DNA of 64,000 bases from a bacterium (lineage in GTDB: Bacteria; Zhuqueibacterota; Zhuqueibacteria; Residuimicrobiales; Krinioviventaceae). The translations under genes were made by a program, and so were the position numbers. The DNA lies in NCBI GenBank assembly GCA_963693055.1, contig OY843751.1, positions 288,001 to 352,000 of the forward strand, in the 5' to 3' direction. Shown here in pieces: positions 1 to 64,000 of the stretch. Numbering within the stretch: the first letter of the stretch is position 1; every line of letters begins with the position of its first letter. Under the pieces are notes generated by a model that saw only the letters and a list, made by a program, of their open reading frames with translations, searched no databases and had not been told where the DNA came from.

Positions 1-165
1 AATACAGATACTGAATTGATTAAAAATTATGTGTCAGATTTTATCAATACATATCCGGATAGTTACTATATTAAAGATTTACTAAACTGGACACATTATG
101 CCTTTGAAAGACTGAATAAGAAAGACCAAGGAAAGGCTTTTCTTGCCAGTATCTGCACAAAATAA
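1..165 (+). CDS. 3' end of an upstream gene (partial), possibly TPR/YbgF-like helical protein
   Basis: Frame +1 is open from base 1 to TAA at 163-165 (NTDTELIKNYVSDFINTYPDSYYIKDLL...); the F-x3-YP-x-S pattern is typical of TPR-like helices. Confidence 0.5.
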   Translation, partial: NTDTELIKNYVSDFINTYPDSYYIKDLLNWTHYAFERLNKKDQGKAFLASICTK

Positions 166-398
166 GGAGATATTGTAAAATAACTTTAATTTTTCTTGTG
201 GTTTTTCAATTATGTGAGAAATAAATGATAAATTGCTTGATTGTTTCTGAAAAAAATCCCTTATTTGAATATACCAGTCCTTAGGATGCAAGCTGAAGCA
301 TCACAAAGGAGTATTTAACGAGATGCGCTTAAGCGCATCCTGCAATCGTGCTGACTCTGGCAGGGGGAGGCACATCATTAATTTTCAAGGAGGGCTGA

Positions 399-671
399 AT
401 GAATAAAGCTGAACTTGTTACCAAGGTTGCTGAAATTACGGGGACTAAAAAATCAGCAAAAGAAGCTGTTGACAAAGTTCTCTCCACCATTACCGAGGCA
501 TTAAAAGCTGGTGAATCTGTGCCATTAATTGGATTTGGAACCTTTAAAGTTGTAGACAAACCCGCAAGACAGGGACGTAACCCCCTAACCGGTCAAACCA
601 TTCAAATTGCAGCCAAAACAGTACCGAAATTCGTACCCGGAAAAGCACTCAAAGATGCTGTAAATAAATAA
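399..671 (+). CDS. hup: DNA-binding protein HU
   Basis: 90 aa; MNKAELV start, GFGTF and GRNPLTG motifs; RBS AAGGAGG upstream. Confidence 0.97.
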   Translation: MNKAELVTKVAEITGTKKSAKEAVDKVLSTITEALKAGESVPLIGFGTFKVVDKPARQGRNPLTGQTIQIAAKTVPKFVPGKALKDAVNK

Positions 672-675
672 TCTT

Positions 676-706
676 AAAAAATGCCGGAGGACATCCGGCA
701 TTTTTT
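676..706 (+). terminator. Rho-independent terminator after hup (potentially bidirectional)
   Basis: AAAAAATGCCGGA-ggaca-TCCGGCATTTTTT, 13-bp stem ending in a T run. Confidence 0.9.
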
Positions 707-850
707 ATTTTTATTTCATGGGCTTTCGTTTTGATTATATTCAAATAACACCAGTTTATCCTGTTATAGAATAATTCGTTCTTGAAAAATAATGTTACTT
801 GTTATCAAAAGTCACATAATAAATATTGAATGCATGGATTGGAACCAGAT

Positions 851-1705
851 ATGAAAACATTATTATTAAAATTATGGGATGCTTTTGGTCATTTTATAGG
901 CAGGTTGACCGGCAAATATTATTGGGAAGATTATATACGGGTTTATCCGGATGGACTCTGCATTAACCGGCGAGGTTTAAAACGGGCCCCTACTCAAAAT
1001 GATATTAATAATTATTTGAATCATCGCAAATTCTATAATTTTGTTTCTCAATTTGTAAAAGAAAAAACTGTTGCCGATATCGGTTGCGGCAGCGGCTATG
1101 GTTCGGATATCATGCGGCAGGCTGGTGCCAAAGCGGTCTTTGGCGCGGATGTGTCCAAACATGCTGTCCGATTTGCTAAAAACAGATACCGTGATATCCA
1201 TTTCAGCCTGCAAAGTATTACCGATTTGAAACACTATGCTGATAATCAATTTGATGTAATAATTTGCAGTGAAGTATTGGAACACATTAAAGAGTATAAC
1301 AAGGAACAGGATGCCATAAAAGAGCTGGCAAGAGTGACCAAAAAAAGCGGACTGATTATTTTGGGTACGCCTAACAGCGAGCTGTTGGGAGATCATGGTT
1401 TCACTTTTCAAGAAATGGATGCGTTGATGCAATCCCATTTTAATCAATTTGTTATATTTGAAAACGCACTGGTGCCTGCGGGTCAGTTTCGTGACAACTG
1501 GCAGCAGCGTCTGGACAAGGGGCAGACCGGCATTATTGTGTCTGAAAAGATTAATCTTGCCGAGACAGTAAAACTGGAGGATGAATCTCTGGAAGTAAAA
1601 GCAGGTATTGAACCGGGGATGTTTCAATTGGGTGATCTGGAAATTAATACAACCTTGTTACACAATACACATTCCTGGGTGGTTATTGCGATAAATAATA
1701 AATAG
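851..1705 (+). CDS. Class I SAM-dependent methyltransferase
   Basis: Motif I VADIGCGSGYG, GADVS, FDVIICSEVLEHI. The ATG at 851 is preferred to 830. Confidence 0.88.
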   Translation: MKTLLLKLWDAFGHFIGRLTGKYYWEDYIRVYPDGLCINRRGLKRAPTQNDINNYLNHRKFYNFVSQFVKEKTVADIGCGSGYGSDIMRQAGAKAVFGADVSKHAVRFAKNRYRDIHFSLQSITDLKHYADNQFDVIICSEVLEHIKEYNKEQDAIKELARVTKKSGLIILGTPNSELLGDHGFTFQEMDALMQSHFNQFVIFENALVPAGQFRDNWQQRLDKGQTGIIVSEKINLAETVKLEDESLEVKAGIEPGMFQLGDLEINTTLLHNTHSWVVIAINNK

Positions 1706-1744
1706 CCGGAATGATTCAACTCTGAATAAAGAAAGGAAATTGTT

Positions 1745-2314
1745 TTGACATATAAAGAGCTATTAACAGCACGACGTTCCATACGGAAATATGAGGAAAA
1801 ATCCGTACCTTTGGAAACCATCAAAGAATTGATTGCCGAGAGTACTTTTGCTCCGAACGCGGGGAATGAACAGCCGTGGAAAATTATTGTTGTTCAGGAT
1901 AAAGCATTAATGAAACGCATGTCTGACGATAGCAAGAAGAACATCCTGGAACGTATCCGTGCGAATCCTGATAATTATGCAAAGAAATATGATACCATGC
2001 TTAGCAATCCTGCATATAATGTGTATTATAATGCGCCTTGCCTGGTTCTGGTTTTGGGGCTTTCACATTTGAAAAATGTACAGATTGATTGTACTTTGGC
2101 TGCTAGCTATTTTATGATGGGTGCGGCAGACAGGGGATTAGGCACTTGCTGGGTGAATCTGGGCGGTGTTATCAAAGATACTGATCTGGTAAAAGTGTTG
2201 GGTATTCCGGAGGATTGTCAAATTGTTGCCCCTATTATTATAGGTTATCCCGATCAAAATGCCCATGTACCCAAACGCAAAGATCCTGAAATTCTCACTA
2301 TACTCAACGAATAA
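1745..2314 (+). CDS. Nitroreductase family protein
   Basis: RRSIRKY, APNAGNEQPW, GLGTCWV motifs; TTG start after AAAGGA. Confidence 0.92.
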   Translation: MTYKELLTARRSIRKYEEKSVPLETIKELIAESTFAPNAGNEQPWKIIVVQDKALMKRMSDDSKKNILERIRANPDNYAKKYDTMLSNPAYNVYYNAPCLVLVLGLSHLKNVQIDCTLAASYFMMGAADRGLGTCWVNLGGVIKDTDLVKVLGIPEDCQIVAPIIIGYPDQNAHVPKRKDPEILTILNE

Positions 2315-2335
2315 GCAGGTCAAGGGGGGCTTAAA

Positions 2336-3085
2336 ATGAAACCGGGAATTTTGATCATGTTATTATTTATACCAGGCTCACAATCATCTGCAACGGACAA
2401 GGATTTTTTAGACTATCAATTGCAGTTTGAGCGTGTACATAAAGCCCAATCCACTAAACTATTGGTTTTGGAAAAATCCTTTCAATCGGCGGGCCTGGAA
2501 TTCCCTCCAAAAGAGATGTTTATCCGGATTTTCAAAAAAGAAGGAACCGTTGAATTGTGGGCCAGATCCTCTGAAACCGAAGCCTTTTGTTTTATTAAAT
2601 CGTGGCCGTTTTGCAAAAACTCGGGCAAGCTGGGGCCAAAACGCCGTGAGGGAGATTTGCAAATACCTGAAGGATTTTATCATATTGTCAATTTTAATCC
2701 AACCAGTAAATTTTATTTATCTTTACGGATCAACTATCCCAATGCTTCGGATAAAATTTTGGGTGACCCGGAAAAGCCCGGAGGAGATATTTATATTCAT
2801 GGCGGTTGTCAGACCCAGGGGTGCATTCCCATTTGGGATGACGAGATTCAGGAATTGTATTTAGCTGCGGTATATGCAAAATCACAGGGGCAGGAAAAAA
2901 TACCCGTACATATTTTTCCAATTCATTTCACAGATACGCATATGCGGGTGTTTGAAAAGATCAGCAACAAAAAGGATATAAGATTTTGGAAAAATCTTGA
3001 AAAAGGATACAAATATTTTGAAAAATATCGCATATTACCGGAAATTTCTGTAGATTTAAATACAGGAGATTATATTATCCAATAA
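2336..3085 (+). CDS. L,D-transpeptidase, YafK/DpaA-like (YkuD domain)
   Basis: SGKLGPKRREGDLQIPEGFY; catalytic HGG...GC motif (IYIHGGCQTQGCI); signal peptide. Confidence 0.88.
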   Translation: MKPGILIMLLFIPGSQSSATDKDFLDYQLQFERVHKAQSTKLLVLEKSFQSAGLEFPPKEMFIRIFKKEGTVELWARSSETEAFCFIKSWPFCKNSGKLGPKRREGDLQIPEGFYHIVNFNPTSKFYLSLRINYPNASDKILGDPEKPGGDIYIHGGCQTQGCIPIWDDEIQELYLAAVYAKSQGQEKIPVHIFPIHFTDTHMRVFEKISNKKDIRFWKNLEKGYKYFEKYRILPEISVDLNTGDYIIQ

Positions 3086-3099
3086 AGAGGGGAGAAACA

Positions 3100-3624
3100 A
3101 TGGGCGTAACCATTCATTTCGAAGGACGATTAAAGGGAGAGCAGGCTTACGAACGCGTTATTGCTTCTGCAAAGGTTGTAGCCAGGGATATGGGGTGGTC
3201 TGTCAAAGAGATTTCAGAAACGCATACCACGCTGAAACGTGTAAAAAATCAAGAGACTTGGGACTATACAGGGCCTTCTAAAGGGGTGCAGTTTTTTCCG
3301 CACGAGTATTGTGAGCCCTTGCGGTTGGAATTTGACAGGGATTATTACATCCAGGAACACGTAAAAACCCAGTTTGCTCCAATAGAGATCCATGTGCTGG
3401 TTTGTGAATTTTTACATGCCATTGAACACGAGTTTGAACAATTGATTGTGGATGATGAGGGTGAATATTATAAAACAGCTAATGTGAATCGGCTTGCGCA
3501 ACATATCGATAAAATTTTTGATATGTTAAAAGAATATCTGGAAAAGGATGATAAATATTATGGTCCCATTCGTCTGGATAATGGACGAATTATAGACGTT
3601 ATGGGCAAAGATTCGGAAGAATAG
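3100..3624 (+). CDS. Hypothetical protein
   Basis: 174-aa ORF with GGAG RBS in operon context; no motif recognised. Confidence 0.75.
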   Translation: MGVTIHFEGRLKGEQAYERVIASAKVVARDMGWSVKEISETHTTLKRVKNQETWDYTGPSKGVQFFPHEYCEPLRLEFDRDYYIQEHVKTQFAPIEIHVLVCEFLHAIEHEFEQLIVDDEGEYYKTANVNRLAQHIDKIFDMLKEYLEKDDKYYGPIRLDNGRIIDVMGKDSEE

Positions 3625-3650
3625 GGGTGCCCAATACAGGGGAATAGATT

Positions 3651-4619
3651 ATGTATACAGTAACTCGAATTGTAATGATAGTCATGTTGCTGCTCATCGG
3701 GGTTTTTCAAGCGCAGGGACAACAGCTATATTTTGCATCAGCTGAAAAAGCGCGGCAGATCTTGACATGTAAAGATGAGTATGTAAAGTGCCTGAGCCCG
3801 TTCGACATGTCGGCTCGTATGAAAACCGACCAGACTGTAACTTTGGAACAGTTTCTGGAACATTCCGGCAATGCGGCCATGGAATGGCAGGCGGATGAAC
3901 AGAAAATAGTAGAAAATGTATTTGAAAACATAAAGCCGGCGTTGGCCCCATTTGTGGCTTTGCTGCCGGATTCTATCATGATGATCAGAACTAACGGCCA
4001 GATTGAAGGAGGCTCTCCTTATACCCGCAGCAATGCAGTGGTATTTACACCCCAGGTCTTTACCCTGTCAGACAGCATTATGCAGGAGGTTCTGGCGCAT
4101 GAATTGTTTCATGTCATTACCCGTGCTCATCCACAGCTCAAGAGACAATTGTATAAAAGCATTGGATTTCACTATTGTGGAGAAATAAAATTTCCCGAGA
4201 TGTTAAAGGCCCGTAAAATGACGAATCCCGATGCTCCTTTTAATGACCATTGTATTCAGGTGAGTATTGCGGATGAACAGAAATGGGTAGTGCCTATACT
4301 CTATTCACGTACCGACAAATATAATACACAAACAGGTGGTGATATTTTCAGGTACATGTTTGTGGCGTTCCTGATGGTTGATTATACTCCGGGTGATAAC
4401 GGGACGGGCGAGTTGTATGATCCTCAAAATCTAAAGTTGGCAACATTTGATCAGCTTGAGGGATTTTATGAGCAGGTTGGGCATAATACGGAATATATCA
4501 TCCATCCGGAAGAGACCCTTGCTGATAATTTTTCATTAATGATATTGGGTGTTGAATCTTTGCCGTCTCCCGGGATTATTGAAAAAATACGACAGGTACT
4601 GATTAATTTCAAGATGTAA
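3651..4619 (+). CDS. Secreted putative zinc metallopeptidase (HEXXH)
   Basis: Signal peptide; AHELFH motif plus distal HPEETLAD (candidate third Glu ligand). Confidence 0.65.
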   Translation: MYTVTRIVMIVMLLLIGVFQAQGQQLYFASAEKARQILTCKDEYVKCLSPFDMSARMKTDQTVTLEQFLEHSGNAAMEWQADEQKIVENVFENIKPALAPFVALLPDSIMMIRTNGQIEGGSPYTRSNAVVFTPQVFTLSDSIMQEVLAHELFHVITRAHPQLKRQLYKSIGFHYCGEIKFPEMLKARKMTNPDAPFNDHCIQVSIADEQKWVVPILYSRTDKYNTQTGGDIFRYMFVAFLMVDYTPGDNGTGELYDPQNLKLATFDQLEGFYEQVGHNTEYIIHPEETLADNFSLMILGVESLPSPGIIEKIRQVLINFKM

Positions 4620-4699
4620 AATAGAATCCATTGTCGTTCAGATGTTTGATAATGGGATTCTGAATGTTAAAATGTTTTAATCCGTTGTTTGGAGGCGTT

Positions 4700-5593
4700 A
4701 TGTACAACGTTCAAATCGATAAAACCTTGTGTATTGCTTGCGGTATATGCGGACAAATTTGTCCCCGTCATATAGCGGAAATTGTAAAACAAGAAGATGA
4801 GAAATATACCCAAATTTCACCGGAACGTATACATTTGTGTATGGAATGCGGACATTGTGTTGCCGTTTGTCCAAATAACGCTATTTCAATGGATGGATTC
4901 TCGATGGATGAATATGGCCCCCTGCAAGCCATGAAAGTGGACAGTAATTCATTGCTCACGTTGATGAAGCAAAGACGTTCGGTGCGAAAGTACAAAGACA
5001 AACGGGTGCCGCGCGAGATTATTAACAAACTGGTAGATGCTGCGCAAACCTCTCCTACCGGCTCAGGGCACACGGCTACGGGTGTGATCATAATCGATGA
5101 TCCTGAAAAGCTTGTCCGGCTCTCTGAATTGAGTTATGATATGTATGAAGGATTGATCAAAGCGTTTAAAAATCCTGTTGCCCGGTTTTTTATAAAACAA
5201 AAAGTTGGTATTGAAAAATACAGTACGTTAAAAGATTTTGTGCTGCCGGGCATGCACTGGTATATCAAATGGTACCGGGAGGGCAAAAGCAACGAGATCT
5301 TGCGTGACAGTCCGGCAATCATGCTGTTCCACGCACCCAAACATGAACCGGTTGGCGCAGAGAACTGTCTTGTTACGGCTTTTCATGTCATCATGATGGC
5401 GCTGACTTTGGGCATAGGCACTTGCTTTAACGATCTGGTCCCTCCGGCCTGTAACCGCATGCCGGAGATCCGGCAACTGCTGGGACTCGCATCGGACCGG
5501 AATGTCTATGCCAGTGTAACGCTGGGATACCCCAAATATTCATTCCATAAAGTACCCCCGCGCAAGCTGGCGGATGTTCGGTATTTGGATTGA
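4700..5593 (+). CDS. Nitroreductase with N-terminal 2x[4Fe-4S] ferredoxin domain
   Basis: CIACGICGQICP and CMECGHCVAVCP, then RRSVRKY and LGIGTCF; GGAGG RBS before the ATG at 4700. Confidence 0.92.
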   Translation: MYNVQIDKTLCIACGICGQICPRHIAEIVKQEDEKYTQISPERIHLCMECGHCVAVCPNNAISMDGFSMDEYGPLQAMKVDSNSLLTLMKQRRSVRKYKDKRVPREIINKLVDAAQTSPTGSGHTATGVIIIDDPEKLVRLSELSYDMYEGLIKAFKNPVARFFIKQKVGIEKYSTLKDFVLPGMHWYIKWYREGKSNEILRDSPAIMLFHAPKHEPVGAENCLVTAFHVIMMALTLGIGTCFNDLVPPACNRMPEIRQLLGLASDRNVYASVTLGYPKYSFHKVPPRKLADVRYLD

Positions 5594-5673
5594 GATTTTT
5601 ATAGATACTGGTATCATGTTTGCAACCTTGATTAACCTCATAAAAACATAATGTTAATATCAAGGACAGAGAC

Positions 5674-6831
5674 ATGAACATGAAACTGCAATCCACAGCA
5701 TTATTCATTCTGCTCCTGTTTTCCATTACTTTTGGTCAGAATATTTTTGGTACCTGGGTCAGTCCGCAAATTAACGCGACCATGACACTGAACCAGGACG
5801 GAACTTTTATTTTTGATGGTCCCAACGGTCATTACACCGGCGCCTGGGGTGTGCAGGGGCAGTCGCTTGTCATGCAGGATCAGTTGGGGCAAATGTATCA
5901 ATATGCGGTTACACAATTTAGCGATACGGTATTGCACCTGATGGATGGATATGGAAATGCAATCGCTTATGAACGTCCCGTGCAAACCCGGCAGCAAACC
6001 ACAATTTTAGCAGAATCGAACGGATTACAGCTCAACAGTGGTCATGTGCAAACCGGTATTGATATTGTCCAGTTTATTATCGGTCAGGAGATCAAATCCA
6101 ACGAGGTTGAGGAGCTGACTCAATCGTCTATTGAAGAATTTCAAACCTATCCTCAGGAATTTATCCGGCAAATCACCAGCTTGCAACAGTCATTGATAAC
6201 AATCAAGTCCTTGCAGGACCCGTTACAGATCGGGACCTTGCGTCAGATGCTCATTGCAGAGTTTCATAAAGCGACCCTCCCCATGAAAGAAGTGGATAAA
6301 CCCCTGCTCATCCGGGTGATGAACCGCTATGTAAAGGTCCTGGCTTTTGATGAGGCAAACAATCTGGTTTTAACCAACAAAGATGTAACGGCCATGATCG
6401 ATTATATCGTGTTTTCCAATCAGTTGTCCGGCATAATTCAAACCGTATCGAATTCGGATCGGGAACAGTTTACAAAAGAATTGGTACAGCAGTTTACTAC
6501 ACTGCCCCTTGAACAAAAGCAGTTTCTATGTTCGGCAAGTCTGGCCTGGGACCTGGTGCAAAAGAACTGGCAAAATATGGCACAGAACCAGCGCGTACAG
6601 GTACAGCAGAATTACGCGGGTTCAGTAGGCGCGCAAAACCAACAGGTATATAATGGAGGAACACCTTCACAGCAGGAAATGGCACAGATGCAGCGGGATT
6701 TCAACGCTCAGCAAAACATGATGACCATGATGAACAACATGTCCCTGCAAAACCATGCTACCATGCTGAATACCATCGAGAATTTTGGCGGCACCGGTAA
6801 TTACTGGGAAGTCACGGATATGGGATATTGA
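5674..6831 (+). CDS. Secreted hypothetical protein, Gln/Met/Asn-rich C-terminus
   Basis: Signal peptide; beta-rich N-terminal segment (GTWVS...GAWGV); Q-rich helical remainder. Confidence 0.7.
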   Translation: MNMKLQSTALFILLLFSITFGQNIFGTWVSPQINATMTLNQDGTFIFDGPNGHYTGAWGVQGQSLVMQDQLGQMYQYAVTQFSDTVLHLMDGYGNAIAYERPVQTRQQTTILAESNGLQLNSGHVQTGIDIVQFIIGQEIKSNEVEELTQSSIEEFQTYPQEFIRQITSLQQSLITIKSLQDPLQIGTLRQMLIAEFHKATLPMKEVDKPLLIRVMNRYVKVLAFDEANNLVLTNKDVTAMIDYIVFSNQLSGIIQTVSNSDREQFTKELVQQFTTLPLEQKQFLCSASLAWDLVQKNWQNMAQNQRVQVQQNYAGSVGAQNQQVYNGGTPSQQEMAQMQRDFNAQQNMMTMMNNMSLQNHATMLNTIENFGGTGNYWEVTDMGY

Positions 6832-6885
6832 TCCGCATTGTTTAATTCTCTTGCATATTTCCCCCGAATCCTTTAATTAATAAAT

Positions 6886-6911
6886 AACCCTGCCAGTCAT
6901 GGCAGGGTTTT
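6886..6911 (+). terminator. Putative intrinsic terminator
   Basis: AACCCTGCCA-gtca-TGGCAGGGTT followed by TT. Confidence 0.65.
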
Positions 6912-7032
6912 AAAAAATTCCCCTTGAAGTAAAAATTAGAGTTATATCTGACAAGCTGTAATGTCTACGGGCAGGAATTGCTGGTTTGATTAACGTAGGA
7001 TAGTAAAAGATTAATTTATAAAGGAAGACAAG

Positions 7033-8244
7033 ATGAACAAGGTTTGGGTATCTGTGGCAGTGGTTTTGATGTTTATATGCGTTAATGTAATGATAATGGC
7101 GGCTGAACCTGTTCCTGATCTTCCTCCGGTTATTGGGCCATATCTGCAAAATCCGGGTGAAAGCAGTATGACAGTCTGCCTGGCGACAAAAGATGCGGGA
7201 TCGGTACTGGTGTCGTTAAATAAGGCCGGTTCTGAGGAAGAACGTATATTTACTGCGGAACCAGATCGCATTCCGGATACAGAATGGACTGTCTGGAAAG
7301 CCAGGCTCGAAAATCTACAAAATGTCGAGTATGAATATACCGTCCGGTATGAGCGGTTAAATGAAAGCCAATCCACAAAAAACTGCCGGTTTTGTTTACC
7401 CATAGCGGATGAAAAATCGGTCAATGCAGCCATATTTAATGATATTCACGGCAGGGTAGCAACGCTCGAGGCGCTTATGCAGTATTGCAGTCCTGATGAT
7501 TATGATTTTAGTGTGTTGCTGGGCGACTGCTGGAATGATCCGAAAAGTGTTGACTATGCCTTGTATTTGCTGGACCGATATATCCATCTGCTCAACGCGG
7601 GTGAAAAGCCCATGTTGTTTGTGCGTGGAAATCATGAATACCGCGGTGCATTTGCACACGATCTGGCATATTTGTTTGATCTACCTAATCTTGATGCATC
7701 GCAACCGACAGGTAAGCAGTATTTTAATTTTACGCTTACCACCGGGCCCGTCTGGTTTCTGGTTATGGATTGTGGTGAAGATTTTGAAAAAATGAACGAT
7801 GTCATGATGCCGTATCGTCAATATCAGGCGCAATGGCTGGAGACACTGTTGAAAAATAAAGCGGGAGAGAATGCCGCCTGGCGGGTATTTATCAGCCATA
7901 TTCCGCTTTACAATAAAAATATCTGGAATTCCGAACCGTCTCGTCAGACATGGGAGCCGCTGCTGGTGAATGCGGATATGGATCTGGCACTGGCTGCTCA
8001 TGATCATAGTTTTAAAACGCTGCAAGCAGGGCAAACCTTCAAAGTCACCCATGATCCGAAATATACTGAAAATCGCGGCGAATGGGAAATGACTCCGCCT
8101 TTTCCGGTTATTATCGGCGGTGGACCGGAGCTTGAGCGGGGCACGGTAAGGCTGTTGAATGCGGACCCGGACGAGATCCGGGTGCGCACAATCATGGCAA
8201 ATGATGGTTCGGTGGGTCAGGAATTTACTTTATCTGCAAAATAA
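7033..8244 (+). CDS. Secreted metallophosphoesterase (purple acid phosphatase-like)
   Basis: FNDIHG, LGDCWN, RGNHE, SHIP and AAHDH calcineurin-like motifs; signal peptide; GPYLQNP N-terminal motif. Confidence 0.88.
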   Translation: MNKVWVSVAVVLMFICVNVMIMAAEPVPDLPPVIGPYLQNPGESSMTVCLATKDAGSVLVSLNKAGSEEERIFTAEPDRIPDTEWTVWKARLENLQNVEYEYTVRYERLNESQSTKNCRFCLPIADEKSVNAAIFNDIHGRVATLEALMQYCSPDDYDFSVLLGDCWNDPKSVDYALYLLDRYIHLLNAGEKPMLFVRGNHEYRGAFAHDLAYLFDLPNLDASQPTGKQYFNFTLTTGPVWFLVMDCGEDFEKMNDVMMPYRQYQAQWLETLLKNKAGENAAWRVFISHIPLYNKNIWNSEPSRQTWEPLLVNADMDLALAAHDHSFKTLQAGQTFKVTHDPKYTENRGEWEMTPPFPVIIGGGPELERGTVRLLNADPDEIRVRTIMANDGSVGQEFTLSAK

Positions 8245-8284
8245 GTTTTAAAAGTTGAATCAACTTGACATATGGAGGAAACTA

Positions 8285-9316
8285 ATGGAAAATGCAAGTG
8301 TTGATCGCAGGAATTTTATCAAAGGGCTTGCTGCGGCAGGTCTGATTAGCAGTCTGGGTGCGGGAAAGATTTTTGCAGAGCAAGAGGCAACGCGTGGAAA
8401 TATCTGGGCATGCCTGCTTCATCTCAGTTTTAACATGTGGGAAGATAATATTTCTTCTTACAAACCGTTTCGGGGATATCGCCCCGAGTTGGAATTAAGT
8501 GAAGCCTTGTGGGCCGATTCTTTACGAAAAATGGCAGACAGTGGATTGAATATGGTACTGATCGACCTGGGTGACGCGGTCAGATATGACAGCCATCCTG
8601 AAATTGCCGTCAAGAACGCCTGGACCCCAAATCGTTTATATGATGAATTGGACAAAATTCGCAAATTGGGTTTGGAACCCATCCCCAAATTAAACTTTTC
8701 AACCACCCACGATGCCTGGCTGGGACCGTACGAAAGAATGGTTTCTACTCCGGAATATTACAAGGTATGCAGTGACCTGATTGCCGAAGTGACAGAACTG
8801 TTTGATAATCCACGTTTCTTTCATCTGGGAATGGATGAAGAAAAGGCCAAGTATCAGGATCATTATCGATACGTGTCTTTGCGCCAGGGTGACCTCTGGT
8901 GGGGAGATTTTTATTATCTGCTGGGTGAAGTGGAGAAAAATGGATCGAGGGCCTGGATCTGGTCTGATTACATGTGGGACCATCCGGAAGTGTTTTTCAA
9001 AAAGATGCCAAAATCCGTAGTGCAGAGTAACTGGTACTATAGTGAAGAGATTGATACCTCAAACAGAGGTGTAAAAGCGTATGAGCAGTTGGAAGAAAAG
9101 GGTTATGATCAGATACCCACCGGCAGTTATCATACAAACAATCCCAAGAGCATTGAAAACACGGTAAAGTATTGCAGTGAGAAAATAAAATCAGAAAAAT
9201 TGATGGGATTTTTACAAACCATTTGGATGCCCACCATTGAAGAGCATCGGCAGCGTTATTTAGATGGAATTGAATTTACAGGAAATGCAAAGAAATGGTT
9301 TGAAAAGAATCAATAG
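8285..9316 (+). CDS. Tat-exported TIM-barrel protein, GH20-like
   Basis: DRRNFIKG twin-arginine signal; FFHLGMDEE resembles the GH20 H-x-G-G-D-E motif; WIWSD and WYY motifs; GGAGGA RBS before 8285. Confidence 0.7.
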   Translation: MENASVDRRNFIKGLAAAGLISSLGAGKIFAEQEATRGNIWACLLHLSFNMWEDNISSYKPFRGYRPELELSEALWADSLRKMADSGLNMVLIDLGDAVRYDSHPEIAVKNAWTPNRLYDELDKIRKLGLEPIPKLNFSTTHDAWLGPYERMVSTPEYYKVCSDLIAEVTELFDNPRFFHLGMDEEKAKYQDHYRYVSLRQGDLWWGDFYYLLGEVEKNGSRAWIWSDYMWDHPEVFFKKMPKSVVQSNWYYSEEIDTSNRGVKAYEQLEEKGYDQIPTGSYHTNNPKSIENTVKYCSEKIKSEKLMGFLQTIWMPTIEEHRQRYLDGIEFTGNAKKWFEKNQ

Positions 9317-9342
9317 GTTGTTATTTGAAAAGACGGTTTGCC

Positions 9343-9720
9343 CTATGCATCGTTATTTTTAAGAAATTCTATGGCTTGTTCCATATCTGTAAAGAGTTGA
9401 CCATTTAAACCACTATTTTGTATTAATATTTTCATAAAATCATGCGAGCGATCTCCCGGTTTTAATACGGTAGCAACTAGTGCCGATTGATCAATTTCCG
9501 GGATATCCCGCATTAATGTATATGCAAATTGATAATTTTTAAAAACAGAGTCTATATTTTTAGCTTCTGTAAAGTCGAGAAGGTATTTATTGATTCCCAA
9601 TTCTTTACCTTTTTTGTGCGATTCAATATTATATTCAATAGATTTTTCACTGGTAAGCTTACCTGTTACTTTTTGTATGATGTAATTGCCGTCTTTTGAT
9701 ACTGTGATTGAACAACTCAT
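9343..9720 (-). CDS. Small STAS/SpoIIAA-like hypothetical protein (paralog 1)
   Basis: 125 aa; KYLLDFTEA...FTDMEQAIEFL pattern; clear paralog of 9842-10222. Confidence 0.65.
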   Translation of the reverse strand: MSCSITVSKDGNYIIQKVTGKLTSEKSIEYNIESHKKGKELGINKYLLDFTEAKNIDSVFKNYQFAYTLMRDIPEIDQSALVATVLKPGDRSHDFMKILIQNSGLNGQLFTDMEQAIEFLKNNDA

Positions 9721-9841
9721 AGCACCTCTTTTTTCCTGAATATTGGCTAGTAAAACATTGTTCTAACAAATGATTTTTTTTATTCTTGTTATATCAAATA
9801 AATTACAATACTACTATATATAATTATTTCGGATGTCAGTT

Positions 9842-10222
9842 TTATTCCTGCTGATCTTTTAACAAGTAACGAATTGCTTCATCCCGGTCCCGGAATATTT
9901 TTACATTTAAACCGCTGTTTTGAGATACCGTTTCAATAAAATCGTGCGAGTGGTCGTCCGGACTCACAAGTGTAGCGATGCGTGCATTTCTAACGTCTTT
10001 CGGCATTTTTTTCATGTCTTTATATGCAAACTGGTAATTGTTGACGGCTGTATCCGTATTGCGTGCCTGGGTCATATCAACCAGGAATTTATTGATACTT
10101 TTTTCTTTTCCCAATGCATGGGTTTCCTGGTTGAATTGCATAGCTTTTGCCCGGTTTATTTCACCAGAAACTTTTTGGATAATGTATTTTCTGTCAGGGG
10201 AGAGGGTTATAGTGCATTCCAT
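9842..10222 (-). CDS. Small STAS/SpoIIAA-like hypothetical protein (paralog 2)
   Basis: 126 aa; KFLVDMTQA...FRDRDEAIRYL; AAGGAGG RBS. Confidence 0.65.
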   Translation of the reverse strand: MECTITLSPDRKYIIQKVSGEINRAKAMQFNQETHALGKEKSINKFLVDMTQARNTDTAVNNYQFAYKDMKKMPKDVRNARIATLVSPDDHSHDFIETVSQNSGLNVKIFRDRDEAIRYLLKDQQE

Positions 10223-10413
10223 GGAACCTCCTTATTGTGAAGGTTTTTTATAAATATCCTCATAATAGTATACAATGCCTGAAATATATTTGCAAGTAAA
10301 ATCTGAATTGAAACGTGTTTTATAACCCAAATGGTGTTATAAACGGTTGAATGTCAGGTTTATTATTTGTAATATTTAATAAATTCAAGCAAATACGAGG
10401 ACTTGGAGAGTTT

Positions 10414-11937
10414 ATGGAAAATAGTAAAAGAGTTTTTCAAAATCTATTAAATTGGACAGAAAAAGCAGGGAACGCACTGCCGCACCCGGCGACCTTGTTT
10501 GCTCTTTTTGCTATATTGGTACTTTTATTTTCTGCCTTGGGCCATATGCTGGGTTGGCAGGCTGTTCATCCCGGCACACAAGAAATAGTAAAGCCTGTGA
10601 ATCTGCTTTCCCATGACGGTATCCATCGTATACTGCTTGATATGGTAGATAATTTTACTTCATTTGCGCCGCTTGGAATTGTTCTTGTGGCTATGCTGGG
10701 TATTGGAATTGCGGAACAGAGTGGTTTTATTAATGCAGTTATTCGAATGCTGGTTCTCAATTCGCCACGCCATTTATTGACATTTGTGATTGTGTTCACT
10801 GGTGTTTTGTCTAATGTTGCTTCGGATGTGGGATATGTGTTGTTGATACCCCTTGCGGGTGTAATATTTATTGCCGTTGGTAGGCATCCCATTGCGGGGA
10901 TGGCTGCGGCTTTTGCAGGTGTTTCCGGTGGTTTTAGCGCCAATCTTGTTTTAGGAACGGTTGACCCATTGCTGGCGGGTTTATCGCAGGAAGCTGCTCG
11001 GATTTTAGTGCCCGGTTACGAAGTGAATCCCACTGCAAATTATTATTTTATGTTTGTGTCTACCTTTTTTGTTGCTTTGGCGGGCACATTGGTTACCGAA
11101 AAAATTGTAGAGCCCAGACTCGGGAGTTATAGCGGCAAGCTTGATGAAAAATCCTTTGAAGCATTATCTGGAATTGAGAAAAAAGGATTGTTGATGGCGT
11201 TTTTGGCTTTTCTTGTCATTTTCATCATTACCCTTTTGGGTATCATTCCCGCAAATGGTTTTTTCAGAGGCAGTGATGGGGGGTTGCTTAGCTCGCCTTT
11301 AATCAAAGGTGTTGTTGCCATGCTGTTTATAACCGCGGGTTCTATGGGAATTGCCTATGGTGTAACAACCAGGGTTTATAAAAACGATACCGATGTTTTA
11401 AAAGGAATGGCAGATTCCATGAAAACGCTGTCTACTTATATTGTATTGGTGTTTTTTGCAGCTCAATTTGTGGCATATTTCAAGTGGAGTAATTTAGGCG
11501 TGATACTGGCTGTTAAAGGTGCAAATCTTCTCATGTCTCTTGAAATAGGTTTAATTCCATTGATGATTTTGTTTATTTTATTATCCGCTGCTATCAATAT
11601 GCTGATGGGGAGTGCATCCGCAAAATGGGCCATTCTCGCACCGGTTTTTATTCCCATGTTTATGATTATGGGCTATACACCAGAACTCTCTCAGGTGGTT
11701 TATCGCATTGGTGACAGTGTTACCAATGTAATATCACCAATGATGAGCTTTTTCGCGCTAATTATTGCCTATGTACAAAAATATGATCCCAAAGCGGGTA
11801 TTGGGACAATTATCGCTACAATGGTTCCCTATACGCTTGTGTTCCTTGTTGTCTGGATATTGTTGCTGGTAATTTGGTTGACTTTGGGCATTCCCCTGGG
11901 ACCCGGCGCTGAAATCCATTATTCATTGCCTGGTTAA
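10414..11937 (+). CDS. abgT: AbgT family transporter (p-aminobenzoyl-glutamate/MtrF-like)
   Basis: EKAGNALPHPA, GRHPIAG, GVSGGFSAN, GSASAKW, YRIGDS motifs; many TM helices. Confidence 0.93.
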   Translation: MENSKRVFQNLLNWTEKAGNALPHPATLFALFAILVLLFSALGHMLGWQAVHPGTQEIVKPVNLLSHDGIHRILLDMVDNFTSFAPLGIVLVAMLGIGIAEQSGFINAVIRMLVLNSPRHLLTFVIVFTGVLSNVASDVGYVLLIPLAGVIFIAVGRHPIAGMAAAFAGVSGGFSANLVLGTVDPLLAGLSQEAARILVPGYEVNPTANYYFMFVSTFFVALAGTLVTEKIVEPRLGSYSGKLDEKSFEALSGIEKKGLLMAFLAFLVIFIITLLGIIPANGFFRGSDGGLLSSPLIKGVVAMLFITAGSMGIAYGVTTRVYKNDTDVLKGMADSMKTLSTYIVLVFFAAQFVAYFKWSNLGVILAVKGANLLMSLEIGLIPLMILFILLSAAINMLMGSASAKWAILAPVFIPMFMIMGYTPELSQVVYRIGDSVTNVISPMMSFFALIIAYVQKYDPKAGIGTIIATMVPYTLVFLVVWILLLVIWLTLGIPLGPGAEIHYSLPG

Positions 11938-11941
11938 CTCG

Positions 11942-12834
11942 ATGAATTTTAGATATATTTTATTTTGTCTCTTATTCCTTGCAGGCTGCTCGAATGATGG
12001 TTGGAGATATCTTGGGCAGCCCCAGCCCGGACAAACGCCTCAATTATTCGCCCCTGAATATATTAACCATCATGCGCATAGTGCTCCTACATTTAGTGTT
12101 GATGGAAAAGAGATGTATTGGTCTGTTACCAGTGAACCCGGTGAGTTTAGAAAGATTCTTTTTACGCAATATGATCAAAACCACTGGACAGAGCCCTCGG
12201 TCGTTCCCTTTGCGGGTGATTTTCATGATGATCAGCCATTTGTATCGGCTGATGGAAAGTATATGTATTTTGCTTCAAAACGTCCTAAATTGATTAATGA
12301 TACTCTGAACACTAATCTGGCGATATGGCGCACAGAACGACTGAAAGAGTGTTGGAGTGAACCTAAGGCTTTTGACAGCCAGCACGGGTTTTGGACACCC
12401 TCGCAAGCGCGGGATAGTACATTATATTTTCTTGGAAGAGTAAATGGCAAAGTGGGCATTTATCGGTCAAAGCAGGTTGAGGGCACTTTTCAGCCTGCCG
12501 AGTTTTTACCTGAACCTGTTAATCTTGAAGGATATCGGAGTGTTTGTCCGTTTATATCGCCGGATGAATCTTTTCTGCTTTTTTCATCCAATCGCCCGGG
12601 GGTAGCAAAGATAAATATGGAGATTTGTATGTCTGTTTTCGTGATGAAAGAGACAACTGGAGCAAAGTCATAGATTTGGGCAATGCCATCAATTCAGATA
12701 AACAGGAGCGGTTTCCTGGTATATCTCCGGATGGGAGATATTTTTTCTTTACGCGCTGGCATAGCGCGCCTCATCACCATGATCTTTATTGGATGGATGC
12801 AGGATTTATAAGTAAATTAAGAGAGCACCTCTAA
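11942..12834 (+). pseudogene. PD40/TolB-like beta-propeller lipoprotein split by an apparent 1-base deletion (or sequencing error)
   Basis: LAGC lipobox; PD40 repeats. Adding one G to the G5 run at 12598-12602 joins the two ORFs as FSSNRPGGSKDKYGDLYVCFR. Confidence 0.8.
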
Positions 12835-13024
12835 TTCTCAAGACTAAAATATATTTACAAGAAAGAAAATTTTGGCGAACAAACAATTCTTGCAAGTTTT
12901 TAATAAATTCTTTATAATTCATTGATTGTATGCAATTCCGATTTTTGTACCTATTGTATTGGATGTAAATTATGTCCATGTCTGAATCTGTAATTTAATA
13001 TCAAATTACTATCTAGTATTGCGT

Positions 13025-16000
13025 ATGAAAACCTTGTCCCGTTTAATATTACTTTTACTGATGTTTGTATTAGTAAATGATGCATTCAGCAAAGGTACCT
13101 TTACTCCCGATCGTGCTAATCCCTTTACCGAACCCTGGAGATGGCAGCATTATTCCAATCTTGGTGGAAAAAGCTGTCGTTGTATGGCAGAGGATTCTAC
13201 CGGTGTATTGTGGTTTGGAGTAACAGGGGGAGTGATGAGCTATGATGGAATTGACTGGGACTTTTATCCATTGAATGGAGATTCCAGCCAGGTGCCGGTT
13301 ATTTCGCTCTGTGCAACCAGTATGGGATTACTCTATGTAGGAACGCCAGAGGGTATTAGCTTGTTTGCAGAGGGAGAATGGACACCTTTGAATATAGGCC
13401 TGGGATTTGGAGATTCTTTTGATTTTCCCAATAACAAATTTCCCATTCTTGAAGCTCCCGATAAAAGCATTTGGATTGGTACACAACAAGGTGCTCTGCG
13501 TATCAAAAATGATGTTATGACGCTGTACAGAGAGTTTCATATCTTTCCTGATTATCACAAGCCGGAAATTGATTTTACCGAACAGTACGAACTGGATAAA
13601 TTTGATGTCTTTTCAATCTATATTGAATCGGATAGTGTGCTCTGGATGGGGCTGCGTGATGGAAGAATTTACAAATGTATTTTAGAACCGGATGATTTGC
13701 AATCCATGCCAACCTGGGTGAGAATTGATCAGCAAGAAGGTTACATACTCTCAAGGTTTCCACTGGTAATGAAAAATGTGGATGGGTTGATTTTTGTTGT
13801 TAGTGGAGAAATTGGCAAGGGTATCAATGTTTTTGATGGAGAGAAATGGTACCAGGAATCCATGAAAGAAAAGTTTCAGGTTGATGATATTCATGCAGAT
13901 ATTGTAGAGTCTCGGGATGGATCGCTATGGATTGGCAGCTTTGGAAAAATATTTGAGTATAGTGAAGGTAAATGGTACATGTATGTAGGTCCTGGATTGC
14001 CGTTACCTTCGAACCGTTGGAATTTATTCAAGACCAAAGACGGCAGCTTGTGGATTGTTGGATTGGGAAACCAGGTGTGGCGGGTAGATCTGCTAACCGA
14101 AAGATGGACAACCTTTCAGGGAATTCATTTCCAGGCAATAGAAAAAGATGGCTGTAAATGGTTTTTATCTTATGACGGCCAGGTAATTAAAACCGATCCT
14201 CTGATGAAGAACTGGACAAGTTTTGATAAAAGTGATGGGGTGCTGGATGAACCTGTTGTCTTGTATATTACCAGCAAGGGCCAGGTGTGGATAGCCGGCA
14301 GTCATAATGAAGTGGCTGCAACCGCCTATCTGGATAATGAAAAATGGCACATACAAACCCACCCCCGTTTAGCCTGGTGTATTGGGCACCGTGCTGTTTT
14401 AGAAGATGAGCAAGGCAATCTCTGGTTTGGTTCAGGTAAAGATTATCTTGAAGATAAAGGCCAGGTTGGGGGATTGATCAAATATAGTTTTGGCCGCTCT
14501 TTGACCGAGTTTGATTGTGAGTATTATTATTTTAATGATCGATTTCATCTGTCTGCTATATATGGAATAGGACAAAGTGGAGATGGAAAGCTCTGGTGCG
14601 GACAGTTGGGCTTTTTCTGTTTTGAACCCGCAATAAATGAATGGACCAAGATTACTGAACCCATAGGCCTGGATGAAAGTTTCAATGATTGTATATCTAC
14701 ATCTGATCAAGGCAATTTATGGGTGGGAACAAGGACCTGTGGTGTTATTCGTTATGATTATAAAACTCAAAATTGGTCACAGTATACCATTAGTGAAGGT
14801 CTTTCAAGCAATACAATTATAAGCATGTATGCACTTACTGACAGCAATGTGTGGGTAGCAACAGACCAGAATATTTGCCATTTTGACGGAAGAAGCTGGA
14901 CACAGGATATCTTTCCGCATTTTATAAAGATTAATAAAGATGGCATAACCTTGCGTGCGTTAAAAGATGGTACGCTATGGTTTAATAATATACCTCAGCA
15001 ATGGCTGGTTCGGGCCATAAACAAGGAAACCAGTCCCCTAAAGTCTGAAAGAGAATTTTTTTCAATTCAATACAAGCCAGACAAACTGCCTCCCGAGACA
15101 TTTATTACATTTTCTCAGGACAAAATATCGCAGCCGGGTAATGTGATTTTATCGTGGATGGGCCATGATCCCTGGAAAGCAACGCCGGATGAAAATTTAC
15201 TCTATTCTTACAAACTGGATGATGAAGAATGGACACCTTTTAATGATAGTGTTAATCAGGTTTTTTTAAATTTAAAGGATGGAAATCATACCTTTTTAGT
15301 CAAAGCGCGTGACCGGGATATGAATGTTGACCCCTCGCCAGACAAGGTCCAATTCTATATTATTCCCTATGTTTGGAAACAACCCTGGTTTATAGGATTA
15401 ATTGCTTTCTTTTTTATTACAATTGCTTTTTTCATGTTTCATCTCGTCCATCGTAACAAGATCATTAAAGAACTTTCTGAAGCCAAGGTGAGATTGTTTA
15501 CAAATATCTCTCATGAATTGAGAACACCATTGACATTGATTTTGGGGCCGTTGAATAATTTACGTAAAAAAATTGATGGAAATTCAGATATAACCTTTCA
15601 ATTGGAAATGATGAACCGTAACTGTAACCGGTTAATGCGGCTTGTAAATCAGATACTTGATTTTCAAAAAGTGGAATCCGGCCAAATTGAATTTGATTTG
15701 GTAAAAGGAGATGTTGTTGTATTTATAAGTGATGTAACAAATTCTTTTCAATCACTTGCCGGGGAGAAACAACTGGTGTTAGCGTTTAAAGCGCAACCAG
15801 TGCATTTGGAAATGTTTTTTGATTTTGATAAACTGGAAAAAGTTTTGTTGAATCTGTTATCAAATTCATTGAAATTTACACATTCGCGGGGATCAGTACA
15901 GGTGATTGTTTCAATCATACCCGGCGATAAAGAAATACGTAAAGTGTTGCCAAACCATGGAACTATAAAATATACTGATCGGTTACAGGTTATTGTTAAA

Positions 16001-17083
16001 GATACGGGTATTGGTATTCCCAGAGAAAAATTGAATAAAATATTTAAACGGTTTTATCAGGTTCAGGAAGGTACAGATCATCATGCCGGGGGCACAGGAA
16101 TCGGTTTGGCTTTAACCAAAGAGTTGGTTGAAATACAGCAGGGTATACTTTTCGTGGAAAGTGAAAAAGGTGTAGGTACAACCTTTACTGTAGAGATCCC
16201 TGCAATTTATTCATTTGATCATGCTAAGGATAATAAAGAGACCAAAGTTATTGTGCCGGAAGTATGTCGGGCCGGTGAACTGATTAATCTTGAAAATGAC
16301 TCGGTACGTTTAGTAGAAAATCCGGATGTCAAAATATTGCTGGTTGAAGACAATTCCGATATGCGGAATTTTATCCGTAATGAACTGCAAAACCAATATA
16401 CTATTGCTGAGGCAATAGATGGATTTGATGGGTTAGAGAAAACAATTAAACAGCTTCCTGATATTATAATAACAGATATTATGATGCCTCGTATGGGTGG
16501 TATTGAATTTTGCAAGAAAATAAAAACAGATCCCCGTACAAGCCATATACCGGTAATCATGATCACTGCCAGATCATCACATCAGCATGTAATTGAAGGC
16601 CTGGAGACCGGGGCAGATGATTATCTTGCAAAACCTTTTGACAGTAAAGAACTCTCGTTACGTATTCATAATATTCTTGAAACACGTAAACAGTTGTGGA
16701 ACCGTTTTCAACAGGATATTCGTGTAGAGCCCAAAGAAATTAATATCAATTCAGTGGACCAACAATTCCTTGCAAAGGCAATTGATCTTGTTGAACAGCA
16801 TATGGATGATCCGGATTTTGATTCTAACGCATTCAGCTCCAAAATGGGAACAAGCCGTGCCGGGCTTTATAATAAGATCCGTGTGTTGACTGGTCATTCC
16901 GTTAGAGATTTTATAAATGCCATCCGTTTAAAACGTTCTGCTCAGTTGTTAAAAGAATCTGGCTTGACAATTACAGAAATTACTTATGAGGTGGGTTTTA
17001 GAGATCCCTCTTATTTTTCCAAAGCATTTAAAAAATATTTCGGCAAGCTTCCTACCGAATATGCCAAAGAGTTCCAAAAATAA
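13025..17083 (+). CDS. Hybrid two-component sensor/regulator (periplasmic beta-propeller, YYY-like domain, HisKA, HATPase, REC, AraC HTH)
   Basis: Repeated D-x-x-G-x-LW propeller motifs, TM helix, NISHELRTPL, DTGIG, GTGIGL, ITDIMMP, EVGFRDPSYFSKAFKK. Confidence 0.95.
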   Translation: MKTLSRLILLLLMFVLVNDAFSKGTFTPDRANPFTEPWRWQHYSNLGGKSCRCMAEDSTGVLWFGVTGGVMSYDGIDWDFYPLNGDSSQVPVISLCATSMGLLYVGTPEGISLFAEGEWTPLNIGLGFGDSFDFPNNKFPILEAPDKSIWIGTQQGALRIKNDVMTLYREFHIFPDYHKPEIDFTEQYELDKFDVFSIYIESDSVLWMGLRDGRIYKCILEPDDLQSMPTWVRIDQQEGYILSRFPLVMKNVDGLIFVVSGEIGKGINVFDGEKWYQESMKEKFQVDDIHADIVESRDGSLWIGSFGKIFEYSEGKWYMYVGPGLPLPSNRWNLFKTKDGSLWIVGLGNQVWRVDLLTERWTTFQGIHFQAIEKDGCKWFLSYDGQVIKTDPLMKNWTSFDKSDGVLDEPVVLYITSKGQVWIAGSHNEVAATAYLDNEKWHIQTHPRLAWCIGHRAVLEDEQGNLWFGSGKDYLEDKGQVGGLIKYSFGRSLTEFDCEYYYFNDRFHLSAIYGIGQSGDGKLWCGQLGFFCFEPAINEWTKITEPIGLDESFNDCISTSDQGNLWVGTRTCGVIRYDYKTQNWSQYTISEGLSSNTIISMYALTDSNVWVATDQNICHFDGRSWTQDIFPHFIKINKDGITLRALKDGTLWFNNIPQQWLVRAINKETSPLKSEREFFSIQYKPDKLPPETFITFSQDKISQPGNVILSWMGHDPWKATPDENLLYSYKLDDEEWTPFNDSVNQVFLNLKDGNHTFLVKARDRDMNVDPSPDKVQFYIIPYVWKQPWFIGLIAFFFITIAFFMFHLVHRNKIIKELSEAKVRLFTNISHELRTPLTLILGPLNNLRKKIDGNSDITFQLEMMNRNCNRLMRLVNQILDFQKVESGQIEFDLVKGDVVVFISDVTNSFQSLAGEKQLVLAFKAQPVHLEMFFDFDKLEKVLLNLLSNSLKFTHSRGSVQVIVSIIPGDKEIRKVLPNHGTIKYTDRLQVIVKDTGIGIPREKLNKIFKRFYQVQEGTDHHAGGTGIGLALTKELVEIQQGILFVESEKGVGTTFTVEIPAIYSFDHAKDNKETKVIVPEVCRAGELINLENDSVRLVENPDVKILLVEDNSDMRNFIRNELQNQYTIAEAIDGFDGLEKTIKQLPDIIITDIMMPRMGGIEFCKKIKTDPRTSHIPVIMITARSSHQHVIEGLETGADDYLAKPFDSKELSLRIHNILETRKQLWNRFQQDIRVEPKEININSVDQQFLAKAIDLVEQHMDDPDFDSNAFSSKMGTSRAGLYNKIRVLTGHSVRDFINAIRLKRSAQLLKESGLTITEITYEVGFRDPSYFSKAFKKYFGKLPTEYAKEFQK

Positions 17084-17098
17084 CCTGCAAAATATATA

Positions 17099-17158
17099 AT
17101 CCACAATTATACCCTCTAAATTAGACACTGATACCAGATATTTAGACATCAGTACCTG
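17099..17158 (+). promoter_or_regulatory. Candidate HTCS/AraC direct-repeat operator
   Basis: TTAGACA at 17121 and 17142 (21-bp period), each followed by TACC at the same offset; weaker third copy at 17099. Confidence 0.5.
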
Positions 17159-17351
17159 CAAAATGTCATGAATTGTAATAATTTGGTACTGTACAAGATA
17201 GTATGTTCTGTTTAGAATTTACTTGCAATTCAATATAGCCTACAGTGTAATCGTAATACTAGATATTTATAATCTGCATATTCAAATATTCTGTAACAGA
17301 TGAAAATGATTAAAATAGGTTTACAGGTTTTATATCCATTAAGGAGGCTGT

Positions 17352-20279
17352 ATGAAACAATTTGGTATTCAAAAAACAGTTCTATTGATCGTCCTGATGA
17401 TCTTTTGTGCGCACTCGGTTTACAGTGCTACGATTTCAGGACAAGTAACTGATGCCGCAACCGGAGAGCCATTACCCGGAGCAAATGTATTAATTCAGGG
17501 CACCAGTATAGGGGCAGCGACAAATGTAGAGGGTGAATATTCAATTCCCAGGGTACCACCGGGTAATTTTACCTTGTTGGTCAAATATATAGGATATCAA
17601 GACAAAAGTGAAACTGTTAATATAATTTCCGGAAGAAATCTTTTAAAAGATTTTTCATTGGAATTTGTAACCATTGAAGGTGAAATGGTAGAGATTACCG
17701 CGCAGGCCGAAGGTCAGATTGCGGCTATCAATCAGCAACTATCTGCAAGAACCATTACCAATGTGGTTGCTTCCGACCGAATCAAAGAAATACCCGATGA
17801 TAATGCAGCCGAGTCTGTAGGACGACTTCCCGGTATATCCATTATCCGCAGCGGTGGTGAAGGTGCCAAAGTGGTTATCCGTGGTTTATCACCCAAATAC
17901 AATGTGATGATGGTAAACGGTGTGCGCATGCAATCAACCGACCGTAATGACCGCAGCGTTGACCTCAATATGATCTCTCCGAATATGCTTTCAGGTATTG
18001 AAGTAACCAAGGCTTTAACTGCGGATATGGATGCTGACGCAGTTGGTGGTGTTGTAAACCTGAGAATTGATAAAGCAAAAGAAGGCTTGCACGTTGATGT
18101 TACCAGTCAAGGTGGTTATGGTTCCATGGTCGATGAGTTCAAGAATTTTCGGTTTTACGGAGGCATTAGCAATCGTTTTTATAATAACAAACTGGGTGTG
18201 CAATTAACCGCATCGATTGATGAATTTGACCGAAGTTCTGATGCTTTAAAGGCCGGCTATACCACAAATGAAGAGACCACAACCATAGAAGGTCTTGCTG
18301 AAATTGATCTGGCTTCTGTAACCATTACGGATGTTGCCTCTAGCCGTAAAAGAAAAGGTGCAGGACTGGTAATGGACTATCAGTTTGACAATGGTTCTCT
18401 TTTGTTCAGCAATTTTATTAGTGATCTCAACAGCAAAGCTGTAACAATGCAGAACGATCTTGAACTTGATGGCAACCAGTTTGATTCTTATACCACAGAA
18501 AGCGAAGGAACCACTACTGTTTATAATAATACGTTACAGGGTGACTATACATTATGGGATCTGGATATTGATTTCTCTATTGCCAATTCAGTCTCAAAAA
18601 TGAATGTTCCCGGTGATTTGAAAATGCGGGTTATTCCGGAACAGGACCAGGCAGGCTTTACAACGGATTTGGGCGCCAAGGCTATAGATGCTACACCCAG
18701 TGAATTTTTAAACAGTGTGAATTTTATTGCTGATGATCTGCGGACCAAAAGATTAGAATCAAATGAGCGCAATGTAACGGTTTCTGAGCAAAATGCCATG
18801 ATGAATGTCAGCTTGCCATATCGCTTTACCAATTATTTGTCAGGCAAGATCAAGTTTGGTGCTAAATACAGAGTCAGTAAACGTGAGAATGATGAAACGC
18901 TATATTTCATTAACCCTGACCGTCATACACCCAGTCAGGCTTTTACCCGTATGATGATTGATTCGTTGTGGACCGATTTAGGTTTGAATGCAATTGATAC
19001 GGGTAACGGTATTCGCGCTTTTTTGTTTGAAAACCCCAATTATGATGTGGGTAATTTCCTTGCGGGTAAAGAAAATATAGAGAACGACAAGTTTTATTAC
19101 ACCGGCAGCCTTTTGAGAATGAACCAGTATGAAGGTTTAGCCCGCAAATGGAACCATTTTTTCAAAGAATCGCGTGAATCGAACCAGTATGACTATACCT
19201 ATGATGATGATGTTACCGCGTTTTATTTAATGACAGAAATGGATATAGGTAGATATGTAACATTTATTCCGGGTATTCGCTATGAAAGCATGAACATTAA
19301 ATATGATGCCTGGGGTACCACTTATGTAGGCCCGGAATTCTATGATTTCTATAATGAAAAAATCAAATTAAACAAGACTGAGGAAAACTGGTTTCCGCAA
19401 ATACATTTGCGCATCAAACCGTTTGACTGGCTGGATGTACGCCTGGCAAGCACAAAATCCATTATTTATCCGGATTACCGGGCAATGTCACCCTATTACT
19501 ATTTTTCTTCAGGGTCTCCAAGTATATCTATGGGAAATCCAACACTTAGCCCGGCTATTGCACAGAACTATGATATATACACATCAATTTACGATAACTA
19601 TATCGGTCTGTTTACTTTGGGATTCTTTCAAAAAGATATGGAAGATCTGATCACCACATCCAGATTTTACACAATGGATGCGGAAAGGATCTTTAATACG
19701 GTTACAATACCTCAAAACAAGAATACAACTGTTGATACCTGGATAAATCTTGAAGACAAGTCCACAGTGAAAGGATTTGAAGTTGATTGGCAAACCAATT
19801 TCTGGTACCTACCGGGAATATTACGCAGTATTGTTTTCAGTATCAATTATTCACATATGGATTCAGAGACCCGCTTTCCTTACCAGTTTGTAAGAAAAGA
19901 AGGCACCGGTATTTTTGCCAAATCCGTATTTGTTGATTCAACCCGCAGCGGTCGTATGCCGAACCAGTCTAATGATATTTTGAATTCAACCGTTGGTTTT
20001 GATTACCGCGGATTTTCCATGCGCTTGTCTTTTCTCTACCAGGGAAATACTTTGAACAGTGCATCGGGACGTGAAGAGCTGGATCCATATACCGATGATT
20101 ACTATCGTTGGGATTTGATTATTAATCAGAAACTGCCATGGCATGGACTTGAATTGTACAGCAATATCAAGAATTTAACAAATCGTCCTGACAGATACTT
20201 TGTAAGTAAATTTGAGTTGTTATCTTCGGCAGTCTATACAGGCAGGACAGCTGATGTAGGATTACGATTTAGATTCTAA
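17352..20279 (+). CDS. TonB-dependent receptor with carboxypeptidase-regulatory-like N domain
   Basis: GEPLPGANV N domain; plug motif NAAESVGRLPG; IEVTKALTADMDADAVGG; C-terminal GLRFRF. Confidence 0.95.
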   Translation: MKQFGIQKTVLLIVLMIFCAHSVYSATISGQVTDAATGEPLPGANVLIQGTSIGAATNVEGEYSIPRVPPGNFTLLVKYIGYQDKSETVNIISGRNLLKDFSLEFVTIEGEMVEITAQAEGQIAAINQQLSARTITNVVASDRIKEIPDDNAAESVGRLPGISIIRSGGEGAKVVIRGLSPKYNVMMVNGVRMQSTDRNDRSVDLNMISPNMLSGIEVTKALTADMDADAVGGVVNLRIDKAKEGLHVDVTSQGGYGSMVDEFKNFRFYGGISNRFYNNKLGVQLTASIDEFDRSSDALKAGYTTNEETTTIEGLAEIDLASVTITDVASSRKRKGAGLVMDYQFDNGSLLFSNFISDLNSKAVTMQNDLELDGNQFDSYTTESEGTTTVYNNTLQGDYTLWDLDIDFSIANSVSKMNVPGDLKMRVIPEQDQAGFTTDLGAKAIDATPSEFLNSVNFIADDLRTKRLESNERNVTVSEQNAMMNVSLPYRFTNYLSGKIKFGAKYRVSKRENDETLYFINPDRHTPSQAFTRMMIDSLWTDLGLNAIDTGNGIRAFLFENPNYDVGNFLAGKENIENDKFYYTGSLLRMNQYEGLARKWNHFFKESRESNQYDYTYDDDVTAFYLMTEMDIGRYVTFIPGIRYESMNIKYDAWGTTYVGPEFYDFYNEKIKLNKTEENWFPQIHLRIKPFDWLDVRLASTKSIIYPDYRAMSPYYYFSSGSPSISMGNPTLSPAIAQNYDIYTSIYDNYIGLFTLGFFQKDMEDLITTSRFYTMDAERIFNTVTIPQNKNTTVDTWINLEDKSTVKGFEVDWQTNFWYLPGILRSIVFSINYSHMDSETRFPYQFVRKEGTGIFAKSVFVDSTRSGRMPNQSNDILNSTVGFDYRGFSMRLSFLYQGNTLNSASGREELDPYTDDYYRWDLIINQKLPWHGLELYSNIKNLTNRPDRYFVSKFELLSSAVYTGRTADVGLRFRF

Positions 20280-20367
20280 ATATTAGCCTAAAGATATTTA
20301 GGCAAGATAGTAGAGCAAGGTAGGCATTATTAACTGAGAAATTTAATCTAACTAGCAATTTTTTTAA

Positions 20368-20379
20368 AAAGGAGGTGAT
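20368..20379 (+). promoter_or_regulatory. Perfect extended Shine-Dalgarno motif without a properly spaced start codon (STAB-SD-like)
   Basis: AAAGGAGGTGAT, complementary to the canonical 16S 3' end; about 135 nt upstream of the ATG at 20514, which has its own GGGAG RBS. Confidence 0.55.
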
Positions 20380-20513
20380 GTCGGCATATTCATCAGGAAA
20401 CAAAGGTACCAAATGTAATAGGATTGGTACATTGACACTAAATGTATGGAGGTTGTAAAACAGAGTGTCATTTAAGCTTATTGGGTAAAGAAATTAATTA
20501 ATAGGGAGAAACT

Positions 20514-22250
20514 ATGAAAAACTTTACTATTTTATTTGTTTTGTTTGCAATGATTGCAATTCCGGTATTCGCTCAGGATGCTGATACACTGGTTATTGAT
20601 CCTAACAATTATGTCAACTTGCAGATAATGGCCGACACCCTTGCTGATGGTTCCCAGGCTCACGATGTTTATAAACTTGAACGTTCAACATTCTATGCCT
20701 TTGATGGTACAATGACTGTTGACTTCAAGTGTGAAATTGTTGGCCCTTTTGTTGAATACATGGTTCAGGATAATGGTGATGATTTTCCACCGGTATTGGT
20801 AAATACACCTGACGAATCATCCGGCGCTGGAAGACGGTTTTTTACTGTTATTGAAGGTGGTGAGCTGATTTTAAAGAATTTTATTATGAGCGGAATGGTC
20901 AGCACTGGTCAAATTGGCGGCACGATGATCAGGAGTACCTATGGCATCAGATTTGTAATGGATAATATAGCTTTCTCTGATTATGACAGAATTTTCCAAA
21001 ATGATAGCGAGAATATCGAAGTCAGTATTACAAACTGTGTGTTCCAAAATGCCGGTAGTGCGGATTATAGCTTGTTCGATGGAATGACTACTCGTTTTAA
21101 TACAAGCGGTGGTGATGTAGTTATTGAAAACAACACCATTATCAACAACGGTAGATTGTTGTGTAATGCAGGCCCATTCCCCAAAATGAAATCAGTTATT
21201 ACCCATAATTCTATTATTAACAATACAAAAAATGCCATGGAATTACGTCAGTATGAATGTGTTTGTGCTAATAATTTCTGGGTAAACTGGGAATTTATGG
21301 GTTATGGTCCTAATCAACTCAGAACTGATGACTGGTATCAGATGAATTTTACGACCTATAACTGGTTGTATGAAGTTAGTGATATGCTTGATTCTGTTTC
21401 TACTTATTTCGCTTATAATGGTTTTTACACAGAAGAAGCGATCAATGAATGGTTTGAAAACAGAGCTGCTACAGCACCATTGGACAGCATTCATCAATCC
21501 GGTCTTTTCCCGGTTACCACAGATACATTTGTAGTTGCTGATGCTGATTACAAAATTGGTCCCAATTACATGGATTTTAATCCTGGCTTTACTGTTCCGC
21601 CGACTGATGTTGCTGATCTTATTGCCTTTTTGGAAGCCTATTGGGGTGACCAACCCGTAGATGTACCTACTTATGATGTACCAGCACTTGTGACATTTGG
21701 AGGAGATGGTATGCCGGTTTGTAACTGGCCTATTGAGTATGATCTCACTTATGCCAATACAACCTGGCAAACCGGTGGTACTGACGGATTACCTCTTGGT
21801 GATCTCAACTGGTGGCCAGATAAAAAGGCAGACTGGGTAGCAAATCGTGAACAGTATGTTGCTGCAATGAGAGATTCTGTTGACAATGCTAAACTTATTT
21901 ATACAGGTGATGGAAATCTGCCATTAATTACTCCTGCATCTACTGACATTAATGATGATACCAAAGCACCAGCTGCATTCAAATTGGGACAGAATTATCC
22001 AAACCCATTCAATCCAACTACTTCAATCAATTACTCATTGAATAAAGCAGATCATGTAAGCCTGGTTGTTTACAATACAATTGGACAAAAAGTGAGAACA
22101 CTTGTTGATGCAAAACAAGCTGCAGGTGTACATTCAGTTAACTGGACCGGTGTTGATGAAGCTGGAACAGCAATGGCTGGAGGCGTTTATTTCTACAGAT
22201 TGACTGTTGGTAATCAAACAGAATGTAAGAAAATGGTCTTTATCAAGTAA
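20514..22250 (+). CDS. Secreted beta-helix-like surface protein with FlgD-Ig/T9SS-like C-terminal sorting domain
   Basis: Signal peptide; ITNCVFQN/IENNTIINN/ITHNSIIN beta-helix rungs; GDLNWWP; LGQNYPNPFNPTT...GVYFYRL...KKMVFIK. Confidence 0.85.
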   Translation: MKNFTILFVLFAMIAIPVFAQDADTLVIDPNNYVNLQIMADTLADGSQAHDVYKLERSTFYAFDGTMTVDFKCEIVGPFVEYMVQDNGDDFPPVLVNTPDESSGAGRRFFTVIEGGELILKNFIMSGMVSTGQIGGTMIRSTYGIRFVMDNIAFSDYDRIFQNDSENIEVSITNCVFQNAGSADYSLFDGMTTRFNTSGGDVVIENNTIINNGRLLCNAGPFPKMKSVITHNSIINNTKNAMELRQYECVCANNFWVNWEFMGYGPNQLRTDDWYQMNFTTYNWLYEVSDMLDSVSTYFAYNGFYTEEAINEWFENRAATAPLDSIHQSGLFPVTTDTFVVADADYKIGPNYMDFNPGFTVPPTDVADLIAFLEAYWGDQPVDVPTYDVPALVTFGGDGMPVCNWPIEYDLTYANTTWQTGGTDGLPLGDLNWWPDKKADWVANREQYVAAMRDSVDNAKLIYTGDGNLPLITPASTDINDDTKAPAAFKLGQNYPNPFNPTTSINYSLNKADHVSLVVYNTIGQKVRTLVDAKQAAGVHSVNWTGVDEAGTAMAGGVYFYRLTVGNQTECKKMVFIK

Positions 22251-22277
22251 TTAACAGTTAGTTCCTTTGACCAAAGG

Positions 22278-22313
22278 TCCCCGGTACGGATCAAGTATTT
22301 ACCGTACCGGGGA
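22278..22313 (+). terminator. Strong stem-loop without U tract (mRNA stabiliser or partial terminator)
   Basis: TCCCCGGTACGG-12 nt-CCGTACCGGGGA, preceded by the small hairpin CCTTTG-ac-CAAAGG. Confidence 0.6.
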
Positions 22314-22350
22314 AAATTATTAACACGATTTTGTATGAGGCCTTTTTATT

Positions 22351-23784
22351 ATGTACTTGAAAAAAGCCTGTACTAAGCATCTGATTTGGATGTGTACCCT
22401 GATGTTGTTTTTTTGCGGGTTTTCTAAAACAGCTAGCGCTGGTAAGGTAATGGTAGAATCTTTAACGGACCTGCAAAAAGCTGTGCAAAAAGCGGATCCT
22501 GGAGATGTAATTATTCTCAAAGATGGCAAATATCAGGATAGCACTTGCGTTTTAAAGGGCAAGGGTAGCAGGCAATTACCAATTATTATTCGTTCCAGAG
22601 GCATTGGTCTTGTTGAACTCTATTCCGGGATTTCAATAGAAGGCGATTTTATTACGCTTGAAGGCTTTTTGTTCAAATCAATGAGCAATATACAATTGTC
22701 GGGTACCGGTTTGCGCGTTACCAATTGTATTATGACTGATGTTATGACTAAAAAGTGGATTTGGGCAGATTATTCTTGTAAACAATTGGAAATTGATCAT
22801 TGTTTGTTTGAAAACAAGAGTAATAACCGACTTTATGAACGGGATTGCCAGTTGATCAAAATCAATGTTACCAATTCTAACGAGTGTCATCATATTCATC
22901 ATAACCATTTTAGAGATGTGTTACCGGGTAAGGGTACAAATGGATTTGAAACAATCCAAATTATTACCAAAGGAAATCCGCGCGATCCTGAAATTGGGGA
23001 CTGTGGAACTTTGATTGAAAGAAATCTGTTTGAACGTTGCAGTGGTGAGCCGGAGATTATTTCTATTAAATCCAATGGCAATCAGGTCAGTGGAAATACA
23101 TTCAGGGCTTGTGCGGGAGCGTTGGTTTTCAGGCATGGGGATGGAAACGTTGCGTCACAAAATATATTTTTAGGCGATGGTGAACCTAATTCCGCGGGTG
23201 TAAGAATTCAGGGTACAGACCATCTGGTTGTTAATAATTATTTCAGTAATCTTGGCAACTGTGGTTTGTTTATTCATTATGGAGTGGATGACAAATCATA
23301 CGTCAAGGTTGAGCGGGCAGTAATTGCTTTTAATACATTTTATAACTGTCGTTATGCAGTATTGTACGGATTTAATGGGGTCCCACCCTCCAAGTGTACG
23401 GTGGCTAACAATGTGTTTTATCTGGAACGGGGCCCCAAAAAATATCAAAAGCCTGTTGAACAGTTTCAATTGTTCAAATTTGTTAAAGAGCAAGATCTGG
23501 ACTGGAACTGGGAAAACAATATTGCCTGGGGAACATTGGGCATGAAACCGGTAAGTGGAATAACCCGCCAGGACCCGCAATTGGAAGCTATTGGTGATGG
23601 CATGACATTGCCGGCTCTGAACAGTCCTGTTGTTTCCCGTGCTGATGCCAGTTTCCCTGGTGTGAATAACGATGTGTTTGGACATGTACGGGGGCAATTG
23701 CGTAGTATAGGTGCCATAGAGTACTCTGTATGGCTCAAGAATGATGGACCGCTTGATGAGACACGCGTAGGGCCACGATACTAA
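22351..23784 (+). CDS. Polysaccharide lyase family 6 (chondroitinase B/alginate lyase-like)
   Basis: ADPGDVIILKDG; NGFETI; GEPEIISIKS (Ca ligands and catalytic Lys); FRHG (catalytic Arg); signal peptide. Confidence 0.88.
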   Translation: MYLKKACTKHLIWMCTLMLFFCGFSKTASAGKVMVESLTDLQKAVQKADPGDVIILKDGKYQDSTCVLKGKGSRQLPIIIRSRGIGLVELYSGISIEGDFITLEGFLFKSMSNIQLSGTGLRVTNCIMTDVMTKKWIWADYSCKQLEIDHCLFENKSNNRLYERDCQLIKINVTNSNECHHIHHNHFRDVLPGKGTNGFETIQIITKGNPRDPEIGDCGTLIERNLFERCSGEPEIISIKSNGNQVSGNTFRACAGALVFRHGDGNVASQNIFLGDGEPNSAGVRIQGTDHLVVNNYFSNLGNCGLFIHYGVDDKSYVKVERAVIAFNTFYNCRYAVLYGFNGVPPSKCTVANNVFYLERGPKKYQKPVEQFQLFKFVKEQDLDWNWENNIAWGTLGMKPVSGITRQDPQLEAIGDGMTLPALNSPVVSRADASFPGVNNDVFGHVRGQLRSIGAIEYSVWLKNDGPLDETRVGPRY

Positions 23785-24150
23785 TTGTTCAGATGTTTAG
23801 GCTTGATTTTATTCAAGTATTATGATAGATTGTGCTCTTGTTCATATATTTATTAACTTTTTATTATGGGTGTCATTGTTATTTCTTTCACATTAATATA
23901 TAGCGTTTGCAATATTTTGTTCCCCTCACTTGACAGCTTAATTATTTGAAATAATTTGTTTCATTTTCAATATTTTCGATATTGTTATTAGTAATGTTTT
24001 AATTGTTGTTTGTTAAAGTTAAAATATTATAATTGATATATACCAAGCAATACATTACAGGGGATAGTATGGTTGTAATGATTCCTGCATATTATACAAG
24101 ATTGTGGTTTGGCACTTTTTTTAAATCATCAATATAGTTAGGAGTTGTGT

Positions 24151-24969
24151 ATGAAAAAAGTACTTGCACTGTCAGGAAGCCCAAGAAAAGGGGATAGCTA
24201 TAAAATTGTAAAACTGTTAATTGAACGCATGCAGGAACTGGGTGAAGTAGAGTTGGAGTTTATAACCCTTCGCAAGTTGAATATAGAATACTGTCGTGGA
24301 TGCCTGGCGTGTATGCGCAAAGGAGAAGACCATTGTCCTTTAAAAGATGATGTGCCAATGGTCAGGGAAAAGATGTGCAGTGCAGATGCGGTTTTGTTTG
24401 TATCTCCGGTGTACGTGCATTCAGTTACGGCGCCAATCAAAAATTTGTTCGACCGCATGGCCTATTATCTTCATCGCCCATGTTTTCATAATAAACAAGC
24501 TTTGTTGATCAGCACTACCGAGTTGAGTGGGTTAAAGGAAGCTCTGCGCCATCTCAAATTTCCAGTAAAGACGATGGGTTTTAATCTGGTTGATGAAATT
24601 GGTGTAATTGCACCAGCTTTTCATGAGCCCGGACCGTATCGAGAAAAGATAATGGCCAAGATCCATAACGCTGCTGAAAAATTATTTCGTCAGATGTCTG
24701 TAAAACAAACGGTTAAACCTTCTTTGGCAGATGTTGTCTTTTTTAATAAAATCCGTACAAAGATACAAATGCATAAAGATAGGTTCCCGGCAGACTATCA
24801 ATACTGGCATAAAAAGGGCTGGTTTGGAACGGATTATTTTGTGCCCGTAAAAATTAATTTGATTTACAAGGCGATTGGAAAGCTGCCGGTCAGGATGATC
24901 AAGATAGTATTGCGACGTAAACTTGGTCCGCAAGTGTATTCAAAATTTGTAGGTATGGAACAAGGCTAG
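24151..24969 (+). CDS. Flavodoxin-fold NADPH-dependent FMN reductase / iron-sulfur flavoprotein
   Basis: GSPRKG; CRGCLAC-x7-CPLKDD; SPVY; KNLFDR. Confidence 0.88.
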   Translation: MKKVLALSGSPRKGDSYKIVKLLIERMQELGEVELEFITLRKLNIEYCRGCLACMRKGEDHCPLKDDVPMVREKMCSADAVLFVSPVYVHSVTAPIKNLFDRMAYYLHRPCFHNKQALLISTTELSGLKEALRHLKFPVKTMGFNLVDEIGVIAPAFHEPGPYREKIMAKIHNAAEKLFRQMSVKQTVKPSLADVVFFNKIRTKIQMHKDRFPADYQYWHKKGWFGTDYFVPVKINLIYKAIGKLPVRMIKIVLRRKLGPQVYSKFVGMEQG

Positions 24970-25146
24970 AGCAAAGATACCTGTTGTTCAAATTATGAGA
25001 ATTAAGTTTCTGTCAAGTTCTTACGAAATTGTTGTTTTTTATAAGTGACATGCAAAATTGTGGGATGTTTAATAATTTTAGGGTTGTAAAAGAACAGGGT
25101 GAGATTGTTTTTTAAGGGGTTATGTCGCCTGTCGGCGCGCGGGTGG

Positions 25147-25162
25147 TGGCATGGATTCTGCA
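25147..25162 (+). promoter_or_regulatory. sigma54 (-24/-12) promoter of the nifA-like gene
   Basis: TGGCATGGATTCTGCA (GG-N10-GC), ending 38 nt before the ATG at 25201. Confidence 0.65.
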
Positions 25163-25200
25163 TTCTGATGTTTAGTGTAATCTAAATATAAATATGTGGT

Positions 25201-26760
25201 ATGCTAGTGGAACTCTTGAATGCGCATCTGATCAGGCATGAAAAAGAACTCGATGCACTGTATGCGGTTGCCAATATTCTTGCAACCGAGACATCGCAGC
25301 GCAAGATTTTTAGGAATATTTTACAAACGCTTGAAGCAGACTTGTATATGATACGCGGAACAATTATGCTGTTAACCATTGATGGTAAAGAGCTGATTGT
25401 TGAAGCAACAGGTGGGGACCTGGATGTTGAGCAGCCCAGAATTATCTATAAAAAGGGGGAAGGTATTACCGGCAAGGTTGTAGAAGCTGGTAAATCTGCT
25501 ATAGTACCCAATATTGCTGAAGAACCGGATTTTAAGGACCGTATTCACAGGCGGTTTGACGGACAGGTGAGAAATGTTAGCTTTGTTTGTGTGCCTATCA
25601 TGCTGGTAAATAAAGTTGTAGGAACACTGTCAGTCGATCTGGAAAGTACAGACGATGAAATACTGCGTGACGGTGAGCGGGTATTGCGGATTGTTGCAGG
25701 CATGATAGCAAACGATGTAAAATCGCGGCGTATTATGCGACAGGAAAAAGAAGCCCTGGAGGCCGAAAATATCCGGTTACGGCACGAGCTTGAGCAGCGC
25801 TACCGTCCTGAAAATATAATAGGCAATTCACACGCCATGAAGGGTGTGTATACCCGCATCTACCAGGTGTCGGGCAGTGAAACCACCACAGTATTGATTC
25901 GTGGCGAATCGGGTACAGGTAAAGAGCTGGTTGCATCTGCTATTCACTATGCCGGATCGCGGTTTAACCGGCCGTTTGTCAAAGTGAATTGTGCCGCGTT
26001 AAATGAAAATGTGCTGGAAAGTGAATTGTTTGGTCATGAAAAAGGTGCATTTACCGGGGCCTTGTATTCAAGAAAGGGGCGGATTGAAGAAGCCGAGGGT
26101 GGAACGCTGTTTTTAGATGAAATAGGCGACTTTCCTCCATCTATTCAGACAAAGCTGCTGCGGGTTTTGCAAGAGCGAGAATTTGAGCGTGTGGGTAGTA
26201 ATAAAACCATAAAAGCAAATGTTCGAATTATTGCTGCAACCAACAGAGATCTTGAAAAGGCCCTCAAAGAAGCCACATTTCGTGAAGATCTCTATTATCG
26301 CATCAATGTTTTTCCTATTTTTCTGCCGCCATTGCGGGAGAGACGGTCCGATATTCTGCTACTTGCGGACTATTTTGTGGAAAAATACGCAAAAAAATTA
26401 AGCAAAAAAGTACATCGAATTAGCACACCTGCGATAAATATGCTGTTGGCTTATCATTGGCCGGGGAACGTGCGTGAACTTGAGAACTGTATTGAACATG
26501 CGGTGTTGTTGAGTAGTGACAGCGCCATACATGGATATAACCTGCCGCCTACATTGCAGGTGCCTGAAGAGCTGGATGTTGTTAATGGCAGTAATGACAA
26601 GGGGACTTTGAAGGCACGCATCCAATTGATTGAAAAAGACATTATTGTAGATGCTTTAAAACGATCCCACGGAAATGTAGCTTCTGCGGCACGTGAATTG
26701 GGTTATACTCCCCGAATGGTAAGATATAAAATAAAAAATTTGGGAATTTTAATAGATTAA
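25201..26760 (+). CDS. nifA: NifA-type sigma54-dependent activator (GAF-AAA+-Fis HTH)
   Basis: GAF domain (GEGITGKV...FVCVPI), GESGTGKE, GAFTGA, LFLDEIG, WPGNVREL, C-terminal HTH; directly upstream of nifH. Confidence 0.85.
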   Translation: MLVELLNAHLIRHEKELDALYAVANILATETSQRKIFRNILQTLEADLYMIRGTIMLLTIDGKELIVEATGGDLDVEQPRIIYKKGEGITGKVVEAGKSAIVPNIAEEPDFKDRIHRRFDGQVRNVSFVCVPIMLVNKVVGTLSVDLESTDDEILRDGERVLRIVAGMIANDVKSRRIMRQEKEALEAENIRLRHELEQRYRPENIIGNSHAMKGVYTRIYQVSGSETTTVLIRGESGTGKELVASAIHYAGSRFNRPFVKVNCAALNENVLESELFGHEKGAFTGALYSRKGRIEEAEGGTLFLDEIGDFPPSIQTKLLRVLQEREFERVGSNKTIKANVRIIAATNRDLEKALKEATFREDLYYRINVFPIFLPPLRERRSDILLLADYFVEKYAKKLSKKVHRISTPAINMLLAYHWPGNVRELENCIEHAVLLSSDSAIHGYNLPPTLQVPEELDVVNGSNDKGTLKARIQLIEKDIIVDALKRSHGNVASAARELGYTPRMVRYKIKNLGILID

Positions 26761-26782
26761 GATACTAAGATTTTCAACAAAC

Positions 26783-26917
26783 TGACAATTATTTCCGTTT
26801 TGCTAAATAGGCGGAAATAATTGTCACATCACCTAAACCTCTGTTTTTTTGATGGCTTGATCCAAAATATCAGATTTCTCATCATAAACACCTCTGACTA
26901 ACGTTACAATTATTTCC
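26783..26917. promoter_or_regulatory. Candidate upstream activator sequences for the nifH promoter
   Basis: 15-bp perfect inverted repeat TGACAATTATTTCCG (26783-97)/CGGAAATAATTGTCA (26812-26), plus a third ACAATTATTTCC at 26906-17. Confidence 0.55.
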
Positions 26918-26973
26918 CTTTTCATTTTGAGATGTTTTACAAATGATAGATTTTTTCTGTGCAAACGCTTTAA

Positions 26974-26986
26974 AATCAATTGGTTG
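26974..26986 (+). promoter_or_regulatory. IHF-binding consensus
   Basis: AATCAATTGGTTG matches WATCAANNNNTTR and lies between the candidate UAS and the sigma54 site. Confidence 0.6.
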
Positions 26987-27014
26987 TGCGTGTCGATTTT
27001 TAGGTGTTTATCTG

Positions 27015-27030
27015 TGGCACAACCGTTGCC
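27015..27030 (+). promoter_or_regulatory. sigma54 (-24/-12) promoter of the nifH operon
   Basis: TGGCACAACCGTTGCC, near-consensus TGGCAC-N5-TTGC. Confidence 0.88.
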
Positions 27031-27051
27031 TGTAACTGGGTAAGCAATTAA

Positions 27052-27918
<867 letters not shown>

Positions 27919-27942
27919 GAGTTTTTGACAAGGAGTGATACT

Positions 27943-28269
27943 ATGATAATGATAAGGGCGATTGTAAGGCCTGATAAAGTAGATGCCGTTTTACAGGGTT
28001 TGACCGACGCGGGGTATCCCGCGGTTACCAAGCTGCCGGTTGCCGGACGTGGAAAGCAAAAAGGCCTAAAGGTGGGCGAAGTGATTTATGATGAACTGCC
28101 CAAAGAAATGTTGATTATGGTAATACCCGAAACAGAAAAAGATTTTTTAGTAAAGACCATCATGGACCATGCAAAAACCGGAAAATCGGGTGCTTATGGA
28201 GACGGTAAAATCTTTATTTCACCGGTTGATGAAGTGTACACGATCAGTTCAGGATTTAAAGAAGCGTGA
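27943..28269 (+). CDS. nifI1: PII-family nitrogenase regulator NifI1
   Basis: AIVRP, GRGKQKG, YDELPK, GDGKIF; located between nifH and nifD. Confidence 0.92.
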   Translation: MIMIRAIVRPDKVDAVLQGLTDAGYPAVTKLPVAGRGKQKGLKVGEVIYDELPKEMLIMVIPETEKDFLVKTIMDHAKTGKSGAYGDGKIFISPVDEVYTISSGFKEA

Positions 28270-28279
28270 GGGATAACAA

Positions 28280-28657
28280 ATGAAAGAAGTGATGGCAATT
28301 ATACGAATTAATAAAATCAACCAGACCAAACGCGCACTGGCTGACGCCGGAGTGCCTTCCTTTACGGCAACCGGCAAAGTATTGGGACGTGGTAAAGGTT
28401 TGGTAGATTACCGCATTCTTCATGCAGTTGAAGAAGGCCGAGATGAAGCAATCTCTTTATTAGGACAGGGACCCCTTTTGGTCTCCAAGCGGTTGTTGTC
28501 GATTGTGGTGCCCGATGATAAAGTTAAAGTGACAGTGGATACGATTATTAAAGCCAACCAGACAGGTAATGCCGGAGATGGAAAAATATTTGTGCTGCCG
28601 GTTATGGATTCTGTTCGGGTCCGTACCGGTCAGTCCGGCGATGCAGTGTTGGATTAA
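28280..28657 (+). CDS. nifI2: PII-family nitrogenase regulator NifI2
   Basis: MKEVMAIIR, GRGKG, long T-loop, NQTGNAGDGKIF, VRVRTG. Confidence 0.92.
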   Translation: MKEVMAIIRINKINQTKRALADAGVPSFTATGKVLGRGKGLVDYRILHAVEEGRDEAISLLGQGPLLVSKRLLSIVVPDDKVKVTVDTIIKANQTGNAGDGKIFVLPVMDSVRVRTGQSGDAVLD

Positions 28658-28670
28658 TATAAAGGAGTTC

Positions 28671-30302
28671 ATGATGAAAAAGACATTACCTGCGCCGGAA
28701 GCGTTTAAGGAAAAAGTCCTTAAAAAATATCCAACCAAAGTTGCAAAAAAACGAAGCAAGGCCATGGTGGTCAACGAGCAGGAGCCCGGTCAGGAAATAC
28801 AGGCCAATGTGCGGACCATTCCCGGAATTATTACCCAGCGCGGATGTACCTATGCGGGTTGTAAGGGCGTGGTACTGGGGCCCACACGTGATATTGTAAA
28901 TATAACCCATGGCCCCATTGGTTGTGGATTTTACAGTTGGTTGACCCGACGCAACCAGACCAAACCAGATGGTCCGGAAGATGAAAATTATATGACCTAT
29001 TGTTTTTCAACAGACATGCAGGATGAAAATATTGTATTTGGTGGTGAGAATAAATTAAAGCAAGCAATTCAGGAAGCTTATGACCTGTTTCATCCCAAAG
29101 CCATTGGTATTTTCGCAACTTGTCCTGTGGGTTTGATAGGTGATGATATACACGCAGTTGCCAAAGAGATGAAAGAAAAATTTGGAGATTGTAATGTTTT
29201 TGGTTTTAGCTGTGAAGGATACAAGGGTGTTTCGCAAAGTGCGGGTCACCATATTGCCAATAACCAATTGTTCAAGCATCTGGTAGGCCTGGATGATGAG
29301 ATTAAAGGCGAAAAAAAGTTCAGAGTCAATTTACTGGGTGAATACAATATTGGCGGTGATGCCTTTGTAATTGAACGTTTATTTGAAGAATGTGGAATTG
29401 AACTGGTTGCAACCCTGAGTGGAAACTCTACAGTGAACCAGTTTGAAAACGCGCATACGGTAGATCTGAACATGATCATGTGTCACCGCTCTATCAATTA
29501 TGTAGCTGAAATGATGGAAAAAAAATACGGAATTCCCTGGATCAAGATCAATTTCATTGGTGCCGAGGAAACGGCAAAATCGCTTAGAAAAATTGCAGAT
29601 TTCTTTGAAGATGAAGAATTAAAAGCACGTGTTGAAACTATCATTGAACGGGAAATGGCAGCAGTTAAAAAAGCGCAGGAAGAGATAACACCCAAAACCG
29701 AAGGCAAGCTGGCCATGTTGTTTGTGGGTGGTTCACGCGCGCATCATTATCAGCATCTGTTCAGTGAAATAGGTATGAGAACCATAGCCGCGGGATACGA
29801 ATTTGCACACCGAGATGATTATGAAGGCCGCAGGGTTTTACCCAATATAAAAGTAGATGCCGACAGTCGTAATATTGAAGAATTGACGGTTTCAGCGGAC
29901 CCGGAAAAATTCAATCCGCGTGTGAATGAAACCAAAAAAGACCGTCTGGAGAAGAAGGGACTCGTCTTTGCGGATTATGAAGGCATGATGTTCGAAATGG
30001 ACAAGCAATCTTTGGTTATTGACGATATCAGCCATTATGAGATGGAGAAACTCATTGAATATTATAATCCTGCTGTTTTTTGTGCGGGTATTAAAGAAAA
30101 ATATGCAGTGCAAAAGATGGGTGTGCCACTGAAACAGTTGCACAGTTATGATTACGGCGGTCCTTATGCTGCATTTAGCGGTGCTATCAACTTTTATCAT
30201 GAAATTGACCGGATGGTGAATTCACGTATCTGGAGTTTGATTACACCACCCTGGCAAAAAGGCCCGAAAATAAACGCGCAATTTGCCAGAGCCGCAAGCT
30301 GA
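28671..30302 (+). CDS. nifD: Nitrogenase MoFe protein alpha chain (group II)
   Basis: P-cluster Cys in RGCTYAG, HGPIGC and TCPVGLIGDD; QSAGHH; FeMo-co ligands in MCHRS and QLHSYDY; GGSR; group II insertion RRVLPNIKVDADSRNIEEL...; AAGGAG RBS at 28662. Confidence 0.98.
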   Translation: MMKKTLPAPEAFKEKVLKKYPTKVAKKRSKAMVVNEQEPGQEIQANVRTIPGIITQRGCTYAGCKGVVLGPTRDIVNITHGPIGCGFYSWLTRRNQTKPDGPEDENYMTYCFSTDMQDENIVFGGENKLKQAIQEAYDLFHPKAIGIFATCPVGLIGDDIHAVAKEMKEKFGDCNVFGFSCEGYKGVSQSAGHHIANNQLFKHLVGLDDEIKGEKKFRVNLLGEYNIGGDAFVIERLFEECGIELVATLSGNSTVNQFENAHTVDLNMIMCHRSINYVAEMMEKKYGIPWIKINFIGAEETAKSLRKIADFFEDEELKARVETIIEREMAAVKKAQEEITPKTEGKLAMLFVGGSRAHHYQHLFSEIGMRTIAAGYEFAHRDDYEGRRVLPNIKVDADSRNIEELTVSADPEKFNPRVNETKKDRLEKKGLVFADYEGMMFEMDKQSLVIDDISHYEMEKLIEYYNPAVFCAGIKEKYAVQKMGVPLKQLHSYDYGGPYAAFSGAINFYHEIDRMVNSRIWSLITPPWQKGPKINAQFARAAS

Positions 30303-30344
30303 TAGAGAATATAGAGTGATAAATATAGATTGACGAGGATAACC

Positions 30345-31724
30345 ATGTTGTTACGACATACACCAAAGGAAATTACAGAGCGTAAAGCTTTGACAATAAA
30401 TCCGGCAAAAACCTGTCAGCCGGTCGGCGCCATGTATGCTGCGCTGGGCATTCACAAGTGTATGCCCCATAGTCATGGATCTCAGGGATGCTGCGCGTAT
30501 CATCGCAGTGCGTTGACCCGGCATTACAAGGAACCGGTTATGGCCGCTACCAGCTCCTTTACGGAAGGCTCTTCCGTTTTTGGCGGACAAGCGAACCTGG
30601 TACAAGCCATTGATAATATATTTACAATTTATGAACCTGACATTATCGCTGTTCATACCACCTGTTTATCAGAAACCATTGGTGATGATGTACAGCAGAT
30701 ATCGAAAAAAGCCATGGATGATGGCAAAGTACCGGAAGGAAAATTTGTAATCCATGCCAGTACACCGAGTTATGTGGGCTCGCATGTAACCGGTTATGCC
30801 AACATGACCAAAAGCATGGTAGATTATTTTTCTGAAAACGGCCAGCATTTTGACCAGATCAATATTGTGGCCGGTTGGATGGAGCCCAGTGATATGCGCG
30901 AGATCAAAAGGATTGCCAAAGACATGGGAGTGAAAATTGTCATGTTTCCGGATACATCGAACGTGATGGATGCCCCCATGACCGGTAAGCACGAGTTTTA
31001 TCCGCGCGGCGGGGTTACCATCCCCGAATTGAAAAGCACGGGCTGCAGCAAGCATACGCTGGCTTTGGGTTATTTTTCATCCGAGTCTGCTGCAAGATCA
31101 TTACGTAACAAATGCTCGGTACCCTTTGACGTGCTTGATCTGCCAATTGGTATTTCCGCAACAGACCGTTTTGTTGAAGCCATGAGCCTGACTGCCGAAG
31201 TTGACGTTCCTGAAGAAATGGCTGACGAGCGCGGTCGGCTGGTAGATATAATCTCGGATATGCACCAATACCTGTATGGCAAAAAGGTGGCGCTGTTTGG
31301 TGATCCTGATCATCTGATACCCTTGACCGAGTTTCTGCTCGATCTGGATATGCAGCCGGTCCACATTGTCAGTGGTACTCCCGGCAAGTATTTCGCCAAC
31401 CGTATGAACGAGTTGCTGGAAGACCGGGTAGATCATTATAATCTGTTGAATGGTAAAGGTGCCGATATGTTTTTGCTGCACCAGTGGATCAAGAACGAAC
31501 CGGTTGATCTGTTGATTGGCAATACCTATGGCAAGTACATCGCACACGATGAAGATATCCCCTTTATGCGGTATGGGTTCCCTATTCTTGATCGGGTTGG
31601 GCACAGTTATTTACCGAATGTAGGTTATGCCGGTGCTACCCAGTTTTTAATCAAGATGTTGGGTGTGCTAATGGACCGTCAGGACCGTGAGGCTACCGAA
31701 GTTGACATTGAACTGGTAATGTAG
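30345..31724 (+). CDS. nifK: Nitrogenase MoFe protein beta chain
   Basis: INPAKTCQP, HGSQGC, TTCLSETIGDD, TPSYVGSH, GFPILDR; short group II-type N-terminus. Confidence 0.97.
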   Translation: MLLRHTPKEITERKALTINPAKTCQPVGAMYAALGIHKCMPHSHGSQGCCAYHRSALTRHYKEPVMAATSSFTEGSSVFGGQANLVQAIDNIFTIYEPDIIAVHTTCLSETIGDDVQQISKKAMDDGKVPEGKFVIHASTPSYVGSHVTGYANMTKSMVDYFSENGQHFDQINIVAGWMEPSDMREIKRIAKDMGVKIVMFPDTSNVMDAPMTGKHEFYPRGGVTIPELKSTGCSKHTLALGYFSSESAARSLRNKCSVPFDVLDLPIGISATDRFVEAMSLTAEVDVPEEMADERGRLVDIISDMHQYLYGKKVALFGDPDHLIPLTEFLLDLDMQPVHIVSGTPGKYFANRMNELLEDRVDHYNLLNGKGADMFLLHQWIKNEPVDLLIGNTYGKYIAHDEDIPFMRYGFPILDRVGHSYLPNVGYAGATQFLIKMLGVLMDRQDREATEVDIELVM

Positions 31725-31749
31725 GTGATTCTAAAACGCTGGAGAGAAA

Positions 31750-32052
31750 ATGCAAAAACCTGAATATCATATATTTGTTTGTAACAGCTTTCGTATCAGC
31801 GGTGAACCGCAGGGTATTTGTAATAAAAAAGACGCGGCAAGTCTGCTGCAATTTATAGAGAATGAAATCCTGGATAGAGGTCTTGATGCCATGGTATCGA
31901 GCACGGGCTGTTTAAAAGTCTGTGAAAAAGGCCCAATCATGATTGTGTATCCTCAGGGCTGGTGGTATGGCGGCATAGATGAGGATAAAGTAGATGAAAT
32001 ACTAGATTCACTGGAAGAGGGTAAAGCGTGCAGTGAATATTTATTGGATTGA
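31750..32052 (+). CDS. Thioredoxin-like [2Fe-2S] ferredoxin (nif-associated)
   Basis: HIFVC-x12-C...TGCLKVCEKGP...VYP-x-GWWY, the Clostridium/Aquifex-type 2Fe-2S pattern. Confidence 0.9.
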   Translation: MQKPEYHIFVCNSFRISGEPQGICNKKDAASLLQFIENEILDRGLDAMVSSTGCLKVCEKGPIMIVYPQGWWYGGIDEDKVDEILDSLEEGKACSEYLLD

Positions 32053-32083
32053 TTGCTGTAGTAACTTTCAGAAAGGACATGAT

Positions 32084-32770
32084 ATGAGAACGCGACTGTA
32101 TATTATATTGATTTTTATTTTAATGCTGGCATTTTCATGCTCAAAAGATGACTCTGTTACTGAACCGGATATTCAAGGAGATTTTTCCTTAAAAACCTAT
32201 GCCTTGGAACGCAGTCCTAAAATCAACCGTACAGGTGCGGGATTGGATTTTGTCCATGATGGCGAATATGCAGATACTACCTATTTTGGAGACAGCACAC
32301 CGGAAGCGTTTGTTGCTGATGCTGTCTTTTATAATCTTATGGTCTATTTTGAGGATGAAAAAGGTGATACCCAGAGTGAAGGATCGCCCGCTATTCTACT
32401 TGCAGAAGAAGCACGGGCAATGCTGGCTGGAACAGGAATTGATTATTTCAATTCTTTTACCGAGATCACGTCTGCAATGCTTGACAGCCTGGCTTTTGAT
32501 ATTACTATTGATTTTAATTCATGCATCAATGACAGCGGATTTTATGACAAATCTCTGATCCTGGCGGCGTATGATGGATGTGTGATAGGCAACAAATTCC
32601 GCACACGTTTGCTAACCATTCCCACAGATCAGAGTGAAGAGGATTTACAACCTGTGTTTCTGGTACAAACCGTAGAGGGAAGCCTCGTCAAGTTTATGGT
32701 AAAACAATTCAAAGGTTCCGGAGAAAATAAGCAGAAAACCACGGTAATGTGGCAGTTGCTGGAATTATAA
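32084..32770 (+). CDS. Lipoprotein, probable HmuY-like ligand-capture protein
   Basis: LAFSC lipobox; C-terminal PVFLVQTVEGSLVKFMV...TTVMW resembles the HmuY-family terminal beta-strands; directly precedes a TonB receptor. Confidence 0.55.
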   Translation: MRTRLYIILIFILMLAFSCSKDDSVTEPDIQGDFSLKTYALERSPKINRTGAGLDFVHDGEYADTTYFGDSTPEAFVADAVFYNLMVYFEDEKGDTQSEGSPAILLAEEARAMLAGTGIDYFNSFTEITSAMLDSLAFDITIDFNSCINDSGFYDKSLILAAYDGCVIGNKFRTRLLTIPTDQSEEDLQPVFLVQTVEGSLVKFMVKQFKGSGENKQKTTVMWQLLEL

Positions 32771-32800
32771 TACTGAATTGGCAGATGAATGTAACAGGTT

Positions 32801-35068
32801 GTGTTGAAAATGATACGCAAATGTTTAATGTGGATATGGATTTTAGCATGGATTCCGGGCAGTTTGTTTGCCCGGTATATCCTGACCGGTAGGGTGTGCA
32901 AGAGCAGTACCGGTAAGGGTATTGAAAATGTACAGGTACTTTTTGACAGCACAGGTGTTGTTACCGATTCGTCCGGATATTTTAATCTGGATTGTAAAAC
33001 AGCCCTGTATCCTGTGGAATTGTGGATAAGGCATATTCAGTACAAACCTACTACGGTTATGGTGAATGGTCCGGATGCAGAGACATACATTGAACTGGAG
33101 CCTGCGGTATTACAGACGGATGATATAACTGTAATCGCCGAACAACCCATCCGTTTCAGCAGTACGGTTTCCGCAAGATCCATCAGCAAAAAAGAAATTG
33201 AGGCTATTGTGCCTTCCACCACATCAGAGGTGCTGATTCGGACGCCGGGGATTGTGGTAAAAGATCCGTACCAGTCTCCCATTGTGCTGCGAGGATTAAG
33301 CGGACAACGATTGTTGATTCTGCGCAACGGCAACCGTCGCTTTAGCAGCTATCCCGCCGGATTTATGTCTCATGTTGTCAATATATATGATCTTGAAAAA
33401 GTAGATGTGGAAAAAGGTCCCGCTTCGGTGACTTTGGGCGCCGGGGCCATTGCCGGTGTGATAAATTTGATTGATAAATCTCCGTTCAAACAAAAGGGTT
33501 TGAACGCGCGCGTAACCACTGGTTATGCATCGAACAATAATGAAAAAAATACACTGTATTGCGGGGGATGGAGTAACGGAACCTTTGCGCTAAAAGGCGC
33601 GTACCGGGACCGGAATGCCGGCGTGTATCACGATGCTGACGGCAGCAGGGCCGTGAACAGTTTTTACGGCGATAAAGACGTGTTCACGGCCGCGGGTCTG
33701 CATACAAACAGACAAGAGTTGCGTCTGTATGTCGAACTGCATCGTGGCGGCCCATGGGGAAAACCGGTGGGTTTCAGCGGTACCCGCTACCTGCATGTCA
33801 AAACCCTGGCGGAAAACAGTGATAATTATAGCATGCATTACGATTATTCTCCAGGTGGCGTATTGGAAAAACTCGCTTTTTCAGCGTATTACGCCAGAGA
33901 GAACAGAGACCAGCAAAAACTATATCTGAATGCCGGTACCAAAGCTCCCTCGTATCAGGAACTGACCCTATATTCTGATTCCTGGTATGGTGCCAAGGTT
34001 GCTCCCTTGTTCAGGCTGAATAAAGATATGACCCTGCAATATGGCGCCGAGTTTTACCGGTTCAGTATTTCATCTCCTGTGAATATAACGGATTATTATA
34101 ACGGATATTATTTTGAAAACCAGGTGAGCCGTAACGCACGTTCTTTAACATCAGGCAGTTTTGCGGAATTGAAATACAGGGCAGGAAGCCATTTGTCTTT
34201 GCAGGGAGGTGTTCGTTATGATCATACGGCTGTTTATGAAGGTGATGTATTCAGCTTGGAACAGGAGCTGGAACGCCGCACACAAACCGGCGCATTGAGT
34301 GGAGCTTTTGCAGCGCAATACTTACTGGGCACTTTTAGCCGAATAAAGATCAATTTGGCAAAAGCGTTTCGTATGCCTACACCGCAGGAAATGTTTAGCG
34401 ATACCTATACCGCAAACGGCATTCTTTATGGCAATCCCGAATTGATGCCGGAATACAGCCGTAATATTGATCTGGTTTATCTGTTCAGCCACCCTGCGTT
34501 TCGGTTCGAGGTCAGTCCGTTTTACTGGCTGCTGGACGATATGATAAGCAAGGAAATCGTGTACGATATGCCCGGTCTCAATTATGAATATGTCAACATT
34601 GGCAGGGCCGAGATCTATGGCGGCGAGGTTGAAATCAGAATCCAACTTGATGATGCCTTTTGGAACACAGACGATCTGCACTTTTCACTTGGAGCTGCTT
34701 ACACACACGGAACGGAAATTACAGAATATGACTCGGGCACACTGTATGAACCACTGGATTATATTCCGCCGTTTCATGTCAAGGCTGAACTGGGATATGG
34801 ATTTTCAATCTCGAAACGACTCACTGTGAACTCTATGCTGTCTGTGCAGCAGTACAGCCGGCAGGCCCGTTTACCGGATGATGCTTATGTAACACCCGAG
34901 TATGCATTGTTTTCGCTCATGCTTGGAGTGAAATATCGTCATCGTTATGGCAATTCGGTTGTGCGGCTGGTAGTGAATAATTTTATGAACACCCAATATT
35001 ACGCGTTTCAGTCTTTTGTGCCCGGTAAAGGCCGGGATGTGAGACTGTATTGCTCGCTGGCTATTTAA
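32801..35068 (+). CDS. TonB-dependent receptor (heme/cobalamin/metal-chelate type)
   Basis: N domain; plug TPGI...LRGLSG; VEKGPASVTLGAGAIAGVINLI; FRMP and NPEL (FRAP/NPNL-like); PGKGR terminal strand. Confidence 0.92.
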   Translation: MLKMIRKCLMWIWILAWIPGSLFARYILTGRVCKSSTGKGIENVQVLFDSTGVVTDSSGYFNLDCKTALYPVELWIRHIQYKPTTVMVNGPDAETYIELEPAVLQTDDITVIAEQPIRFSSTVSARSISKKEIEAIVPSTTSEVLIRTPGIVVKDPYQSPIVLRGLSGQRLLILRNGNRRFSSYPAGFMSHVVNIYDLEKVDVEKGPASVTLGAGAIAGVINLIDKSPFKQKGLNARVTTGYASNNNEKNTLYCGGWSNGTFALKGAYRDRNAGVYHDADGSRAVNSFYGDKDVFTAAGLHTNRQELRLYVELHRGGPWGKPVGFSGTRYLHVKTLAENSDNYSMHYDYSPGGVLEKLAFSAYYARENRDQQKLYLNAGTKAPSYQELTLYSDSWYGAKVAPLFRLNKDMTLQYGAEFYRFSISSPVNITDYYNGYYFENQVSRNARSLTSGSFAELKYRAGSHLSLQGGVRYDHTAVYEGDVFSLEQELERRTQTGALSGAFAAQYLLGTFSRIKINLAKAFRMPTPQEMFSDTYTANGILYGNPELMPEYSRNIDLVYLFSHPAFRFEVSPFYWLLDDMISKEIVYDMPGLNYEYVNIGRAEIYGGEVEIRIQLDDAFWNTDDLHFSLGAAYTHGTEITEYDSGTLYEPLDYIPPFHVKAELGYGFSISKRLTVNSMLSVQQYSRQARLPDDAYVTPEYALFSLMLGVKYRHRYGNSVVRLVVNNFMNTQYYAFQSFVPGKGRDVRLYCSLAI

Positions 35069-35069
35069 T

Positions 35070-36125
35070 ATGGAAACGAATATGAAAGATACGGCATTAC
35101 AATATACGGAAATGGTGCGGCGTCAGTACCGGATTGCTTGGGTCATGGCCTTGCTGCTTGCGGCAGGTATCTTGCTTGCCCTGCATGTGGGACCGGTAAA
35201 ATTATCGATTTTGTCTTTATTTATAAACTCTGATACGAGCGCCTGGCGGGTGCTCGTGTCAATCAGAATGCCGCGTATTATGGCAGCGGTTTTGGCCGGC
35301 GCCGGATTATCCATAAGCGGTCTGTCAATGCAGAACGTGCTTCGAAATCCGCTGGCTTCTCCCTTTACGTTGGGTATATCCGGCGCGGCTGCTTTTGGTG
35401 CGGCCTTTTCGGTTATGACTTCCGGGATGCTGGGCAGTCTTGTTGCCTGGGACCCGGGTTCTTATAAATTTATTACGCCTCTGCTTTCAGGCTTTTCAGC
35501 ATTTGTGTGCAGCATGATTTCCGTATTGATCATTATCACGGTGATGAAGCATCGCGGCAGTCGTCCTTCTATTATTGTATTGGCGGGTATTATGACCAGC
35601 AGCCTGTTCAGTGCATTGACCTCGGCTTTGCAGTATTTTGCAAATGACCGTCAACTGGCTGAAATCATATTCTGGACATTTGGCGATCCGGGGCGGGCCA
35701 CGTATCCCATGCTGGTGGTACAGGCATTGATCATTCTGCCGATTCTGATCTGGATGGTGCGGCACACCTGGGATTTTACCCTGCTGCAATCCGGTGATGA
35801 TTCCGCCAAAGCTGGTGGATTGGAGCCTGCACGGTTTCGTCTGCGTGTTTTGCTGTTAGCGTCGCTTATGACGTCCATGATCGTTTCCGGATATGGCATT
35901 ATCAGTTTTGTTGGGCTTTTGGCCCCTCACTTTTGCCGTTACTTTTTTAAAAGCCAGACCATGCTGGTTACGGCATGTGCGGTGTTTGGCGGATTGTTTC
36001 TGTTATTGTCCGATACCTTGGCGCGTTTTGTTTTACAGCCGGTAATATTGCCAGTCGGCATTGTGACCGCGTTTTTTGGCGCTCCGTTTTTTATCATTAT
36101 GCTCATCAGGAACAAAGGACTATAG
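35070..36125 (+). CDS. FecCD/BtuC-family ABC permease
   Basis: IRMPRI, MQNVLRNPLASPFTLGIS, GIISFVGLLAPH, LPVGIVTAFFGAPFF. Confidence 0.95.
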   Translation: METNMKDTALQYTEMVRRQYRIAWVMALLLAAGILLALHVGPVKLSILSLFINSDTSAWRVLVSIRMPRIMAAVLAGAGLSISGLSMQNVLRNPLASPFTLGISGAAAFGAAFSVMTSGMLGSLVAWDPGSYKFITPLLSGFSAFVCSMISVLIIITVMKHRGSRPSIIVLAGIMTSSLFSALTSALQYFANDRQLAEIIFWTFGDPGRATYPMLVVQALIILPILIWMVRHTWDFTLLQSGDDSAKAGGLEPARFRLRVLLLASLMTSMIVSGYGIISFVGLLAPHFCRYFFKSQTMLVTACAVFGGLFLLLSDTLARFVLQPVILPVGIVTAFFGAPFFIIMLIRNKGL

Positions 36126-36127
36126 AT

Positions 36128-36901
36128 ATGATACACGTGAGCAAACTCGATTTTGGATATACCGAAAATCCGGTATTGCAGGATATTTCGTTTAGAGTAG
36201 CTGCCGGAAATCTGTGTGGTATTTTGGGCGCAAACGGATCTGGCAAGACCACGCTGTTAAAGTGTATGCACGGTATTTTGCCGGTAATATCCGGTAATGT
36301 TCAGATCTGCGGCAAGACAATGCATAAAATGGGTGCGCGGAAACGGGCTGCCATTGCCGCCTATGTTCCGCAGGACACCAAACAGTTTGGCACCGGCACC
36401 GTGTTTGAGACCGTATTGCTGGGCCGTAAACCCCATTTTGGATCGAATCCTTCTTGTAAGGATATCGACATAGTTTCTCAGGTACTTGCTGAACTGGAAC
36501 TTGAAGATATGGCCATGCGTCCGGTACAGACGCTGAGCGGCGGACAACGGCAGCGTGTCTGTATTGCCAAAGCGCTGAGTCAGCAAACCCCGGTGATTAT
36601 TATGGACGAACCCACTGCCAATCTGGATTTGAAATACAAGATAGAGGTAATGAATATTCTCAGCCGCCTTGCTGAAAAAGGAAAAACCATTGTCATCAGT
36701 GTGCACGACATTTCCATCGCCTATGCCTATTGTACCGAGCTGGTACTGTTGAAATCGGGTAAAATGATAGACAAGGGCGGCAAAGAGGTACTGAGTATTT
36801 CCAATATTGAAAAGCTCTATGATGTAGACTATAACGACGTTTTACCGCTGGTAGAGACCATGCCCGGTGTTGCAAATTTTTCAGAAATTGTGTGTAATTG
36901 A
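36128..36901 (+). CDS. FecE/BtuD-family ABC ATPase
   Basis: GANGSGKT, YVPQ, LSGGQRQ, IMDEPT, SVHD; the ATG at 36128 directly follows the permease stop. Confidence 0.95.
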   Translation: MIHVSKLDFGYTENPVLQDISFRVAAGNLCGILGANGSGKTTLLKCMHGILPVISGNVQICGKTMHKMGARKRAAIAAYVPQDTKQFGTGTVFETVLLGRKPHFGSNPSCKDIDIVSQVLAELELEDMAMRPVQTLSGGQRQRVCIAKALSQQTPVIIMDEPTANLDLKYKIEVMNILSRLAEKGKTIVISVHDISIAYAYCTELVLLKSGKMIDKGGKEVLSISNIEKLYDVDYNDVLPLVETMPGVANFSEIVCN

Positions 36902-36903
36902 GT

Positions 36904-37956
36904 ATGAATCGATTAATAAAATATACTGCTTTTAAAATGCTTGCTGTTCTCCTGCTATTGGGGAGCAGTGCATACTCTGCGGAATCTGTCATAACAGATA
37001 TGCGTGGTCGTACAGTTACTGTCCCGGAGAAGGTGGACCGTATTGCCTGTATTGGCAGAGGGGCGTTACGCATGGTTTGTTATATGCATGTAGCGGAAAA
37101 GGTAGTGGGTGTGGAATTCCCGGAGCGTAAAAAGACCGAGCATGCGCGTCCCTATTTGCTGGCGTATCCGTATTTGAAACAACTGCCATCCATTGGTATG
37201 GGCGCCAAGGGGGATCCCGAGTTATTGCTACAGGCCGCGCCACAGGTTATTTTTTTCGCGGATGGGAGTCCCCAGGCTGTTAACACCTTGCAGGACAAGA
37301 CCGGTATTCCGGTCATCAATATTACTTGCGGGGATCTGTATGATCGTCGTCAGGATTTTGACGATTGTTTGCGTCTGATAGCAGATATCCTCGACCGGCA
37401 GGACCGGTGCGACAGCCTCATTCAATTTGTAGATGATCAGATTGCCGAATTGGCTGCAATTGCGGAGCAAAATCAGTTAAAGGATGTATCCGCTTACATT
37501 GGCGGATTGATATTCAAGGGCCGGCAGGGCATTACCTCCACACAAGCCGCTTTTACGCCGTTTCAATTGCTGGGCATTGAAAATGTTGCGAGCGGCTTGC
37601 AGGCAAAATCCACCAATCCCGTCAACATCAATATCGAACAGTTGGCATTATGGTCCCCGGATGTGATATGTATTGACAAGGCCTGCAAAGCTCAGGTGCA
37701 AAAGGACTTGAAAGTCTATAGTTTTTTGGGTGGATTTGAAAATATGTATGAACTGTATCCCACACGGCTGTATGGAGAAAATTACGAGACGGTTCTGGTG
37801 AACGCGTTTTATCTTGCTTATGCTTTTACTGACCGGTCTATTGTCGAGTTTGAGGCCAAAACGGAAATCCTTTATGAGCGATTTTTGACACCCGGTGTAA
37901 TGGATAAAGTACGGTCAGTCTATGGCCTGCCGGGACCCTTCAGCGCGGGGGAGTAG
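36904..37956 (+). CDS. Class III (helical-backbone) periplasmic metal-chelate binding protein
   Basis: ITDMRGRTVTVPEKVDRI, VVGVE, RPY...LPSIG, PELLL...PQVI, NIEQLALWSPDVI. Confidence 0.9.
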   Translation: MNRLIKYTAFKMLAVLLLLGSSAYSAESVITDMRGRTVTVPEKVDRIACIGRGALRMVCYMHVAEKVVGVEFPERKKTEHARPYLLAYPYLKQLPSIGMGAKGDPELLLQAAPQVIFFADGSPQAVNTLQDKTGIPVINITCGDLYDRRQDFDDCLRLIADILDRQDRCDSLIQFVDDQIAELAAIAEQNQLKDVSAYIGGLIFKGRQGITSTQAAFTPFQLLGIENVASGLQAKSTNPVNINIEQLALWSPDVICIDKACKAQVQKDLKVYSFLGGFENMYELYPTRLYGENYETVLVNAFYLAYAFTDRSIVEFEAKTEILYERFLTPGVMDKVRSVYGLPGPFSAGE

Positions 37957-38113
37957 AGCAGCTAGTCATTTCCGAGATTTTTATTGATTCCTAAATACAA
38001 ATTGTTAATTTGAGAATACCGTATAGGTGTTTTCTGTTTATTCTGGTATGAACGGTTCAAGAACAGTTAATAACTGGCAATTTGTAGTAATCCAAAATCG
38101 GGAGTGAATTTTG

Positions 38114-39175
38114 ATGAAAAAGACAATAGCCAATCTTTGCTTGATTTTATCAATCCTGTTCGTCCTTGTTTCCTGCCAATCCTCTCCAAACGCAAAATCG
38201 GAACATGTTTCCCTGGTGCAAAATGAATCTCAGAACAAGCTGGATATTTTCATCGACGGAAAATATTTTACTTCCTACATGTATGCGGACACGATATTGA
38301 AAAAGCCGGTTCTGTTTCCGCTGCTGACCGCGAGCGGAATACGCATAACCCGTGGGTATCCTTTGGCAACCAATCCCGGTGAGCGCATGGACCATCCCCA
38401 TCATTACGGATTGTGGTTCAATCATGGTGATGTGAACGGTGTGGATTTTTGGAACAGCGGGGTCATACCCAAAAAGCCCGGTGCGCTATACGGCAAGATC
38501 CATCATGTGAAATTTTTAACGATAGAATCCGGAGATGCCGGAACACTGGAGGTGACAAAGAAATGGATCAGTGACGCGGGAGAGCATTTTATTGATGAGC
38601 AAACACGTTATACGTTCAATGGAGATGAAAACACGCGCATCATAACGCATTTGACCACCCTTACCGCTCCCAATGGCGATGTGCTGTTTCAGGATTCCAA
38701 ACAGGGCACCTTTGCCATGCGGGTAAGACGCGAGTTAGAGATCCCCTCTAATAGTCCCACACTTCTTTTTGACAAGAACCTGCAGCCGGCGGATAGCGCG
38801 GTCGTGGATAAAAAAGGCGTGACCGGACAGTATTTGAACAGCAATGGATTGCAGGGGTATCCGGAGGTTTGGGGCAAACGCGCCAAGTGGATGCGGCTTT
38901 CTGGTTATGTAGAGAATGACAGTATATCCATCTGTATCTTTGCTCATCCCAACAATATCAACTATCCCCCGCATTGGATGGCCCGGGATTATGGATTGTA
39001 TGGTGTGAATCCCATGGGCAGCAACATTTATACAAATGGCGCTGAGCAATTTAATTTTGTTCTTGAAAAAGGCAAATCCGTTACATTCAAGAACCAGGTT
39101 GTAATTTTTAATAGCACCTTGCCAACACCGGCTCGCATTGACGCATTGTACAAGAAATTTATAACCAGCAATTAG
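38114..39175 (+). CDS. Lipoprotein of the DUF6807/'PmoA'-like supersandwich family
   Basis: LVSC lipobox; KPVLFPL, DHPHHYGLWF, DFWN, WMARDYGL motifs. Confidence 0.8.
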   Translation: MKKTIANLCLILSILFVLVSCQSSPNAKSEHVSLVQNESQNKLDIFIDGKYFTSYMYADTILKKPVLFPLLTASGIRITRGYPLATNPGERMDHPHHYGLWFNHGDVNGVDFWNSGVIPKKPGALYGKIHHVKFLTIESGDAGTLEVTKKWISDAGEHFIDEQTRYTFNGDENTRIITHLTTLTAPNGDVLFQDSKQGTFAMRVRRELEIPSNSPTLLFDKNLQPADSAVVDKKGVTGQYLNSNGLQGYPEVWGKRAKWMRLSGYVENDSISICIFAHPNNINYPPHWMARDYGLYGVNPMGSNIYTNGAEQFNFVLEKGKSVTFKNQVVIFNSTLPTPARIDALYKKFITSN

Positions 39176-39195
39176 ATTATGAAAAGGCATTATGT

Positions 39196-39870
39196 TTAAT
39201 CCTTGTTCCAAGGCTCCGGCCCTGTAGTAAAAGAATTTATTTTTTACTCGAGGTCAAAAATCTAAAATCTTGTTCATAATCCCAGATTGCGTCCCTATGG
39301 GACGCGAAAGGTTTGGAGACCGGATGCTACAAATATTTGGCCCCTGACGGGGCCTATAAATGCTAAATCGGCACTCACAAATTCGTAAATAGGTCGTATT
39401 GCAATTATCCCGTTAGGGATAAAATATTTGTAGAAAATTAAAAAAAAATGTATTCGCATGCCGTCAGGTATGCAATATTTTTATCATGAAAGAGATGCTC
39501 ACCGTCACAATCCGTAAAGTGGTTTAATCTGCGTTCATCTGTGGTTCATTTTATTATTACGATATTTAAATCTTGTTCCATATTTGTACTTTTTACACTG
39601 CGTCGGCCCTTCGATACATCCCGATCCGCTAACTGGCGGACGGGACACTCAGGGACCGACTTTACGCTTGGCGGTTTGAACCCTCGTTCCAGGGCTCCGG
39701 CCTTGGAACGATAATATGTATAAAATTGAACCACGAAGAAAAGAAGGACACGAAGGGATAAAAATTCGTCTGCGACGGACAAACGAAATAAATTTCGTTC
39801 TACTGGCTCGCTAAAACTCGGGGACTGATCCGATAAATGGTTATATTTGCGTTCATCTGTGGTTCATTTC
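39196..39870. repeat. Mosaic of REP-like short palindromic elements
   Basis: GCGTCCCtatGGGACGC, GGCCCCtgacGGGGCC, TTATCCCgttaGGGATAA and GCATGCCgtcaGGTATGC with CTACAAATATTT flanks; direct repeat TGCGTTCATCTGTGGTTCATTT near 39530 and 39848; further palindromes. Confidence 0.75.
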
Positions 39871-39972
39871 AAGTATGCGCCAATCCACATCTTGCCAAGC
39901 CTGAAAGATATTGCGCTTGCTTTATTGCCATCAATTTGCTATTCTTGTATAACATAACCTGATCGGGAGGAG

Positions 39973-41532
39973 ATGGAAATGAAGTATCTGCACATTTTAT
40001 TAATTTTCACACTGGTATTTGCTTTTTCATGCAGTAAAAGCTATGATTTTGAAACGGCCCGCCAATCTTCCGAGATTGCCGGTTACTCGCTCAGCAAGGT
40101 ACATCGCTGGCTGCGCGAGGTGGCGCTGGAACGCATCGATCCAGGCACCGGCCTCTATATAGCCGATGGCAAATGGAACTATCGCGATACCGCCGCGGAC
40201 TGTTATCCCTTTTTGACCTGGGCGGCGTATATTGTGGACCAGGACGCTCTTAACGGTCCGGTGCGGGATATCCTCCATGCGGAACAAAAGCTGTGTAACG
40301 AGCTGGACCGTATACCTGTTCCCTATGATTATGAGAAAAAAACGAAAATTGAATTAGATTATGACGAGATGATGTTCCAGGCCTCGGAATATGTCAAAGA
40401 CGGACTGATTGCTATTGTAGAGATCACCGGCAAGGACGAGTGGTTTGATCGTATGCGCGACATTGAGGATGATATTTGGAAATACGCCAAATACGATACC
40501 GATTATGGCAAGATTCCTTCAAAAAACATTGAAGTCAATGGAGAGCAGATTCAGGCGCTGGCAAGACTCTATACCATGACCGGTGAGGAAAAGTATTTGG
40601 AATGGGCAGAGCGGCTGGCAGACTATTATCTGCTGCCCGGCGATTTTGTACCCAATCGCTTGCGTGACCACGGCTGCGAGATTATTGGCGGACTCGGATT
40701 GCTGCTGGGCGTGGAATCAGTCCATAATCCGGATAAAGCCCGCGTGTACCAACCATTGATCAAAAAAATGCTGGATACCATTTTGGAAAGCGGCATTAAT
40801 GAAGACGGTATCATGTACAATACCTTTGATCAAAAAGACAATGCACACCTGAGCGACGGCTGGGGATACAATTATATAGGCTATTTGTGTTATGACATGG
40901 TGGCCAAACAACCGGTGTATCGCGCGCATATGGAACAGACATTGAAAAATCTGGCCAAACCTTTTTATACCAATTATCCCTGGGAAGGGGAGAGCATAGA
41001 CGGATTTGCAGACTCTATTGAGGGTGCCATTTACATGCTCAACCGGCTTCCGGTGCCAGAGGGATTTGCCTGGGTAGACCAGGAGATGGCGGCCAATGTG
41101 GTTTATTCAAATGAACCGTTACAAACCGCAAAACTCTGGGGTACCATGAAATTGCAATCCAATGGTGTGCGAACCACCCTGATGCATGCGCTTATGCATA
41201 CCCGCGGCGTTATTGCACGTCCCTGGCGGCAGGGCCTGAAACTCGGTGCCAGTGAAACCGAGGACGGCCTGGCCATTGTTGTAAAAGCGGAAAAGGACTG
41301 GTCCGGCACGTTGGTTTTTGATATCCCCCGTTACCGTGAGTATATGGATTTTGTATACGACTGGCCTCGCATGAACACCCTGCCCGAGTGGTTCACGGTA
41401 GAATCTGACACGGACTATGTGGTTAAAGACGTCTCGAATAAATCCAAAACAACCACTACCGGCAAGGCATTGCGTGAGGGGCTGCCTGTTAAACTCTCCG
41501 CCGGTGAAGAAAAACTACTGCTGGTAAAGTAA
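39973..41532 (+). CDS. Lipoprotein, putative (alpha/alpha)6 six-hairpin glycosidase-like
   Basis: AFSC lipobox; helical repeats such as LARLYTMTGEEKYLEWAERLADYY; GGGAGGAG RBS. Confidence 0.6.
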   Translation: MEMKYLHILLIFTLVFAFSCSKSYDFETARQSSEIAGYSLSKVHRWLREVALERIDPGTGLYIADGKWNYRDTAADCYPFLTWAAYIVDQDALNGPVRDILHAEQKLCNELDRIPVPYDYEKKTKIELDYDEMMFQASEYVKDGLIAIVEITGKDEWFDRMRDIEDDIWKYAKYDTDYGKIPSKNIEVNGEQIQALARLYTMTGEEKYLEWAERLADYYLLPGDFVPNRLRDHGCEIIGGLGLLLGVESVHNPDKARVYQPLIKKMLDTILESGINEDGIMYNTFDQKDNAHLSDGWGYNYIGYLCYDMVAKQPVYRAHMEQTLKNLAKPFYTNYPWEGESIDGFADSIEGAIYMLNRLPVPEGFAWVDQEMAANVVYSNEPLQTAKLWGTMKLQSNGVRTTLMHALMHTRGVIARPWRQGLKLGASETEDGLAIVVKAEKDWSGTLVFDIPRYREYMDFVYDWPRMNTLPEWFTVESDTDYVVKDVSNKSKTTTTGKALREGLPVKLSAGEEKLLLVK

Positions 41533-41549
41533 TAGATTTTGGGAACTCC

Positions 41550-41581
41550 CCCCACCCGGAGCTCCAGACCTCCGGGTGGGG
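41550..41581. repeat. CACCCGGAGGTC-family palindrome, copy 1
   Basis: CCCCACCCGGAG-ctccagac-CTCCGGGTGGGG. Confidence 0.8.
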
Positions 41582-41816
41582 AAAAATGTATTGTTAAGAC
41601 CGGATAAAAAGCTTGAAATAATGCTAATGAAATATAAAGAGAACCATGAGCTGGGAGATGATTTAATCTGGGATTATACCATAATAACAATTATTTTGTT
41701 TATTATTTCTCTTTCTACGCTAAAAAAGTACGGGATTTAAAATTTGGGTATTACGTTAAAAGTATACGGGTGACAAATAAAAGGTAGCCCTATAAGGATT
41801 CGAGGGGGTTAAGGTC

Positions 41817-42284
41817 ATGAATATTAATTATAAAAGAGTTTCGAGATATCTTTTAATCATATCACTTTTCATTTTTCTTGTTTATTTTGGTGCAAACGTA
41901 GCGAGTCTTTCCTTAATTGGTAAACCTGTAGTAAAAAAAATTAAGTTATATTCTCAATATTATAATGAAAAGATATATATAAAAAAGAAAAGTTGGGGTA
42001 TAACTGGAAGTGGGCAGGTTATTGTTATATCAAAATCCCCTGATAAAGATTTTCAACCTGATGAAACTCAAGAGTATGTATTTAATGGATTACAACCATT
42101 CTGTTATAAATTTGAAAATGATGCACTTTTTATCTTTGTAAGAAAAAAAACAACAATACCTGTAAAAATGTCAACAAAGATTGAAATAAAACAGATCATT
42201 TTGGATAATACTGAAATGATGACGTTATTTGATGATATTCGTGAAGGAAAAGAAAAGACTATACATAATATAGATTGGGAGTGA
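41817..42284 (+). CDS. AT-rich orphan membrane-anchored protein (possible immunity-type protein)
   Basis: 155 aa; N-terminal TM helix; GAGGGGG RBS; very AT-rich. Confidence 0.65.
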   Translation: MNINYKRVSRYLLIISLFIFLVYFGANVASLSLIGKPVVKKIKLYSQYYNEKIYIKKKSWGITGSGQVIVISKSPDKDFQPDETQEYVFNGLQPFCYKFENDALFIFVRKKTTIPVKMSTKIEIKQIILDNTEMMTLFDDIREGKEKTIHNIDWE

Positions 42285-42303
42285 TTATTGGCCCGAGAGT
42301 ACC

Positions 42304-42337
42304 CACCTCCCGGAGGTCCCAGGACCTCCGGGAGGTG
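42304..42337. repeat. CACCCGGAGGTC-family palindrome, copy 2
   Basis: CACCTCCCGGAGGTCC-ca-GGACCTCCGGGAGGTG, perfect 16-bp stem. Confidence 0.85.
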
Positions 42338-42410
42338 AAATTTACTGTTCAATAAATAAAATCAAACTTTAATTAGAGTGTTTGTTATTCAAGTTTTGGA
42401 GTAGTTTCAA

Positions 42411-42731
42411 ATGAAACCACCTATTTTTGTATATGAACCTTTTGACCTTATGATTTTTGAAACAAAAGAGCTGGCTGAAAAGTATCTTGAAGCAGATATT
42501 GTTAAAGATTATGATTATTATGCCTGGGATAGTAATGGTACTACATTGGATTTTATATTTGATGGAAATCGAGTCGAGATCATTCAATTTGAAAACTCTA
42601 AAATAGAACGAAATAAACTAAAAGAGATAATCATTCAAACGTTTATAAATATTGGTATTGATCCCCAATGGTGTGAAAATGCTACATGGGAAGAATTAAT
42701 ACAAAAGAGTCTTGATTATACGATCGAATGA
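42411..42731 (+). CDS. Small acidic orphan protein (possible polymorphic-toxin immunity protein)
   Basis: 106 aa; PPIFV...IFET...AEKYLE...YYAWDSNG; GGAG RBS. The immunity assignment is an inference. Confidence 0.6.
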   Translation: MKPPIFVYEPFDLMIFETKELAEKYLEADIVKDYDYYAWDSNGTTLDFIFDGNRVEIIQFENSKIERNKLKEIIIQTFINIGIDPQWCENATWEELIQKSLDYTIE

Positions 42732-42855
42732 TTTAATATAATCTCAAAAAATATAACAATCAGCAACAGTAATGTCAGATCAGTAACAATTTGTCTGGAT
42801 TTGTCTTGAACAGAATTTTTAAATTCAAGGTGAATTACCTGCAAATCCACCTCTC

Positions 42856-43085
42856 AGAGACTGTTGGGAAATGTCATAAATTTTAAAAATCATCAATTCT
42901 CCGTCCCATCCGTCAGCTGACGGATGGGACGGAACTGTGGCTCGAAGCTCTGCTTCGCAAAAATTTTAAAATTAACAATTCGTGTTTTGCTTGACTCTCT
43001 CCAAGTACAGCTTGGAGCCAATTCTCCTTACCAAATAAAATTTGGTAAGGAGAGTGTTTTTTAACAGGCACCCGGAGGTCAGGAC
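42856..43085. mobile_element. Putative degenerate MITE carrying internal palindromes, abutting a half copy of the CACCCGGAGGTC element
   Basis: Imperfect TIR-like ends AGAGACTGTTGGGAAA and TTTTTTAACAGGCAC; internal 34-bp perfect palindrome at 42900-42933; hairpin CTCCTTACCAAAT/ATTTGGTAAGGAG. Confidence 0.4.
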
Positions 43086-43604
43086 TTTAATTGAATTATT
43101 GAAAAAATTTTATGTGATTTTATTGATTCTTCTTGCAATAAAATTTCTTTTTCGTATATTAAATTAATTCCAATTCAAAATATTGCCTATGTTTGGGGAC
43201 ATGTTTTCCGGGGAATATTAAAGCAATTACACAATATGTAGGGTATTGTTATTAGGGTGAAAAGGGTAGTTTTTGTAGTATTATTCTCGTTATTTGCGTT
43301 TGTTTCAGTTTTGTGGGGAAAGGGAAACAATTCAATTGCTGTTACTGATACTTTTTGTCAACAGGTGTCTGTATATTATGCATGGATTTGTAATTCCATC
43401 TTATTTACATTTCTTTTCAACATAATAATTAATCAACAAATAATAGTCAACGGATGTAAATATTTTCATACCACTTTGCTGGGAATGCAAATTGAAGGGA
43501 CCAGTATGATAGGTATGTTCACTACAATTCAAGCCGTTAGCATTGAATGTTCAACACTCATAATAAATAATTAATAAACTGTAATGTTATTAAGGGAGGT
43601 AAGT

Positions 43605-44696
43605 ATGAAAAAGGCAACATTGATCCTTGCAACATTAGCACTATTAATTTCTCTATCCTGTACTCAGGAAAGTCCTGTTGATGTTTCAAAGTCTATCGAG
43701 TTAAACTCGATTAAATCGACAAGTGAAAATGTTACAGTAATCTTTGGCCCTCAAGTTTATACACGTGAAAGGGGAAAGCCTAAGACTGAGGAGATAATGA
43801 TAGAATCTCCTGGTTCTCCAAACAACTATTTTTTGATTATAGAAAATGGTGGAGATGAAAAGAACAGTCAGGTTACCAGTTGTTTTGTGGTATTGGATGA
43901 TGATACGTTGATTTGTCCAATCGATATTACCAAAGATACAGATTTGATAGAAAAAGAAATAGAATTAACAGGAGAAAATTTGCTTTCTATTCGATTAGAT
44001 GGCAAGCCGGGAAGTTATATAACAGTCTCTATTATTATGGAAGAACCTCCCTGCCCGTGTTGTACAGTAACTGACATTGATGGAAATACGTACAATGCTG
44101 TTCAAATCGGTACTCAGTGTTGGATGGTCGAAAATTTAAAGGTTACACATTATCGTAATGGAGATTCAATACCCAACTTGGTCTCTAATTCTGATTGGAT
44201 TAGTACAAGTAATGGTGCTTATTGTATTTATGAAAACAATATTGATAATATCGCTATTTATGGTTTGTTATATAACTGGTATGTGGTCACTGACAATCGT
44301 GAAATTGCTCCTGAGGGATGGCATATTCCTACAGATGATGATTGGAAACAATTGGAAATGTTTCTTGGGATGAGTCAAAACGAAGCTGACGCAACAGGCT
44401 ATAGAGGGACAGATGTTGGTGGGAAATTAAAAGAAACGGGTACAGAATTTTGGACAAGTCCAAATAAAGGTGCTACAAATGAAAGTGGATTTACATCACT
44501 GGGTTCAGCATCTCGCAATTATACAGATGGTGAGTTTAGTACACTTTATAATAATGCATTGTATTGGACAAGTTCTGAATCAGCAAGTGATACTGCTTGG
44601 TATCGCAGGTTGAGTTATCTGTTTAGTACAGTATATCGGGAAGATTATGCTCACAAAAAATATGGATTTTCCATTCGTTGTGTAAAAGACAATTAA
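43605..44696 (+). CDS. Lipoprotein with Fibrobacter succinogenes major paralogous (FISUMP) domain
   Basis: SLSC lipobox; DIDGNTY...IGTQCWMVENL, YGLLYNW, PEGWHIP, NESGF, GFSIRCVKD. Confidence 0.92.
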   Translation: MKKATLILATLALLISLSCTQESPVDVSKSIELNSIKSTSENVTVIFGPQVYTRERGKPKTEEIMIESPGSPNNYFLIIENGGDEKNSQVTSCFVVLDDDTLICPIDITKDTDLIEKEIELTGENLLSIRLDGKPGSYITVSIIMEEPPCPCCTVTDIDGNTYNAVQIGTQCWMVENLKVTHYRNGDSIPNLVSNSDWISTSNGAYCIYENNIDNIAIYGLLYNWYVVTDNREIAPEGWHIPTDDDWKQLEMFLGMSQNEADATGYRGTDVGGKLKETGTEFWTSPNKGATNESGFTSLGSASRNYTDGEFSTLYNNALYWTSSESASDTAWYRRLSYLFSTVYREDYAHKKYGFSIRCVKDN

Positions 44697-44708
44697 TTTG
44701 AGTAAATA

Positions 44709-44746
44709 TTTCCCCACCCGGAGGTCAGGACCTCCGGGTGGGGAAA
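44709..44746. repeat. CACCCGGAGGTC-family palindrome, copy 4
   Basis: TTTCCCCACCCGGAGGTC-ag-GACCTCCGGGTGGGGAAA, 18-bp stem starting 13 nt after the FISUMP stop. Confidence 0.85.
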
Positions 44747-45051
44747 AAGTAGCAAACCAGGGGGATAGTATTCCTATTGTACATATTATCCAATGAAATT
44801 GATAACAATCATTACGAATGATGAATATAAAATACTATTGGTTTGTTAAATTAAATAGACTGCTATATAAAACGCTAGAATCCTCTTGTAATCCTCGTGG
44901 TTTAGTAAACACTCTATCCTCATGCAACCAGGAATGCTATTCCTTTCAGTCTTAATAAGAAAAATTTTAATGTAACATATATTTGATTATTCATAAAAAT
45001 TTTAAGGGATAGCAAAATGAATGGTCTGTTAAAGCGTTACAGAGATAAATC

Positions 45052-45456
45052 CCTGATGGATTTACCGTTGGAGATAAGTTGAGGTTTTGCGTATGGTCCA
45101 AATCTGACAATCAGGAGTTTATAGCCAATGTTGTTTTTGAGGAAGGCTCACCAAACGTATACATGGTGAATGGACTTTCCATTGTTGATGAAATGATAAC
45201 CCGGATTGATACAGATATTACATCTAATCTGAGAAAAGAGTTGCCTGAAAAGTTTGCATTGTTGCCGAATTATCCAAATCCCTTTAATCCTGAAACCTAT
45301 ATTATATTTGATTTACCCAAAGCATGTCATGTGAAAATATCAGTGTATAATATTGCCGGCCAGTTAATGGAGGAGTTGGCTGAAGAATTGATGATAACTG
45401 GCCGACACAGGATTGTATGGAATGCTTCGCAATACTCTACCGGAAATATTTCCTAA
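45052..45456 (+). pseudogene. Remnant of a FlgD-Ig/T9SS-like CTD protein
   Basis: PDGFTVGDKLRFCVW...LLPNYPNPFNPET...WNASQYSTGNIS*; no signal peptide or start, and the terminal G-x-Y...K-M-x-L-x-K strands are missing. Confidence 0.65.
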
Positions 45457-45468
45457 ACGTAAATAAAT

Positions 45469-45497
45469 AAAAGCCCCTGTCATTATCAGGGGCTTTT
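45469..45497. terminator. Bidirectional intrinsic terminator
   Basis: AAAAGCCCCTG-7 nt-CAGGGGCTTTT between convergent genes. Confidence 0.8.
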
Positions 45498-45611
45498 GAA
45501 ACACTAGTCTGTAAAATACAGACCCGGCTATTGTGTGTCTCAAATATATATGCTTGGCAAATTGTTACTATTTGTTTGAGATTTTTACCGGTCTAATGAG
45601 TTTAGGCAAAG

Positions 45612-48600
45612 TTAATCCAACAGCTCAGAGAGCAATTCTGCTATATCTCTGCGGATGTTTATAATTTCCTTCCATTTTGCATCATCATCGTATCCATCAA
45701 TAATAATATTATTTTTATGTTTTTTATAAAAATCCGCAATGACCGCAGCTTTATCAATATATACGTGACGGGCTTTTTCAATCAACTCTTTGGGAGCATT
45801 TTTTTGTTCTGCGGACTCTGTTGCCATTCTGAGCGCATATAATAGTGAATAATCTTCTACACCATCACGAACAGCTTCCCAGCGTTTACTGGTAACAACG
45901 CCTTTGCCATCATAAACCATATCGTATTCAAAACCTGCTTCCGGTTGAAACCAGGTCTTGGGTGTGGAAAAATAGGTCCAAAATCCAATACCGGTATGTC
46001 CAAATTTCCAACACATCCAGGCTTGTCCGCGATAATAATTCAACGGGGATAATTTTTTACCATTGTCTGAACAATTATAATTCCAGAATTGTTTGTTGGT
46101 AGAGTGAATAAAATCCAATTGTTCTTTTGGGAACGTCATTGTTGATAAAGGTGCCCAGATATCAACATATGGAGCAATTTCTTTGATTTGTTCCATGGTA
46201 ATATGCTGAACAGGATTGGCATAAATCAGGATGTTTTTGTCAATACTACGGACCAGTTTTGCCCATTTTAAAAAGTTGGCAACATTTTTACCATGCTCAA
46301 GTCCCGGTTCGTCCTGGGGATAAAAGACAATTTTATCATAACCATAACCCAAGCCTTTTAAATGTTCAATCCATTGGGGAATAAAGCTTTTATACGCTTT
46401 TAGCCATGGATCAGAAAAAGCAGGGGATGGACCATTCAGTTTTACAAAGCTGTGAAAAAGAGTTATACCATGTGGCGCATGTTTGGCCATGAATTTATCA
46501 TGTTCAGTATAATCAATATTTGTAATTTCTCCCGACTCGTCAAATGTTGCTGTTGCAGGAACCGTTCGTGGAAAAAGGTCAACACCATGTGCCAGCTGGT
46601 CTTCAAAAGTGCCTTTCGGGTACTCGGTTCTACTCCAGTTACACAAATGCAAAGGTTTTTCTTTGGGCAGGGGAGCATCCCAAATTTTGATGTTCAATTC
46701 AACTGTGGTTTCAACAAATTGAACGTCAAGGCTTTTCAGATGTATTTTAGCTTTCCAGGTACCGGGTGTGAGTTTTGCTGTATTGACGGTGATCCAAAGC
46801 TGTCTTGCATCCCAGGCGGGAACCACAAGCAGGTTACCCGTGTTCAACTCGGGAAGCGGGTCAGCAGAAAGGTCAGAATCCTGTGTGGGTACGCTAACAA
46901 CTTCCCGCAATGTAAATACATCGTCAGTTGAAACGGCATCTGATCCTGCAGGCGCAGAAAATTCATCAAACATGACACGAAGTGTACGCGCGCTACCGCT
47001 GAAATTAAACAAATTTACTGCGGCTGATTCAAATTCTCCCTGGAACGCTTCAACAGACAGGGGTGATTTTGCTGTTTGGCCTTTAGCAAGTTCATCCATT
47101 CCAACAAAGGGTGTCCATGGATTAGCTGTATAGGCACCCAGAATTTCATTTTTTTCGGCAACAAGATTTATTATTGTTAACTGATTTTCAAATTCTCTAG
47201 TCCAGTCAGATAAATTATCTCTCAATTCACGTCTTTTGATTGGTTCCAGCTTGGAAACATTTTTGACCAATTTTTTAGATTTTTCAATAGCCGCACTCAA
47301 GTAATATACGCGTTCTGTTATTCCCCGGCTATCAGGCAATTTGGGTAATAGTTGATTTATTTCATCCTCTATTTTTAAAAGATGTGATAAATCATCTGCA
47401 AATTTTTGTTTTTCAGTATCTGTCATTTTTACAGGACGAGCTTTTTTACTGTTTTTACGTGTATTCTGGCAAAATTCTCCTGCGGATCTGGATGCCCATG
47501 CACGATATTCCGCCCAAAGTACCTGAGGATCACTAATAACCGGCTCCCATCGATACGCTACAAGATTACCATTAATTACCGGAACCACAATACATAATCC
47601 GCCGTCTCCCCAAAGGTCTGCAACCACAGCAGCGGCATTTGTACCACCTTTTAATAAAAGCTCATTTTCCGGTTCACCGGAGCAACTATAGATATTCATT
47701 TTACTGCCATAGCCGGCAACAATGACTTCAATACTTCCATCACCGTCAATGTCTGCAATTGCCGGTGAGCGCCGGGCCCGACGTTCCAGTTTATCTGACC
47801 ATTTTAATTTACCATCTTGGGTTACGCATATAAAGTTTCCGGATAAATCACCCGCGTAAATTTCGATATCTCCGTCTTTGTCGGCATCAGCAACAGATAT
47901 TGAACTGTCTATTCTGTTTTTCATAGGATATGACCATAAAAGCTTGCCTTTGTTATTTACAGCAGCAAGATTATATCCCATTCCTGTAAGGATTTCTGCC
48001 TTCTTGTCTCCGTCAATGTCCCATATAACGGGTGCTGATACTTCGCTTTTTCGGCCAGAATTGAGGATATCTCCTTCAGGTTTAAATCGCCATATTACGT
48101 TTCCCTTATAGTCAAGGCAGATTAGGGGGGTATCTTCTGAAGCAATAATAATCTCGGCCTTTCCATCACTATCGATATCGCCAACTGCGGGAGCAGCTCC
48201 AATACCTTCCGATTCAACATACTTCCAAATTACTTGACCGTTGCCGTCAAGACATAAAAGTGTTCCTTTTTCGTCAGCGGTTATGATTTCTATTTTACCA
48301 TCCTGATCCAGATCTGACGCGACCACAGTCATGCATGCCCATTTAATTGTACTAAGCATATTGTTTTCCCAAACCAGTTCACCGGTCAGGCTGTTCAGGC
48401 AGCAGAGTCTGCCTTCATGGGTTAATACCAGCACTTCCAGGCCTGTATCACCCGTAACGTCCACTAGGGTAGGTGCAATGGTGATTCTTTTACCCATAAC
48501 GGTTTTCCAGATTTCGCGTCCATAGCCGTCAAGAGCTATTACATCTCCGGTCAAGCTTGCTACGACTATATCCAAATTACCATCACGGTCAACATCTCCA

Positions 48601-48743
48601 ATAGCCGCAGACGCATCAAAATTAATATCTGGTGATTTATATGTCCATATACAATCAACATTACCGGCAAATATTTTTATAGTAAAAAGGAATGAAACCA
48701 GAAATAGCATTATAATCGTTTTGAGGATTTTTCGGTTCATCAT
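45612..48743 (-). CDS. Secreted FG-GAP/PQQ-like beta-propeller fused to a DUF4091/GH123-like glycoside hydrolase
   Basis: Repeated D-x-D-x-DG-x-x-EI propeller motifs; FQGEFES; PQDEP; GIGFW; SKRWEAVRDGVEDY. Confidence 0.75.
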   Translation of the reverse strand: MMNRKILKTIIMLFLVSFLFTIKIFAGNVDCIWTYKSPDINFDASAAIGDVDRDGNLDIVVASLTGDVIALDGYGREIWKTVMGKRITIAPTLVDVTGDTGLEVLVLTHEGRLCCLNSLTGELVWENNMLSTIKWACMTVVASDLDQDGKIEIITADEKGTLLCLDGNGQVIWKYVESEGIGAAPAVGDIDSDGKAEIIIASEDTPLICLDYKGNVIWRFKPEGDILNSGRKSEVSAPVIWDIDGDKKAEILTGMGYNLAAVNNKGKLLWSYPMKNRIDSSISVADADKDGDIEIYAGDLSGNFICVTQDGKLKWSDKLERRARRSPAIADIDGDGSIEVIVAGYGSKMNIYSCSGEPENELLLKGGTNAAAVVADLWGDGGLCIVVPVINGNLVAYRWEPVISDPQVLWAEYRAWASRSAGEFCQNTRKNSKKARPVKMTDTEKQKFADDLSHLLKIEDEINQLLPKLPDSRGITERVYYLSAAIEKSKKLVKNVSKLEPIKRRELRDNLSDWTREFENQLTIINLVAEKNEILGAYTANPWTPFVGMDELAKGQTAKSPLSVEAFQGEFESAAVNLFNFSGSARTLRVMFDEFSAPAGSDAVSTDDVFTLREVVSVPTQDSDLSADPLPELNTGNLLVVPAWDARQLWITVNTAKLTPGTWKAKIHLKSLDVQFVETTVELNIKIWDAPLPKEKPLHLCNWSRTEYPKGTFEDQLAHGVDLFPRTVPATATFDESGEITNIDYTEHDKFMAKHAPHGITLFHSFVKLNGPSPAFSDPWLKAYKSFIPQWIEHLKGLGYGYDKIVFYPQDEPGLEHGKNVANFLKWAKLVRSIDKNILIYANPVQHITMEQIKEIAPYVDIWAPLSTMTFPKEQLDFIHSTNKQFWNYNCSDNGKKLSPLNYYRGQAWMCWKFGHTGIGFWTYFSTPKTWFQPEAGFEYDMVYDGKGVVTSKRWEAVRDGVEDYSLLYALRMATESAEQKNAPKELIEKARHVYIDKAAVIADFYKKHKNNIIIDGYDDDAKWKEIINIRRDIAELLSELLD

Positions 48744-48823
48744 GTAGATATGGCTCCTTTGTCTTGAATTATTGTATTTAACAGTTACTTGTTTGTTATA
48801 TAAATACTTTTTGTTATTTATCG

Positions 48824-50116
48824 TTATTGCAATTCATACACATGTACATCAAAAGGTTTATAATCATCCAACAGTATGCCCTCATTAATCGACAGAGAAC
48901 GTCCTTCTTTTAAGACGATTGCATTGTTATACTCTTTTAATCCTGCAAGGCTCACCCGGACGGGTTTTCTATGCGAGTTGACAGTCAGTAAATAGGTTTT
49001 ATTATTGACTTTTTTGGCAAGAATTTCAACACCTGTATCTACCGAATAGCCAATTTCATGATACTCTTTTTTGATATCAAGCTCAAATGAACGGGCTGAC
49101 AGAATGTTTTGCATTTCTGCAAGTTCTTGTGTAAGGTTGTCAAGAGCCTCCATAAAGGGAGAAGGCTCGGGGGTATAATGGGTTCCCCAATAGTTGATAC
49201 CAACCGCTCCGTGAATTATAGCATTATATGCCATAAAGCGTGATTCTTCAAAGGTTGGATATTGTATCATGGCGGAATTTCGTTCAGGTTCTTTTTTCAA
49301 CATTTCCCAGGCAAAACCCTGTAATACCATAAAAAGCGGTTTGTTCTGATTTGTGACCTGTAGCATTTTATCTACATATTCGCCAACCTGGCTGATATAA
49401 GGATTTAATAAATCTCCTTGCAAACCATCCGGAAATAGGGCATAAGTAGGTGTGATTCCATGTGGAATAACCGGATAAATGTCGCAGGCAACAACATCTG
49501 TTGCATCATTGTATTTTTGCATGGTTGATACCAAATTTGTAGGGGCATGATTTGTATATATCAAATGTTCAGGATCATTTTGTTTGATGAATTGATAGGT
49601 TTCTATCATTAAATCTGCTTCTATTCTAGGTTCAGCAGAATTCCAGGTCCAGGCCGGCTCATCAGCAATTTCCCAGCATAACAGTGCAGGATGTGTTTTA
49701 TATTTATTAACCAATTCTGCAATTCGGTTTTGATCATCTTCACGATGCTCATTACGAATACAACCGGTAGAGAGCCATGTTTTCAGATTATTATCTTTGG
49801 CAGCGTCAAGGGCTTCCTGAGAAGCATTAGCGCGTACATAATTATAACCTTTTTTTGCGATTTTACCATATGGATCGTCGCCTTTGGGAAGATGATAAGA
49901 ACCGATAATAAAGGTACGCTTTCCGTCAATCACAAGCATGCCGTCATCATCCCAATGAAATTTCTTGTCAATCTCTGGTCTGTTTTGTGAACAGCCGGTC
50001 AAAATGATTATACTTGAAAATAATATCATTTTTTTAAGCATTGAAAGAGTTGTCTTTATTAATCCTGTTTTGTTTTGCTGAGCATTTACGAGTATCAAAT
50101 TTTGGAGCAGTTTCAT
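48824..50116 (-). CDS. Putative TIM-barrel glycoside hydrolase-like lipoprotein
   Basis: LTGC lipobox; IDGKRTFIIG; HPALLCWEIADEP (GH-A-like); DIYP; AIIHGAVGI. The start could alternatively be 50041. Confidence 0.65.
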   Translation of the reverse strand: MKLLQNLILVNAQQNKTGLIKTTLSMLKKMILFSSIIILTGCSQNRPEIDKKFHWDDDGMLVIDGKRTFIIGSYHLPKGDDPYGKIAKKGYNYVRANASQEALDAAKDNNLKTWLSTGCIRNEHREDDQNRIAELVNKYKTHPALLCWEIADEPAWTWNSAEPRIEADLMIETYQFIKQNDPEHLIYTNHAPTNLVSTMQKYNDATDVVACDIYPVIPHGITPTYALFPDGLQGDLLNPYISQVGEYVDKMLQVTNQNKPLFMVLQGFAWEMLKKEPERNSAMIQYPTFEESRFMAYNAIIHGAVGINYWGTHYTPEPSPFMEALDNLTQELAEMQNILSARSFELDIKKEYHEIGYSVDTGVEILAKKVNNKTYLLTVNSHRKPVRVSLAGLKEYNNAIVLKEGRSLSINEGILLDDYKPFDVHVYELQ

Positions 50117-50388
50117 AATTTCCCTTTTTTTTTAGATCCACATCGAAAATATGCTGTTAACTATATTAATTTAAAATGTCATATTTTTTTGAATAAAGCT
50201 TTGTTTTAACAGGGCGTTGGTTTTTTATGTTTTACGTATAATCACGCTCTTGTAAGTTAAGCAAATAGTTATCAATATCAACCAGAACTCTAAATTGAAT
50301 TCAAGGTTAAATCAAGACCAGGATTTAAGTGAATCTTTCAATTTGTCCTGATCTTGATATATACCATCCCACAAAACTTGATAATATA

Positions 50389-52992
50389 TTATTTACAATA
50401 TTCATTAATAGCAGATTGTGCATATTTATAACCAAGATCCAGAGCAGTTTGTAAATCTGAACAACCTTCCTTGTTATTTCCAATTTTGAAATGAACAAGC
50501 CCTCTTTTGTAAAATGCCGCTGCAAATTTAGGATTTAATTCAAGAACAATATTATAATTTTTGAGTGATTCTATATACTGTTCCATCTGATATTTTGCCT
50601 CAGCCCGATTATAGTATGCCTCAATATCTTTGGGATTAAGCTGAATGCATTTATCGAAATCTGTTACTGCGTTAGTATAGTCTTGAATATTCATTTTCGA
50701 AACGCCTCTTGCCAGATAGATATCAATATTTTTCGGGTTTAGCATCAGGCTTTGATCGTAATCATTAATGGCCAGTTGATAGTTTTCTGATCTCAGATAA
50801 GCGTCGCCTCGCATATGGTAAAGAACAGCGTTACCTGGTTTGGCGTCAATTGCCCGGGTATATGCTTTGGCTGCATCGGCGAATTTGCCGGTCTGCATAT
50901 TAATATCACCCAGGTGCTGGTTGGCGAGTAAGAATTTGGGATTCAGTTGCAGCGCTTTGTTCAAATCACCCACTGCAGCGTCAAGTTTTCCTAGATATCT
51001 TTTAGATATCGCACGATTTGTCCAATATGCTGCACTATCTGGTTCAAACTTTATTGCTTTATCAAAGTATTCTATCGAGGTTTCATATTGTTTACGCATG
51101 GCATAGCTGACACCAATTGCAGACCAGATATATGAATTTTTAGGGTCAATTTTTAATGCTTTATTAAAATACTCTTCAGCGCCTTTAAAGTTTTTCATTT
51201 GTATATAGATTTCTGCCAAATCTTTATAGACATCTGTAAATTCGGGATTCAATTTTAATGTTTTATTTAAATCATCAATGGCATCAAGCATTTTTCCAGC
51301 TCTTTTATAAGCAACTGACCTGGAATACCAATTGCCGTAATCTTGAGGATTTTGGTTTATTGCATCGGTATATGATTTGATCGCTTCGTCATATTTGCCA
51401 TAATAAAGAGCAACGTGTCCAACACGTAAGGGATAATTACTGCTATCAGAAAAAATATCTACCATTTTGTCCCAGGATTCACTTTTTCTATTAACAAATT
51501 CTGGTATATTGATAGCACGATTTTCTAAAATTAAATTTTCCAATAGTACCGCAGGTGTGTCATTGCCGTTTTCATCTATATGAGTAAGATAGAGTTGGGT
51601 GTAAGGGCCTCTTTCTTTGGAAGCAAATACTAACCATTTACCATTTGGTGACCAAGAGTGCCAGGAATTCATGGTTGTATTATTACAAATCATCTCTCTG
51701 GGTTCTCCGCCTTTAGCCGGCATTATCATTAATTTACTGTCTGGTTGAAGCAGCATAAAGTTTTCCGCTTGCGAAAATACAATCCATTTTCCGTTGGGAG
51801 AAGGTTTAGCAAAAAAATTACTCTTGTTATTGTTTGAGGCACCTTTAATAGGTATTGCTTTGCCACCTTTTCCATTATTGAATGGGATTTTATAAAGATC
51901 AAATTTAAACTCTTTTTCTCCGCTTATAAATTCTTCAGCAGCTTCTGTTGGTATTACAGCTGTTTTGTACTGTTCAATTTTTTCTGAACGATATGCTTTT
52001 GCCCGTGCAAAAATAAGGTGCTTGCCATCAGGAGACCAGACAGGATTTGACTGACAATACTGTGGATTACTGGCACCGGGCAGAGGGAAATATTTTTGTG
52101 TTTGTCGATCATATATTACAATTCTTCCTTTGATTGGGAAAAACAGTTGTGAAAATGCCAGATCATCTTTGGCTACAAAAATGGAACGGTCTTTAACGGT
52201 ACTAGCTACATAACGCCCATCTGGAGAAATTTGTGATAATAATCCAAAAGTTGTTTCTCCGTCATCTCGTTTGTAATCACTCCAGGTAATTATTTTATCT
52301 AACGTTAATGGAGTTACTTTTTCAATCTCGGATATAACATAAGATCCCTTGTCATTGGCATAATCCACATCCATAGCCATTGTCTCTCCATCACGTGTAA
52401 AAGAGTGACAATTACCGCAAATTGGCAGATTTTCTAACAGTACTTTAGATTCGCCATCTTGAGAGATATCGCCCAGCCGGTATCTGATGGAATTCAGATT
52501 TTTGAGCGCATGTTTAAAAGGTAATGGCACGTCACGATAAAATATTGCCGCATTTACAGAATCTTTTGATGTGCTGATGACAACACTGGAACCGGATACG
52601 ATGGATGATCCATTTATTCCTAGAATGGCTACCTGAAGATTCTGCTCAATTGATTGGGATTTGATCTGTTCCCACTGTACTGAGTCTGGCCGCCATTGCT
52701 GCTGCTCTGTAAATATATTGATTGATTGTTCATTCAAGTTTATTGAAACCAGCCATTTATCTGCTTGCTCTATCTCATCTTTCCACAGAAAGGTAGGTGC
52801 TACAATTTCAGGAGGAAATACAGTGTTATTTGCAGGATAGGAAATATAAAGATTACCCTTTAAATTTTTATTTTTCTGCCAATTTTCTATAACCTTATTA
52901 TTGCTGTTTTGACAGTAAAATAATTGAGACATGAATAAAATAGTGCATGTAAATATACATAAAATGATCTTTTTGGATTTAGTTAACTTCAA
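50389..52992 (-). CDS. TolB-like PD40 beta-propeller plus TPR-repeat protein with a CxxCH motif
   Basis: YP-x-x-NTVFPPEIVAP, CGNCHSF, WSPDG/WSPNG repeats, about 10 TPRs; TTG start after GGAGG. Confidence 0.85.
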   Translation of the reverse strand: MKLTKSKKIILCIFTCTILFMSQLFYCQNSNNKVIENWQKNKNLKGNLYISYPANNTVFPPEIVAPTFLWKDEIEQADKWLVSINLNEQSINIFTEQQQWRPDSVQWEQIKSQSIEQNLQVAILGINGSSIVSGSSVVISTSKDSVNAAIFYRDVPLPFKHALKNLNSIRYRLGDISQDGESKVLLENLPICGNCHSFTRDGETMAMDVDYANDKGSYVISEIEKVTPLTLDKIITWSDYKRDDGETTFGLLSQISPDGRYVASTVKDRSIFVAKDDLAFSQLFFPIKGRIVIYDRQTQKYFPLPGASNPQYCQSNPVWSPDGKHLIFARAKAYRSEKIEQYKTAVIPTEAAEEFISGEKEFKFDLYKIPFNNGKGGKAIPIKGASNNNKSNFFAKPSPNGKWIVFSQAENFMLLQPDSKLMIMPAKGGEPREMICNNTTMNSWHSWSPNGKWLVFASKERGPYTQLYLTHIDENGNDTPAVLLENLILENRAINIPEFVNRKSESWDKMVDIFSDSSNYPLRVGHVALYYGKYDEAIKSYTDAINQNPQDYGNWYSRSVAYKRAGKMLDAIDDLNKTLKLNPEFTDVYKDLAEIYIQMKNFKGAEEYFNKALKIDPKNSYIWSAIGVSYAMRKQYETSIEYFDKAIKFEPDSAAYWTNRAISKRYLGKLDAAVGDLNKALQLNPKFLLANQHLGDINMQTGKFADAAKAYTRAIDAKPGNAVLYHMRGDAYLRSENYQLAINDYDQSLMLNPKNIDIYLARGVSKMNIQDYTNAVTDFDKCIQLNPKDIEAYYNRAEAKYQMEQYIESLKNYNIVLELNPKFAAAFYKRGLVHFKIGNNKEGCSDLQTALDLGYKYAQSAINEYCK

Positions 52993-53031
52993 AACTCAAT
53001 ACCTCCAAGTTTAAAATTGACTGTGTACTTG

Positions 53032-54201
53032 TTAAAAATCTGCTATTCCTTCAATTTCTACAGTCAAATTATTACGGCAAATATCAGATACAAGAAACAA
53101 TGCAGGGATTTCTTTATAATATTTGTTACATATATTTTTTACTAAAGGAATATCACTCTTGTTTTTAACATAAACCCTTAAATATGAGGGTCCTTTTAAA
53201 CTATCGCGAATTGAAACACCGTGTGCTTTTAGATTATCAATTGAAATCAGTTTGTTTATATTTTGCAAAGTAGCAATTGTTTGATCAGAAACAGTGTTTT
53301 CTTGGATTGTATATTGACCTATTATTGCTGCTGTACCTGAAATGAAAATTTGATTTACAGACTCGTTAGACACTACTTTTGCACGTTCAAATTTTGGACG
53401 GGTTTTATTTGCAGCATTTTTACCTACCAGAACGTTTTCTGAATACTGGTGCGCGTCTATCTGGTTTGGATTTTTTATAGGATGGATTGAAATGTTTTTT
53501 GCAAAAGAGATTGCAATAAAATCGAGGATAACTCCACCAACATTCATACCTATTCCGGTTGCTGCAGGATACCCGTTATTAAAAGAGCTTTTAGCATAAA
53601 AAGTAGATCTGACGTTATTAAATATTTGATAATTTTGTTCTATTTTCTGGTCGCTGGTTTTAACATCTAGAATTTTTTCTATGTAATTCCATTGGCGAAC
53701 AATGTTGCTAAAATCCAATCCCTCGTTTTGTAAAATTAATTCCATTTTATTAAACGCGTTTTGGGATTGCTCTGAAATTCCACTGTTCAGATCAGACATT
53801 GTCAGTCCGGTTGCATAAACTTCTTTCATGTCAGTATTCTGGACGACCACATACTTTATATTTTTAACTTTTTTTTGCAGGATCTGATAGCCATCAGCTT
53901 TTTCAGCAACAATAATTTCTAATGCTAAATGTTTATTTTCTTCTGGCGGTTGACCTACAAAACTGGTCGGGGGTGTGGAAGAATTGAAATTTGTGTCTAA
54001 AATTTTTGCCAGTTGTTTTTTTATTTCAAGATAACTGGTATTATTTTCTGCATTAACGAATATCGTTTGTTTGAGAATGTCGCTATTATCTAAATATAAC
54101 GATTTTAAAGTTTTTTCTAATTGTAACAGGCAGTTCTTGAATTGTTCATCTACCGTTTCGCCTTTAGTTGGGATAAATCCAAAACACTTTTTCTTAATCA
54201 T
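53032..54201 (-). CDS. Tandem Rid (YjgF/L-PSP) protein, FkbO/Hyg5 chorismatase-like
   Basis: VRQWNYI, NYQIFN, YPAATGIG, FERAK, ISGTAAI, DICRNNLTVEIEG. Confidence 0.8.
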   Translation of the reverse strand: MIKKKCFGFIPTKGETVDEQFKNCLLQLEKTLKSLYLDNSDILKQTIFVNAENNTSYLEIKKQLAKILDTNFNSSTPPTSFVGQPPEENKHLALEIIVAEKADGYQILQKKVKNIKYVVVQNTDMKEVYATGLTMSDLNSGISEQSQNAFNKMELILQNEGLDFSNIVRQWNYIEKILDVKTSDQKIEQNYQIFNNVRSTFYAKSSFNNGYPAATGIGMNVGGVILDFIAISFAKNISIHPIKNPNQIDAHQYSENVLVGKNAANKTRPKFERAKVVSNESVNQIFISGTAAIIGQYTIQENTVSDQTIATLQNINKLISIDNLKAHGVSIRDSLKGPSYLRVYVKNKSDIPLVKNICNKYYKEIPALFLVSDICRNNLTVEIEGIADF

Positions 54202-54474
54202 CTCCGTAACCTCTTACTACTTGATATGCCATTCAGTCGAATATTCATGTAAGCGTTGCGATGCAATGCTTTTAATTTTATATTAAGCAGCTTGTTTCAT
54301 TCATATTATACAAGAATCAGTGGCTCTTTATTAGGGCCAGAAAATAGTTTGACACTTTTTTTACTTTTCAAAACATCCTTTTATAAAACGCAAAAGATAA
54401 TAATTAAAGAAACAACATTGGAGTTCGTCCTTTTATCCATTCATGTTGTTTTTTCAAGTATCATCCTTTGTATT

Positions 54475-54557
54475 AAAACCTAATGACTGGAACATGTGAC
54501 TCATTAGGTTTTGATTTTTAATATTTAAACGAGGAGCAATTTTTTGCTCCTCGTTTA
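54475..54557 (-). terminator. Two tandem stem-loops downstream of the triple-repeat gene
   Basis: TAAACGAGGAGCAA/TTGCTCCTCGTTTA (54526-57) and AAAACCTAATGA/TCATTAGGTTTT (54475-512). Confidence 0.65.
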
Positions 54558-54583
54558 TTGTAAAGCTTAATTTAACAATGAAT

Positions 54584-57469
54584 TTATTTAATCAAAGTAA
54601 CCTTTTGTACTGAATTAAAATGGCTTGCTTGCATTTTGACAAAATAAATTCCGGAGGAAATGTTGTTACCAGCATCGTTAAGACCATCCCATACCATATC
54701 ATAGGTACCGGCTGTTTTATATTCATTAACCAGCGTACGGATTTTTTGACCCATAACATTATAAATATCAACAGATACCATGTTAGATACCGGGATTGTG
54801 TAGCGAATTGTGGTGCTGGGATTAAATGGATTTGGATATGCATTATAAAGCGTATAAGAAGCAGGAATTCTTTCTTTATCCAAATCTTCAATACCGGTTG
54901 TAAAGCCTTCACGTGGTTTGAAACCGGATGTGAAATATACTGCATCAATTTCCCATGTAGCCCGTTCAGGATTGATCCCATAAGGACCCCACAGGTTGTC
55001 AGCAGATTCCCAATATTGATCTTTGAGGGATTCACTTGCAGGTTTGGTGAACCATTTAAGGGTACGAACCTCAGAAGTTCTGAAAGCCACATCTTCACGA
55101 CTATCAGCAGATGAGCCTTCCCATGCTAAACTCCATGGCAGGATTGCATCAACAGCAGCAGAGTCTGACATTGTCAGGAATTTCCATGGCAAACTAACAT
55201 ATTGCCATTCGCCGGTAAAGTGTCTGTCTCTTACGACTGCCAATTCACCTAATTCATTAATATCAATTACGGTTTCACCATCGATAAACGCATTAACAGT
55301 TTCCTGTTTGTCGCCAGAGTAGGTGGTACCATCATAATCTGGTTGAAAACCCTGTACCAGGAACCACAGTGGAGCTGTACCTGGTTCAGCTTTGATCCAG
55401 AAACTTACCCGATCAGTTTCACTGGCGTCAAAAGGAACGTTGTAACCCGCTACAGGAGCATCTTCGCGGCGTAAATCCAACCAGCAATTGTCAGACGGAA
55501 TGCGTTCTCCACCAATACTAATGGTCATGGAATAAGGACCACTTGCAGGATTGTCAGAGTTGATTAACATCCAGTCTTCTGCATTTTGAACACACCAGCG
55601 AACAATCGTTTCACAGCCGGGTTCAGTTTTGGTTCCGTAACGAACCGGATTACCATTGTTGGTATTGAGTTTTTCCGGATCAGGATCCATCATTGCGTTG
55701 TCCCATACCGCAATTTCTGCAGGATATGATTCACAAGAATTAGATTTTTGGAATTTAATTTCATCAAGTTCCCATGTAGCCCGTTCAGGATTGATCCCAT
55801 AAGGACCCCACAGGTTGTCAGCAGATTCCCAATATTGATCTTTGAGGGATTCACTTGCAGGTTTGGTGAACCATTTAACGGTACGTACCTGATCAACTCT
55901 AAAAGCAACATCATCGCGAGAATCTGCAGATGAGCCTTCCCATGCCAAACTCCAGGGCAGCAATTCAGCAACAGCAGCCGAATCGCTCATGGTTAAGAAT
56001 TCCCATGGCAAACTAACAAATTGCCATTCACCGTTAAAATGATTGTCACGCAATACTTTTAAACCACCATTACCATCTTTAACGATTATGGTTTCACCAT
56101 CGATAAACGCATTAACAGTTTCCTGTTTGTCGCCAGAGTAGGTGGTGCCATCATAATCTGGTTGAAAACCCTGTATCAGGAACCACAGTGGAGCTGTGCC
56201 GGGTTCAGCTTTGATCCAAAAAGTAACCCGGTCAGTATTACTGGCATCAAACGGTACATTATATCCCGCAACAGGAGCATCTTCGCGGCGTAAATCAAGC
56301 CAGCAATTGTCAGACGGAATGCGTTCTCCACCAATACTAATGGTCATGGAATAAGGACCACTTGCAGGATCGTCAGAGTTGATCAACATCCAGTCTTCTG
56401 CATTTTGAACGCACCAGCGAACAATATTTTCAGAACCGGGTTCAGTTTTGGTTCCGTAACGAACCGGATTGCCATTGTTGGTATTGAGCTTTTCCGGATC
56501 AGGATCCATCATTTCATTTGCCCATACATCAACTTCAGGTGTCAAGCAGTCATCAATTTCATCAGTATTAAAAGTGTCAAACATAATTTCATCAATTTCC
56601 CATGTAGCCCGTTCAGGATTGATCCCATAAGGGCCCCACAGGTTGTCAGCAGATTCCCAATATTGATCTTTGAGGAATTCACTTGCAGGTTTGGTGAACC
56701 ATTTAACGGTACGTACTTGATCAACTCTAAAAGCAACATCATCGCGAGAATCTGCAGATGAGCCTTCCCATGCCAAACTCCAGGGCAGCAATTCAGCAAC
56801 AGCAGCCGAATCGCTCATGGTTAAGAATTCCCATGGCAAACTAACAAATTGCCATTCACCGTTAAAATGATTGTCACGCAATACTTTTAAACCACCATTA
56901 CCATCTTTAACGATTATGGTTTCACCATCGATAAACGCATTAACAGTTTCCTGTTTGTCGCCAGAGTAGGTGGTACCATCATAATCTGGTTGAAAACCCT
57001 GTATCAGGAACCACAGTGGAGCTGTGCCGGGTTCAGCTTTGATCCAAAAAGTAACCCGGTCTGTACCACTGGCATCAAACGGTACATTATATCCCGCAAC
57101 AGGAGCATCTTCGCGGCGTAAATCAAGCCAGCAATTGTCAGACGGAATGCGTTCTCCACCAATACTAATGGTCATGGAATAAGGACCACTTGCAGGATCG
57201 TCAGAGTTGATCAACATCCAGTCTTCTGCATTTTGAACGCACCAGCGAACAATATTTTCAGAACCGGGTTCAGTTTTGGTTCCGTAACGAACCGGATTAC
57301 CATTATTGGTATTGAGCTTTTCCGGATCAGGATCCATCATTTCATTTGCCCATACTTTGACAGCATCGACAGTGTTTGTGGTAGTTTTTGATTCTTTGGC
57401 GGACAATGATCCAAACATAAAGAATGTAAAGACGAGTCCACAAAGTACTAGTAGTTTTGTTTTAAACAT
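54584..57469 (-). CDS. Secreted protein with three tandem CBM11/CIA30-like domains (about 275-aa period) and a FlgD-Ig/T9SS-like CTD
   Basis: Signal peptide; 3x (FDAS-x-TDRV-x-FWIKA...GEWQ-x-VSLPW...WE-x-D); NAYPNPFNPST...SGIYF...KVTLIK. Confidence 0.85.
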   Translation of the reverse strand: MFKTKLLVLCGLVFTFFMFGSLSAKESKTTTNTVDAVKVWANEMMDPDPEKLNTNNGNPVRYGTKTEPGSENIVRWCVQNAEDWMLINSDDPASGPYSMTISIGGERIPSDNCWLDLRREDAPVAGYNVPFDASGTDRVTFWIKAEPGTAPLWFLIQGFQPDYDGTTYSGDKQETVNAFIDGETIIVKDGNGGLKVLRDNHFNGEWQFVSLPWEFLTMSDSAAVAELLPWSLAWEGSSADSRDDVAFRVDQVRTVKWFTKPASEFLKDQYWESADNLWGPYGINPERATWEIDEIMFDTFNTDEIDDCLTPEVDVWANEMMDPDPEKLNTNNGNPVRYGTKTEPGSENIVRWCVQNAEDWMLINSDDPASGPYSMTISIGGERIPSDNCWLDLRREDAPVAGYNVPFDASNTDRVTFWIKAEPGTAPLWFLIQGFQPDYDGTTYSGDKQETVNAFIDGETIIVKDGNGGLKVLRDNHFNGEWQFVSLPWEFLTMSDSAAVAELLPWSLAWEGSSADSRDDVAFRVDQVRTVKWFTKPASESLKDQYWESADNLWGPYGINPERATWELDEIKFQKSNSCESYPAEIAVWDNAMMDPDPEKLNTNNGNPVRYGTKTEPGCETIVRWCVQNAEDWMLINSDNPASGPYSMTISIGGERIPSDNCWLDLRREDAPVAGYNVPFDASETDRVSFWIKAEPGTAPLWFLVQGFQPDYDGTTYSGDKQETVNAFIDGETVIDINELGELAVVRDRHFTGEWQYVSLPWKFLTMSDSAAVDAILPWSLAWEGSSADSREDVAFRTSEVRTLKWFTKPASESLKDQYWESADNLWGPYGINPERATWEIDAVYFTSGFKPREGFTTGIEDLDKERIPASYTLYNAYPNPFNPSTTIRYTIPVSNMVSVDIYNVMGQKIRTLVNEYKTAGTYDMVWDGLNDAGNNISSGIYFVKMQASHFNSVQKVTLIK
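54932..57355 (-). repeat. Three near-identical intragenic tandem repeats (periods 828 and 819 bp)
   Basis: Anchor TCCGGATCAGGATCCATCAT at 55674, 56493 and 57321; long identical DNA stretches. Confidence 0.95.
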
Positions 57470-57625
57470 GTTTTCATTTCTCCTAACGTAGCAAATGAGT
57501 AGTAATTATGAATTGATCTGCGTTTCTTTCGAATTATTCGATTTTATCACATTTCAAAACAAAAGATACTTTTTCTTGATCTATATCCGGTTTTGAATTT
57601 TCCGAATTGATCAATCGCTTTTCTT

Positions 57626-57683
57626 ATCACCTCCTTTTAATATTATTATGTAAAGATGAGTGGTCTCTTGTATCACCTCCTTT
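57626..57683 (-). promoter_or_regulatory. Two perfect extended SD motifs without matching start codons (STAB-SD-like)
   Basis: ATCACCTCCTTT on the + strand at 57626-37 and 57672-83, i.e. AAAGGAGGTGAT on the - strand. Confidence 0.55.
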
Positions 57684-57689
57684 GTATTT

Positions 57690-59183
57690 TTAATGAATTT
57701 TATCTATGTATTCTATCAAATGGTCGTTAGTGATTATTGGAAAAAATGGTACAACATATTTATAGGGTTGGTCTTGGTGCATTACCAATAAATCTATAGA
57801 AGAAAGAGAGATATCTTCAAATGTCTTGAAATCTAGTTTGACCTTTTGGTAATATTTTTCCTGTAGTTTGTTGATGTATGGATTCAAGGTTTCGTTCAAT
57901 ATTTCATGATAATTTTTTGCAAAATCTCTGTTCTCTTGAACAGAATCTAAAAATTGGTGTTTTTTATTTAATGCAAAAAAAGTATCCTTCCACATGTTGA
58001 CATTTCTCTCAACAATATTGACTTTGTCATAACCTGCTTTATAAGCTTGTTGGGTTATGAAATGATCTCGAACAAGATCTGCAATAGCGAGACGTAACTG
58101 TTTTGGGAATTCATTGGGATTTACTTTATTGGTTCGGAAAACAAGTGGGTGAAACATGAGTGCATTTCGAAAATCATCAACTGTCCACACGTTGCCATCA
58201 ATTGTGAAAAAGACCTCTTGTAAAAATGCCTCATTGGACATTTCTTGTAAAGATTTTGGATTCTGTTCATCTTCCTGTTGCCATAATTGATTTATGGCAA
58301 TGTCCTTTTTTTCTTCTGATGTTGGGAAATATGAAGCATATAATATATCTGCCATTCTATTGAAAACGTCTTTATTAAAATCCATACGTTTACCACGCAT
58401 AATTTCAGAAACACGATTTTCCCAAATGACACTTGCTTTAATCTCTGTTAGTTTTTCGGTTATCTGATCTAGTCTTTCTCTCTGCTGTTTTTCTGTAATG
58501 ACTTTGGTATCAGTCCAGCCAAGTATTTTGATAAAAAGATAACCGTTTTCATCAAATTTGATTGGAGACAGCACTTGATCTTTGGTAAGGTTTTGTGAAA
58601 ATAAAGTTTGATGCAGTTTTATGTGTTCATCACTGTTCCATTGAACTTTACGAGTTGGTGCATTTTTTTCGCCCGTCATTTGAAAATAAAATTCATCAAA
58701 TTTTTGAGGATTTTGTACCAATTCATCATGTGCTTTTTCTGCAACGGTACTGTCAGTAATTGTGAAATAAGCAACATCATATTCCCGACCTGCAAATTTA
58801 TATGCATTTGTTAGTTCAGTATTGTCTAAAACAACTTTATCTGTAGCTTCAACATGATGCATATACTGACGCATTGCCTGTTCTTTATGTCCTTTGATAT
58901 AGTTTTGAAACTCTATGTTTTCCAGCAAGGGGGAATCACTTTCAGCTTCAATTGCCAGTATTTTTTCCGCAATGAGTGAGTTTAATATGATTTTTTTGTG
59001 AATATATGTATTGGCTTTGCAATAGTCTGGTCTTGGTACATATTCGGCGCGCCGAATAAATTCGTTAACACTAATAGTTGCCTTGCCGTCAATGTCTACG
59101 AGGATTTTTTCCTGAGGCTCTTTTGGTGTTTTGGTGCTGCAAGAAAAAAGTAAAAATATCAATATTAAAATTTTATACTTCAT
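57690..59183 (-). CDS. Lipoprotein, SurA/PPIase-chaperone-like hypothetical
   Basis: LFSC lipobox; ISVNEFIRR...LNSLIAEKILAIEA resembles a SurA N-terminal domain; duplicated architecture. Confidence 0.55.
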   Translation of the reverse strand: MKYKILILIFLLFSCSTKTPKEPQEKILVDIDGKATISVNEFIRRAEYVPRPDYCKANTYIHKKIILNSLIAEKILAIEAESDSPLLENIEFQNYIKGHKEQAMRQYMHHVEATDKVVLDNTELTNAYKFAGREYDVAYFTITDSTVAEKAHDELVQNPQKFDEFYFQMTGEKNAPTRKVQWNSDEHIKLHQTLFSQNLTKDQVLSPIKFDENGYLFIKILGWTDTKVITEKQQRERLDQITEKLTEIKASVIWENRVSEIMRGKRMDFNKDVFNRMADILYASYFPTSEEKKDIAINQLWQQEDEQNPKSLQEMSNEAFLQEVFFTIDGNVWTVDDFRNALMFHPLVFRTNKVNPNEFPKQLRLAIADLVRDHFITQQAYKAGYDKVNIVERNVNMWKDTFFALNKKHQFLDSVQENRDFAKNYHEILNETLNPYINKLQEKYYQKVKLDFKTFEDISLSSIDLLVMHQDQPYKYVVPFFPIITNDHLIEYIDKIH

Positions 59184-59222
59184 GGTAATTAACCAACATT
59201 TTAATAATTGTAATGATTGATT

Positions 59223-59255
59223 TAAATGTCCGATCTAAAAAAGATCGGACATTTA
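59223..59255 (-). terminator. Intergenic stem-loop
   Basis: TAAATGTCCGATCT-aaaaa-AGATCGGACATTTA, 14-bp stem. Confidence 0.65.
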
Positions 59256-59286
59256 TTTAGTTTAATTTATTTGAGTAGCGGTGCAT

Positions 59287-60102
59287 TTATTCAAGTTCCA
59301 AAAAGTAGTTATACCGGTCAGCAACCGCATAGTTGTTCCAAAGACCGCCTTCGGTTGTTAACATTGCGAAAAAGTATCTTGCATTAAAACCATCAACACC
59401 GTCTTTATTTTCAAAATATTCAAAGGTTAATCCATCTCCATTTATCCAGTTAAGAAGAGTAAAACCTCCATCACCTGTAGGTTCATAACGGATACCGATC
59501 CATGTTTCACCCATATCCAGCTCCATCATTGCATTAAAGAGAAAAGAGTGCTCTTCCTGAGTAGCAATGCAAGGTAAATATCCGCCGGCAAGATCACAGT
59601 TGTAATTAGCCTCTGGCCAGGTAATTTTTGAACGAGAGATGTAGTAACAGTGACCGCCGAACCTTCCAAGTAATATGAATATATCGGGATCCGCCCAAAA
59701 TTTGGTTACTACAACCTGCATTTCTTTTTCTGCCTCATTAATGTTGTCTTTTAATGTAAAGCTTGTTGTTGTTCCGCTGTCAGATTTGGCAACAGCATAA
59801 AACGAGTTTGGATCATCAGCAATGGGGAGTATCTCGAAAACACTATTATCTTCAATTGTCCACTGATATTCAGGGTCTTCCAATAGTCGGGTAGTAAGTT
59901 TAAGCAACAATGTATCGCCTTCATTAATATACAGAGAGTCAACTCCATGAGGCTTATCATCCGATTGGTTGATATATATTTCATCTCCTAAAATTTTTGC
60001 CTTGTTGTAATTCAATTCTGGCTCAGTATGGCTATTAAAATCACACGCAACGATTCCAAAGCTAACTATCGCCACAAACAGAATTAAAAACCTATATTTC
60101 AT
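59287..60102 (-). CDS. Lipoprotein with C-type lectin-like domain
   Basis: IVAC lipobox; FGGHCYY...TWPEANYNC...GGYLPCI...EEHSFL...WIGI...WINGD...WNN. Confidence 0.85.
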   Translation of the reverse strand: MKYRFLILFVAIVSFGIVACDFNSHTEPELNYNKAKILGDEIYINQSDDKPHGVDSLYINEGDTLLLKLTTRLLEDPEYQWTIEDNSVFEILPIADDPNSFYAVAKSDSGTTTSFTLKDNINEAEKEMQVVVTKFWADPDIFILLGRFGGHCYYISRSKITWPEANYNCDLAGGYLPCIATQEEHSFLFNAMMELDMGETWIGIRYEPTGDGGFTLLNWINGDGLTFEYFENKDGVDGFNARYFFAMLTTEGGLWNNYAVADRYNYFLELE

Positions 60103-60162
60103 TGTGCCTCCTATATCTATTATTAACTCTTGTTACAAGAGTAATCAATTATTGGATGGTTA

Positions 60163-61224
60163 TTAAAATTGCACACCAAAACTGCTGCAATGAATGTTGC
60201 CCAAAACTCCAAGCGTACGATAGGCATAATCAATATTGATTGACAGATTTGGAGAAAGATGATAATTTAAACCAGCTCCAAAAGTGGGCCCATAGTTAGA
60301 TTTTTCTAAAAACAGGGCTTTGTAGCCTGCCCGTAGAGAGAAATCTCCATATCCCGGGGCAAAAAATTTGTATTCTGCACCAGCATTAATGGATTCACCC
60401 ATGTTGTTTGGATGCAGGGCGTCAGCCTCCAGGACTAATTTTTGGTTTCCCAAAGAGATAGGAGTAACGGCAATACCAACCCGGAAAATGAGTGGTAATT
60501 CCCATTCAGACATTTTATATTTTCCCTGAAGATTTTGATAATTACCGTTAGCATCTACGTCAATGTCTACCGGAATCAGCAAATCATCACCATCGTATTC
60601 CATCTTTGAGCCATAATTTGATATGCTCATACCAATACGAAGACCATCTTTATTCTTGCTGTTAGGTGAAAAGAACGGGGTTTGCACAAGAACGCCCAAA
60701 TCAGCAGCAATAGCGTGACTGTTTGTATGCCAAATTTTTGAGTTGATGTATTTAAACGTAGCACCAAAGGAAAACCATTGAGCAATACTTTGGGCATATG
60801 ATAAACTAAAGTTGTAATCTAGTGCTGTATATTTTTCACCAGTACCATTCTGGTATTCAAGCGTTGTCACATCGATATCACCATAATTAAGGCTAAATAC
60901 TCCTACTGCTATAGTGCCGAGTCCCTGCAATGGCATAGCGAATCCTGAAAACATTGAATTTATATCAACCACCCATGGTTGATACATAAACAGCGCTTCG
61001 TTAGATTTCAAAAAGGCTAGACCAGCAGGGTTCCAATAAATGGATGACATGTCTCCGGTAGATGCAACATATGCATCTCCCATGGCATTGCCAGCAGCGC
61101 CAATCCCTATTTCCAAAAAACTAGCGGATGTTGTACCAACCCTATAGGGTTGCTGGGCTAGTCCCTGAATGCTTATCAGTAAAAAAAATGTCAAAATTGA
61201 AACTCTAAGGTGTCCTCTTAACAT
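60163..61224 (-). CDS. PorV/PorQ (UPF0164) family outer-membrane beta-barrel
   Basis: GTTSASFLEIGIGA...AMGDAY...SIYWNPAGLA; LPLIFRVG; C-terminal GVQF. Confidence 0.9.
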   Translation of the reverse strand: MLRGHLRVSILTFFLLISIQGLAQQPYRVGTTSASFLEIGIGAAGNAMGDAYVASTGDMSSIYWNPAGLAFLKSNEALFMYQPWVVDINSMFSGFAMPLQGLGTIAVGVFSLNYGDIDVTTLEYQNGTGEKYTALDYNFSLSYAQSIAQWFSFGATFKYINSKIWHTNSHAIAADLGVLVQTPFFSPNSKNKDGLRIGMSISNYGSKMEYDGDDLLIPVDIDVDANGNYQNLQGKYKMSEWELPLIFRVGIAVTPISLGNQKLVLEADALHPNNMGESINAGAEYKFFAPGYGDFSLRAGYKALFLEKSNYGPTFGAGLNYHLSPNLSINIDYAYRTLGVLGNIHCSSFGVQF

Positions 61225-61260
61225 TACTTTATCCTTTCAATCTTAAAAAAATTTGTGAAC

Positions 61261-64000
61261 TTATTTAATGACACCAAATTTGCCGACTTTTTCTTCACCG
61301 GTCTCATCATCTTTAACATGATATAAATACATACCGGCAGCTATTTCCAATCCTTCCCAGGAAAGCATATCCCAGTGTAGAGTACCGGTATTATTGTCGC
61401 CAAAGCCTGAAAAGGTTGTCAAGCAGTCTCCCGGGCTATTTAATTCCCGTACAAGCATACCACTCACTGTAAAGATTTTGATAGTACATTTGGCAGGTAG
61501 ATTTGTAAATAACAATCTTCTACGCTGGTTCAGATATTTATTGACCACAGAGGGTTCCATCATATTTGTAGCAACATAAGGATTGGGAACTACACGTATG
61601 GAATCCATTAATGATTTCGCATTATTCGTATTGATCAATTTTTCGGCAGAAACTGTGAATGTCAATGAATCGGTTTTATACCAGGGTTTTAGGTGGCGAA
61701 TGGCATAAACATCGTTTGCTTTGGGTAAGTCACTTTCGTCATCGCAGCGTTGGAAATCAATGATGAATAAAACCCCATCCCATAATTTATTTGCATTATA
61801 TGGGCCAGCCAAAATACGATCTTCCAGAATATCAAACTGGCCGTTAGCATTCATGTCCTGAACCAGCATATCTAAAACACGAGGTGCTCCGGTAGAATCG
61901 GCAAAATCCAGACATTCAATTCTAAAGTTAAACTCTTCTTCAACCAGCAATTCATCTTTATTTAATCTGTTTCCATTTTCATCGTCAAGATAACCGGCAT
62001 ATCGCTGGGTAATCTGTGTTTTATGCAGGGGCTGATCGGAAAAGACAATGTTATAATCCCAGCTATAGCATTCCATGGCCAGGTTATCAATATAACGGAT
62101 GTTCATGGGAGATTCACCAGGCATCCATCCTGTGTTGGCCACATCGAGTTCTGCCAGGTCTGCATCCATTTGAACGCCCAGTTGTATTCCATCAAAAATA
62201 TCTGTCCACAAGAGTTCAGATGATGCCAGGTGGTAATGGTCGTCCTTTTCAATAATGGAAGTCATGTTAGCAGGGCCGCCACTTCCTAATACATCTGCAA
62301 GAACCAGTCTGTTATCTTCTGTTACATCATAGACCTTTAATCCATTAGCAGTGTATTTATATCCATAACCTGCATGGTATCTATAAGCAGAATCAATCTG
62401 ATCATAAGAGAATTTTATTTTATAGACGTGGTCATCTTTTAATGAATTGATATCAATAACTTGAGGAACAATTTTACCACCACCAATAGAACCATTATCA
62501 TCAACCTGAAAATCAACAGTCACTTCCTCTCCCGCAGCATCAGAACCGGGGGTAACAATTGCTACATTAGCACCAATGAATTCTATATTTTCAGAATCAT
62601 CTTTTCTGATAATGGCATTGTTTTCGGATGGAGAAATTCCGGCATTTTCATCCTGAGATATGAGGGAGGTTCCCTTGAGTCTGTCAGGTTCTATACCATA
62701 GTCGTAAGCTACCAGGGCATAATAATAGGTACGTCCATTTTGAACGGTTTCATCTTTGAATGAATACGCTACACCAGAGTTGTCACCCAGATAATAAGCC
62801 GTTCCATTCAAAAATCCCCAGGTGGCAAAACCTTCATACTCGTTTTTAAGGTCGCATTGAAAAATGGGTTTTGAAAAAGCTGCAGATCCATAACCATCTG
62901 TTATTACCATGGGATCAAGCATATCCGGATCTGTGGAACGATATACTTTATAGCCTTCAAAATCATTCTCTCCATTAAGAAATGATTCTTTTGTCAATCG
63001 GTCTGAACGATCGTCCCACATGAGTTGAACAAAACCGTCTCCGGCAACAGCCGTGAGCTTGGGCATTTCGGGTGGTTGAGCAAAACGATAGTCTTTTTCA
63101 TAAATAAGCTGAACTACATTTTTTAATGTAAAAAGGGCGGGAGCTGAATGATCAGCAGAAGTCAAACCTGCAAGGTCATCAAAAGTATGCAGCTCGGAAA
63201 TTGAGATAAATTCAGTTTGACCACGGTAAAGCGGAAAGATAGCCGTAGAAAATAGCTGAAACAGGTTGTCGATGTGTGTGGCACCGGCTTCCAGAATTCC
63301 ACTGGTCATATTTCTATATACGGACTCGTCATTTCTGAACCAGTTTACATAAGGCGCTGTATGTATAGGCGCTTCGTAAAATAACAATGTTGTTAAACCC
63401 AACATATCAGTTTCAGTTACATCAGTCCAGCCAAAATTTGGTTCAGCGTAACCTTCTCCAATGTCCGGTTTGTGATTACATTCAGTGCCGTCAGCATCGG
63501 GACCGGTATAATTTAATTCACTGGGAGAAACACCGTCGAGACCAATATCATCACCGGCATATTCGTCTGCCTGATAAATTCCGTCATTATTGGTGTCTTC
63601 ACCATCAGACCAATCCTGATCTTCGTCACCTGACCAATGCTCTACCAAATCTTCTTCAGTTTTGCCATAAAAGGATAGAAAATCATCTAAATTGGTTATA
63701 CCGTCATACTTGCCGACAAACATACCAGCGTCATTGTCACGCTCTTCATCGACCAAACCATCCTGATCATTATCTATAAAGTCATTAAAAATACCAGGAC
63801 TTTCAAGATAGGCATAACCCGCGGTTCCGGTTTTATATCCACCAGAACCAACTCCGTCAGTATCCCAGCAATATGACAAGTTCATAACTTTATTAAAATT
63901 GCCATCTTCACCCGTGTTTTCGCCACCAATATTATTGTCTAGCCAGTAACCAAATGCCATATTGGGTAGATCATAATCTGAAATATTTGCAACAGTATAT
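61261..64000 (-). CDS. Large secreted protein (5' truncated by the window edge) with acidic Ca-binding-like repeats, an FnIII-like domain and a PNPY-type C-terminal domain
   Basis: DNDQDGLVDE, DTNNDG; FEGYKVYRS...NGRTYYY; IRVVPNPY...FTNLP...IFTVSG...WDM...GMYLY...GKFGVIK. Confidence 0.85.
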   Translation of the reverse strand, partial: YTVANISDYDLPNMAFGYWLDNNIGGENTGEDGNFNKVMNLSYCWDTDGVGSGGYKTGTAGYAYLESPGIFNDFIDNDQDGLVDEERDNDAGMFVGKYDGITNLDDFLSFYGKTEEDLVEHWSGDEDQDWSDGEDTNNDGIYQADEYAGDDIGLDGVSPSELNYTGPDADGTECNHKPDIGEGYAEPNFGWTDVTETDMLGLTTLLFYEAPIHTAPYVNWFRNDESVYRNMTSGILEAGATHIDNLFQLFSTAIFPLYRGQTEFISISELHTFDDLAGLTSADHSAPALFTLKNVVQLIYEKDYRFAQPPEMPKLTAVAGDGFVQLMWDDRSDRLTKESFLNGENDFEGYKVYRSTDPDMLDPMVITDGYGSAAFSKPIFQCDLKNEYEGFATWGFLNGTAYYLGDNSGVAYSFKDETVQNGRTYYYALVAYDYGIEPDRLKGTSLISQDENAGISPSENNAIIRKDDSENIEFIGANVAIVTPGSDAAGEEVTVDFQVDDNGSIGGGKIVPQVIDINSLKDDHVYKIKFSYDQIDSAYRYHAGYGYKYTANGLKVYDVTEDNRLVLADVLGSGGPANMTSIIEKDDHYHLASSELLWTDIFDGIQLGVQMDADLAELDVANTGWMPGESPMNIRYIDNLAMECYSWDYNIVFSDQPLHKTQITQRYAGYLDDENGNRLNKDELLVEEEFNFRIECLDFADSTGAPRVLDMLVQDMNANGQFDILEDRILAGPYNANKLWDGVLFIIDFQRCDDESDLPKANDVYAIRHLKPWYKTDSLTFTVSAEKLINTNNAKSLMDSIRVVPNPYVATNMMEPSVVNKYLNQRRRLLFTNLPAKCTIKIFTVSGMLVRELNSPGDCLTTFSGFGDNNTGTLHWDMLSWEGLEIAAGMYLYHVKDDETGEEKVGKFGVIK

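Follow-up and report, generated by a model that had tools for sequence, protein, structure and literature searches.

A group II nifHDK cluster joined directly to a ferredoxin and an importer on a chromosome in which nifE, nifN and nifB were not found

Of what use is a molybdenum nitrogenase to a bacterium on whose chromosome the genes for assembling its cofactor were not found? The question is raised by a 64,000-nt stretch of a bacterial contig (hereafter the window), where nifK is followed directly by a ferredoxin gene. Beyond what a first-pass annotation of the sequence had recorded, an importer operon was found behind the ferredoxin gene, and nifV and modABC were found to be absent in parallel. 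G000 denotes the genome studied, G001 its sister species and G140 a relative of the same class with a complete nif cluster. The features of the locus, in window coordinates, are as follows.

25201..26760, + strand: nifA-type sigma-54 activator with GAF, AAA+ and HTH domains (Pfam; TIGR01817 527 bits, cut-off 529)
26782..26917, no strand assigned: 12-14 nt motif in three copies, two as an inverted repeat (kept in G001, surrounding spacer diverged)
27015..27029, + strand: sigma-54 (-24/-12) promoter consensus 5' of nifH (identical in G001)
27094..27918, + strand: nifH, nitrogenase iron protein (TIGR01287 over cut-off)
27943..28657, + strand: nifI1 and nifI2, PII-type regulators (72% and 79% identity to G140)
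28674..30302, + strand: nifD, group II MoFe alpha chain (TIGR01282 over cut-off; P-cluster and FeMo-co pocket residues intact)
30345..31724, + strand: nifK, MoFe beta chain (TIGR01286 426.8 bits, 0.5 bit under the cut-off of 427.3)
31725..31749, + strand: 25-nt spacer in place of the nifE-nifN-nifB of relatives (2 of 25 positions differ in G001)
31750..32052, + strand: thioredoxin-like 2Fe-2S ferredoxin (fdx), nif-associated (NF041612, clostridial type, below cut-off)
32084..32770, + strand: lipoprotein, predicted HmuY fold (no Pfam or NCBIfam match)
32801..35068, + strand: TonB-dependent outer-membrane receptor (PF00593, PF07715)
35070..37956, + strand: FecCD/BtuC-type permease, ABC ATPase and periplasmic binding protein (PF01032, PF00005, PF01497)

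The activator is 72% identical to the one near the complete G140 cluster, and an RpoN motif is present in the G000 genome. The promoter at 27015..27029 was named by what we take to be the sigma-54 -24/-12 consensus, and the motif copies at 26782..26917 are candidate activator sites or a putative terminator. Intergenic gaps from nifH through the periplasmic binding protein gene measure -4 to 42 nt, and the five genes 3' of fdx share its strand and are spaced by -4 to 31 nt; judged by gene spacing only, nifH through the binding protein gene would form one NifA/sigma-54 transcript. A scan for promoters and terminators revealed sites no more numerous than in shuffled sequence (30 vs 29.8; 15 vs 13.0), and defining a regulon by the upstream 12-nt motif was abandoned because the genome-wide scan yielded too many chance matches. 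Elsewhere in G000 (C1:5427947-5439263), a second NifA-like activator (49% identical) lies beside glnK-amtB, with a sigma-54 consensus 5' of a porin-like gene and a glutamine-synthetase-like gene (names by inspection); a second glnK-amtB pair, also named by sequence inspection, is located near 5756000. In the window, a stretch of about 360 nt (39195-39553) is present as a tandem duplicate in G001.

The nifK stop codon TAG ends at 31724 and the fdx ATG is at 31750; the spacer in between contains a purine run resembling a ribosome-binding site and leaves no space for a gene remnant. The remnant-free join of nifK to the ferredoxin gene, which had been read from this one sequence, was borne out by G001, where the same gene order and the same junction were found. 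A collapsed assembly, which the first-pass annotation had raised against its own reading, was excluded: beside the G001 junction, independently assembled contigs cross the junction in runs X1 and X3 with 0 differences and in run X4, from a second study, with as much divergence as a sister-species sequence should show. An assembly artefact at this point is thereby ruled out by the sister species and by independent contigs from two studies.

In complete clusters the arrangement is different. Among the best 80 NifK loci from species genomes, nifE is the next recognised gene in 79, the exception being G001, and in the 71 of those 79 loci that show a ferredoxin the distance from nifK to fdx is 3.1-4.9 kb versus 25 nt here. 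The comparison with close relatives that had been proposed at the outset gave the same picture: the nearest complete cluster, that of G140 (its NifK labelled 'candidate division KSB1' by its source), has the order nifA ... H-I1-I2-D-K-E-N-B-fdx-modABC, with E-N-B between nifK and fdx, while G001 is without them. The window ferredoxin is 75% identical to the G140 ferredoxin located after nifB. The same placement of the ferredoxin after nifB is given for Bacteroidales, along with one split cluster, in an excerpt of PMC4356463.

The junction by itself is not unique. NifK was found in 44 of 291 Fibrobacterota genomes, and the DNA 3' of nifK was examined in 40; nifK is followed by the ferredoxin in 10 of these 40 clusters and by unrelated genes in another 4. 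All 14 do carry nifE, either farther along the same DNA or at another place in the genome. For nifB this holds in 13; the stretch of the 14th ended at a contig edge, its genome lying outside the search. Since the join recurs in Fibrobacterota with nifE elsewhere, it can arise by relocation; what sets the present locus apart is that nifE, nifN and nifB are found nowhere else in the genome. In the Fibrobacterota loci L228, L229 and L231 an extra nifH follows the ferredoxin, and in L228 and L229 it stands between ferredoxin and nifE.

The absence of nifE-nifN-nifB that had been noted in the window extends to the whole chromosome and to G001. G000 is a single contig of 6,535,007 bases (100% complete, 1.26% contamination) with two approximately equal arms by GC skew; its ends do not overlap. 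G001 consists of 3 contigs and is 98% complete. Searching both genomes entirely for the nitrogenase fold (PF00148) revealed nifD and nifK only. Across G000, the NifE model TIGR01283 matched only nifD and nifK and the NifB model had no match; nifB was not found in G001 either. With NifE, NifN and NifB queries from two Chlorobiaceae loci, tblastn on G000 gave only cross-matches to nifD and nifK, and NifB queries including the short NifB of a genome of the same order (G034) gave a best E of 0.2. None of the 28 radical SAM proteins of G000 matches NifB or MoaA at E <= 1e-25. Applied to G140 and to 12 fragmented control bins, the same search recovers nifB in the former and in 10 of the latter.

In the same way, nifV and modABC (ModA, ModB, ModE) were not found in genome-wide searches of G000. 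Three NifV-like proteins were assigned as LeuA, as citramalate synthase and, in one case, to no family, this last homocitrate-synthase-like protein scoring 139 bits against a cut-off of 463. A weak ModA-family match proved to be a PstS-family protein, and two NifX-like PF02579 matches belong to an unrelated Mrp/ATPase cluster and were dismissed as pieces of NifB.

The first-pass annotation had left relocation, precise deletion or another cofactor route as explanations. Relocation on the chromosome is excluded by the genome-wide profile and tblastn searches, and another route fits the purifying selection described below; a precise deletion cannot be demonstrated from the present comparison of sequences. 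Could nifENB, perhaps with nifV and modABC, then reside on an unbinned plasmid or second replicon of an ordinary split-cluster diazotroph? Split clusters are common, as the 14 of 40 Fibrobacterota without nifE behind nifK illustrate; the three contigs of G001 all map onto the G000 chromosome, so neither bin includes an extra replicon; and small nifE-matching contigs in X4 and X5 have depths of 7.7-7.8 versus 7.3 and 8.2 for the sister-like contig. However, two assemblies made independently, in two studies, would both have to show the same omission, and where split clusters were observed, the same tools found nifE or nifB inside the bin. As a weak further point, the X1/X3 host contig was recovered on G140 nifK (a 489-nt piece), and none of similar depth was recovered on nifE, nifN or nifB among the longest pieces listed. 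We consider a missing replicon unlikely.

The locus shares gene order, regulators, ferredoxin and catalytic residues with the group II cluster nifA-H-I1-I2-D-K-E-N-B-fdx-(nifV)-modABC of Chlorobiaceae, Bacteroidales and Clostridium pasteurianum, but nifE, nifN, nifB, nifV and modABC are absent from the chromosome, and an HmuY-fold/TonB/ABC importer follows fdx. By the six-gene rule nifHDKENB (PMC3464626), nifE, nifN and nifB are lacking in G000 and G001. The exceptions without NifN or NifEN that are described in an excerpt of that paper keep nifB and nifV; the NifHDK system described here thus falls outside the rule at nifB as well. Structural genes without NifEN are also known from Roseiflexus sp. 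RS-1 (nifHBDK), group C thermophiles and Endomicrobium proavitum, but these systems keep nifB and belong to other NifD lineages, whereas the present cluster is of group II and nifB was lost or never received. The Roseiflexus type has nifB present for NifB-co; in G000 and G001 nifB was not found.

The available portions of further papers agree on this point. All 8 partial nif sets in Table 1 of PMC11773926 have NifB, and Table 1 of PMC9447857 has rows for HDKB, HDKEB and HDKENB and none for HDK alone. NifB synthesis is called essential in passages of PMC13474568, and no nifB-less case appears in the excerpts of PMC8399215, PMC12903952 and PMC8597730. Within these portions, the published NifEN-less exceptions compared all keep nifB, and a group II NifHDK without nifB is a new variant. 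No report of FeMo-co uptake or of a nifB-less group II nitrogenase was found in the literature searched, mostly open-access journals; genomes with nifHDK only may well sit unremarked in the supplements of papers.

The carbide cluster could also be made in house by an unrecognised, non-homologous enzyme, with maturation taking place on NifDK. Such NifEN-independent maturation on NifDK has been shown for Roseiflexus in vitro (PMC11573651, in part), 8 of the 28 radical SAM proteins of G000 are without any family at E <= 1e-25, and the homocitrate-synthase-like protein has no assignment. According to the same passages, however, the Roseiflexus route still requires NifB; no radical SAM gene was found near the cluster, none in G000 is NifB-like by tblastn, and a molybdate transporter was not found in the genome. 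This route is judged rather improbable.

That the first-pass annotation had rightly called HDK and the regulators intact was evident from the proteins themselves. NifD aligns over its full length, including the long group II insertion, to 4WES/1MIO (E 1e-191), presumably C. pasteurianum-type MoFe alpha chains. In an alignment of 7 NifD sequences, of which 5 come from clusters that include nifENB, C59, V67, C85, C151, Q189, H193/H194, C271, R356, E377, F378, Q489 and H491 are invariant in all 7. This set covers the P-cluster cysteines, the FeMo-co ligands and the pocket for FeMo-co and homocitrate; for the numbering, the residues were mapped to what we take to be their A. vinelandii counterparts by motif. 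NifH, NifD and NifK are 91, 81 and 78% identical to those of G140. By these sequence features the proteins qualify as a group II Mo-nitrogenase, under control of NifA, sigma-54 and NifI1/NifI2.

The dN/dS analysis of nifHDK that had been suggested as a check revealed strong constraint. Between G000 and G001, NifH is 100% identical (24 synonymous, 0 non-synonymous changes), and dN/dS is 0 for nifH, 0.032 for nifD, 0.025 for nifK, 0.021 for fdx and 0.031 for nifA versus a genomic median of 0.056. The nif genes thus range from the 1st to the 25th percentile of 241 orthologue pairs, which were drawn from 285 frames in 23 stretches with the nif region included. The last 300 nt of nifK show 18 synonymous versus 3 non-synonymous codon differences, and fdx shows 10 versus 1. 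Because the spacer and the codons on both sides of it have diverged, mostly silently, the shared join predates this sequence divergence and the proteins were constrained afterwards. nifH, nifK and fdx have a low dS (2nd-5th percentile), and window 30310-30900 shows 0-2 differences per 100 nt between the species versus 6-8 nearby. The latter suggests recombination in the 5' half of nifK; together, low dS and this tract point to some gene flow between the species.

These data bear on whether the cluster might be a dead relic in which decay has not yet begun and similarity is kept by recent gene flow. The low dS, the nearly identical tract and the unremarkable codon adaptation of nifK and fdx would be consistent with this, but the spacer and the codons on both sides of it have diverged, almost all silently, 12 genes are free of frameshifts and stops in either species, and dN is only 0-0.013 at a dS of 0.15-0.40. 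A decaying relic is unlikely on this evidence, and one frozen before decay by gene flow is held to be highly improbable. Since the full FeMo-co pocket and the nitrogen regulation appear to be under selection, an active enzyme is implied.

NifDK might also stay without FeMo-co. It might have another nitrogen-regulated task, as a P-cluster or simple Fe-S reductase or an electron sink, or NifH alone might be of use, with the importer serving iron or heme. For group VI NFL systems, whose genomes likewise have no NifB, the use of simpler clusters is assumed (PMC13474568, in part); no labile cofactor would have to cross two membranes, and NifH, with 0 non-synonymous changes, is the most conserved part. 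Yet according to the same passages, group VI lacks the FeMo-co ligands Cys275 and His442 and is only about 22% identical to NifDK, whereas the present proteins have the ligands and an entirely invariant pocket and are 70-81% identical to complete nitrogenases. The cluster has also kept its nitrogen-fixation regulators and nif ferredoxin, and NifD and NifK are constrained as NifH is. A function without the cofactor therefore seems unlikely to us.

Regarding origin, the GC content of the nif block is 0.448 versus 0.394 for the host genome, and 3 of the 167 phylum genomes searched have NifK, with none of the 17 other family members among them. Because it is GC-richer than the genome, the block was probably acquired laterally; the Fibrobacterota joins, the GC-richer block and the rarity of nif in the phylum taken together indicate that a donor with a split cluster may have passed on nifK and fdx already joined. 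A NifK tree of 33 rows places G000 and G001 with P0077-P0079, apart from G140, at a support of 87/96, which is below the starred level; P0077-P0079 lie outside the 167 phylum genomes and the 291 Fibrobacterota genomes that were searched. Contigs of 11,926 and 206,863 bp appear to carry the P0078 and P0079 NifK together with lipoprotein and receptor homologues, so that the linkage of nifK and importer may extend to a wider clade. Upstream of nifA, an FMN-reductase/flavodoxin-fold gene (24151-24969) has a dS of 1.06, far above its neighbours, and could lie at the border of the acquired DNA.

Several other loci were observed on the way. G034 carries an unrelated, divergent nitrogenase-like D/K pair with a short nifB upstream (L018:684-4498). 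In the Bacteroidota bin G167 (L100), nifK and nifN are broken by stops or frameshifts, by decay or assembly error. The Bacteroidales bin G231 (L161, C26) has nifHDK only, with no nifB match; its nifK runs into short tandem repeats and the contig edge, and with nifK near that edge the bin was left out of the nifB-less count.

The importer behind the ferredoxin was examined gene by gene. The best NCBIfam match of the TonB receptor is a heme/hemoglobin receptor family, sub-threshold. For the lipoprotein at 32084-32770 no Pfam family was found at E <= 0.05 and hence no PF14064 (HmuY) match; its language-model (atlas) features score 0.96 to HmuY clusters. A structure was predicted with a modest pLDDT of 63, and the six best structural matches of the model are HmuY-type lipoproteins (Z 7.8-9.3; rank 8, Z 4.3), including 8B61 (Z 9.3, rmsd 3.4, 123 aligned) and 3H8T (Z 8.7, rmsd 4.2, 124 aligned), whereas Foldseek with the same model gave no match at E <= 0.001. 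The lipoprotein is thus predicted to have the HmuY fold, and the fold says nothing on function. The set of surface lipoprotein, TonB receptor and FecCD-type ABC importer is like that of HmuY/HmuR hemophore uptake and Btu-type salvage, but here the HmuY Pfam match is missing and the linkage is to nif and mod genes, not to heme use. At G000:C1:1477273-1481032 (L186), a second lipoprotein and TonB receptor pair is paralogous to the nif-linked pair (lipoprotein hhalign probability 97%, receptor 30% identical).

Within the phylum, G000 and G001 are the 2 of 167 genomes in which the close family of the lipoprotein was found. Of 401 Bacteroidales genomes, 2 have the receptor, and both belong to the 41 that carry nitrogenase-family genes. 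In one of these, G421, the importer module directly follows modE-modABC, and a complete nifHDKENB-fdx-nifV is located elsewhere; on the metagenome contig L108 a ModE-like gene (family assigned by sequence inspection) lies just upstream of the module, and on another metagenome contig with the module no nif gene was found on the sequenced part examined. From these gene neighbourhoods, the module would be a molybdenum-linked uptake system of diazotrophs which is not exclusive to strains without nifENB. The family-level searches around G421 and G181 covered 4 and 1 genomes, respectively. In the Bacteroidales loci L150-L151 (G421), L152 (G181) and L106, the importer is followed by an unassigned protein of 400 aa, a HypB-like GTPase and an ABC ATPase; neither the 400-aa protein nor the GTPase was matched in G000. 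Between G000 and G001 the importer genes have a dN/dS of 0.03-0.14 and so evolve faster than the nif genes.

With these data at hand, the reading we prefer, with a probability of about 0.4, is that NifHDK is completed with FeMo-co or its carbide core from other diazotrophs, likely via the HmuY-fold/TonB/ABC importer. That NifB, NifEN, NifV and ModABC are all missing would be expected if the cofactor came in ready-made, and import is favoured by the only nif-linked transporter being of a type built for bulky metal cofactors. In such a scheme, the HmuY-fold lipoprotein would capture a protein-shielded cluster at the cell surface, and the TonB receptor and the FecCD-type ABC importer would bring the cofactor across both membranes. 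The P-cluster would be assembled by the housekeeping Fe-S machinery and NifH, and the imported cofactor would be inserted into apo-NifDK. The importer could have originated in complete diazotrophs for salvage under molybdenum limitation, after which own synthesis became dispensable. An analogy would be the salvage of B12 by auxotrophs. The further-reaching view that the organism is an N2 fixer auxotrophic for its cofactor, combining a canonical MoFe protein with scavenged FeMo-co or NifB-co, is put forward tentatively, as somewhat doubtful.

Single steps of this scheme have precedents: preformed FeMo-co can activate apo-NifDK (PMC11573651, in part), and protein-bound Moco is taken up by C. elegans (excerpt of PMC7849362). 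Donors would be at hand, as the source samples contain many contigs with nifE, nifN or nifB from other organisms. A possible parallel exists in the same genome, where G000:C1:69356-76962 (L163 in G001; families scanned on the G001 copies) carries a molybdoenzyme of the xanthine/aldehyde-oxidoreductase type together with MoeA, MocA and XdhC. The set is conserved in both species and under selection, and MoaA, MoaC and MoaE were not found in G000. Molybdopterin salvage is therefore possible and, judged from gene content, would be a parallel sign of cofactor salvage.

Import is opposed by the instability of extracted FeMo-co in water (excerpt of PMC11928389). The module in G421, where nifENB, nifV and modABC are complete, counts against a dedicated substitute role and weakens the claim that the importer replaces nifENB. 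The link of importer and nitrogenase in Bacteroidales rests on 2 genomes, and the faster evolution of the importer also counts against import; the importer may be an ordinary metal uptake system for heme, iron or a molybdenum chelate.

That a canonical enzyme is strongly selected while nifB is missing implies cell-to-cell exchange of the cofactor, an unknown route of synthesis or a function free of the cofactor, and each of these three options would alter the calling of diazotrophs from genomes. A FeMo-co carrier or importer, if such it is, would be a useful part for nitrogenase engineering. If import is true, the six-gene rule, nifB included, misses real diazotrophs, and the nitrogenase cofactor would be a traded public good in anoxic communities.
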